A DNA stretch of 49,588 nucleotides, filler included, from Perkinsus olseni (GCA_013115125.1; 2 parts of 2 records of this genome joined end to end with filler, not necessarily neighbours in it); one strand, 5' to 3'; numbered from the whole stretch's first letter, positions 1-49,588 are shown. Program-made: numbers and translations. Notes: a model not told the origin generated them from the sequence alone.

Positions 1-37
1 GGCATGGGTGCTGTAAGGTGAACCAACTGCACGAATT

Positions 38-2356
38 TTGCACGACAGCGCGGGGACCCCTCCCCCGCGCTTTGACGGTTTTGTCCCTGAGGGGGCCCAC
101 CCAGCGACTTTTATGGATGATCTGGTTAGACCCTGCCATGCGCATGCCGACCTTCAGGTATGCGATGAGACGATTATTGTGTACGCCACTCACCAATTCC
201 ATCTGACGAATGATCGCCTGTGCAGCGATCACTCTGTCACCGCCTTGGGCCTTGACGTGTCATTGGACTTCATCATCTACCGACGAGATAAGTATGATGC
301 TGTCTGCCAGATTGAGATACCTACAGATGCCTCATTCCGTAAAGGATTGGAGGTATTAGGCTTGATTGTCAACGAGCCCGACTTCCTTGGCCTTCATATA
401 TTACCGGTCAAGCATGCACTTGTGGGTCTCCTTTCTCACTGGCGGCATGTCAACCAAAGCAAATGGGACGAACCTATGCCGATACCCCTACTTGACCTCA
501 TCCGTGATTGGGTGGACCTTGTAAAGTCGACACCATTACCTAAGGTCCCCCGTAGGATCGACATGGGCGCCCCGTTCGATGTTTTTACAGACTCGTCCAG
601 GTCCCTAATGTGTTACCAGATATATCAATATGACTGTGATGTCCCTATTATGTGCGAACAATTTACGATAAGTGCCTCTGAGTCTCATTTTCATATTAAT
701 GTTTTAGAACTGTCGGCGGTCTGGCGATCGTTGAATAGATTACAATTGGTGTGTATCGATTCTGGCCTCTCGGCTAACTCTTTGATTACGGTTCACCTGG
801 ATTCTCAGACAGCCCTGAGCATCCTCCTTAATCGCCGTGTTCCACGAGGCCCTCATCAAGCCTTGTACCAGAAGTTTTTGGATCTTATTCAAGTTGCCAG
901 TGCTAATTTTCATATACGGTATGTATATGTAATGTCAAAACTGAACCCTGCCGACGCCGGCACCAGAAGCGAATTGCTCTATGAAGTTCATCGAGTCCGT
1001 TCTGACCTTGTCGACAAGCTCCTTCCCGCTGAAGACCCTAAGACGGTTATGCCGGTTCGTCCGCGGTCCGACAGCTCAGATCAACAAGGCGACCAATCTC
1101 CACTTGTCCGTCGATCAGCTAGGCTGGCGAAGAAGAGACGGGTTGACGACGCCGAGCCTGTGCCTTCTCAAGAAGAGCCTACCGATGAGCCTCCCATTGT
1201 AGTCGACAGCGGATATGACTTCCGCCCTGTTTATACTTCTGTCCCCGGTCTACCGCCGCCATCTTATTCAACGACACTATTAGGTGATATAGATGGAGAC
1301 GTCGACACCATTACCATAGAAGACCCAACCGACCAACTTGAGCTAGCTTCATATGGTCATGAGATTGCTCACGAAGCCAATGAGGTCGTTTATGATAGAC
1401 TTCGACGATTTTATACGTGGCCAAATATGAAGAAGACTATCGCTAAAGCTGCTGAGCTATGCGAGCCATGCGGCAGGACGAAGACCCGGCCGTGCGATCG
1501 ACAGTTCAAGCAGGCTGTACGAGCCCCTCGCCTTACCCCAATCCCTTTCCACAAAGTTGGGATGGATGGGCTAGGTCCATTTGGTACAATGCACATTCTC
1601 ACCCTGACCGACTACTATAGCTGTTATTGTCTTACGAGGACAACTACCACTGCACCAACTGCCTATGATGTTCGTCAGCTACTAAATAAAGTGTATCGAC
1701 TTTTCGGGGTCTTCCCGCGTATTGTGAGATCCGACAACGCGTCTATCTTCCGATCAGCGTCAACCACTTTCCCTGGGGTATGGACGTTTAGTCCAGTACA
1801 TGGAAGTCCTTCGAATGGCCACGCAGAACGACGCCACCGAGTTATTAACCAAAAGCTTCGTCGACTCCTTCTACAAGGCGTAGTTGGCAACGATCTATCC
1901 GGTTGGAACGACATCCTCACTAAGATCTGTGGTGAAATGAATAACGCCCCTGTATGCCGTGCTGGGGGTCTATGCCCTACTGACATCCTTATGTACTACC
2001 CCTGCACTAATATTATCACTGGTGCGAACCGTCAACAGGTCGCGAACAAGCATGCGGTTTGGCGTAATTATCGTACTGCTGCTCTCGCCCGAACCGCCCA
2101 GAAAATTGCAGTGGCGGAACAGAGCCTAGCTATTGGTCAACATGTTATGGTTCGAGTTCAGAAGCCCAACTCCAAGCTGTCTCCAAGATATGATCCGGCT
2201 ACTATAACTCGTATTCTGGGTTCGAATAGAGTGGAGTTGGATAATGGCTCGATTGTACATTCCCGTGACTTGAAGATCCTCCGCTCTCTGGTCCCAGACG
2301 AAGACTCTGATGACGATGATGATGACGATGTTTCAGAAACTACTGCTAATACTTGA
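38..2356 (+). mobile_element. LTR retrotransposon pol 3' part: RT C-terminal half, RNase H, H2C2 zinc finger, DDE integrase
   Basis: 772-aa intronless ORF. RT-like FMDD (nt ~110-121); RNase H motifs VFTDSS, HINVLEL, HLDSQTAL, NPADAGTR; H-x3-H...CEPC zinc finger; integrase GMDGLGP, RSDNASIF, SNGHAERRH. The RT-RH-IN order is that of Ty3/Gypsy or BEL/Pao elements. In-frame TAA at 14-16 upstream. Confidence 0.9.
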
Positions 2357-2390
2357 CATCTTTGTCGTTTTTTTTGTGTGGTTTTTCTTT

Positions 2391-2534
2391 AAGGGATGTC
2401 TTCTACCTTTCTTGATGTGATTGTGTAGGCACACAATCCACTTGTCCCCTAGCGCTAGAAGTATTTGTTCCTGTTGTATTCATTAAAGATCAGGCTCTTA
2501 TCAGTATCACTCCTGTCGTGTTCGGGTGATAACA
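2391..2534 (+). repeat. Possible short PPT plus 3' LTR
   Basis: Purine run AAGGGA (2391-2396) followed by TGTC, an ATTAAA signal near 2482, and a ...ACA end near 2534. The 5' LTR is outside the window, so this cannot be confirmed. Confidence 0.3.
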
Positions 2535-2536
2535 CA

Positions 2537-4071
2537 ATGTCAAGCAGCAATTGCACCACCGAGAGCGACAGCGACAAACGAGAAGAACCCATACCAGGGG
2601 CTGGTCTACTGTAGGCTCACCCGAGAGGTAGAACGGACCCCCAGCCTCTCGAGGGATAGCTTGCTCGGCTACTCGGTCTGTCCATACCCGATCACAGGAG
2701 GTCAATCCATGCCATGGTTCAGGCCGCCTTGGCTAACTGGAAAGTCCTGAAGATCACCCGCCCATGGTTCGTGGTTCATGCATTTATATTTGCTGCACAG
2801 GCCTGGTCCGTAGAGCTTGTATACTTTCTAGAGGGCAAGTAGGTGGATGTCACGATGTTGATCAGCTCTGTGGCGCCGACACCTTCCCGAGACCACTCAG
2901 AGAGACTTCGACTCGGCCGCTCAGGTATGGAGTATATGGAGGGCCTTCATATGCTCTCGTGGACTTCGGTCACCAATTAATCCCCGAAATCCCCATATAC
3001 CCGCTTGGTGGCATTTCTATGTGGCTGGTGAGCGCAACAGCGCTTCTTTTATAGACGCTTTGCCTTCTTCAGTTGATCTCGGCTATACTTTTGGCATTCA
3101 GTTGGGCCCTCATAATCTCTATTGTTCGTCCACGTGATGGAGTAACATTAATTGGCATCATTTGGAGAGCCTTATTCGTGACCTGTATGGCATACATACT
3201 CCGCGCAGTATCGTTTTTAGTCACGCTCCTTCCCGCACCCTGGCCTCCATGTCAGAGGTAGGACCCGAAGCGCCACGGTCGATGGCCCACGAAAAATCTG
3301 ATAGCTCAAAGCGACTAGCGTACTCTCCTCACTGTCAGCCGCAGCTTCTGGGTTGATTCCGATGGGACACTCCCCCAAGCAGCGAACTCGTTCGGGCTCT
3401 TAAGCGCTAATCTACCGCAGGTTTCCCCGTCCAGATTTGGAAGCCTACTTCGATCCCCCTGTACATGCCCAGCAAATTTTCTCAATGGCTTCGTCGATGG
3501 GCGCATGCGGGGACAATATGTTTAGCGGCCATACGACGTAGGTGTGCGGTGCCGACCGTACGGATCTCTGCTGCTACTCGAAAGAGCCTTGCCAGGTCTA
3601 CTCTGGTAGCAGCACTTGTTGCTACACACTACATCCAGCGTTGGTTCATAGTCGTAAGTATGATGGGCGCTTCAAATGGTAATACTCGCTCGATTCGGTC
3701 TCGGTTACCGAGTTGGATGTTCGTCGTCGCGGAGATTGTGGTCCTCGTGGCTGAGAGGGCACACTACACTGTCGATATCTGGGTGGCCATGTTCACGATA
3801 CCCATGTTGTGGATATGCTTCTTTCACTTCTTTCCGCGGGATCCAACTCGTAATGTTCGCTGTTGGAGAGACCAAGCGAAACCTACACATCTAGACGGGT
3901 GAGTGACCCTTATAATACAACAGCTGCTGTCCAGTGCTCATTCTATCGGTGTTTGCCTCTCGGGGCCACCGTGAGTGACGCGCAGTCATTCGGCTCCTTA
4001 GAGATCCAGAAGGTGGCGAAGAACTATCGGCTACCTGTGACCCTGCCCTCGAGGAAACTCCCTCGCCTTAA
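2537..4071 (+). CDS. Sphingomyelin synthase / inositol phosphorylceramide synthase family (PAP2-like), multi-exon
   Basis: Spliced reading gives LVDFGHQLIPE, LRAVSFLVTLLPAP..CQ, CGDNMFSGHT (~3507-3536) and ERAHYTVDIWVA, the SMS-family catalytic motifs, plus several TM segments. Predicted ATG 2537 and stop 4069-4071. Confidence 0.88.
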
Positions 4072-4589
4072 TGCGTGTATATGCAGCTACAGGCAGTTCT
4101 CATGCCGCAGTGCACTGCCAGTGCAGTAGCCGCATAGAGAGCATCATTCGTTCGCACACTCAGTGAATGAACTCGATCATCGAGTCTCGATGAGGGTACT
4201 TCTTTCCGCCAAAACAACGCTCCAATTATCATCTTCGACTTTTCATCAATGAAATCTCTCAGCGTCGCTCATGAGTTGCGTTGGCTAGGCCGGGTCGGGG
4301 CCAAGTATGATGACTACCACTCGGACCCCACGGAAGAGCCGTCTTGCGCTCCGCACAACATCCAGTGCTCACAGCCGGCGGGGAGCTTGAATGCGTAGCC
4401 AGGCGCCGCTTCTATCATCAGTGGAAAAACGCGGGTCGTGAGGGGATGGAAGTTGAAGCGTTATGGATAATCGAGACGTCCCTCGCTGTCATGCATGTAA
4501 AACTCAGCAGAGCAAGCATACACGAGTTTAGCAATCACACTCGGGCTCCGTTCAGTCTTGAAGGGAGATCACATTCACATGGTACTTGA

Positions 4590-7400
4590 AGACTTCGGAA
4601 GAAGGCGTGGGAAGCCAGGTGAACGTGATCGCTCGCAGCACAAGGGACCTGCCGAGTTCTGTCAGCAGTGAGATGGACGAAGCGCTGTGTAAGGATTCCT
4701 CACACGCCATACTTCACTAAGGAATGGCGAGCCCCCAAGCACCTTGGCGCGTTCACGAGCAGTGTTGCAGTCCCCCACTCTAGTACGACCCCTACCAGCC
4801 GAACACCTACCTCTAGCGGCTCCTGAAGCTTCGCTATGGTCAGACGTTGAAACCAACTGACCTGCAGACAAACACTGAAACCAGAAGGGCCACAGGAAAA
4901 TTGGAATACTTACATGCTTTCCGTTTCCGCCTGAAGGGGACGGCTCGTGATGCGTTATTGAGTCGGTTGAGCTCGCTCCGTAGTGTTTTCACGGTCGGAC
5001 GATTCTCGGGACGGAGCGATGCGCATTCCTACGAAGAGGGGAGTTGCTCATCTGAAGGGTAATGCGAGTAGCACCACCTGTAGCAGTCCGACGGGCCAAT
5101 GCATTCGATCACAGTCTATCCGGGGGGCTTCTCGAAACACCCCGATTCTCGCGGCAATTTGCTGGCTCGTGCTACACATTCGATAGGGCCTTGAGCCACC
5201 AAAGAGTTCGTTGAGGCCCTCGAGAGAGATGCTGGAATCCACAGGGAACAGTTGGCGGTGATACCAATGCACAGCTCCAAACATCGCACGCTCGGCTCAG
5301 TTTCCCGTCGAAGTCGTGGTTCTCCGGGGCCATGTATCGTACTGTACCACCTGAACGAGATAAGGCCATGCGCTTCGGGCGCTGGTGTAATCCTCCGCGA
5401 TACGACGAAGCAGGAGCCGCCGTAGGCGCGACGGCAAGGACGGATGTGCTCGAAGTTACTGACGCACGGCCGAAGGGATATGGGTAAATAGCAAGATATG
5501 TAATTCTTCGTGGGCCACAAAGCCCACCGCGGAACTGTGGCTTGGGCTTGGCATATCCATCTTGTGAGATCTCTAGGGCGAGACCGAAGTCAACTAGCTT
5601 GATCACCTCCACCGACGAGTGATGATGATGATGCTGCTGCTGCTGCTGCTGCTGCACAAGAATGCTGAAAGCACCGCTATTGAACTCCAGTCGACCGTCC
5701 GGGAGGTGACAAACCGCTGGTGCTCATAGAGAGACGGCAGAGTGCGGCATGACAGAGTGCGGTTCGTACTTTTCTGGCTTGATATCTCGGTGTATGACAG
5801 CGGGCGACAAACGCCAGTGGAGGTACTCGACAGCCTGGAAAAGTGACGGTGCGAAGCACGTCTTGCCGAGAGAGAACAGAGGCTACGTCCAGGAGCTGTA
5901 TCGCCCAACTCGCAGCTCGTCGGCGGCTCCTAGAATCCATGGGTGATGGGCAGAGTGGTAAGTGGAAGGAGAGAGGGCGGCTTAGAGGTATGTGATGGAG
6001 AAGTGCCTGCGAAGAGCAGCCGAGCAGCTCTCGACCAGCACACTGCCCCGACAATGAGCTATCGTTGAGGAGTGAATACTCGACGCAAATGCCTACCTGC
6101 ACACGACCAAAGGCGTCGTGCCTAACACCTCTGAGTTCGACAAGATTGACATGATACAGCCTGAGCAGCACTCGGGCTTCTTCCAGTATCTATCGCACCG
6201 TCGTCTGTAGGGCCGGAACAGTTCAATGGACCCACTCACTTGGTCGTCCGAGCCCGTCGAGGAGCTCTTCACAACAACAGCCTCTCCATGAGGCCCTAAG
6301 GACCCTCTTGAAACCGAGGACTGACAAGTGGCTCATCGCGCATCAGCTGTCGATGAGAATCCCCGAGACGAATGAGATGCTCACGAGCACCATCGTTTCC
6401 CAACCGACGCCCGGCGCCACTCACAAGAGGACCGCTGGACAGGGGCGGCATGAGTATATCCAAGGTCAGGTGGTCAAGCCAGCAACTTGCTGGAATCCCC
6501 GTGTTCAACGACGGAAAGCCTTCCCGTATCTTTCTTGTTGAGCTCTCATCGTCTGAAGCAATGCTCATTGCTCAACCACATGTGACCACAGACTCGTATA
6601 TCAATCAACGCTCACGCAGATGAGGCGAAGTGCTCCCGGGAGAGCAATCGCCGCTGCACGTCGATAACGAGCAGCTCACCGAAGTCGGAAACCAGCCCAT
6701 CGCTCTTGCGGTGTATGTGAGCGCTAGCTGTCAGTCTCATAGAGCCTGCCGGTAATGGGGGCGCCGGCCTGAACAAATAGATGGGCGACCTCAGGTGACC
6801 GGAAGTGCATTGCCGGGCCTCCCTCGATGCCCTTCGGTTACCTCCTTATTAGTGGACATGAGGTGACCAATTGAGAACGGCCCGCGGCAGCAAAGGCGCT
6901 GCTGTTTGAAGAGGAGGAGGCCGTCGACACGTCTAGTATGTCGAGAGGGTAGCACGAGGGCTCGAGGCTGAAGGTAGCCGGAGGGGCCAGCTCCACCTGC
7001 AGGACCCAGCTGGCAGTACGGACCGACTAGTACAAGGCGAGGCGCATAAAGTAGTGGTAAACCCTACGCCACAGCAATGGTGCTGCACTGTTAGTGACAG
7101 GAGGAGTAGTCGAATCAGTCGAAGGGATGCAGGCGGACCCCAGAAAGAAATAAAATATCGTCTTCTCTGAGGTCTTCTCTTCCGTTTCGACGTGTGTCGT
7201 GCTCCGACTTTGTGTGGTACGCTATCACTATGGTGTTCTGATTCGATCTGGAGCGCTTCAGTACTGCCAACCCTAGTTGGCAAAACAAGTAAATACTCCG
7301 ATGGTGGACTATCAGGCTAGGAGTCGCCCCAGGTGAGACCATGCTCGTCGCCTTACAACAGAGAGAGCTGGACAGGTAGTCCGCGCCAACAACTGGCGCG
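4590..7400 (-). CDS. Protein kinase (Ser/Thr or TKL-like), multi-exon; both ends uncertain
   Basis: Minus-strand exons encode EAVVVK, EEARVLLRLYHVNLVELRGV, VIHRDIKPE (~5770-5797), LVDFGLA, GGTVRYMAPE, CDVWS and CASLRPENRPT. A polyQ/polyH insert lies before DFG. Confidence 0.85.
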
Positions 7401-8329
7401 CATGCATAAACCGCAAGTTCTGATGGTACTTGCTTCTCGGCTTCGATGCGATGACAAAGGAACAGCAAGAACTGATGACAGTTGCAAGCACCCCCATTCG
7501 AAAATTCTGCCGGCTCGAGAAAGCCAAGACCCAATAGACGAACGCGCGCAAGGTGAGGAACACTGTGTTACCCGCCTGAATTGTCTACAAAGTCCGTAGT
7601 GTGCACAGTGCACTCGCAATGGAAGCACACGTATCAGTCTACAACACGCCGATCTTATATTGCAACCAGGACCAGTCCTCATCTTCAGATGCCTGTGAGC
7701 GCGATGGTGGTGGTGGTGAGGCCTGTGATGCTATCCTGCTCAAGTCGCAATCATCATCATGCCTTGAGAATTTCCTCGAATTCGTCGTCGTGGCGCAAAC
7801 GAATCATCGAAACAGAGGATATTCTCCCTTTGGACGTTCTACTCGAGCTCTCCTGATCAGACTCAGCTCACACCCCACAGACAGCGCTGCACAAAGTAAG
7901 TATTATTGGCAGTGGAACCCAAGGCAGCGTGTATCAACTTCAACCATCATAACAGTAGTAGTAGCAGCAGCACAGTATTGTCTGTTACAGAACTGTCCTC
8001 CTCCTACTGAGTGTTGTACAGAATGAGTCATCTCGAACAATGGCTAAAGGGACGTCGGATACACAAGCGCAATCAGCTAGAACTACTACACAGGCTCTTT
8101 CTGCTTATAACGCATCAGAATAAATTCGCGGCGGGGGGCGGCATCATAGAATCATAGAAACAGGGCTAAGCTGATAATGATGACGATGACGATTTCTTCG
8201 CAGTTCAACAACATACATGAGTGACACAGAGTTCGCCCTTGGCGATATCATTATTGTTAAGGTCTTACGGCGTCACGTCGCATCCGGACGACGATGATGA
8301 TGATGAGTAAGGAGAGACTCGAGACAGGG

Positions 8330-10118
8330 GTTCACCACCGATCACTGGGGAGAACCATCATACCGTCCTCGGTAAAGGAGCTTCTCTTTGACCTCTTCTT
8401 ATTGACCGGCCCTGTAGAGTGAGCCTGGGCCCTCTTCTTAGCCCTGATTCATACAACCGGATTCCATCATCTATGTGACCATCACCCTACCTTGTCTTGG
8501 ATACTATATTATCCTTCTTCAGTCGATTGATATGCTGCGACTGCGGTAGGCGGAAGCCATTAACAACGGTACCGGGTGGAGCGGACGAGTTCACCTAAGC
8601 TCGAAGACGACTAGTACCATATCCCAGATGTCGAGGATGCTTCCATACCGCAGTCCTCTTCTGACGCTTCACAGCTTCGGCGTCGAAGCCGGTCTCTCGA
8701 GCCTTCCGGGCTCGATCTCGGGATGCTTGGAGTTTATCCTTGTAAAACTGGTACCTGGTTAACACTCCTCTCCAGTAAGAGCCCACCAGAGGGCCGCCGA
8801 GCCTCGAGCGCGCCACAGAAGAAACGACTTGACCATGAAGAGTCAACCTCGAATCCTTTCGGTGTCCATTCCGTAAGTTAGTTCCGCGTCAGAAGGCTGC
8901 CAGTAATCCCAAGACACTTACACGCTCCTCCACTCACACATACGCGTGTTCGTACTAGTGTCACCAGCATCGGTCGAAGGGGTTTCAGCCGCACCACCCG
9001 AGTCAGGATCTGAAACCCCACAGACAAGGTAGGACTCTTTGGCCCGGTGCATCAACCCCGAGAATACTCACGTCGAGCTTCTGCGGCAACTTTCCGCCAC
9101 TTGGAGACCAGGTCCTTGGACAAAGCTTTGATATCAGGATCCATGGACGTCTTCATGATGGTCTAACAAAACCTAGCGTAGAGCGGCAATTCTAAGGCAG
9201 GGCGCTCACGTTAACGACCTTTCCTATTTTAGTGCGCTTGAGGTCCTCCATAGTGACCTCAACAGGCTCGAGGCCCCTCAGTGTGCGCAGAACCTGTGAG
9301 ACCCGGTCATAGGGCTGCGAAGGTTCAGTTCAGCAGCAGCAATGCTCACATCGTCCAGCGGTAAGTGAGCTCTGTTCAATCGACGGGCTGAGTTGGCCAC
9401 AAGCTGGGCAGTCGAAGCATCTGGAGAGGCACTCGTGGGCGAGAGTACGTCTGAGGACAAGAGGCCTCATCCCACCTTGAGAGAAGACTCCGTGAGTCGA
9501 TTCCATCTGTTTCCGGATGGTTCTTATCATGCCCTCTGTGAAGCGGGTGTGGACAGCCTTCTCCCAAGCCCCACTGAGGAAACAGAAATGACGGTGAGCC
9601 GGCATGTAGCTTGTTTCGCGGCGCTGCAGTCTTAGGCTCTTCTCACTTCCAAGCTTCGGAGCTCTCAAAACAACCTTCACCGTTCAGTTTATCAATCTCC
9701 AGCAAATCCTCAACGGTGCATCCCACCAAGACGCCGCTGAGCTGAAAGGGACATCCCGCAGTACCGTATCTTCAAGTACGCTCTACCCCACGATAGCTTA
9801 TGGGACTCAGCCCTCTAAGCTACTAACTATTGAGACGTCGATAGAGGCCGTCACAGAGCAACGTTGGGTGGCCTCCACTCCTACCTTCTCATCGCTGAGC
9901 TCATTGAGGCCCTTAATGGTTTTCCTTTGCCGCCTCAGTTCCTTCACCTCCATCTCCTGGATCGGGACTTGCTCGTCTGAGTCACTTTCAGACTCGGAGT
10001 CCGAGGATTCGCTATCAGACGATGATGATGATGACGAGGATGAGGCACTGTCGCTGCTGTCGGGCTCGAAGAACTCGCTGGCCTCGATCTTCTCTGAATC
10101 ATTGGCAGCTGTGGACAT
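8330..10118 (-). CDS. TFIIS N-terminal (LW/Med26-like) domain protein with acidic Ser-rich N-terminus, multi-exon
   Basis: Exons VTMEDLKRTKIGKVVN (~9210-9257) and MKTSMDPDIKALSKDLVSKWRKV (~9095-9157) match the TFIIS-N pattern (L..TkIG..Vn...A..Lv.kW). S/D/E-rich N-terminus and basic C-terminus. 3' end approximate. Confidence 0.72.
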
Positions 10119-10624
10119 AGAGGGCGATGCGAAAAAGAGAGAAAACAAGCTGCGTACAGGTCGAAGTCAGGCTGCTGACGACCGTCACTATGCGCACGCG
10201 TGCATTTCAAAGCCCGTTGAAGAAAGAGCGTTAGCCCTAGAGGTAGACAACAACCGAAAACGCCGATATACTTCGTCCTCGAATACGGCAGACACCTCAT
10301 CGACGAGGATGCTCCGGACCCCGCATAATGCTCCGTCCGCATCAGGTCTCGAGCAGGCCTTAGAACCCGCACGCCTATGAGCCCACAAGTCCCCTCACGT
10401 AGTGACCAAAGGCTCCCTCGTGAGGTCACCTGGACTGCCAGCGAAAATATCGACGGTGAGAGTAGAGAAACCGACAGCGATTCAACTGATAGTCTTCATG
10501 AGAAACGGGGCGATAGAGGCTGAGGCTCATCACTGACACAACTCGTTCCAAACGATGAATTGAAAATCTATTAAGAAAACTCTACGTTGGGCAATCATGG
10601 CAAAGGCATCCTCAAATAGACCTC

Positions 10625-13600
10625 TTAAAAAGCAATGCTCTCCTCCTTAATATCCGTCAAAATCTGATGTAGGAACTTCTCAGTCACCTGCCATCATCCA
10701 ACAACCCTTACCCACTACTCATCCCATTGCCTTACATGATGGTAGTTCGTCACGTAGCTCCGGAACTCGCTGAATTTGCTCTTGAAGGTATCGATGTCCT
10801 CGTCATTCGGCCGGCGAGGCCAGGCAGCTGAAGACCAGCAAGTCAAGGATAGAGACGCACGATTGGCGCAGCAGCCAAGACTACAGTCCGCGGGGCCTCT
10901 CAGTAACGTGCGAGGTGGCGGCAAAAACGGGTGCAGGAACTATGAGAAGAACAAGGGCCCAGAGGCTCACCGGCAGCGTCAGTTCCCGAAGAAGCGGCAG
11001 AATCTTGGACATCACACATGCTGGTATCACACACTATAGTCGAAGAGGACGACGGGTCTCCACTGTTGGGGGCAACAGGAACAACATCGGCATCATCAGG
11101 AGAGCGGACGAATCGCTCCTCCAAGTCCTTCTCGATGAGCTCGTGCAGCGCCTCTGAAGGAGAAGGAACACGGTCGGTCCACAACCCCACCCTCGTCCAA
11201 CCCTACCAGTCTTTTCCTCTAGGTTTTTCTGCAAAAACTCGAACAGTTGCCGGCGGGCCGCAGTGTCCTGAGCATCTGACCAAAAGCACCATCACTACGG
11301 AGACCATCATCCTCAACAACACCGTACCGCCTTACCACGCCGAGCTGTTGTCGAACTGGTAACAGCCGGCCCCGCAGCATGGCCGTGACTTCGCCGACGG
11401 TTGCTCGGATCAGACGACACTCCCGGCGCCATCTAAAGTACCTCTCAACGAGACGTTTGCTAGCCTGCTTCCACTCACCCTCCGTCGGAGATCTCTCTCG
11501 CTATCGGAGCCCGGTCCGTCGTCCTCTTTAATGAGGTAATAACCGTAGACGTAGGTCCACTTGAGAACCCTTCGGCACTCTACCACTTGCTGCAAGGCGC
11601 TGGTTATGAATCCAAGCTCGGAAACCTGATCACGAAGTAAACCCGTTGAAATAAGGTTCAAGAGTGACATAGCCGACGAAGGAGTATCATCGAAGGCCAG
11701 TAACTTGCACAGGCCAATCGTTTCCATACTCCATCACACTCCAAAACGGACCAGCAGCACTCGCAGGGAACAATCGGGCACGACTCCAACTTGAGCCCAA
11801 CTCTTCACAACTAGTTCATCAAATGGACGGGAAGCCATCCCCAGCCTACATCAATGTCGTCCCTATCATGTAAGATCTTCCTCATATCATCCAGCTTACC
11901 ACTTGCAATCACCTAAGCTCGGATGAACCCAAAACCCTCACCGACAACGGCCGCCTACCTCCCGGGCCAGGTTAGCAGCTCGGTCGTGGTTAATATAGCG
12001 CTCGTAGTGGAACATGTACTTCTGCAGTGCATGCTTTGCCTTCTGCCGCACTTTCTCCTACAGAGCTCACTCTGGAGGCAAACAAGTTCAAAGATACCCC
12101 CAGTACTCCTTCCCTCTGCTTCCGCCCTTCCTCTGTATCATCACGAGTATTTCGCTCATAGATGTTGCAGCTATAGAGCCTACCGTAAAAAAATCAGGAG
12201 AAAAATATAGACGCCCTCTGAGAGGCCCTTCCCACCCGCCAGTCGATTGCCCATGCTGCGCCCACGGTGTCAAACACAGCCAACAAAACTCCTGGCCACA
12301 GCCTGAAGTGAAGAGTGTCGAAGAAGTCCGAGAAAAGTCCATCCCCACCCACCTCCACCAGACTCGCTGCACCTCATGTGATTGCAGCCTTGATTCTTCT
12401 CGATGGGCCGAGCACACTGGACGAGAAACGAGAGATCCCGAAGGATGCAGATAACGCGCGGCGGCTACCCTGGGACACTGCTTGGTATTGGCGAGGATCC
12501 AAGACACGTTCTCGCTCTCGTTACAGTTCTTCACTTCCCAGTCGTAGACCTGATAAGGGGTAGTCCCTCGATAGGCAGCTGCTGTGCAGGTACCTGCCGA
12601 CAGGCTGCAGGCTCATGAGCTTCCCGCTGGCAGGCGAAGCACCAACAGTAACTGAGGATGCACGCCAGGCACTCAATCGTTGACAACCGCAGTCAGTCGC
12701 CGCTTCCACCGTGACCGACAGTGGCAAGTCTCTTATCCATTGAAATTTCATTTGCGATATAAGAAACAAATTTCGCACTTCACATCGCGACTCTCACTTT
12801 GTGCGGAAAACGGCACTTCACGTATGACGGGTAGGACTCAATTATACGCCTATTAAGACTAACTTGACGAGATAACGCTGACACAGAAGCTACATTCGGC
12901 CGGCTCATCGCCCGAGGCGTTGGCGGATAAATAATAAGGTGTATTCCTCAGCACATCGCAAAGTTCGCTGAGGAGGCCGACGGGCCCTGCCACGGTGTCC
13001 TACCCACAATCACACACAACAGTATCCGACTCCACTGCAATGGAGCTTCCTCGTCGCCCGCCACGATGGACATCTCTTGGATGCGCAAACTTCAGCACAG
13101 CCCGGCCGCACCCGCCTGACACCACCCATCTCTGCACTGCAGGACCGGGACTAGCTCACCTAGCGGGTTGGGGCACCACAGCGTGGAGGGGTTAGCCGAT
13201 ACGAAGCTGAACAGAGCAGAGTTCCAACCGTCAGCCCTCAGTCCGGGTACTCACAAAAAATCGTAATAAAAACGTATGAATTTGAGACGGTCTACTGGTG
13301 CCTTGAGAAACTGGAGGAACATCGCCTTCGGTACTGAGAGAGGACAGGACTTCGATACTGAAAGCTCAGTCTCCTCCGTACTTCGCCGCTCACACTTGTG
13401 CATAACACAGCGGGCGTCCGGCGCCCCTCGGCCAACGTCATCTAAGAACAACGCATTCCTACCGACACCAAGGCAGGGCCGGCGCACCCGTACGCCCCGG
13501 GACCCGGGACGCCACTAGACCCCTTGCGGTTTCTACCGTGGAAAATCAGTCATGGTTACTACACTTACTCAGCTTAGTGAGGACGTATTGTCCAAAACAT

Positions 13601-15171
13601 TCCCTACACACGACATGCTCTATCGGACAACCATCGAGAAGCACACAGTCCTGAGTGGAGATACTGTCTAACCCAATGACCTCACAGACGTAAGTGAGAG
13701 CTGAGGCAGTACTCACCTTCAAAGGCTCATCACAATAACACACTTTACAGGTAACAACTTGGGACCCTAAGGAAGAAGACTCGTAGCCCCTGGTTCCCAG
13801 CGGCAGCCCTCGCCATTCCGAACAACGCTCGCTAGACGGTAGAATAAAGGTAACGGACGTTTCGCCCGAAGGTACTACGGCTCCTTCAGTTATCGACTCA
13901 CCATCGAGAGTTGGAGCAGTTGATTTGAAGACCCCACACTTCTCCCTCACCCAGTCTTCCCCTTGTGCTTCTGAAAACCAGGCCTGAGAACACAATAACC
14001 GAGTGGAGAGAGGAGATAGCATCCCAACCGCTCCAGCCCATGTTAGTGAGCAATAGACTTATTGACGTACCACAAAAGCTCGAATGCCCCCAGAAATGCA
14101 TCACAATACGCTTTGATATGAACTTATACTTCGTTTATTAAAAAACCGTCGCTTCCCGGCAACCACCGCATTACCTCCTGCAACGCTAGCTCCTCCCACT
14201 TGAACTCCTTCATCAACGCGAAGGCATCATCGAGCGTCACATCCAAGAGCTCCGTCACTCGTGAGGCCTGACCTCACACGCATCAGAGTATACCCAGCAA
14301 GCCGGCACCATCCGTACCTTTTCTCGAGATATTCTCACCAAGTCCGCCGCAGCCATGACGCAGAAGTTGGCGCAGGAGATCCGAGCTAAGCGGAGGTTCA
14401 CTGTCGACTGCCTACCCCATCAAGGTGCCCCTCACCAGAGATGGAGTTGTCGTCCTTAGCTGACAGGATGTTCTCAGCTGTCGCTACCGGTTGCTTCACC
14501 GCTGAGCCCTTCAGAGACACCTTCATGCCGGTCACTGGGGTGGCGGATGCGGGGTTTTCTGAGAGTCGAATCCTCGGTATGCCTTAATTCTCACACCTCT
14601 AACTACGGTGAGGTCATCATCGAACTACGCATACCCGAATCGTCAACGACTTACTCGAAGCTTCCTTCACAGGAGTTGTTGCGATGGCATCATCAACAGG
14701 GGTAGCAACTTCCATAGGTTCCGCTATTTGAGCTGAGAGCGCTTCAACCTAAGATACGCCTCTCTACCTCGCACAGATAGCCTTAGCGCGGGGGGCGTAC
14801 ATCCTCTAGCTCTCCTCCGCCGAAGGATATGTCACCACTCCCTGCTTGTACGCCGTTGTTAGGCGAGCCTTCATCCATACGGAAACTATCAATTCGAACT
14901 CGAATGGCGTGGCGATATGATAAGCTGAGCCAACCTCATGTCCTCAGCGGCTGGGATATCCGGTGGAGCAGCCGCTTCACAATCAGCATCATCAAAGTCT
15001 GCTATCTCGACATCACCATCATCGTAGTAGTGGAACTCCTGAGAATTGTGGGAGGTGACCACGACCGCCTGCCCTCCTCACCCAAGAACTCACGTCCAAG
15101 GCGGCCGAGTCGTCATCATCCTCGCTCTCTGCGCTCACCGACCGCACCGACGGTGATTTATCACAGTTCAT
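10625..15171 (-). CDS. Ariadne-family RBR E3 ubiquitin ligase (ARIH1-like), multi-exon
   Basis: Acidic N-terminus; RING1 CKVCY..C..H..CREC; IBR cysteines; [36 protein letters not shown]; Ariadne domain [15 protein letters not shown]; ends ...IKEESIAF*. Confidence 0.93.
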
Positions 15172-15510
15172 ACACGAGGCTGCTGATCACCACTGACAGG
15201 CCCTGCCTGATAGATTACTACAACACAAGGCGTGCTCGCGAGTAATATGATATAACGCCGCAGCAATGGAGTTAACCATCACCAACAGCAACCACAGCAG
15301 GCGTCTCGAAACGGCCAAGACACCATCATCATCATCATCAGTATAACAGCAGATGCTCAAGTCTCTAGCTCCAGGACCTGAGAGTGCGGCAATTATATAG
15401 GGCCTGAGCCTCACGTCAATCACGCCAGCGAAGTTGACAAGCCCGAACCAACCTACCACTATCAAGGCTGCCTGTAGCAATCCTCCAATAAACATGCGTA
15501 TATTGTCGGA

Positions 15511-16515
15511 CTACTCCGCCATGGGTAAGATGAGCTTCTGGCCGTACCATTTACTACAAGAAGGATTGCATCATCCTTCAAGGCCTCACCCACACACTCT
15601 ACCTCATCGCGAAGTAATAGAAAAAGTCGCAGTACAACGCCACCTGAATGGCCCCGCCGGTCCATCCCACCCAATTCACGTACCCCTCCGTGAAGTAGCG
15701 GTAAATCTGAAGCAGGCTCCTGCCTCGAGGCCGCTGTGATGCTGTTATTATTACCCAGTTGATGATGTAGAAGCCTCTGTAAGCGCCCATGGCGAACACG
15801 AAATTACTCGTCAAATTCTCTACCTGACAGGTGGTGGTCGAGAACAACGCCCCGAGGGAGGGACAGCAGCAGCACCTCTCGCTGACGTTGTAGAAGTGAC
15901 AACTGCGGCAAAATTGCGACTGACTCCATCCAGATTGACATAGTCCATAGTATCTAAATCCGCCGCACATGACGCCACGAAGAATGCATCAGGAATAGTA
16001 CCTCAGCAAAAGAGTAGTCGGCAGTGGTGATCATCGTGAGAACGAAACATGGCGGTAGTAGCCACCTGATGGCAGAAAGCTGGCAATCCCTAAGGCCGTC
16101 AGGAGACAGACATTACTTGACGTAGTTGAAATTGTCAGCGGCCGCGTCATAAGTCTGTTTAACAGGCCCTCTTCTGAATTTCATGGTGTACACCAGATGC
16201 AGCGTGAGGGTAATGAACACCAACTTCATCACTAGTACCAAAAAAAACTCAACTCACGCCCCACCCTGCCCGCTCTATTACCAGTGTTGTAGAGACTGAC
16301 GTAGAGCCAGAGGAGATCTACGTATCGAAAGATGAAGACCATGGCGTACATCTCCTGCATCTTACACGATATACCTACCTCACATGAATCCTGCCAGGGT
16401 CGACCTAAGATACTAGCAACTCACCCACGCAACTTTTGGACTTCTGCAGTTTCAGGACTAGAAGGAGAATGCTCAGCAGGTGGAGCATATCCCCGCAAAA
16501 CCGGAAAATATTCAT
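15511..16515 (-). CDS. ERD2: ER lumen protein retaining (KDEL/HDEL) receptor, multi-exon
   Basis: MNIFRFCGDMLHLLSILLLVLKLQKSKSC, QEMYAMVFIFRYVDL, VENLTSNFVFAMGAYRGFYIINW, QVALYCDFFYYF; ends KWYGQKLILPMAE*. Confidence 0.95.
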
Positions 16516-17221
16516 GGCGTGTGACGGTCAGGACGAAGCTGTGACAATAGACTCTCTTTGCCTTCGAGGAGACTGTTGAGATCCACCAGAAGGGAAAAAC
16601 TCAAAAGCCCACTGAGTGATTTATCTTGACTTATTCCGTATCTTCCCATGGCAGCCTCGAGACGCCCTTGCTCCGTTTCAGCCATCCATTACCGGATCCT
16701 AGGCCTCCGCTAGGTCCAAGGCTCCACGAATGTGCCACAATTCCGCAACCCTCCTTCGCCAGCGCACATCTACGGCATCATAGAATCGCATATATGCTAC
16801 ATGAAAAATCGCATTTTCACAGCAGCGATTATATACGGGGATAATCGCTCCAGAAAGTGAGCGAAATCGTCCGAAGCGATGCATGACCAAAACAATTCGT
16901 GTGCGTAGTTCGCTGGCGATCCTCATACTCCAAGTAAGCGCCGAAAGTGTTGGTGGCGAGCCTTCGTACGCCATATCTTGAGGTAGTGAAAGATTTATTT
17001 TTTAAGAAAAAAATCGTCGGGAATAGGCTTGAAAAGCCTGAAACCGCTGTAGAAACTTTGGCTAGAAAAGAGGTGCTTTCTCCGTGGATGAGCCGCTAGC
17101 ACCTCACATGGAATGACAGGCCGTTTTGGTACCCGTTTGAGTGCGGCCCGGAAATTTCCTGACCTATTTTGTATCTTGCACAAGCGACCTAAACGTATCT
17201 TTCAGTTACATTTTGAACTCG

Positions 17222-19700
17222 ATGGGCCGAAGTCGTGCGTCATTACTATCACTCATATTGAGTGTACTTTTATTAGTACTACAAACTGCGCTGGTTGAAG
17301 GCAAATACGCCTCGTCTACAGTGATGCTGGGAGGCCCACGGGAGATGCATAGGTGGAAGTATCTTTCCAAGTTTGGATACGACATTGGTAGTCCTGCTTC
17401 TTCTCCTCCCTCCTCTTCTCATAACTCCTCGTTGCAGGTACCGGTTACTGGCGTGTGAGAATGCGGACTGTGAGACCTCACCTCACCGAGCCTATCAAGA
17501 TTCCTGTGGAAGTGTAACCCCCTGTTCGCCACCGGATTCCGTGAGTGCCATGCTTCAACCTTAGATACCTCGATAATGACTGGGATGCGGTGGAGAGAGC
17601 TGACTACTGCGAGAGAAGTCGGTATCGCAAGACGTCAAGGTTCGTCGAGCTTCCGGCCAACGGCGAGTGGAGCGGTTGGGTCTCTGTAGTGGCGGGCCTC
17701 GGTAGTCTAAACGGTTGAGTCTTCGACGTTTCTCAGGGAGAGCTGTCGCAGACGGTCCGACCACATGTGTGGTACTTTGCTGTTTTGGACTGTGGGGAGC
17801 AGCTAAAGTCCACCACTAGGATCAAGTAATAAGAGGACATACGGATTTACACCGGTGCCAAGAGGTTTCCTTGTTTCTGACACCTCTAGCTACGAATGCA
17901 TTACGCCGTCCCCTCGAAGGTGTTCCGCGTCGGGGTCATGGGAGGCCTCCATTCGCCTTGCTCAGGTTCGAGTTCATAGCGAACCAGGAGAATGGATCGG
18001 AGTTTTCGGCCGAGCTGAGAGGCACTCGCGGCATCGTGTGGGTTCAACTCGTCATATCTGGTACTATCTTCTAGATCGCTCTATCGCTCTTCAACGCCCT
18101 TCTTCTCCTCCGCTCTCAGTTCTCTTTACATGGTTCTTCGCCAAAGAATGCCGCAAGTTCGTTCGATCGGCGGACTCGCTTCACCCAGTCGTCATCACTC
18201 TGGCCTGCGCCATTGGCCTGCAGGTAATTCAACTCACCCGCCGTCCGGTATTATGAGAGTCTCACATGCCCTTTGTGTTCGCGTCTCAGTTTTGCAGCAC
18301 CGTCTTCGAACTGATACATTTACACAACTACAATAACAACGGTTATGGTGTGAAGCCGTTGGATGTGCTCTCTGAGATATGCGGGATGCTGGTGGAGGTC
18401 CTGTGTAATAACAATGACGCTCACCACCGTTCCATTCGGCTTCTCGTCGTGCAGTGTCATCATTGCTCATCCTAATTGCCCTTGGCTATACGCTGCTGCA
18501 CAGTAAGCTTGGAGACCTCGACGTGGTCATACCCATAGTGTTCATTATTGGAGTAAGTCAGTGACAACCTTGTCTGCTGCTACTGCAGGCAGCACTACTG
18601 CTGTCTGCTAGCAGTGCTACTGCTGCAAGGCAGCGGAGTAGTGCAGGGTTGGGAGAGGGCTCATTGGGTGGTCGCAGGTTGTTCATGTTCTGCTTGTCGG
18701 CTTCGGCAAGATCAAGGATGATGCGTCATACAAATTTTACGAGAATGAAGGTAGTGTGGGATTCCCGATTAGACTCGTGCTCCGAGATGTATCGCAGTGC
18801 GCTCCCGATGCGACATAGTGTTCCGCTGCTTCCTGTCGGAACCTAGGATGCTTCTCGCTCCTTGCAGGTGTTGTCGGCTACATCCTGGTCGTCATCCGTC
18901 TACTTCTAGCGGCGTGGTTCCTTTGGGCGGTGAACGAGACTCGGAAGGAGGCTGGTAAGCGCTAGGCTGTGCTGAGCATCGCGTCGGGATGGGCCTCCCC
19001 TCACGGTAGACTTGAATTTTGTGCGCTACAGTCGTGAGGTTCTGGAGGTTGTCTTTTCCACTGGTCATATCCTCTCCGGACCCCAGCTTGGGCCTGCCCC
19101 CGCAGCCTAGCTGCGCTATACTCTGTAATTTTGTTATCAGCGAATTCTCTCTTCCTTTGGTTGATGGACCGGATCGTGATAGACGTTTATCCGCTTTGGT
19201 GCCTACGCTCGAATGACAATAGTTTAACTACCGCCCATCGAAGGTTTTCTTCTCTGTATAATCTATACTCGGGACGAGTCTCTGACTATGGACACCGCTC
19301 AGGTATGAAACTCCGGTATTTCCTGGCCAAGTTTGCCGGCCTTGGAATGCTCTACTTCTTTTCCTACCCAGTCCTCTTCATCATCACCGGCTTCTTCGCC
19401 CCCTACTATCGCCAAAAGGTAGTACCGCCCTCCAAGTTATGGATACCGCTAGCTGTGTCCATGGGCTCAGACCATTCACAGTGCGGTTTCGTCTCAGGTG
19501 ATGCTTGTCGGCTGGTTTGCTATCAAGTATGGCGTATTTGCGTGGATGACCAGTATGTTCCTCACCCGAGGGGACTACTTCCAAGTCTCGACACTCAACT
19601 CGAGCTTCCTTCCCGGCGGAGTCAGACCCGGTAATACTTCCTCTATATCATCCATGCTCGTACCGACAAACAGTGGCGTCGTGCCTCCATAGTGATACTC
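17222..19700 (+). CDS. GPR180/TMEM145-like (intimal thickness-related receptor family) signal peptide + 7TM protein, multi-exon
   Basis: Signal peptide MGRSRASLLSLILSVLLLVLQTALVEG; WKYLSKFGY; RPHVWYFAVLDC; SEFSAE; HLHNYNNNGYG; several TM exons. 3' end approximate. Confidence 0.78.
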
Positions 19701-20041
19701 ACACTGACTATAATCGTGCGTGAAGTATTCACTATCGGAAATTATCTCTCTGAAGTAAACGCTCTTCGCAACTTTGATTCGATTTCCTTGCGTTTTTGAA
19801 CGCTGAGTGCGATGAGGAATGCTGCTGCCCTCGGCGCAGTCGCTACGCGAGCGCGCATTTCCGTACTTTGCTTTGTTGTATTCAGGTCTTGATAAAGAGG
19901 AGTAAGAATGGGAAGCGGTACGCTTCGCTCCGCTGAAGTTATGGATAATATTATTGTACATGATAGTCGGTAGTAGTCGTTCTTCCAGCTGAACGGAGTG
20001 ATAAGATGATTTACAAGCTTGTCTGCACATTACACACACTC

Positions 20042-22177
20042 ATGCTACTGACAGTCAACCTCTCGAGGTCTGAGAGGACCTTTGGGCGGTGCTATTGATA
20101 CCAACTTGTTGGCTGAGTTGTTTACCTCGTCGTCTGCTGTGTTCTTGCATCTCTGCTACTACTACTGCGTGAATAATGACATTTGATGGTGGAGGGCTGC
20201 TCTTTTTCTGCAGCCCTCCAGCGGCAAGAGTAGGGAAGTTGCGCAGTCAATAGACAGGGTCAGTAGACAGTCTTGTTCCTCGAGCGTTGATTGCATGAGG
20301 CTGGGCTTGAGTTCGAGTTCGTCAGGCTGGTGCTCTGTCGCTAGGAAAGGTTTCGAACCTGTTGCCCTTGGTGGAATTGCAGGATAGTGGTTGTAGTGGG
20401 AGCATATTCCGTTAATGTATGCTTATGGCCTGCCGCCCCCGAGCGAGACGATAGTAGCTGGCAACGTGGCTGCTGCTCGGCAGCATCTAGCGGCGTCCGC
20501 AGCATCACACGCCCCGGTGGTGCAAGTCGTGTGGATCGACCGGAACGCATTCAAGCCCAACAGACCGGTGAGTCTTCCAGCGAAGGTCTGGCAACCTGTC
20601 CATGATATGCGCTAGCTGTTTGTGCTCAGCCTTATGAGTTCGAAGCTGTGGCCCCGGTAACTCGGCTAAAACGTTTCAAAACAGCCGCCGCCTGTGTGAA
20701 GTGGCTGAATGATAGGCAGAAGTGAGTTAGCGCCTATTGCCATTCGCGAAGGATCGTCTGCTTCCAGGCGTGCCGGTTGTAACCAGCCCGCTGCTGCTGT
20801 TGCTGAGCGCAGATGTAAAGATGTATTAGATTCAGCATCATCCAAGTGGGAGGGCTCCCGCCGGTTATCCTTCCTCTCGTCGCCCCTTCCTCCTTGTTTT
20901 AGGTCTTGTCTCGATAAGATCCAGAATAGTCCACCATCCAATGTTATATTTTCCACTCCTACTAGCCACACTCGAAGCATGAGTTGCAAAAGCAGCACGA
21001 TCAGCGCGGCGCTCGGCAGAGGCTCTAATAGTGGCTCGTATCCGACTCTAGTCTGTAGAGTAGCATCAGCAGCAGCAGCAGCAGCAGCTGCGGGAGAAGC
21101 TTTCCCTGAGGACGACCCTTTGAGAAGGGTAGATCTCCGGTAAGCGATCAGTGGTGGTCTGGAGGTATTGCATGGCTGCCAGGTTGGTGGTGTCGGCCAG
21201 AGAAGCCAAGCTGTTGCTCAGTTGCCTGTCTGTGGAGGGAGGCGAAGGTGGGCCACATCAGCGTCCTGGCTACTGGTACATGATCGCACCAGCCTTGGCT
21301 CGATGGTGCGCCACCATTTGTGAGCTGGTGCTGTGTTCTCTCTCTCAGAAGCACATGCTGTCGGTGGCTCTGTGTTCAGTCGCCGTTGTATAGTCCCACC
21401 CAAGCCATTCCGGTCTATCGAAGTGAGTACCTCGGGAGGCTTCCTGGCCCTCGTTGACCTCTACTCGATACTGCCAGGTGTATGTCTACCACCGATGCGC
21501 CTTTGAAAAGCCGCGCAACGTCGACGACACCGAGTTAGCAGCACACGAGCTTGTTGTCGAAGTGGGCCCGCCTTCTCGGTTGACATGCTCACTGCAAGGG
21601 AGAAGCTCGAAGGTGCTGCTTTGTAATGGTCCAGGTATACCCGACGTTGGAGCAAGCTGTGTTCATGGGTGTTATGAACCCAGGAGCCTTCCCTAGTGGT
21701 GCCTCAACTGGCGTGTCTGAGGTGGCCTCCCTCATCAGCGTCTGCTTTACTGCTAGTCCTTCAGACTTCATCTCCTGGCCACACCGCATCCGAGGATACA
21801 GTAGACTGCTGTAGCAGCAGCGGCGGTGGCGGTGGTGGTCAAATGACGTTGGTCCCGATGGGCCTCCCACCACCGTCGGCATACGTCATCGCGGGGCCGC
21901 CCTCGCACTACACGTGAGCATGAACTTCAGCTTGCTCATGTTAGGGAGCCGCCGTGTCGTCAGGTGGCCGCCCCTGCTGATGCCGTGCATACCACCAGCT
22001 AGCATGATGCTGCATCCGCCCCCGGCTATCATCATGCCCTTTCCGCCCATCTCGAACTCCTCCTCACAGCAGACGTCTGCCGTTGGAACTGCGGCAACAG
22101 TTGAACAGCCGAACTGTGGTGGCACGAATATGACTCCCGTACCATGTTCACTCTACTTCCCGGTCCTTTATAATTAA
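20042..22177 (+). CDS. Hypothetical protein, multi-exon, with Pro-rich C-terminus
   Basis: Series of + strand GTGAG..CAG introns linking open exons (VVWIDRNAFK, RLKRFKTAAACVKWL, LVVSAREAK, VYVYHR, Pro-rich tail ending LYFPVLYN*). Start uncertain. Confidence 0.5.
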
Positions 22178-22641
22178 CGACCATCAACGGCGCATGTTGA
22201 GTTTGTAGTTTCATCCGACGCGCTCATCTCATTGTCTGAGTGGCCTTCACAAACTATCGAGATGAATCGAGTTCGTCAGCCCTTCACGGCTTCGTTTCTA
22301 CAGCCACAGCAGCTCCGGCGCGCCGCAGTTGCCGTGCTAGCCATGTGCGAGGCCGTCGATTGAGTGTGGTTGGATTCCTGCGTCGAGGGTGCATCACTGG
22401 CTAAGTAGTTCGCAGAATGCATCTTGCACAGCTGGTGCTCAACTGAATGTCGTACCTATCTTACGAAAGAGACACTTATGGCACAGCGCTATGTATGGCT
22501 AAAGGGCGAGGCTAGACATCCGCAAAAACATATTCATAAGATGTGGACGTGCTCACTCGATGAGTTGATTGATTGTACGGTAAAGCAGCTCCTTCGCATG
22601 CAAGTTTGTTCTCAGTTTTTGCATTTTTCAACTTCGTAATA

Positions 22642-24456
22642 ATGACCGGTTTGGCACTGTCATTGTTGGCAAGCACTATTCTCGGTTCCGCCGTTGGTGT
22701 TGACATGAATGAAGTGATCTCTACTGGTGGTGGATTCGGAAGTCTCGACAGCAGTAAATCCGTACAGGAGGCTGTCGTCACTCTCGAGGATGGTGTATTC
22801 GACGTGAAGGAGATGTCTCGTGACACTCCATTCGCCGTTGTCTCCGGTCTTTATACGGACACCCTCTTCGAGCTCGGCTGGGATCAGCTCCAGTTGGATG
22901 CTGGTTCTGATTATTACTCCGATAAGGACAGGATGTACGCCATGGGCATGTTGGAGTCTTACTTCATCCACGACCGTATCTACAAATTCTGGGAGAACTT
23001 CGACCATAACGATCTTGAGGGCAGCCCAGCTGGTGTGAAGCAGTGGTTCAAGGACCAGTGGGAGTATGTGAAGATTATGACTCAGACCAGCAACGAGACC
23101 TTCTGGCAGAACATGGCTCTCATCGAGGCGCAGGCTGAAGGATACATTGATGGTTATCAGAAGTTCCGCTCTGAAGGTGAAGACATCGACCCTCTCGATA
23201 TGTACATCCTTCAATCATGGGGTGATCTTGGTGATGTTCAAGAAGGCTTCCGTGCTGCCGCCAAACAGCCCGCCGAGGACCTCGCCACAACTCCCGATGC
23301 CGGCGCTGACTTCGAGGCTGGCCCCGGTACTTTGAGTCATGGTAGCTGTACCTCGATGATTCGCCTTATGGATGATGGTGAGATTGCTGTTGCTCACAAT
23401 ACTTGGCGTAGTTATGAAGGTTTCATTCGTGTCTTCAAAAGGAACACTTACCCTAATGGACTCACTGTGACTATGAGCAGCACTCCTGGTCTTATCCACA
23501 GTAAGGATGACTTCTACGTGCAAGAGAACGGCAATCTTATCGCTGTCGAGACAACCAACAGTATGTATGATCAGAAGATCGCTGCTACTTTGGCTACCAA
23601 TCCTGATGCCCGTCACGTTTGCCTCTCGTGGCAGCGTGTTATGTCCTCCATCGTCTTCTCGAGTACCGCTCCTGAGTTCGTGGACAGTTTCGTGGAGCAG
23701 GCCAATTCTGGAACCTACAACAACCAGTGGATGGTTGTTGATGTTAACCGTCATCATGAGGGTGCTACTGATCAAGTTGCTATGATTGTTGAACAGTCCA
23801 TCGGCTACTCCCATAAGGGTGATATCTCCAGCGTTCTCCTCGACAGAGGTTACTGGAAGTCTTATAACATCCCCTACTTCCCCGATGTCTACGAGCAGAT
23901 GGGCTACAATGATTCTGATAAGCAGAGTAGTTATCACCAGTGTGCTCGTAGTGAGATCAGTGATCGTGATGCTCCTCATCTGGCCAACTTGGAAGATGTT
24001 ATGTCCTTCTCGCGGTACAATGAGTATCTCACCGATCCTATTTCTGAGGGATGCGCGAGACTATCCATCGCCTCTCGTTATGATCTGAGTACTCAGGCTA
24101 AGTGCGGTGCTGGTGCTGGACCTCAGGCTTTCGGAGCAATCGATGCCAAGGTTGTGACCTCCAAGGATCTCACCACCGTTCATGCTGTTTCTGGCCCTAC
24201 CAGCGATCCTGAGAACGGCATCCCTGTCTTCCAGTGGTCGACCTCTCCTGTTGATCATATGATCGAACATGTTGGTATGCCCGACCGCTACGACTTCCCT
24301 TGGGTGAGGTTCAATGGTGAGAGTTGGTCTCTGAAGTCCCTCGATGATTCCGCCTGTGATCATGCCGATCATGTCCGTATGAACCCTCCTGCTACCACTA
24401 CAACTACTACTACCACAACAACTACTCCTACCAGCGCTCTTCGTGGTGTCAACTAA
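22642..24456 (+). CDS. Phospholipase B-like (PLBD/Ntn-hydrolase) precursor, intronless, secreted or lysosomal
   Basis: Signal peptide; GWDQL; GSCTSMIR (autocleavage Cys); AHNTW; SKDDFY; ETTN; NSGTYNNQWMVVD; YWKSYNIPYF; GAIDAKV; Thr-rich tail. Confidence 0.93.
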   Translation: MTGLALSLLASTILGSAVGVDMNEVISTGGGFGSLDSSKSVQEAVVTLEDGVFDVKEMSRDTPFAVVSGLYTDTLFELGWDQLQLDAGSDYYSDKDRMYAMGMLESYFIHDRIYKFWENFDHNDLEGSPAGVKQWFKDQWEYVKIMTQTSNETFWQNMALIEAQAEGYIDGYQKFRSEGEDIDPLDMYILQSWGDLGDVQEGFRAAAKQPAEDLATTPDAGADFEAGPGTLSHGSCTSMIRLMDDGEIAVAHNTWRSYEGFIRVFKRNTYPNGLTVTMSSTPGLIHSKDDFYVQENGNLIAVETTNSMYDQKIAATLATNPDARHVCLSWQRVMSSIVFSSTAPEFVDSFVEQANSGTYNNQWMVVDVNRHHEGATDQVAMIVEQSIGYSHKGDISSVLLDRGYWKSYNIPYFPDVYEQMGYNDSDKQSSYHQCARSEISDRDAPHLANLEDVMSFSRYNEYLTDPISEGCARLSIASRYDLSTQAKCGAGAGPQAFGAIDAKVVTSKDLTTVHAVSGPTSDPENGIPVFQWSTSPVDHMIEHVGMPDRYDFPWVRFNGESWSLKSLDDSACDHADHVRMNPPATTTTTTTTTTTPTSALRGVN

Positions 24457-24766
24457 TTGACTTCTATATTATCGCATAGCGCGCAGCTCTAATGAGCTTT
24501 TATTCCGTCACGAGCGAGTTGTGCCGTAGACGACGCATCAATTCTGCTTTTTAACTCTCTGTTAAGTGGCCCTCTGTTGAGGACGTTTAACTTTACCCTC
24601 GTTGACTCAATGCGCGCAAGTTTTTGCGTTCAAAGTTAAGGGCATCTCGCGGACCGGCTTTCGAGCCGTCGAACGTTCTGGGGTCCTCCTCTGGGAATAG
24701 CTCGTCCTAGAAAGAATCTCATGCCCCTTCAGCACGATAGGATATTGTCTTTATGCTGTGTTCAAT

Positions 24767-24866
24767 NNNNNNNNNNNNNNNNNNNNNNNNNNNNNNNNNN
24801 NNNNNNNNNNTTAATTAATTAANNNNNNNNNNNNNNNNNNNNNNNNNNNNNNNNNNNNNNNNNNNN
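24767..24866. other. Assembly gap with artificial six-frame stop linker
   Basis: 44 N + TTAATTAATTAA + 44 N = exactly 100 bp. Confidence 0.95.
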
Positions 24867-25164
24867 CGCTTGCCCAGACGATCGGTATTGGGCTCATCAG
24901 CTATATAAGGACTGCGAGGGTTTGACCTCTCTCGGGACTTGACAAAACCCTTGGGGAGTGCTCGGGACATACTCGGGACCAACCAACCGAGTAGAGGAGC
25001 ACCGGTAGTAGGCAATCTGCACCCACAACAAGCGTGCATTGTGTGTTATCGACTCTTTCCGATGTCTCCATTTTCATGGCCAATGCGCGTAACCAAATGA
25101 GAATGGGAGAGTATCATAGAATTACTGTACCCTCCGCAGTTCTCGTTCCTTGTGTTTCTTCCCC

Positions 25165-26820
25165 ATGCGGATCGGCACTGCTGCTTTGACCTCATGGGCT
25201 CTCCTCCACTCGGCGGCAGCCCGCCTCACTGGTGACAATGTGGACCCCGAAAAGACCGCCATCTTCACCTCGAAGGACATCGAGAAGTACCTCGCCCCCT
25301 CGCCCTTCATGTCCTTCGCCAAGGTCGATGATTTCTCCGACTCCTCGTCCTCTCCCGTCATGAACTGGATCGACAGCTCGATCGCTGGCCTGAAGTCCTG
25401 GGCTGGATCGGAGCTTCTCAGCTGGGGTACCAAGATCGTTGATACTCTTGGTGACCACGTCGAAGGTGCCGACATGTACTACAACTTTATCCCGAGACAC
25501 GTCGCCACCTTAGAGCACGACGGTGAATGGCACAGCTACAACGGTCGTTGCTTCCAAGACATCAAGGTGCGTTCTACCAAACAGGGCGACGGGACTATCA
25601 TGATCGAGGCCGACTATCGCAACGCCGTGTCGTGGACTTGTGCCGAGTACGTCCTCTACGGTAACGCTGCTGACTTCCACATGCAGTACAAGATTCACAG
25701 GGGTACCGAAACCTACAAGTGGACGGCCGATGAGGGCAAGATTAACGTCTTCGACCTCCGAACGTCCTTGGTGGATGCGGCCGAGGGTATCATCAAGACA
25801 GCCGACTTGTTGCTCGGCCGTGATCAGGCCCTGGACTTCGTCGATCACTTCATGAACATCACCTTCGACAAGCGTTCGAACCCTGGCCAGTGCGACATTG
25901 CGGAAGAAGACATTCATCCCGGCGATGTTATCATGGTCACGAATATCCAAGGACAGAGCGCGTCTATTATGTGGGCGGGTGGCTCCATCGCCAGTCACAC
26001 CCTCATGTTCTTGCGCGATCCTGAGACCCAGAAGCTTCACTCTATTGAGAGCTGGGCCGGTGGGGTTCGCAAACTCACTTTCGAGGAGTATCTGAAGGAT
26101 GACGCTGGTTGGTATAACAACGGTGTTCTTGTCCCTCTCAAGGAGGAGCTTCGGGAGAGCTTCGATAACGATGCTGCTTGGAAGAAGTTCACCACTGAGT
26201 TCGAGGGGAATGATTACGGATATAGTAACTTCCTCTTCACTGCCGTGGACTCCCTCAAGGGCAACTACCCCTGCATCCCCATGGACAACTACCAGACCTG
26301 CCTCTCGTGGGAGTTCGTAGAGATCGCCATGGGTTTGGTGGAGCGTGCTCGGCCCGATATGGCCAACCTCCTCTTCCTCGAGGCCTTCAACCATCGCATG
26401 GGTTCTTCCGGACTAGGTCTCAGTGATATTCTCAAGATGGCCGATGCCAAGCTTGAGGGCGGCTCAGCCATGCTTCCTACTATCCCTGAGGAGGACGAGT
26501 GGACTTACCACACCCACCACAACGGAGAGCCCATTGTTGGACCTTCTCGTGTCTGCAGCGCCCTTGTGTGCGAGATGCTCCGTGCTGGAGGTGCTTTAGG
26601 TGATCACGAGCTGTCCTGCTCTGAGTTCACTCCCTTCGATGTCTACAGTATGGATATCTTCACCACCCCTACTTACCAGCTCAAGGGTGACTACGCTATC
26701 GACTTGACCAAGCCCGAAGCTTTGCGCCTCGGCCAGAAACCTGTTACTGACGATATGGCCGAGACCTGCCAGACCATCATCACTGCCGACTCGTACTACG
26801 CTAGAGCTCCACACTGCTAA
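25165..26820 (+). CDS. Secreted permuted papain-like (NlpC/P60-type) protein, paralog 1, intronless
   Basis: Signal peptide; DIHPGDVI, IASHTLM (His), GNDYGY, RVCSALV (Cys), EFTP.D in His-before-Cys permuted order. Resembles, from recall, the uncharacterised At4g27020-like family of plants and protists. Confidence 0.8.
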   Translation: MRIGTAALTSWALLHSAAARLTGDNVDPEKTAIFTSKDIEKYLAPSPFMSFAKVDDFSDSSSSPVMNWIDSSIAGLKSWAGSELLSWGTKIVDTLGDHVEGADMYYNFIPRHVATLEHDGEWHSYNGRCFQDIKVRSTKQGDGTIMIEADYRNAVSWTCAEYVLYGNAADFHMQYKIHRGTETYKWTADEGKINVFDLRTSLVDAAEGIIKTADLLLGRDQALDFVDHFMNITFDKRSNPGQCDIAEEDIHPGDVIMVTNIQGQSASIMWAGGSIASHTLMFLRDPETQKLHSIESWAGGVRKLTFEEYLKDDAGWYNNGVLVPLKEELRESFDNDAAWKKFTTEFEGNDYGYSNFLFTAVDSLKGNYPCIPMDNYQTCLSWEFVEIAMGLVERARPDMANLLFLEAFNHRMGSSGLGLSDILKMADAKLEGGSAMLPTIPEEDEWTYHTHHNGEPIVGPSRVCSALVCEMLRAGGALGDHELSCSEFTPFDVYSMDIFTTPTYQLKGDYAIDLTKPEALRLGQKPVTDDMAETCQTIITADSYYARAPHC

Positions 26821-27799
26821 GCTCTTTGTTCCTATAACACTGCCTCTATTGGAGGCTGTTTGACACTTTGTTTGTCGTCGTGTATTTTCTCGCTTTCTCT
26901 GCGAATGTTGTATTCAACTAACTTGACTTGATCTCTTTTCTGTACGATGAGCCTGTTCAGCCAAACGCTCTTCGTACTGGAGGAATTTCCCCTTTGGACC
27001 ACTGGAAAGGAGCGGCGTTGAGTGTTGTTAGAGTGATGGGCGGGGGCTCCTATGGCGTTAGGGGCTCTACCAAGTCGATCCAACAACCATTCTATCGGAG
27101 ACTTCTCGTTTGGTCGCCAAACTTCGGTCTCCGAGCGCACTTGAAGAGCTTTAAGTTGAGTTCGCCAACCTCCGGGTTAATAACCCGGAATAATATTCCG
27201 ACTGTAGGCTACATCTTTCTATATTACTATCATGTTGCAACTCGATAATAATTGGTGGTTCAATAAGGTAAGTTCATCTTATGGAGTACTCCAGTCAATA
27301 GTGATAGCACACAAATTTTGCTCCTTGCTCACCGTCGGCCGTTTAGGCGCGCTACAGTTGATAAGTGAGCAAGCATGCCGAAGTGGGACATTCCTGAACG
27401 AGGGGATGGCTGAGCACATTAGACGATTGCAGCGTTATGATCGCCAAATGATCGGTATCGCTTCGCGCAAAAAAATTAGTTTTTCTTTGGTTTGCGCTTC
27501 GTGTTCTCCGCGTAATCACACTAACTTAAAACTCTTCACGTGTAACGGAGGTGCATCTTCAAGGTATCGCCTGTTTTCAGATTGGTCCAAGCTCAGCTGG
27601 CCATGACCGAATGGAAGACCAGTCAAGTCCCTCGAAGGTTCGATTATCTCGTGAGATATGGTCATCAGTTTTCACATTTCCGTTGCCGTGACATTCTTGT
27701 TCTCATAACAACTTCGTCGAAGGCAACGATTTAGCGGCTAGTGTCGATCAGTGTCGCCTACTAGTACCGGCTGGCCTAGTTGGCTCAGCTGGATCCGTC

Positions 27800-27938
27800 A
27801 AGCTTAAGGTTTTTTTTCGCTTCCGGCCAGGTGTGATCATCCGATCACGACCAGGGCTGTAGTCCAGCCGACCACAGGTCGCATTGACCGTTGTGGTCAC
27901 CGGCTGTTAGTCGGTGACCACACCTTAAGCTTAAGGTT
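27800..27938. repeat. Short structured element: tandem hairpins bracketed by a 12-bp direct repeat
   Basis: AAGCTTAAGGTT at 27800-27811 and 27927-27938; T-run inside the left end; four stem-loops and a 16-bp palindrome. Confidence 0.55.
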
Positions 27939-28533
27939 GGAGTGAAGTGAATCAACAGCTTCTGCACTGTACGGCCCGGCCCATCCCGGGTGATCTGGCC
28001 AGTCTGGCCGCACCCAGAGCTGCTCTTAGAGTCTTGTACTCCGTCCACGCGACATGCGGTACCGTACTGTGAACTGTGGTACGGACTTTTCCGGCATAGT
28101 TGGGGACTATGATCCTACATTCTATCGTGTAGCATTTCTCACCTTCTGATGCCCAACTCACACAATCTATTTGAGACCCCATTTTCTAGGGATGGCCAGG
28201 TTGAGTTGCCACCAGTTATACCCGGCATAATACACCGGGGTTTGAGCCTGCTGACGCTACACTTCGAGGCAAAGTCAACCAGTGAGCAACATTGGTGGAT
28301 GGTATATTTGACCATCCGCATAATGAAAACATCATCTGCATATGGAAGATGATATTATCACCCAAATTGATGAAATGTAGGCCTATATCCGTGAGAAGTC
28401 GCAGTGCTCTGCTATGAGCTACTCTATGTTATCACTCACAACTCAATCCCCGAGCGCCATGTGCTCACCTGCCGAGAAACAGAGGAGCGAGCGGTAAGCA
28501 TGCTCAAGACCTGATATTTAGTCGAATGGTTCA

Positions 28534-30547
28534 TCAAATGCCTCTCGGCTTCATCTTCAGTTCGAGACCTTCTACTGCTCGAACGAATCGTGTTCGCCCG
28601 TGAACTTTGCCAATATCAGAATTGGCTCTGATGTTATCGAAGTGCCTCAGAATCGTTGCCACGACTATAACACACTCTTTAATGGCGAGGTGTTTGCCGG
28701 GGCACTCGCGGGGTCCCCCGCCGAACGCTAAATGAGAGCGTAGGCGGGCTCTGTTTATGCCTTGGCCGTTAGGAAGGATCCATTGGTCGGGCCTGAGGCA
28801 TAGGAAATCCCGGGTCTCAACACTAGACTCTTATGCTTACTGGAAGGCCGTGCCGCCTTCTTCCTTGCAGATCATCGCCTTATGCAGAAGGGTTGCCACC
28901 ATAGTACCTGGTGGTATCTGCTCACCGGCAAGGGTGGTCTTGCTTATGCCCTCGTGGAGAAGGAAAAATCCGGGCGGTTGCACCTAGACACACGCGAAAA
29001 TCGTTTTCTCCCAAAATGGACAAGGCCCACCCTCAAAGTCTCGATTACGCAAGCCTCAACGAAGAGCAACTCATTCAGATCTTCTCCGTCTTGCGGATCG
29101 TGTCCAATCTCATCCACCTCGGACCTTGCCTTGGCTTGAATATCCGGATAGAGGCAGAGATAGTACAAACACCAGGCGATGGTCATGGCCGTGGTCTCGA
29201 AACCAGCCGCCACGAATCTGAACGATGTGTACAGATGGTAACTATCGTAGACTGACTTCGTTCACCTCGCCGAGTGCGATGAAACTCACATCATTAAATT
29301 TCCTTTCAGTTCTTCGTCAGTCAAATGTTGAAGTTTGTCGAGCAAATCGAGCTTCACCTCTGCTCCTGCTGCTCGCTGGACTCTCCTCTCTTGAATGACT
29401 GTATCCCACATCATATTAAGCTTTTTTAAGCTTCGGTAGAACTGTTGAAGAGCGGGTTCGAAAAAGATCTCAATAAATGCCAACTCACATTCTTTAGCGT
29501 AGCATTGAGGTTCCACGGAAATTTGTCTCGAGTCAACATCGGAAAAGCGCTCAGCTGAGCAACATAGCCACAGCCTTGTAAACCGTCTAGAAACGTCTCC
29601 CAGAGCTCATTTGATTGGCCGGGAGAGACTCCTGATAATTTCGACGGTCACCGCAAGGCTCCGAATGAGATCAGGTCCGATCGGTAGATTCGAGGCTCGG
29701 TCCTCGAGCTGTAGCCTACAGCCTGTAGGCCCATATTGTCTAACGGTGTGAGCTGTACCTTCGGAAGGGAGACAGTTGTAGTCCTTCCCCAAAGTCGTTG
29801 AGCAGATCAAATCGAGTAGAAGGAAGAGACCTCAGTAGGCGGACCTGTAATCCAACGGAGATCTCATCCATACGAAGGCCTACATGAACCCACCATCTTT
29901 GAAGCCGCGTGAGACATTTTTGGTACCATCTCTATCGAGCTCTTCTCGTTGAACGCCGGGGCACATAGCCGTCTATGCCGCTTCCAAATCTCCCCTTCCG
30001 CAGTGAACAAGCCAGATATCGGTATGACATTGTTCTTGTTAGTAGATCTCACATACGCATATGGGCGCTCCTTTAGTACTTGCTGTACAAGTTCAGAGCT
30101 CGATACCACCAGCAGTTGCATACCCATGAAACTGACGGTGAAGAGGTTACGACTAGAACCAGGGCTTTTTTCAGCGCGTGCAGCAGCTGTGAAATATGCT
30201 TACCGGATAGAGTAAATATCACCGTAGGTCTCGGCATAAATCTCGAGTGCTGTGAAAAACTGGTCGAGCGATCTCGGGACGTAGCCCAAGAAGGGAAGAA
30301 ACTGAAAACGGAGAAGATCTCAGCTGAGAAGGCCCACTACTCCGGTAGATCAGATTCACCACCCAAAGCGGTCCAGTACTTGTGGCGAGTTCAGTCCGGA
30401 AGGTCCACCAAAGCGCTCTCGCAGTCTGTTACGTCGTCGATTCGCTCGGTATATCCACAATACGGCAAGTGCCAGTAGGCCCGAGCTCATAACCGCCTTC
30501 TGCCGGGCTATCACCAGTTGCAGAAACCTCGAGATAACGTCTCTCAT
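28534..30547 (-). CDS. Cytochrome P450, ER-anchored, multi-exon; possible frameshift near 29820-29845
   Basis: N-terminal TM and Pro-rich hinge; WKRHRR; I-helix AAGFETTA; ETLR; heme motif FGGGPRECPG (~28696-28725); stop 28534-28536. Confidence 0.93.
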
Positions 30548-30922
30548 ACTTGAAGGATGAACAACTCGTCGAAGCCGATCGTGAACACTGATTCGGTGCA
30601 ATACGTATGCAGTATTCCCGATAAGTCAGCGCCCGCGTGCTGAGGTAAATGAGGGACAAGGAACGTCTGCCGACCGGCCTGGCCGATCCGTCCAGGGTGA
30701 ACACATTTTCTCGTGGACTATGACGAGGGAACATCATAATAGCAAGGGTTCAGACGCAGAGTAAGCAAGGTCCAGCTCAAAGGCTCCCCCGCAAGAACAT
30801 CAGTGATTTATACTCGGGAACACCACTCCGAGTGATATACTCGGGATGACGAGGGTAGCGAAAACTTCAGAAAGTTGCGTTATCCAACTTAGATTGCAAC
30901 GGGTTAGGGGTTCAATAAGTTC

Positions 30923-32331
30923 TCAAAGGACTTCAGGTTTCCTCGCCACGCCAGCATAAATCATGCTGAGGTCGCCTGGCAGCTCTACCGGGTGACCGTC
31001 GAATGCTTGATGTTTATTCTTCATACCGTCGAAGACGAACCGACTGATCTGCCAAAAGTCACACAATTAGTCTAGAGATTAATACATGCTTACGTAGACG
31101 GGAAGGCCTTAAATGGCAGCTGCATGAACTTGGGGGAAATTACGTCGAAAGCTGATGACTCACCCTGTAGAAAACGTCCTCGTAGGCCATGCCTATCCAT
31201 TCCTTCTTTGGCGAACCTGATGTGGAGATAACTTGTCACGAGAGGGATGCGTGTCACGCACGCATTGCGTGAGAGATATACATACTATCATTCTTCCCAA
31301 GGTAAAGTGGGAATCATAGAGAGCAATGAGTGAGTCGTTCATTAAAAAGTTTTTAATAAAAACCGAGACAGTGTATCAGCCTTATTATCTCACGGGCCCC
31401 GTGACACGGGGCCGGTGGCCCGGCAATTCGTGATGCACAAGATACTTCAAGCTGAAGTCTTCAACGCATTCTTAACACATGTCCAGCATTGACGATGAAT
31501 GATCGACTCACGCTTTCTAGGAAGTGAAAACCTCATCAAACCACTCACCCACGACAAATCCAGCGTCACCGAGCAAGCGTTCCATCTCCTCGGGAGTGAT
31601 AAAAAGTCTCCAGTCGTGTGTATCCTCATACATCACCTGGAAGAGGAACTTTCTGGCGGCATCTTTCTAACGTTCATCACCTGGAAGATTTCCTGAGCGA
31701 TCAACCATACGAGAAGGTAAGTCTTGAAGTTCCTTGATATGGTGTCGAATACGACCGCACCGCCGGGCTTGAGTACACGGTAGATCTCGTGCGTAGCCTT
31801 GCGGAGATCCGTGAGATGGTCAAAAACCTCCGATACGATGACACCATCGAAGGTGTTATCGGGAAACGGTATATCATATGCCGATCCAACTTGATAGTGT
31901 AGATTAGGAATATGGCGTCCATGCTGGCGTGCTTGTTCTAGAGATGCCTCACTGATATCAATACCAGTGATATTATAGCCATAGGATAATGCCATCTCTT
32001 CTGTCAATAGACCTCCGCCACATCCCACGTCCAAGTACCTCCCTTGAGAAGGGCTTCTCCCACCTGTTGAAAGATGGCGATGGAAGTAAGGACAGCGAAC
32101 GACGTTGGTCTTTTTCAAGGTATGAACAATCTCTTTCTCATCCCACCAACTGACGTGGTCATAGAGGTTGTTGTCGATACGTGTATCTCTTTCCTTAATA
32201 GCATCGAGCCTGTCGGGGTATGGGGAAGGGTTATACCGTGATCTCGAAAATATCAAGCCAGCAAGAACAGCAGCAGTAGACATAACGAGGAGAGTGAGCC
32301 AAGGGACCATTCCTATAGGTTGCCGCTGCAT
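30923..32331 (-). CDS. UbiG/COQ3-like SAM-dependent O-methyltransferase with N-terminal signal anchor, 4 exons
   Basis: YLDVGCGGGLLTE, GIDIS, FDGVIVSEVFDH, LKPGG..FDTISR, THDWRLFITPEE, DLSMIYAGVARK. Predicted introns 31637-31680, 31217-31548 and 31049-31163. Confidence 0.9.
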
Positions 32332-33285
32332 ATATTCAGCTTCAGGTTAGGGCTTGTTCTCTTTGCAGGGAAGCCTTAGTAGACTCGGCACCCGACAAAT
32401 GCCGGTATGATAAACGCTATCAAGCCGTGCGTGTGCGTGCTGAATATGCAGGCTCGCGCGGGCCAACACAACCTAGGAGATGAACAAAACAGTTCCAATT
32501 GCGAAAGGATAGACGGTTTCATGGACTTACTCAATCAGTACCGCAGAATTGTTATTTCGTGTGCACTATAACTCAGTACAGTGTGGCTATTTGAGACGGG
32601 GCTCCAAGAGAGGTGAGATTGGAGTCGAAAGAGGCTCACTGATAATGTGCGCTACAGCTTACTACTCTAAGCTTAGGACAGCACGTATACTCATGGACGC
32701 TGGTGTAAAGCGGATAGTAAGGTCAGAGCAGCAGTGAAGGTAAATGCCGCGATGATAGTCTAACAGCTGAGTAGTGTGGAACCAGGCTGTAGCTGTTACA
32801 TAGCGCACACTATAATCGTCACTATGTTGTCACTATAGTGCAAGTACTTTCCGAGCTTCATTACTCTGAATCCTCCAACTGCGGCGATTGGGAGTCAGCA
32901 CAGTCGTTGTGCTGACTCCCAATCGCCGCTGTTCCCCTGGTTCAGGCAAACTGGAAGTCTCAGCGAGGTATGCATGTATGTTGTATTGATGTGCAATACA
33001 ACATACATGCTGTACATGGCGTTCCCGCAACCTGGGCATAAGTTGCCAAAACAATTCTAGTTTATTGGGAAACGACTTGGGGAAGTGTTTCTTGGAACAA
33101 GAAATGAAGTGACGGACCTGTCCCACTGTGTGCATGGGTACGTGGGAAGCTTAGTCATTGTTCAATCTCAGGACTGCGTCGAATATCAACTCTGGTTCGA
33201 CGGGGACCTCGAGTTGTGAACCTAGAGGGCCTCTAGTAGGGATACCCTTGTATCAGGTTGTTGTGTTACATTCCTCGATCCCACC

Positions 33286-34905
33286 ATGACCGCTTCCACC
33301 AAATTTTTGGACTGGAGGACTATATTGATGTTATCTCGTCCAGGTTTGTGGTTCCTCACGGTTTGGCTTTACCTTTGGCCCACCGGGGGTCATTGGTATG
33401 TTTTTAAGACATTCCCTTTTTACGCTGGTCTTCTCTTGTCTACGTTACCCTTCAATCTGCTGATGTTTGGTATGAATGATATGGTAGACTATGCTGTGGA
33501 TCAGCTACACGTCCGTAAGGGTAACTATACCTGGGGTGCCAGGGCGAGTAGATCCGAGCTAGCTCAGCTGCCCCCCTTGATGGCCTTCAGTGTCCTATGT
33601 CCAGTGATCATTATCATAGCGGCAACTGGACGCGTGAGGTCAGCTATCTGGGTTCTCGGCTTTCTACTCTCCAATATTCTTTACAACGTGCCTCCTGCGA
33701 CTCTCTCTCGCAAGGGCCCCTGGGAGATACCCTGTATGCTCCTCGGGCTCTCCTGCATCACAATGTTCTCATGTGAAGTGAACAACATCTCTTCGCCGTC
33801 AATCGGTAATATTCTCCACTCATCACTCTCCCTCCTCCCACTCGTCCTCATTCGTTCGCTTAAGGTCTTAAAATGTCTTCCCAAAGGTCACCGAGGACCA
33901 GGGAACTTTCCTGGTCTGTGTGATTTACCGTTTGTACTTCATATCATGTCGCAAATGCCGTTTTTCGCCGTGAATGCAAAAAGCTAAAAATACGTCACTC
34001 GGCTAGTCGTACGAACAAAACGTTCGAATGGAATTGTGATCGTAGGCTGTGATAGCCATACTTCTGAATCTCGTGAAAGCACCGCAAACTCTCCACCGGC
34101 GCAACTTGCATGGTGCAAGTTCCGTGAGCACCTCCCCCTTCCTGCCTCTTGCGTTTGTTTCTTTTTATGTGATTCCTTTAGGTGGATGGATGTTTCACTG
34201 GTTAGCGATGGCGCGGGGCCAACTGTATGGAGAAGTGATCGATATCGACGATGATGCCCAAGTCGGCAAGAACACAACAGCAGTCAAGTTCGGCAAACTT
34301 CGTGCTCAACAGCTTATGTTGGCGCTGACTCTATGTGCAATCCTGGTAAGATATTGACTCACATTGAAGCCTCATATTTATTGGAGCGCTGCCGCGTTGA
34401 CTGATGCTTTTGAGGCGATCTACATTAGTGATGCAGTGCGTTCACTCTCCGTCAGAGAGCCTCCGGCACTTGCTGCTCATGTATAAGAGTGATTACTAGA
34501 TTAAAGAGACCGCGCACGCATAACTCCGATGTGGGAGCAGTGTCGCGATTGAATTGCGAAGATGCAGGCAGTAACGTGAAATTACTCGTGCTCACCACCC
34601 CCGGGTAATCATTGCAGGACTTGTGGGCTACAGAAGGACCTTCTGAGAAGGTTCCCCAACAATATCAGAGCAGTTCCCTTGGGCGTGTGCGGAGGTTAGT
34701 TATGATGGTTTCTCAGGTATGCTACGCTCATCTCGCTTCCGTGTACCTAACTACCTACTACGTCCTCGATGTATTGGTTCAAGTCTGCTCTGCAAGCAAT
34801 AGATGGGGTAGAATACAAGAATACAAACTCGCAATTTTCCGGGTTCAGACCATACTAAGGGTCCTCTATCTGTTCTACGCTTGGCCAAATCGAGTTCTTG
34901 CCTGA
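33286..34905 (+). CDS. UbiA-superfamily prenyltransferase, about 3 exons
   Basis: SRPGLW, first Asp-rich motif NDMVDYAVD..RKG, YNVPP..LSRK, second motif EVIDIDDDAQVGKNTTAVKFG; multiple TM helices. Predicted exons ~33286-33805, 34182-34345 and ~34717-34905. Confidence 0.88.
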
Positions 34906-36212
34906 TGCCAAACCGGGGGTGAACAGGTGACTTGCAGAGTGTAGTTCGGAGCTATGATCGTGTTTCCACCATTAAATGGTGGCGAAATGGCGGCCTCTTC
35001 GAGCGTATCGTCCTGTGTTCAGCATTGCTACTCATTCGTCAAACTATTGTAAGTGAGGAAGACTTCGTTCACATCATGTGCTGCTCGAGTACCGCTGTCT
35101 CACATTTGTTTGTTTCGACCTATGGTAAGTGTTTTCTTGACCGGGACAAGTGGTTTTAATGAGGCCTATGATTTGAACTTCAAATTTTGAAGTAGATCAT
35201 AAACCCTATATATTGCCGCGACAATATTGCAGCGCCCAATGTGAATTATTACAACGTGGTTACAACGAGCCAGGTTCGAGGTGTTGTCCCAATGGCTGAG
35301 TTTTCTGAGTTCTGAAGCCCTATGCGGACTCGAGATCCACAGGCATTGATTCAAACCTGGTTTGATAAATCGCTCTCGACGTTTATTGAATAAACTTTAT
35401 TCAACCCGCACCATGATCCACAAGTGTTGCTCAGATTCCGTACTCATGACAAAGATTCTTAATTCGTGGGTACTATTACTGATCCCAGATTCAGCATTCG
35501 TAAGTATGATATTGTGATATCGAGTTCGTTCAGGTAAGCGCCCCAAAGCCTGCTGATGAACACAGGTCTCCAAAGAGTGACGAAACCTGCTCTTAATCTA
35601 TCCTGCACTGAAGTAGTCACATTCATAGCTATGCAGGAGAAATGCCGGAAGAGCGCATAATGGGACCGACTAGACTGGTATAACATATGACTCTTGGATC
35701 CTATTTTTCAGCACGCGTACACATCTCTAGGACAGCTCTTCCATTTATTCCTCAGGACTGCAGTCTGTCTTTCAACTATGGCGGCTAATGTGTCTAGGTC
35801 CTCACTCTTCCATTATGATTTCTGGGTGTTGGGAGTCGCTCGTGAAACTGTTGAGAGCTCCAACAGAATGAAACTGCGGGAATATTCTCAGCCAGCCTCA
35901 TTAGCACGCAAGTACACAACGGAGCGGCGCTTTCAATGATCCACTTAAAGACTGGATGACATGCTCCCGAAGAGCGAAGAGCAAATTGCAACTAACACGA
36001 TGCGTGTGAAGATGAGTGGCGATGTCACAACCACCTCACACCTACAAGTCACTGTCATCAACGTTGTAGGCGTGCGAAAATGTTGCTTGCGCTATGCTCT
36101 TCGCTCGTGGAGCACAGCCTCGTCGTCCTCATGACTGAGGCAAGCAGTCCTCTGGTTTTCGTGTGAGTGCTCGATTTCAGCGTTTCTCGTTCCTCTCCTC
36201 TCTGTTTCTCGA

Positions 36213-37853
36213 ATGAAAATCCCCACTTGGACGCTCGCCGCCTTCCTCGGGACGGCTCCCACTGCCGCCCGTCTGTTGCGCGACAACATGGACCCTGCCA
36301 ACTCCGCTCTCTTCACTTCGAAGACCATGGAAGACGCCTTCGCTCCCCCAGCCCCTGAGACCATCAACCTGATGGCAGCTGGGGTGTCTCCTGTCACCGA
36401 CTGGATCGACGAGTTCATCGGCTCCTTCAAGTCCTATGCTAGCAGCAAGCTCTTAGGCGTCGCCAGCAAGATCATCGACACTCTCGGTGACAGTATAGAT
36501 GGCAAGGACATGTACTTCAACTTCATCCCTAAGCACGTCGCGACCCTCAAGCCCGACGGACAATGGCACCATTACAAAGGAAGGTGCTTCCAGGATATAA
36601 AGGTGCGTTCGACCCTTCAGTCTGACGGCACCTGCATCATCGAGGCTGACTATCGCAACGCTATCTCCTGGACTTGCGCTGAGTATGTTCTCTATGGCAA
36701 TGTGGACGACTTTCACATGCAGTACAAGATTATCCGGGGTACTGAGACCTACAAGTGGACCGCCAATCACGAGAAGGTTCACGTCTTCGACCTCAGCACT
36801 TCGCTCAGCAACGCAGCCCAAGGCGTCATCAAAACTGCAGACTTCCTCCTCGGCAGGGACGTCGATGAGTTCCTCGAGCACTTCAACCATCTACAGTTCG
36901 ATAAGCGTTCGAATCCTGGTCACTCTGACATTGCGGAAGAAGACATTCATCCTGGTGATGTCGTCATGGTCACCAACTTGCAAGGCCAGAGCGCGGCTAT
37001 CATGTGGGCGGGTGGCTCCATCGCCAGTCACACCCTCATGTTCTTGCGCGAGCCTGAGACCCAGAAGCTTTATGCCATTGAGAGCTGGGCCGGCGGTGTT
37101 CGCAAACTCACCTTCGAGGAGTATCTGAAGGATGACGCTGGTTGGTATAACAACGGTGTTCTTGTCCCTCTCAAGGAGGAGCTTCGTGAGAGCTTCGACA
37201 ATGATGCCGCTTGGAAGAAGTTCACCACTGAGTTCGAGGGCAATGATTACGGATACAGTAACTTCGTCTTCACTTCTGTTGATACTCTCCAGAGCAACTA
37301 CCCCTGCCTCCCCATGGACAACTACCAGACCTGCCTCACATGGGAGTTCGTCGAAGTGACCGTGGGTCTGGTGGAGCGCGTTAAGCCCGACATGGCCCGG
37401 CTGATGTTCGCGCAAGCCCTCAATCACCGTCTGGGTACCGAAGGCCTCACCCTGTCGGAAATCATCAAGGTTGCCGATGCCAATCTCGAGGGTGGCTCAG
37501 CAGCTCTTCCCACTATTCCGGAGCATGATGATTGGACCTATGATACCCATCGCAACGGCAAGCCCGTCGAGGGCCCTAACAGAGTCTGCAGCGCCCTTGT
37601 GTGCGAGATGCTTCGCGCTGGTGGGGCTTTGGGTGATCATGAGCTGTCCTGTTCTGAGTTCACTCCGTGGGACATCTACAGCATGGATATCTTCACCACC
37701 CCTACTTACCAGCTCAAGGGTGACTACGCTATCGACTTGACCAAGCCTGATGCACTGCGCCTCGGCCAGAAACCTGTTACTGACGATATGGCGCAGAAAT
37801 GTGAAAGTATCATCACGGCCGACTCCTATTACAAGAGAGCTAGCGAATGTTAA
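36213..37853 (+). CDS. Secreted permuted papain-like (NlpC/P60-type) protein, paralog 2, intronless
   Basis: 546-aa ORF with signal peptide, collinear with 25165-26820 and carrying the same His/Cys motifs. Confidence 0.8.
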   Translation: MKIPTWTLAAFLGTAPTAARLLRDNMDPANSALFTSKTMEDAFAPPAPETINLMAAGVSPVTDWIDEFIGSFKSYASSKLLGVASKIIDTLGDSIDGKDMYFNFIPKHVATLKPDGQWHHYKGRCFQDIKVRSTLQSDGTCIIEADYRNAISWTCAEYVLYGNVDDFHMQYKIIRGTETYKWTANHEKVHVFDLSTSLSNAAQGVIKTADFLLGRDVDEFLEHFNHLQFDKRSNPGHSDIAEEDIHPGDVVMVTNLQGQSAAIMWAGGSIASHTLMFLREPETQKLYAIESWAGGVRKLTFEEYLKDDAGWYNNGVLVPLKEELRESFDNDAAWKKFTTEFEGNDYGYSNFVFTSVDTLQSNYPCLPMDNYQTCLTWEFVEVTVGLVERVKPDMARLMFAQALNHRLGTEGLTLSEIIKVADANLEGGSAALPTIPEHDDWTYDTHRNGKPVEGPNRVCSALVCEMLRAGGALGDHELSCSEFTPWDIYSMDIFTTPTYQLKGDYAIDLTKPDALRLGQKPVTDDMAQKCESIITADSYYKRASEC

Positions 37854-38166
37854 TCTTTAGTAGCGTCCAATCGGCACTTGTCGCATAATGAGTATTTGAA
37901 ACTCTCATGATGTTACATACATTGACCCCTTTACTGAGCACTGCTGCTCAGTATGTTCCTTGTTTGTGTAAAGATAATCTTCGTTTTACTTGTTATTTCC
38001 CTGTTTGATAGAGATGCTGCACTTCAAGTGGGCTCTTTGAAAAGATGGGCGATAAGTTTGCGTTGAGCAGTTGTGACTGGTGGAGTATTTTGCTAGAGTT
38101 GATACAATACTATTGTACAAAATCCCGGTTTACCGTCCGCGAAATCGCTTAACATTGGGAAGAGAG

Positions 38167-38276
38167 CTCGTGTCGCGAATTGATCAGCCGGGGAGAAGGC
38201 ACTTCTCGTGTCGCGAATCGATCAGCCGGGGAGAAGGCACTTCTGCCTGGCGACCCCGTGTCTGCCTGGCGACCCC
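38167..38276. repeat. Local tandem duplications (38 bp x2, then ~19 bp x2)
   Basis: CTCGTGTCGCGAATYGATCAGCCGGGGAGAAGGCACTT at 38167-38204 and 38205-38242; CTGCCTGGCGACCCC at 38243 and 38262. Confidence 0.9.
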
Positions 38277-38508
38277 CCCTCCATGAGGGTTGCGCCATGT
38301 TGATCACTGCGTATAACTTCACGCGAATTTCGAGAACGCAGGTATGTGCGGCTAGGCGGTGAAGTTTCGAAATCCATTTTCTTTTCACTGCGGGATTTCG
38401 ACAATCTCGACAGTTGACAATCCAGGGCTCTTTTGCAATAAAAAGACTACTTCCAATTTGGAAGTTCCAAAAACTGATAACGGTTCATAAGGTTGGATAT
38501 TCCATGGA

Positions 38509-38770
38509 GCATTAGCTACATATTAAGAGTCTTGGTAATACCAAGTTAGTCTGTCTGATTGCACTGCGTGGCCAGATTGAAACGTTCCTTAATTTCTGTG
38601 GCAATGCTACAGAAAGTCTCCATTGGAGTTCGGGTTTGGACTCCTCTTGCCAATATGCACAGTTGGAGACTCTCCAACTGTGCACATTGGCAAGAGTCTA
38701 ACTAAGCCGGAACAACCGGCGTTGGACTATAAACTCTCATACACACACGAAGTTAGTATGTAGCTAATGC
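38509..38770. mobile_element. MITE-like element with 18-bp terminal inverted repeats
   Basis: GCATTAGCTACATATTAA (38509-38526) versus the reverse complement of 38753-38770, GCATTAGCTACATACTAA (17/18). Non-coding, with an internal palindrome of 26-bp arms. No clear TSD. Confidence 0.6.
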
Positions 38771-39071
38771 CCGAGGCCTATCTTAATTTAAGATATCTAG
38801 ACACTCGCTTCGTGGGTCTCGGGTCGAGAGGCTGTGGTCCACAGCCTGTTGATCAACCCGTCACTTGGTCTGTATTGGACTGAAGTTAAGTCACTGAACG
38901 CAGCGCCCCCATTTTCGCAGGAAAAAGCTTATTTTCAAAAGCGTGAACAAGCTTTACTAACAACTTGCTAGTAGCAAGACATCGACTCCGTCGTGAGTAA
39001 TCGCTCAAGAATCCCCTCTGACTCGACTTGAATGAAAAACCTGCAGCATTACTAGCTCAGCAGCCTGCATA

Positions 39072-39360
39072 TTGGTGGGCGCGAGTCCATACGGCAAGAC
39101 TGTCGCCAACGTGTACTGTCGTTGTGGTTGTGTTGACTCCATTCAACTGGGTCAGTTGGGGGGCACCTGCGTCTGTACACTCGGATGGACTGGACTGGGC
39201 TGCTCGAGCATACCTTGTGGCCGCCAGACTGCTCGCTCTAGCCGCGAGAGGTTTTCCCCTGAATGATGGTGGACCCACAGCAACTTTACCTGTAACAGGG
39301 GGCCGTGTAGGACCTCTCCATCGATGGTAGGGGTGTTGCAAATGGAGAAATGTCAATTAA
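39072..39360 (+). pseudogene. Decayed EGF-like (tenascin-type) repeat fragment
   Basis: GTCVCTLGWTGLGCS matches the EGF C-x-C-x5-G-x2-C signature; a downstream degenerate GRGV.ANG.KCQ-like stretch is broken by frameshift and stops. Confidence 0.35.
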
Positions 39361-39947
39361 TGGAAGATAAACGACTGTTGCACAAACCCTTCGACAACGG
39401 GTGCGCTATTGCCGAACAAGACACCCCAGAGAAACCTGCTGACAATGGTAATGAAAGCCCTTCCTCAGGGATCAAACAACTCTAACCCGCCGTCCCATGC
39501 CCAGAATCGCTCTCTCAAACCATGAGAGCATTGTTATGACCAGCAGTCTGCTGCCAACAAATCGACCATCGACATAACGTCACAACGTACAGTTGCCGAG
39601 GCATACACAACACACCAATGGAGTGTACTTATAGTCAAAGATAACAGCTTATCATCACTATACCCTGGCACTGCCAGGCTGGCAGACAGCTGCGCCGAAT
39701 CCTACAAAATCTTGTGTGCTACTCAGCAGGGACTCAACAAAAGAGGAATGAGGGCTAGAACCTGATTCGCCAGAACCTCCGGCTCAACAAACAGAGATAG
39801 ATAAAGAAGGTGGCCATCTGAAAGCCTCGATCATCGAGAAGACGGACCCTTGAGTCTCTCGAGGGAATCGCTGATAACAATATTCTCCACTACTCAGTGG
39901 AGCTTTGCAGTTAGAGTAACAGAAATTCATCCCTTTCGGCAACGATC

Positions 39948-40346
39948 CTATCTCAGCTGCAACATGAACTCGAGCTCCTCACCTTGGAACTGGCTTTTGA
40001 TGCCGTTGGCCGTGAAAGTTAGAGTGCCCAAGTCGCCCTCCTGCGGTTTGTATTTTGGGTAGAGAGCCTTGATAGTGTCGTAAATGAACTTAAGTCCGGC
40101 AGGAAATCTGCTGCTGATACGCAAACGGCTCACCGGCAGGAACTTAGACCGGCCCGATAGGAACGCACCACCGAGAGGGGTCTGGAATGTAGGCTTTCCA
40201 GTGACCTCGAACTTATAGACAACGTACACACTATTGTATAGGAAGAGGGTGAACTTGAAGTCTTCGGAGCTGTGGACGTACTCGTAGGGCCTTGATTGCG
40301 CTTCTACAGAGGCTAGGACGGTCAACAACAAGGTCAGAAGATTCAT
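39948..40346 (-). CDS. Small secreted hypothetical protein, intronless
   Basis: 132-aa ORF with a clear signal peptide (MNLLTLLLTVLASVEA-Q) and beta-rich mature part; no recognised domain. Confidence 0.7.
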   Translation of the reverse strand: MNLLTLLLTVLASVEAQSRPYEYVHSSEDFKFTLFLYNSVYVVYKFEVTGKPTFQTPLGGAFLSGRSKFLPVSRLRISSRFPAGLKFIYDTIKALYPKYKPQEGDLGTLTFTANGIKSQFQGEELEFMLQLR

Positions 40347-40591
40347 CTACGGACAGAGCGCTCAACTGAACCCGAAGGTCTCAATGAGGAACATCGTGTC
40401 AGAATGATAGTCCAATTCGTAGAACGTAGTGAAACGTAGGTTCGCTGAAGCGTAGCCTACTAAGCGCGCCCCGTACTAATACATTCTGAGGGCACAATTT
40501 TGGGGATGAGAGCTCACGAGCTACGCTGTGGTGCTGTAGGGCATGCGCCTACGTTCTGGCAAGTGCGCAGGGAGCAGAGGTGCACCAAAGT

Positions 40592-40626
40592 ACACTATAT
40601 TGAACACTATATTGAACACTATATTG
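40592..40626. repeat. 12-bp tandem repeat (ACACTATATTGA, about 3 copies)
   Basis: Read directly from the sequence. Confidence 0.85.
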
Positions 40627-41199
40627 TACGCTAAGTAGCAGCTATGGCCTGGTTTAGTAGTACTCAGCTCTTATACTATCGTAGCTGCACTTACCCCTAC
40701 TGTTACTAAGTACCATTAGTAAATAGGCTGACTTGCGCCTTGCACGCGCGTGCATGGGTATTAGTAAGCTGTGAAGCAGGGCGTTCCTCAGCTCCCCTCG
40801 AGTCCATTTTCACCTTTCCTTGAACCCCGTCTCGAACATTCAGACGGTACTGAGTCACGAAGCCAGTCCTTGCGGACCCTACGCAGGGAGCGTAAGCTGG
40901 CTCCCAGCCAGCTCACCACCGAAACCTATTTCGCACGGCCTCCACTAATCTGCCACTAACTCTAACAATGGTTTGCTAAAGTGACACTTATGGCTTACGG
41001 CCTCCCAGAACCTGGGACCCAGATAGATCGGACACTGAGTCTAAGTGACTTAAGTGCCCTTAGTTCAAGGTTCAAGTCAAGTGGCCCCTGTGGGTCCCCT
41101 TTTTTGATGCGATTCGGATCCCACGGGAATGATGTTTCCGAGGAGTATTGGTCCCGGAAGAGGATCAGACTCCGAGTTCCATTCCGGCGCGAATGACTC

Positions 41200-41660
41200 C
41201 TCAGCAGTGTTTGGGGATTGCTAGCCTTGGAGACTCCAAGTTGGAGTAGCCGGATTGGGAGAGTTGTTGCCTGGTCGCCGCTTCCGCGGCTTTGGTGCGA
41301 TGGTCGAGCAGCCGACCAAGCCAACCTCCTTGAGCCGGATCGAGGTCGTGCGCGTCATTATCAAAGCAATTACGTCTTATGGCTTTTTGCTACGGCTCGC
41401 CTCTATCGCTAGCAAGCAGGCTGGCCTGACAGATTGGTGAGCCTGCTAGATCCGTAGTTTACGCTGTAGAATTTACGATACCGCTCTGTTGATCGTACGT
41501 TGTGATACTCACGTACTTCTCGTGTTCTTGAAGTTTGGTCTTGATGGTCCGTATCGCTCAATTTCCAATACAAAGAATGCTCACGTCGTGGAAGACAATG
41601 TTTGGTTGTACGAGAGCCGTTCATTGGTCCAGCCAAACATCGCAACACCTCTACGCAAAA
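41200..41660 (+). pseudogene. Possible degenerate retrotransposon RT/RNase H remnant
   Basis: Fragments FLLRLAS..QAGLTDW and HVVEDNVWL resemble, from recall, the RT-RNase H connection of LTR elements carrying a VEDxxWL..HIN motif. They lie in broken frames. Confidence 0.25.
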
Positions 41661-42166
41661 ACTCTATTGACTTACGAGATTTTCGAGAAGCATCATGGTG
41701 ACGGAGCGCCAAAGCTCGGCCCGAGCGAAATATGCATGCCTACAACAGCACGCTTGGACAGGATTCCTGTCACAGGAAGTGCTGAATGAGAGGTAATGGT
41801 CGCCATCACTGGTCAGTGGCCAGCAAGTACGAATAATGGGTCGATCACGAATGATCATCTACAACAAAACAATGTTCTGAGAGCATACTGCTTGTCATAA
41901 TGGAGCACCCATTGAGGCAGCGTTGTAGCCGCAGCGAGCGTTGACCGACGACTACGTCGACATAGACCATACATGATCTTCCGCAGATCCGACCAGTTAG
42001 TTTGAAATAGATGCTAATGATACACCTCCGGCCTAATGATAAAGCGATGTATCAGATCGACACACGGCAAGGGCCTCGAGATAATACCACTGGGCGATAT
42101 CAGATGACACTTACGATAGAGATTTTATGACGCGGTATCGAGATCAGCACTGAACAACTCGAAATC

Positions 42167-42907
42167 TTAGTTATTATAGACGGCATGGCGATTGACATCC
42201 ATTTCCATATCCAAGTAGGCCTGGTAGTTCCAACGAACCAAATCAGTTGTGTAGAAGGCCATCCATAATGTTATCCTAGAAGAGAGCCCGCCACGGTTGT
42301 TGAACGCGGCGACCAGGCAGTGGAAATAACTGAAACCCTCATCCGTGGCCACGTATCCCGTGGCATTACCATGACCCACAGCGTTTAACGGCTCATACGT
42401 CGAGATGTTAGTTTGAGTACGCAGCTGTACTGGAATGCTGACCTCAACGTCCGGTGCAGGATGACCTCCCAGTTTCAAGCAAGACGGGACAACCAGGTCC
42501 AAATCGACTAATATACGATCCTTATCCGACCCGGCCATTGGTAGATTAAGCTTGAAGTTGGTTTCGCCAGCTCCCCGAATACCGACATCAACTGGGATAC
42601 GAGATTTTTCCGAGAGAATGACGAAGCCCTCGAGGGCGACCGGATCCTTTTTTGGAGTGTGTGTAGTATTGTAGGGGAGGAAGAGCAGCCCTGTGTTGGT
42701 GAAAGTCTTATTTGCTCGACTGTAGAGACAGTAGTCCGGAGATCCTCTTGGAGGCTGTCCATGATACGGTAGACACTGCGGGGGCTTCATAGCAACGGTG
42801 GTCAGGTTGAACCTTGGAACAGGCGCCATGCACTGGTAAGTGACCTTGCGGACGGCATCCGTAGCGATAACCAAGATTTGAACCAGGAAGATATGGACGA
42901 GGAGCAT
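42167..42907 (-). CDS. Secreted hypothetical protein, intronless
   Basis: 246-aa ORF with signal peptide MLLVHIFLVQILVIATDA, several Cys and N-glycosylation sequons; no recognised domain. Confidence 0.7.
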   Translation of the reverse strand: MLLVHIFLVQILVIATDAVRKVTYQCMAPVPRFNLTTVAMKPPQCLPYHGQPPRGSPDYCLYSRANKTFTNTGLLFLPYNTTHTPKKDPVALEGFVILSEKSRIPVDVGIRGAGETNFKLNLPMAGSDKDRILVDLDLVVPSCLKLGGHPAPDVEVSIPVQLRTQTNISTYEPLNAVGHGNATGYVATDEGFSYFHCLVAAFNNRGGLSSRITLWMAFYTTDLVRWNYQAYLDMEMDVNRHAVYNN

Positions 42908-43830
42908 TTAGGAGTGATGAGCACAAACGTTGGTGAACTTACATCATTTAGGAGGGCAGGATCCTAGACAGCGTCGCTAGAGGGTGATGCTTCAGGTCAG
43001 ATCAAGTGTTTCTAATACCCGACCCCTTCGGTACACGATACGACACTGTGACAGATGAGCTTGCGCTTCAACGCTTTTCTCGGAGAAACAGCGGTTCCTC
43101 TCCTGCTCTTCTACGTTCTCTCCCCCTTCCGCCGCAAGTTGCGACGCCGTCCCGGGTACTAGCTTGGCCACGACTCACTCGCTTGCTTCACTCTCTCTTT
43201 TATCCTGACCATATTCAACTCTTTAACGCCAGTAAGATGAAAAGATTGCCGCCTCTTGACAGGATCTCGATGTCGTCCCGGCGAAGTCAGGCGTGGCCTC
43301 CGGAGGCGCAGGCGACACTGGACGTTGCCCTAGCGTCAAAAGCGGGGACACTAGCGCCAACACTCTTCGACGTCTATGCTACAGATATAAAATATAAAAA
43401 AAAATTAATATACAAGATAAAAATTAAAAATTCGTTTCAAATATTTTTCTATTCCGTTGCCCTTCCAAGCCGGTGGGTGCCTGATCAATTCCGCCCAGCC
43501 AACCGTGGGCCCGTCGCCCTTGACTTCAAAGCAGAGTCTCTCCGGCATCCGATCGCGATGACCACCACCCTAGCCCTGGCTCGGCGAAGATCCTGGTCTG
43601 ACGAACTGCACTTTCTTCCTTCTGCATCTGTTGTGTCTTTTACCAGGATGCAAAGACGAAGTTTTACTGCTCGCCTCGCTGCTTACGACGTGAAGTAGTG
43701 AACCTTTCCCCTTCATGGGGGCGCTCATCACTCTCGCGGCGTGAGCTAAATTAGGTCGGGAGTTGTAGACCTATTGACTGTAACGAAACGACAACGTCAA
43801 GTCGTGCAGGAAACGGACGGGACTATTCAA

Positions 43831-46800
43831 TTAGACTATCCCGGCCATGCGCGGATCTTCTGCCTCCTTAGCCTCCTCGTCCACTGTTGCCTGATCATCC
43901 TCTTGCGACCCTGCTGCTGCTGCGGCTGCTGCGGCTGACTTCCGCCCCTTCGGTCCCTGAAAAAGTTGCTCAATGCCTCACCCCCAGTCGGTACGAGATC
44001 CCCCGGTTCTGAGTCGTGAGCAGATCCCTCCGAGTGGGGGCGGTAATCTATCGACGGTAGGGAAACTCACTTTCGCCGCGCTCGCTCCTTTCACTTTGTA
44101 CATGTTAGGAGCGCTGCCCGGCAGCAACACCTTCGACTTGTGCGACCCTTTATTGTAGCTGACAAGAACGACGATAACGATACAGCGGACCCGCTGTGCG
44201 GCGCCGCACCTTCGAGTCAGCGCACTCTTAGTTTTCGCGTCTATCGTCTTGTATCTGAGGGAACCAAGTCGATTGTTCGCTCCAGGCCGGCGGTTCTCGT
44301 ACTCATCCGGCTGGGTCGGTAGTCGCAAATCCGAGAGGCATTCCAACACCCCATCCTTGGACACGCCCAGTTGATCCAGCAGCTGGATACACTTCGCTAC
44401 CTGGGAACAGTGCAGGAGTTCGAACGCTCCCCATGGAGGATGAGACTACCGAAGCGTGAGTGTCTCCTCCTTTGCCGTCCTTGAGGGGCTGTAGGATACT
44501 GTCGTACAGCAAGTCCATGTACCCCTGAGGCAGCAGGCATACAGGCATCCGCAGGCGGTATTCAGCACGTACCGAAGTTCTGAGATCTCGGGCGGACATC
44601 GAGGTCGTCTGCGACAACATCCCGCGTAGTTCCCGGACCTACAGCAGCCAGTGGATCGAGACAAGCTGATGATTACTCACCAGTCGAGCGCTCTTGTTAG
44701 TCGAAGAATTCGCTCCCAGCCACTGAGGGAACTCTGGAAACCCGATGAAGTTATTGCAGTAGAACGAGGGGCCCACTGTTGAGAGCACCTGCACGACGAC
44801 AATAAACAGTCGAGGATGAGATTCCGATGATGTATCTTCCACGGCGAGAGAAGTCCTGGTTGAAGCTGTGTAATATGCATTTTACGCGTAACGAGCGTGA
44901 AAAATTCATAACTCGTTCATATTGCGTAAAAGGCCAGCGTTCTACGCAGCGGGGGTGCATCTCAAGCGTTTTCCACCGGCCTTGGCGATGGGAGCTTACA
45001 CAGTGCGAAGGGAGTAGCGTCCACTCCTGGCCGCTTCGAACTGCTGTCGAGACCATGTCTGCCTCACTCATGAGGTCCGCAGCCTTGGCAATGCCGGCCA
45101 GGGCACGGCTACTCGCTGGACCCACCACCTAGGGGAAGAATAAAAAAGGCGGAGCGAAGTTCCTTGAACTTACGCCTTCGACACATTTGATGTAGTTTTG
45201 CTGCATTAGTAAGGGAATCAAATCATAGTCTACATAATACCTGAAAACGAAGCTGCTGTCGAAGTGTGGAAGATGCGGCCGATGTACAAACGTGGAAGAT
45301 ACGGTGGAGGTCGAAGCGTGGAAGATACGGTGGAGGTCGAAGCGTGGAAGATACGGTGGAGGTCGAAGCGTGGGAGATGCGGCTAATGTCGAAGGGTGGG
45401 AGATGCGGCTAATGTCGAAGCGTGTAAGATACGACCAATGTGAAAGCATAGGAGAAGAGCCCAACCGTACATATCACAACGTTCTTTGAAGGACAAATGG
45501 CGGGCCACTGTAGAGGTCAGCAGAGTCTTGCACACTTCGAAGGGACCTGCACGACTCCAATGGCCGTAACAACCACTACATCGCCCTACTCAGCATGTTC
45601 TGGACATCCTTCCCTCCACCACGCGTCCCGATAGATACCGTCGCTGCCTTGCCCGACTCAGCCGCCATGCTCAGCATCTCTAAGTTGTTGATTATCTGAA
45701 GCCATGGATTAACTCGGACGGGAGAAGCACCGGTCCTCGCCGCAGATGTTGTGTACTTGCTAGAGCCGGCGGAGACGATTTTCGTCATAACCCATGGATG
45801 CTGTAATCCTCGTTGCTAGTATAGTATCGAACGCCCCTAGCTGTTTACAGTTCCACTTCCACAGTCCAACGTAATAGCTTCCCTATCGCTCCCTCTAGCG
45901 ATGAACGAGCCCGCCGTTCGTCCTGTCCCATGAATCGAGATACTTCGCGACTTAGTCAAGACGAACGACCTCACTACCTGTCGCATGTCCCCTCCCAGCT
46001 GTTCAGCCAGCATTGCCATCGCGTCCGTGTCAACCTTGCAGAGACAGCACTTTATAAAAAATGGTCGAACCCACACCTACGTGGACTCCTTCTGCCTTCG
46101 CTATAGCAGCAACCCGCTGTCCACACTGAGCTCCGTTGGGCTTGGTAAAGCGGATGTCATAACAAGAGTTGGCTAACGACCGAACCTAAGTAGACATACA
46201 AAACTAGACGGGCTTCGAAGAGGCGCTCGGCCTTCGTCCTCTTTGCTATAAAGCATCAATCTCGATATGCGATACACCAGAGCGCGAATTCACAAAAGAG
46301 TGGTATGAAAAACGCTATTTACGCCCACTCTTTCATAATAGGGAAAGCTCCTACGAGTCTCCAGGGCGATCCCCTGGGCGATGCCCAAGTGAGCCATTCT
46401 AGTACTGCAGTTGCGCTCCCTATTGATTCCGGAAAAGTCCAGCGAAGGAGGCATAACCCGAGTACTACTTTCGTACTCATCCTGTCGTTGCAAATGCAAA
46501 TGACGGGCATCTAAAAGGAAAAAGATAGCGCAACCACAACTGCTCCCTTCAGCTGCACTCAGAAGTTGCCAAGTCCTCCTCTATGAAGGATCATCAAACT
46601 TTTCTTAGTACCATGACGATGATACACGTGTCAATCCTTCACTGAAATTACGTGAATATCACCGGTGTGGTGCATATACCTTCAAGTAAAGTACGTGATA
46701 ATTCGGGCGGAATATAATACTCATAACGAAAATTTCATGCCTCTCCACGACCCGTCTTCTCCCTCTGTTCTCCCTCTTATCAAGCAAAAGCGTGATAAGG

Positions 46801-49490
46801 AAAGAGAGAGGGGCCCGGGTACTGACTACTCAGGTTGTCAGTCAACCCGAGTACTGTGAAAGTTGATGGTGGGGGTGGGGGACCCCCGCCATCAACTTCA
46901 CAGCGGAGCTCACCTTCCCGCACGTGTTGACTTTAACGTCGCCTTCCGACCTTCAAAGATGCAACGAAGCTGCTCACCTTGGTCTTTTTGATGAGTTGTA
47001 TGAGCGCCGCTCCGCCTCCTCTGTCGCCGCCCGACATGCCGTCAACTTCATCCATGACCAAGCATGATTTCCTGAACGCGCGCGAAACTACCAAGAAATT
47101 TCCAAGTGACCGCCTTACTGCTTCAGAGAGTAGTTTTTCCCTATCACTGCATTAGTAGCTAGCCCCGACGCCAGGTTGTCCACAGTCGCTTTGTTACGCT
47201 GGTCAGAGGCATTGAACTCCATAGGAATCTAATGTTGGAGCTAGTCGATCACGAGTCGAAAGATGCCCTGCTGAGATACATATCCAAGCTCCTGAGCAAC
47301 GAGCCTGCAGGCGGTGGTCTTCCCAATTCCGGGTGGACCGGACACGAGGACGGCCTTCGCGTTAACATTCTCGGGCACCTGGCAGCATCTAATGATCCTC
47401 AACGGTATCGACGTGCTGCTGTTTTTCCACAGAACGCTTTGCGCTTGCGAGGGCGAAAGTGAAGCCCAGCCCGTCCTCTGGCTCAAGCTGGAACAACAAA
47501 GTCGGGTAGTGGATTCAACGGCACTAGCGAAGAGGGCTTTCGACTTCTGCACAGTAAAGCTCATGAAGATGGCACTGCCGGACACTCCGGTTACTTCCGT
47601 GCCAAAAATGAGAACCCTAGTAGCAACTCACCCCTCGCCCCCGGAACGTCACTGGCTTCTTCTGTCCATGCACGTGTACCTGCACAAACAAACGATCCTG
47701 CAGGAAGCTAATCCCAGCAAGCAGCCTATCACCTTCTCCCAATCTTGCAACCATGTCCGGAGTTTCGTTATCGGTGCGTTATTCCCTACCAAATCCTTCA
47801 GAGTGCGGGGCTTATATCTGACCGCCATCCGAAGGATTTCAAAAGCTGCCACCGTATCAAAGACGCGGAGGTCACTTGTCCGTCCACAAGATGCCTTTAA
47901 CGTCCCCTTTGCTGGTGTTGTCCTTTCCCGATGTTGCCGGCTTGACAGGGTCGATGGTGACCTTGGTTTGTTCCTGAAGGGCGAAGACAGTAAGCAGCCT
48001 GAGGATTCTGGGAACCGAAAAATATCTTATTTTCCGTCAATCACAAGAGCCGACCTGCCGAAGGCCCTATCAACTCATCTATGACTCATAAAGTTCATAG
48101 AATTCACCGTTTTCAAACGACCCCGCGAGAATTCCTCTCGGACAATTTTTCTCAACGGGCGATAGTCTTACTCGCTCTCTTTCTCTCTACAGTGAATGCC
48201 CCTCCCGTTGCTAAGTCAAACCCCCGTCCTACAATCGCACCGCCAGCCTTCATCAACCCCGCCTTCTGAAGCTTTTCGATAAATTCACTCTCCTGCAACA
48301 AACTAGGACCCGGCTTCCCTGCTGCTTTCAACTCCTGGGTTTTTCTGAATCTGAAAGGCAACAAAAATAATCGAGAAACCATCCGAGAAATTCCCCAAGA
48401 AAACTATCGCCGTCACCCGACTGAGCGGGCATCCGCGATAAGTTCGTCCCATGTGTCCCTACTTGGAGCCTTCCTCTATCGGTCGGCCGTCCTCTAAGAC
48501 CGAGCCAACAACAAGATACGTGGTACCTGCAGTAGAGAAGAATGGAAGGGGAGGAACATAGTAATCGAGAATTTTACGTCCTGAGACGGCCGAGGTGACC
48601 TTCGCACCGGCAAGCTTCGCCTTGGTGACAGCCACATCGCGCTGAGGTCATAACACGACAACGGCATCGCTAGGTCCCGATAGCCGACGGATTCGGTGAC
48701 AGGTCAGCTCCCCTCAATTAAGTGGCCTCAGGATCCGACGGAGTCCCACTCGTTGACGGGAGCCATGGTTCTTTTGCAGTGTGCGTAATGCAATGACCGA
48801 CAGACACGAAATAGGTTCAGGAGGCGAAAAGCATGAGAATGATCGCGGTACCGGAAGAAACGTTTTGTGATTTACGGTGAAACTACTCCGGCGAGGCGGC
48901 GAGTGAGAATTTGCTCATCAAAATGTCTCTGATTTTGAAGACTTCAACGATTTCTCACGCTTCAAACGATAACCACCGCAGACAGAGGTAACTCGATAAC
49001 AGAAGCGGTGTATCCATCGCTGAGCTCACCTCCAGCTGCTCCAAGTTGCCGGTGAAAACCAGGGTCATGCCACTAAAAGGTTTGTCGTTCGTCACGGCCG
49101 GCGGAGGAGACTTCGTCGTCGATTTACGAGGCTTCGGTGAAGCTCCTGACAACCGCAAACATCGCTCTCTAAAGCACACACGCCGTGGACGAGTTTGACT
49201 TGCTCATCATAAAAAAAGGGACCCGTCTCCCACCTTTCTTTGCCTTCGATGTTGACGGTGATTTAGGCTGCGGGCTTCTATGCTGCTTCCGTGCCTTCGC
49301 CGCAGACTTCGGTGGAGTATCCGGGGCGCTCTTCGGCGAGTCTGAGTTGGACCGATTCGAGAGGACAACGCCCCAGCAGAGCGATCTCACGCTTCCTCTT
49401 CTTCGTCGACTTTGGTGGTGCTGAGCCTTCGTCGGAGCTACTCCCCAGAGATATCGCATTAGCAGCCTTCGCACTACCTGCCGTCAACAC
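43831..49490 (-). CDS. RFC1: Replication factor C subunit 1, multi-exon, probably 5'-partial (start at or beyond the window edge)
   Basis: BRCT domain (FSGMTLVFTGNLE, AGAKVTSAVS); YKPRTLKDLVGN; Walker A GPPGIGKTT; EFNASD; Walker B MDEVDGMSGGDRGG; PVICICNDR; RFC1 C-terminal DYDLIPLLMQQNY, FPQWLGANS, DAKTKSALTR. Confidence 0.95.
45258..45439. repeat. 26-bp minisatellite, about 7 copies, inside an RFC1 intron
   Basis: Consensus GTCGAAGCGTGGAAGATACGGTGGAG, with variants ending GCTAAT. Confidence 0.9.
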
Positions 49491-49514
49491 CAGTGAAATC
49501 CAGTCAGAAGTCTT

Positions 49515-49525
49515 GCAGCAGCAGC

Positions 49526-49587
<62 letters not shown>

Positions 49588-49588
49588 C
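49515..49588. repeat. (CAG)n(CAA)n microsatellite
   Basis: Read directly; runs to the window end. Confidence 0.95.

Follow-up and report, generated by a model that had tools for sequence, protein, structure and literature searches.

Three unrelated tailoring-type enzymes lie side by side in the shellfish parasite Perkinsus olseni, within a stretch of DNA of 49,588 nucleotides, filler included (hereafter the window), and the question they raise is whether this alveolate parasite carries a biosynthetic gene cluster or whether duplicated genes have come to resemble one. A sequence-only reading had taken the trio, a cytochrome P450, a UbiG-like methyltransferase (MT) and a UbiA-family gene, for an endoplasmic reticulum (ER)-localised pathway leading to a specialised prenylated or terpenoid lipid.

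Layout of the Locus

All three genes are present in the window at the positions given below and are spliced, with GT-AG joints in public RNA contigs for 13 of 13 introns, and runs X1, X21, and X2 contain RNA contigs of all three. The P450 ATG follows the MT stop after 375 bp, in keeping with the proposed gap of less than 400 bp. The MT and UbiA genes are divergent at an ATG-to-ATG distance of 954 bp, as anticipated, but the promoter suggested for this spacer is not a simple shared one, since the spacer holds a dispersed repeat of about 275 bp (32568..32845; self-BLAST with 76–78% identity and alignment). A second, inverted copy lies at about 40593–40855, and numerous loose RNA-contig ends fall at 32560–32614, in the region of the spacer repeat. 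The repeat search also identified two near-perfect DNA hairpins (32877..33010), one with 26-nt arms (32877–32933) and one with 17-nt arms (32972–33010), whose miRNA-like matches in Rfam were all sub-threshold. Six 22-nt scars are found within 29.7–35.4 kb, four of them inside introns of the trio genes.

The trio sits between a pair of paralogous flanking genes on the same (plus) strand. The left gene (25165..26820) is a single open reading frame (ORF) of 551 aa and shares 73.6% amino acid and 80% nucleotide identity with the right gene (36213..37853, 546 aa). As a lead to the function of the left gene, its atlas cluster carries Peptidase_C92 on 13% of members. A Pfam scan of ORFs in the window showed no scaffold-forming enzyme. 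The sequence-only reading had itself named large dispersed families as a ground for expecting adjacency by chance, and all three genes do come from dispersed or tandem families, each multi-copy in Perkinsus and none single-copy.

The P450 Gene Is a Transcribed Pseudogene

The P450 lies on the minus strand (28534..30547), was recognized by Pfam p450 in three exon ORFs and belongs to a Perkinsus-specific CYP family. It comprises nine exons (30547–30380, 30301–30204, 30131–29894, 29844–29759, 29631–29489, 29441–29290, 29217–29031, 28983–28841, and 28792–28534). All eight introns are seen in RNA contigs, seven of them in both X1 and X21 and the 127-nt intron only in X21. The spliced length of 1474 nt is no multiple of three, and with the eight introns removed the first stop falls at codon 205, upstream of the I-helix, ExxR and heme Cys; when intron 4 is retained, a stop appears at codon 203. 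The frameshift was located by tblastn to 29816..29824 (minus strand) in exon 4, which is about 50 nt short relative to the paralogs, and the frame switches at this point with five full-length paralogs (P0138, P0139, P0140, P0142, and P0143). Correspondingly, the RRL..FPWN span measures 277 nt, as against 108–111 codons in seven of 10 paralog models, the remaining three giving 119 codons, 81 codons and no measurable value. RNA contigs of X1 and X21, which stem from two studies, cross 29816–29824 with no indel listed. RNA contigs, which rare isoforms could escape, showed no mRNA with a reading frame open from the N-terminus through to the heme Cys, and alternative splice sites near intron 3 yield a few open frames on paper, all shorter than the paralogs and none among the RNA joints. 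The gene is thus a transcribed, frameshifted pseudogene and no intact enzyme gene, so that of the three adjacent tailoring enzymes originally envisaged two are left intact.

Downstream of the frameshift, AAGFET (I-helix AxxxT), ETLR (ExxR) and FGGGPRECPG (FxxGxRxCxG) are intact in the DNA. Because both halves on either side of the lesion are stop-free and all catalytic motifs persist, the lesion is a recent one, and not long ago the trio may still have been functional. The N-terminal anchor is weak, with no 19-residue window reaching a KD of 1.5.

Phylogenetically, the P450 sits in a Perkinsus-only clade, and Perkinsus clusters make up 13 of the 30 family matches listed in a search that covered models of 445–1418 aa. 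Its sister is P0136 (KAF4690087; 74% identity, SH-aLRT 100), which directly follows the MT paralogs KAF4690085/86 on one 136-kb P. olseni contig and whose public model likewise changes frame and has no K-helix ExxR. The public 810-aa model P0124, a fused MT-P450 whose origin the locus reveals, was dropped as independent support for the lesion because its contig, at 24,722 bp, is exactly as long as the one to the right of the N gap in the window.

A Membrane-Anchored UbiG-Like Methyltransferase

The MT (30923..32331, minus strand) is a membrane-anchored UbiG-like SAM methyltransferase of 305 aa encoded by four exons (32331–31681, 31636–31549, 31216–31164, and 31048–30923), and its spliced model is identical to the NCBI P. 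olseni protein P0004. Its introns are covered by RNA contigs completely in X1, X21, and X2 and for two of three in X11. Exon 1 alone scores 105.1 bits on TIGR01983 (cut-off 102.95), and the best PDB match is E. coli UbiG (4kdc, E=2.9e-19). The metal-binding motif of UbiG/COQ3-type O-methyltransferases is ExxEH; at this position the window MT has EVFDH, its orthologs EVLDH and most clade members DVLEH. In a tree with one long canonical-UbiG outgroup (LG+G4, no mixture model), the MT groups with a clade including actinobacterial and other non-proteobacterial UbiG-like proteins, its nearest rows being transmembrane (TM)-anchored proteins and one chytrid protein. The family is tandem-arrayed in three Perkinsus species, the MT being 81% identical to its sister, and Perkinsus clusters account for 10 of the 120 matches listed in a relatives search that covered models of 115–368 aa. 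A metagenome scan yielded six loci only, all distant, and a plasmid search nine MT-like records, one of which was examined and had uninformative neighbors.

NCBI names the protein [quoted passage not shown] It carries an N-terminal TM segment at residues 9–27 (KD 2.02), and its P. marinus ortholog C5LW52 is predicted to be in the ER, with a signal peptide and a transmembrane segment (PMC13623125, supplement S9). Mitochondrial targeting was thus not recognized, despite detection of the ortholog as protein in a mitochondria-enriched fraction in the P. marinus proteomics tables. The MT is probably ER-anchored and, by analogy to UbiG, probably acts at the membrane to O-methylate a lipophilic catechol or phenol. 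The expected anchors without presequences accordingly hold for the MT and for the polytopic UbiA described below, and fail at the weak P450 anchor.

An Uncharacterised Clade of UbiA Prenyltransferases

The UbiA gene (33286..34905, plus strand; Pfam and RNA contigs) encodes an intramembrane prenyltransferase of the UbiA superfamily of 290 aa in three exons (33286–33805, 34182–34345, and 34717–34905). Both introns are found in all four RNA runs, and one X2 contig covers 33274–35114 in spliced form, starting 12 nt before the ATG. The protein contains NDxxDxxxD (64–72), RK (at 77), YN (at 133) and DxxxD (194–198); N64, D65, D68, D72, K78, Y133, and D194 are invariant in a 58-sequence alignment. 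It is polytopic, and its conserved core with the family motif starts at residue 17, which leaves no room for a presequence. A paralog on another contig, P0165, is 93% identical; its predicted model (pLDDT 94.7) best matches the Archaeoglobus fulgidus UbiA homolog 4tq4 (Z 19.6, rmsd 3.7, 255 aligned), and a sequence search of the PDB gave chance matches only.

On the COQ2 model TIGR01474, a bacterial model and hence a proxy, P0165 had no match at E<=1e-4 and P0002 reached 22 of 275 bits. P0165 scored 32, 48, and 60 bits on PRK13105, PRK12875, and PRK13595, below the cut-offs of 217, 205, and 248. We take these three to be models of CrtEb/LyeJ-type lycopene elongases, consistent with the PRK13105 matches in the control genomes of C. 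glutamicum, H. volcanii, and D. radiodurans. Judged by sequence, the protein is not COQ2 but a member of an uncharacterised clade whose closest models are those of the CrtEb/LyeJ type. Together with the TM anchor of the MT and the ER prediction for its ortholog, this bears out the view that the genes are not canonical mitochondrial COQ2/COQ3.

By family analogy, the enzyme most likely ionises a prenyl diphosphate with its two Asp motifs and Mg2+ and prenylates a small acceptor. Among its relatives (40 of 150 scanned), two are fused to isochorismate synthase and two to LRRs, and none to an MT or P450. The isochorismate-synthase fusions tentatively suggest a chorismate-derived aromatic acid or a scavenged quinone head as the leading candidate for the acceptor. 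A carotenoid-type alkene, as in CrtEb/LyeJ, is unlikely, as is an activity outside all of these categories, and terpene-synthase activity rather less likely still. The relatives of this CrtEb-related clade that carry the isochorismate-synthase fusion are of haptophyte type. A plasmid search with UbiA returned none, and a literature search including few subscription papers retrieved no publication on a Perkinsus UbiA prenyltransferase and none treating UbiA, LyeJ and CrtEb together.

Linkage in Perkinsus and in Bacterial Relatives

Linkage within Perkinsus was judged from accession order and contig sizes, the other assemblies being fragmented. At a second P. olseni locus, the sister MT array adjoins the sister P450, which gives the MT-P450 pair the look of a single, old segmental duplicate. 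Of the repeated or fused P450-UbiG-UbiA arrangements that had been suggested as a check, a repeat of MT next to P450 is found, and the linkage of UbiA to either recurs at no other Perkinsus locus that could be placed. The P. olseni UbiA paralogs lie on contigs of 2.4, 12.4, and 1.4 kb, and none of the MT or P450 accessions looked up adjoins them. In P. chesapeaki, the families are spread over five contigs of different length: one with the MT array (22,004 bp), two with a UbiA each (80,816 and 25,884 bp) and two with P450s (9,004 and 49,631 bp). For the P. marinus MT ortholog, one of six neighboring ids was found in the available part of the proteomics tables, which list detected proteins only, and this accession neighbor is a pyruvoyl-tetrahydropterin synthase.

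Around bacterial UbiA relatives (the best 80 of 388 loci, 1766 ORFs, biased to the bacterial side of the family because the search alignment was narrow and bacterial-like), no P450 was found at any of the 80 loci and no isochorismate synthase among the 1766 ORFs. A single, distant MT scored 50 bits as against 223 for a true subfamily member, and no crt gene occurred among the 30 recurrent neighbors scanned. With a positive control run, the MT subfamily was absent at E<=1e-30 from all 44 UbiA-bearing bacterial genomes searched, mostly incomplete MAGs. In trees computed under LG+G4 without a mixture model, the UbiAs of Perkinsus cluster together with rows from EukProt and haptophytes.

Origin of the Locus

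Since the P450 is broken and all three genes are extra copies from multi-gene families, a by-product of rearrangement is likelier than a working biosynthetic cluster. The trio is probably a chance assembly of paralogs, and we consider it reasonably likely that the locus was patched together from duplicated genes in a stretch prone to rearrangement, with no co-selected three-step pathway. MT and P450, which are adjacent at both loci, would have been duplicated together from, or as the sister of, a locus combining a tandem MT array with a P450. A more recent UbiA copy may then have landed head-to-head with the MT, in the observed layout of a dispersed repeat between the two and a block between two tandem paralogs. 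Finally, the P450 lost about 50 nt, leaving the transcribed pseudogene seen today. The two intact genes, MT and UbiA, probably act independently of each other at the ER membrane.

The unequal sister divergences (MT 81%, P450 74%, and UbiA 93% to P0165) count in favor of a patchwork. Against it, MT-P450 adjacency has been kept through about 20–25% protein divergence at two loci, which selection could explain, and UbiA and the UbiG-like MT form a chemically matched pair. Plant clusters, too, are thought to assemble by young paralogs relocating into repeat-rich regions.

These points lead to the alternative that survives best, although we regard it as doubtful: an ER metabolic cluster, either nascent or in recent decay, in which UbiA would prenylate an aromatic acid, the intact P450 would have hydroxylated it and the MT would O-methylate the hydroxyl so formed. 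The product would be a non-respiratory prenyl-methoxy-phenol or quinone, and the P450 step would since have been lost or be supplied in trans by one of the many paralogs. Three ER-type enzymes of matching chemistry, the MT-P450 link at two loci, the intact P450 motifs, transcription of all three genes in X1, X21, and X2, the MT ortholog found as protein in the P. marinus tables and the isochorismate-synthase fusions pointing to an aromatic acceptor agree with such a cluster, which has to contend with a dead P450 whose sister model also looks broken, UbiA linkage at no other placed locus, relatives without co-occurrence or fusion, and the dispersed repeat in the spacer. Likewise unlikely is an ER pathway being assembled by paralog relocation in a transposon-scarred region, UbiA prenylating an aromatic acid and the MT O-methylating it to the same kind of product. 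Of the ER-localised pathway originally proposed, the probable ER anchoring of the MT stands; a working three-enzyme cluster is not supported, given the P450 pseudogene and a UbiA linkage placed nowhere else.

It is improbable that the trio is a carotenoid-tailoring module acting on host or dietary carotenoids. The best NCBIfam matches of UbiA are PRK13595, PRK12875, and PRK13105, PMC5401885 indicates that crtEb/ubiA, P450 and ubiE can sit together in actinobacterial crt clusters (CrtEb, P450 and methyltransferase), and carotenoids are taken up by P. marinus (PMC5573998). However, the matches reach 32–60 bits against cut-offs of 205–248, the recurrent bacterial neighbors include no crt gene (0 of 30 from 80 loci), the P450 is dead, and PMC5573998 reports P. 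marinus phytoene-desaturase candidates as unexpressed and growth as unaffected by carotenoids.

Very improbable, too, is that UbiA and MT serve as the canonical COQ2 and COQ3 of ubiquinone synthesis in the parasite, as the NCBI name, the narrowly passed UbiG cut-off, the E. coli UbiG match and the mitochondria-enriched fraction would suggest. P0165 lacks a TIGR01474 match and P0002 stays at 22 of 275 bits, the MT combines a TM anchor and an ER prediction with a place in the non-proteobacterial UbiG-like clade, and a further P. marinus group (C5L0G8/C5KSN0), named "3-demethylubiquinone-9 3-methyltransferase," migrates with a profile of its own, although it is itself predicted to be cytoplasmic (PMC13623125). 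A relic of a bacterial operon from recent horizontal transfer is largely refuted: UbiA and MT have bacterial relatives at roughly 30–45% identity, but the tree test that had been called for rejected a clade of Perkinsus UbiAs with 10 GTDB bacterial rows (AU p=0.0099; LG+G4, group named after an earlier tree was seen), the MT is closest to TM-anchored proteins and to one from a chytrid, the clade of the P450 holds Perkinsus sequences only, the trio is interrupted by 13 introns, and the searches turned up no bacterial operon that combines these partners.

As a cluster, the locus is probably unimportant; it shows how the look of a biosynthetic cluster can arise from young paralogs, a pseudogene and repeats. 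Worth keeping are the UbiA clade common to Perkinsus, other protists and scattered bacteria, for which the isochorismate-synthase fusions provide a clue open to testing, and the UbiG-like, ER-anchored family that forms arrays in three Perkinsus species under the annotation of mitochondrial COQ3. Should UbiA and MT catalyse successive steps, Perkinsus would make an undescribed prenyl-lipid product, and the use of its isoprenoid supply would become testable; were the ER-pathway reading true, the locus would be a snapshot of the birth and partial decay of a cluster in an alveolate parasite.

Comparison With Known Systems

In fungal and plant meroterpenoid clusters, unrelated tailoring enzymes lie side by side. 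Unlike eukaryotic metabolic gene clusters, the window trio has a pseudogene member, no scaffold-forming enzyme seen and a three-way linkage found nowhere else. The sequence-only reading knew of no such cluster described in perkinsids or alveolates; a biosynthetic cluster of an alveolate, the Symbiodinium MAA cluster, is in print (PMC6001144) and shares with the trio unrelated tailoring enzymes side by side and one divergent pair, with different chemistry.

The CrtEb/LyeJ lycopene elongases, the best family matches of the window UbiA, share with it the N-terminal SRPxxW, PxNLxxxGxND, DxxxD...GxxTTAV and the UbiA fold. In contrast to them, the window UbiA is eukaryotic and intron-containing, scores far below the three cut-offs, forms a separate clade in trees, is fused to isochorismate synthase in some relatives and has bacterial relatives without crt among the recurrent neighbors. 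UbiA/COQ2, MenA/UBIAD1, and the A. fulgidus UbiA homolog (4tq3/4tq4) resemble it in fold (Z 17–19.6) and in the two Asp-rich motifs, described in PMC7839719, and differ at 9–17% identity in structural alignments, the window UbiA having neither a TIGR01474 match nor a presequence. With E. coli UbiG and eukaryotic COQ3, the MT shares the Class I SAM motif, the WWD...LxxxNxxR segment and the HD/THD motif, whereas it is anchored by an N-terminal TM segment with a PDRL...IDN motif, reads EVFDH in place of the EMLEH of UbiG, belongs to a family that stands in tandem arrays in three Perkinsus species and is predicted to reside in the ER.

Gene Models and the P450 Lesion

The trio lies entirely to the right of the N gap (two N runs, 24767–24866), within a 24,722-bp contig, and consists of a cytochrome P450 (minus strand, 30547–28534), a UbiG-like methyltransferase (MT; minus strand, 32331–30923) and a UbiA-superfamily prenyltransferase (UbiA; plus strand, 33286–34905). 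The spacing described in a sequence-only reading, which had proposed a biosynthetic gene cluster, was borne out (measured gaps of 375 bp and 954 bp). Contigs from four public runs (one RNA on record, two presumed RNA, one of unrecorded kind) were placed on positions 27000–36200; GT-AG intron joints occur in contigs of all four, and all three genes are transcribed. These contigs reveal eight introns in the P450, three in the MT and two in UbiA. The spliced MT model (305 aa) is identical to the public protein P0004, an MT exon matching an NCBI Perkinsus olseni protein at 100% identity, and the UbiA exons splice into an open frame of 290 aa. The first MT intron (44 nt) is flanked by a perfect 14-nt direct repeat (31631–31688).

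The window P450 is a dead, broken gene. With all eight observed introns removed, its transcript measures 1474 nt from the ATG, which is not divisible by three, and the first stop falls at codon 205 (codon 203 if intron 4 is retained). The alignments of five full-length paralogs hold one frame as far as 29824 and resume in a different one from 29816. A span between two conserved anchors measures 277 nt versus 108–111 codons in seven of ten paralog models (the remaining three give 119, 81 and no measurable value), so about 50 nt are missing. Contigs from sequencing runs X1 and X21, belonging to two studies, span the site with no indel listed, their strain possibly being that of the assembly. Since both halves are free of stops and retain undamaged I-helix, ExxR and heme motifs, the lesion is recent. 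A public model of 810 aa, P0124, joins MT and P450 into a single protein and follows the wrong frame at the lesion; it probably derives from the same contig and was discounted as independent support.

Gene Families, Linkage and Local Anatomy

Each of the three genes is one copy of several from a multi-copy family, a circumstance that the sequence-only reading had itself set against a cluster. Perkinsus clusters account for 13 of 30 P450 matches (nine P. olseni, three P. chesapeaki, one P. marinus) and form one clade, where P0136 (74%) is sister to the window P450. Ten Perkinsus clusters are found among the 120 MT matches listed, with tandem arrays in P. olseni (KAF4690085/86), P. chesapeaki (KAF4656609-11) and P. 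marinus (EER01003/04). UbiA paralogs are present in P. olseni (P0165 and P0315 at 93%, P0171 at 62%) and P. chesapeaki (two). With multi-copy families behind all three genes, and some 200 windows of this genome alone having been scanned, a thematically matched neighbour by chance is not surprising, and a patchwork of genes without a joint pathway is the reading we consider fairly probable.

A nascent or decayed cluster is an unlikely alternative, on which the search for repeated arrangements bears in two ways: the MT–P450 pair recurs at a second P. olseni locus, whereas the UbiA link was found at no other locus that could be placed. P0136 is KAF4690087, directly after the MT array on one 136-kb contig, so that MT–P450 adjacency is present twice in P. 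olseni; as the two MTs and the two P450s are each sisters or nearly so, the pairs are best read as one event, and the pair has been duplicated. The model of P0136, too, shifts out of frame and is without the K-helix ExxR, as judged from the protein only. The P. olseni UbiA paralogs lie on other contigs, some short, and no second link to MT or P450 was found on the indirect evidence of paralogs' contigs and accession neighbours in these fragmented assemblies. In the fragmented P. chesapeaki assembly, the three families are spread over five different-sized contigs. In accession order, the MT ortholog of P. marinus has a pterin synthase as one neighbour.

The local anatomy of the trio points to rearrangement: the block lies between two same-strand paralogs (25165–26820 and 36213–37853, both plus; ~550-aa single ORFs, 74% identical), its spacer contains a repeat and hairpins, and 22-nt scars fall in the block or just beyond it. 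The MT and UbiA do diverge across 954 bp, as the sequence-only reading had it in suggesting a bidirectional promoter, but this spacer itself holds two hairpins and a ~275-bp dispersed repeat (32568–32845; second copy 40593–40855). In RNA runs, contigs pile up on this repeat to a very high summed depth and many have loose ends there; it may be SINE- or MITE-like. Similar long DNA hairpins lie at 38644–38696 and 46854–46903. Exact 22-nt forward-inverted-forward scars occur at 29708, 31342, 31390, 34631, 35171, 35381, 38450, 39664, 41226, 41757 and 4171, 10 of 11 to the right of the gap and six between 29.7 and 35.4 kb. The flanking pair has no Pfam match and may, as a lead only, encode permuted papain-like enzymes; in the Atlas the pair resembles unnamed clusters of plants and ciliates, in one of which 13% of members carry Peptidase_C92. 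A spliced transcript (27207–28190, plus; intron ~27268–27580) carries only a short ORF and a repeat-like 3' part; its 9-nt loose 5' end at 27206 resembles the Perkinsus spliced leader. Left of the gap lie a retroelement integrase ORF (17–2356, plus) and an intronless phospholipase B gene (22573–24456, plus).

The UbiA Clade and Its Descent

The value of the locus lies mainly in its UbiA clade, which is uncharacterised. A paralog structure model has the UbiA fold (pLDDT 94.7; Z 19.6, rmsd 3.7 to 4tq4), and the window UbiA carries both family Asp motifs, as described in PMC7839719. The COQ2/UbiA family model gave no match, and the best models (PRK13595, PRK12875, PRK13105) all score far below cut-off. 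We take these three to be CrtEb/LyeJ-type models, an assignment which the PRK13105 matches in C. glutamicum, H. volcanii and D. radiodurans fit. A profile search (E≤0.001) returned 1130 representatives, with NDxxDxxxD kept in 142 of the 150 listed. Among 40 relatives scanned, two are fused to isochorismate synthase (the two 50–56% identical), two to LRRs (P0195 and P0200, metagenome proteins) and none to an MT or P450, so the fused P450–UbiG–UbiA arrangements looked for did not emerge. One isochorismate synthase fusion clusters with a Chrysotila (haptophyte) protein, and these fusions offer the strongest hint at what substrate the clade uses; their handles, all outside the window, are P0182, P0209 and P0317, one of them from Chrysotila.

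The bacterial UbiA relative is an orphan gene. Around the best 80 of 388 loci there was no P450, no isochorismate synthase and one distant MT, and the most recurrent neighbour family occurred at no more than 11 (antisense ORFs over UbiA excluded). The MT subfamily was found in 0 of 44 bacterial genomes with a UbiA relative, the same profile recovering a Rhodococcus plasmid member (E=3e-67) as positive control. In trees built on biased, partly unnamed sampling, Perkinsus UbiA sits beside EukProt and haptophyte rows, and a clade uniting it with the GTDB bacteria is rejected (AU p=0.0099), which goes against a recent horizontal transfer from bacteria. An operon relic, carotenoid tailoring and canonical CoQ synthesis share the little probability that remains.

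Comparison With Known Systems

We infer the order of duplications, a location at the ER and what reactions the two intact enzymes catalyse. The sequence-only reading knew of no such cluster in perkinsids or alveolates; PMC6001144 provides a precedent for a biosynthetic cluster in an alveolate, though with different chemistry. The P. marinus MT ortholog (C5LW52/C5KJI6) has been found in complexomes of whole cells as well as of mitochondria-enriched material and is predicted to be ER/transmembrane, while a second same-named group (C5L0G8/C5KSN0), a candidate canonical COQ3, migrates differently and is predicted to be cytoplasmic (PMC13623125). The window MT scores narrowly above the UbiG model cut-off, and its best alignment is with E. 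coli UbiG; unlike that enzyme, it bears a TM anchor and sits in a DVLEH-type clade whose other members include TM-anchored proteins of no given name, one protein from a chytrid and several from actinobacteria.
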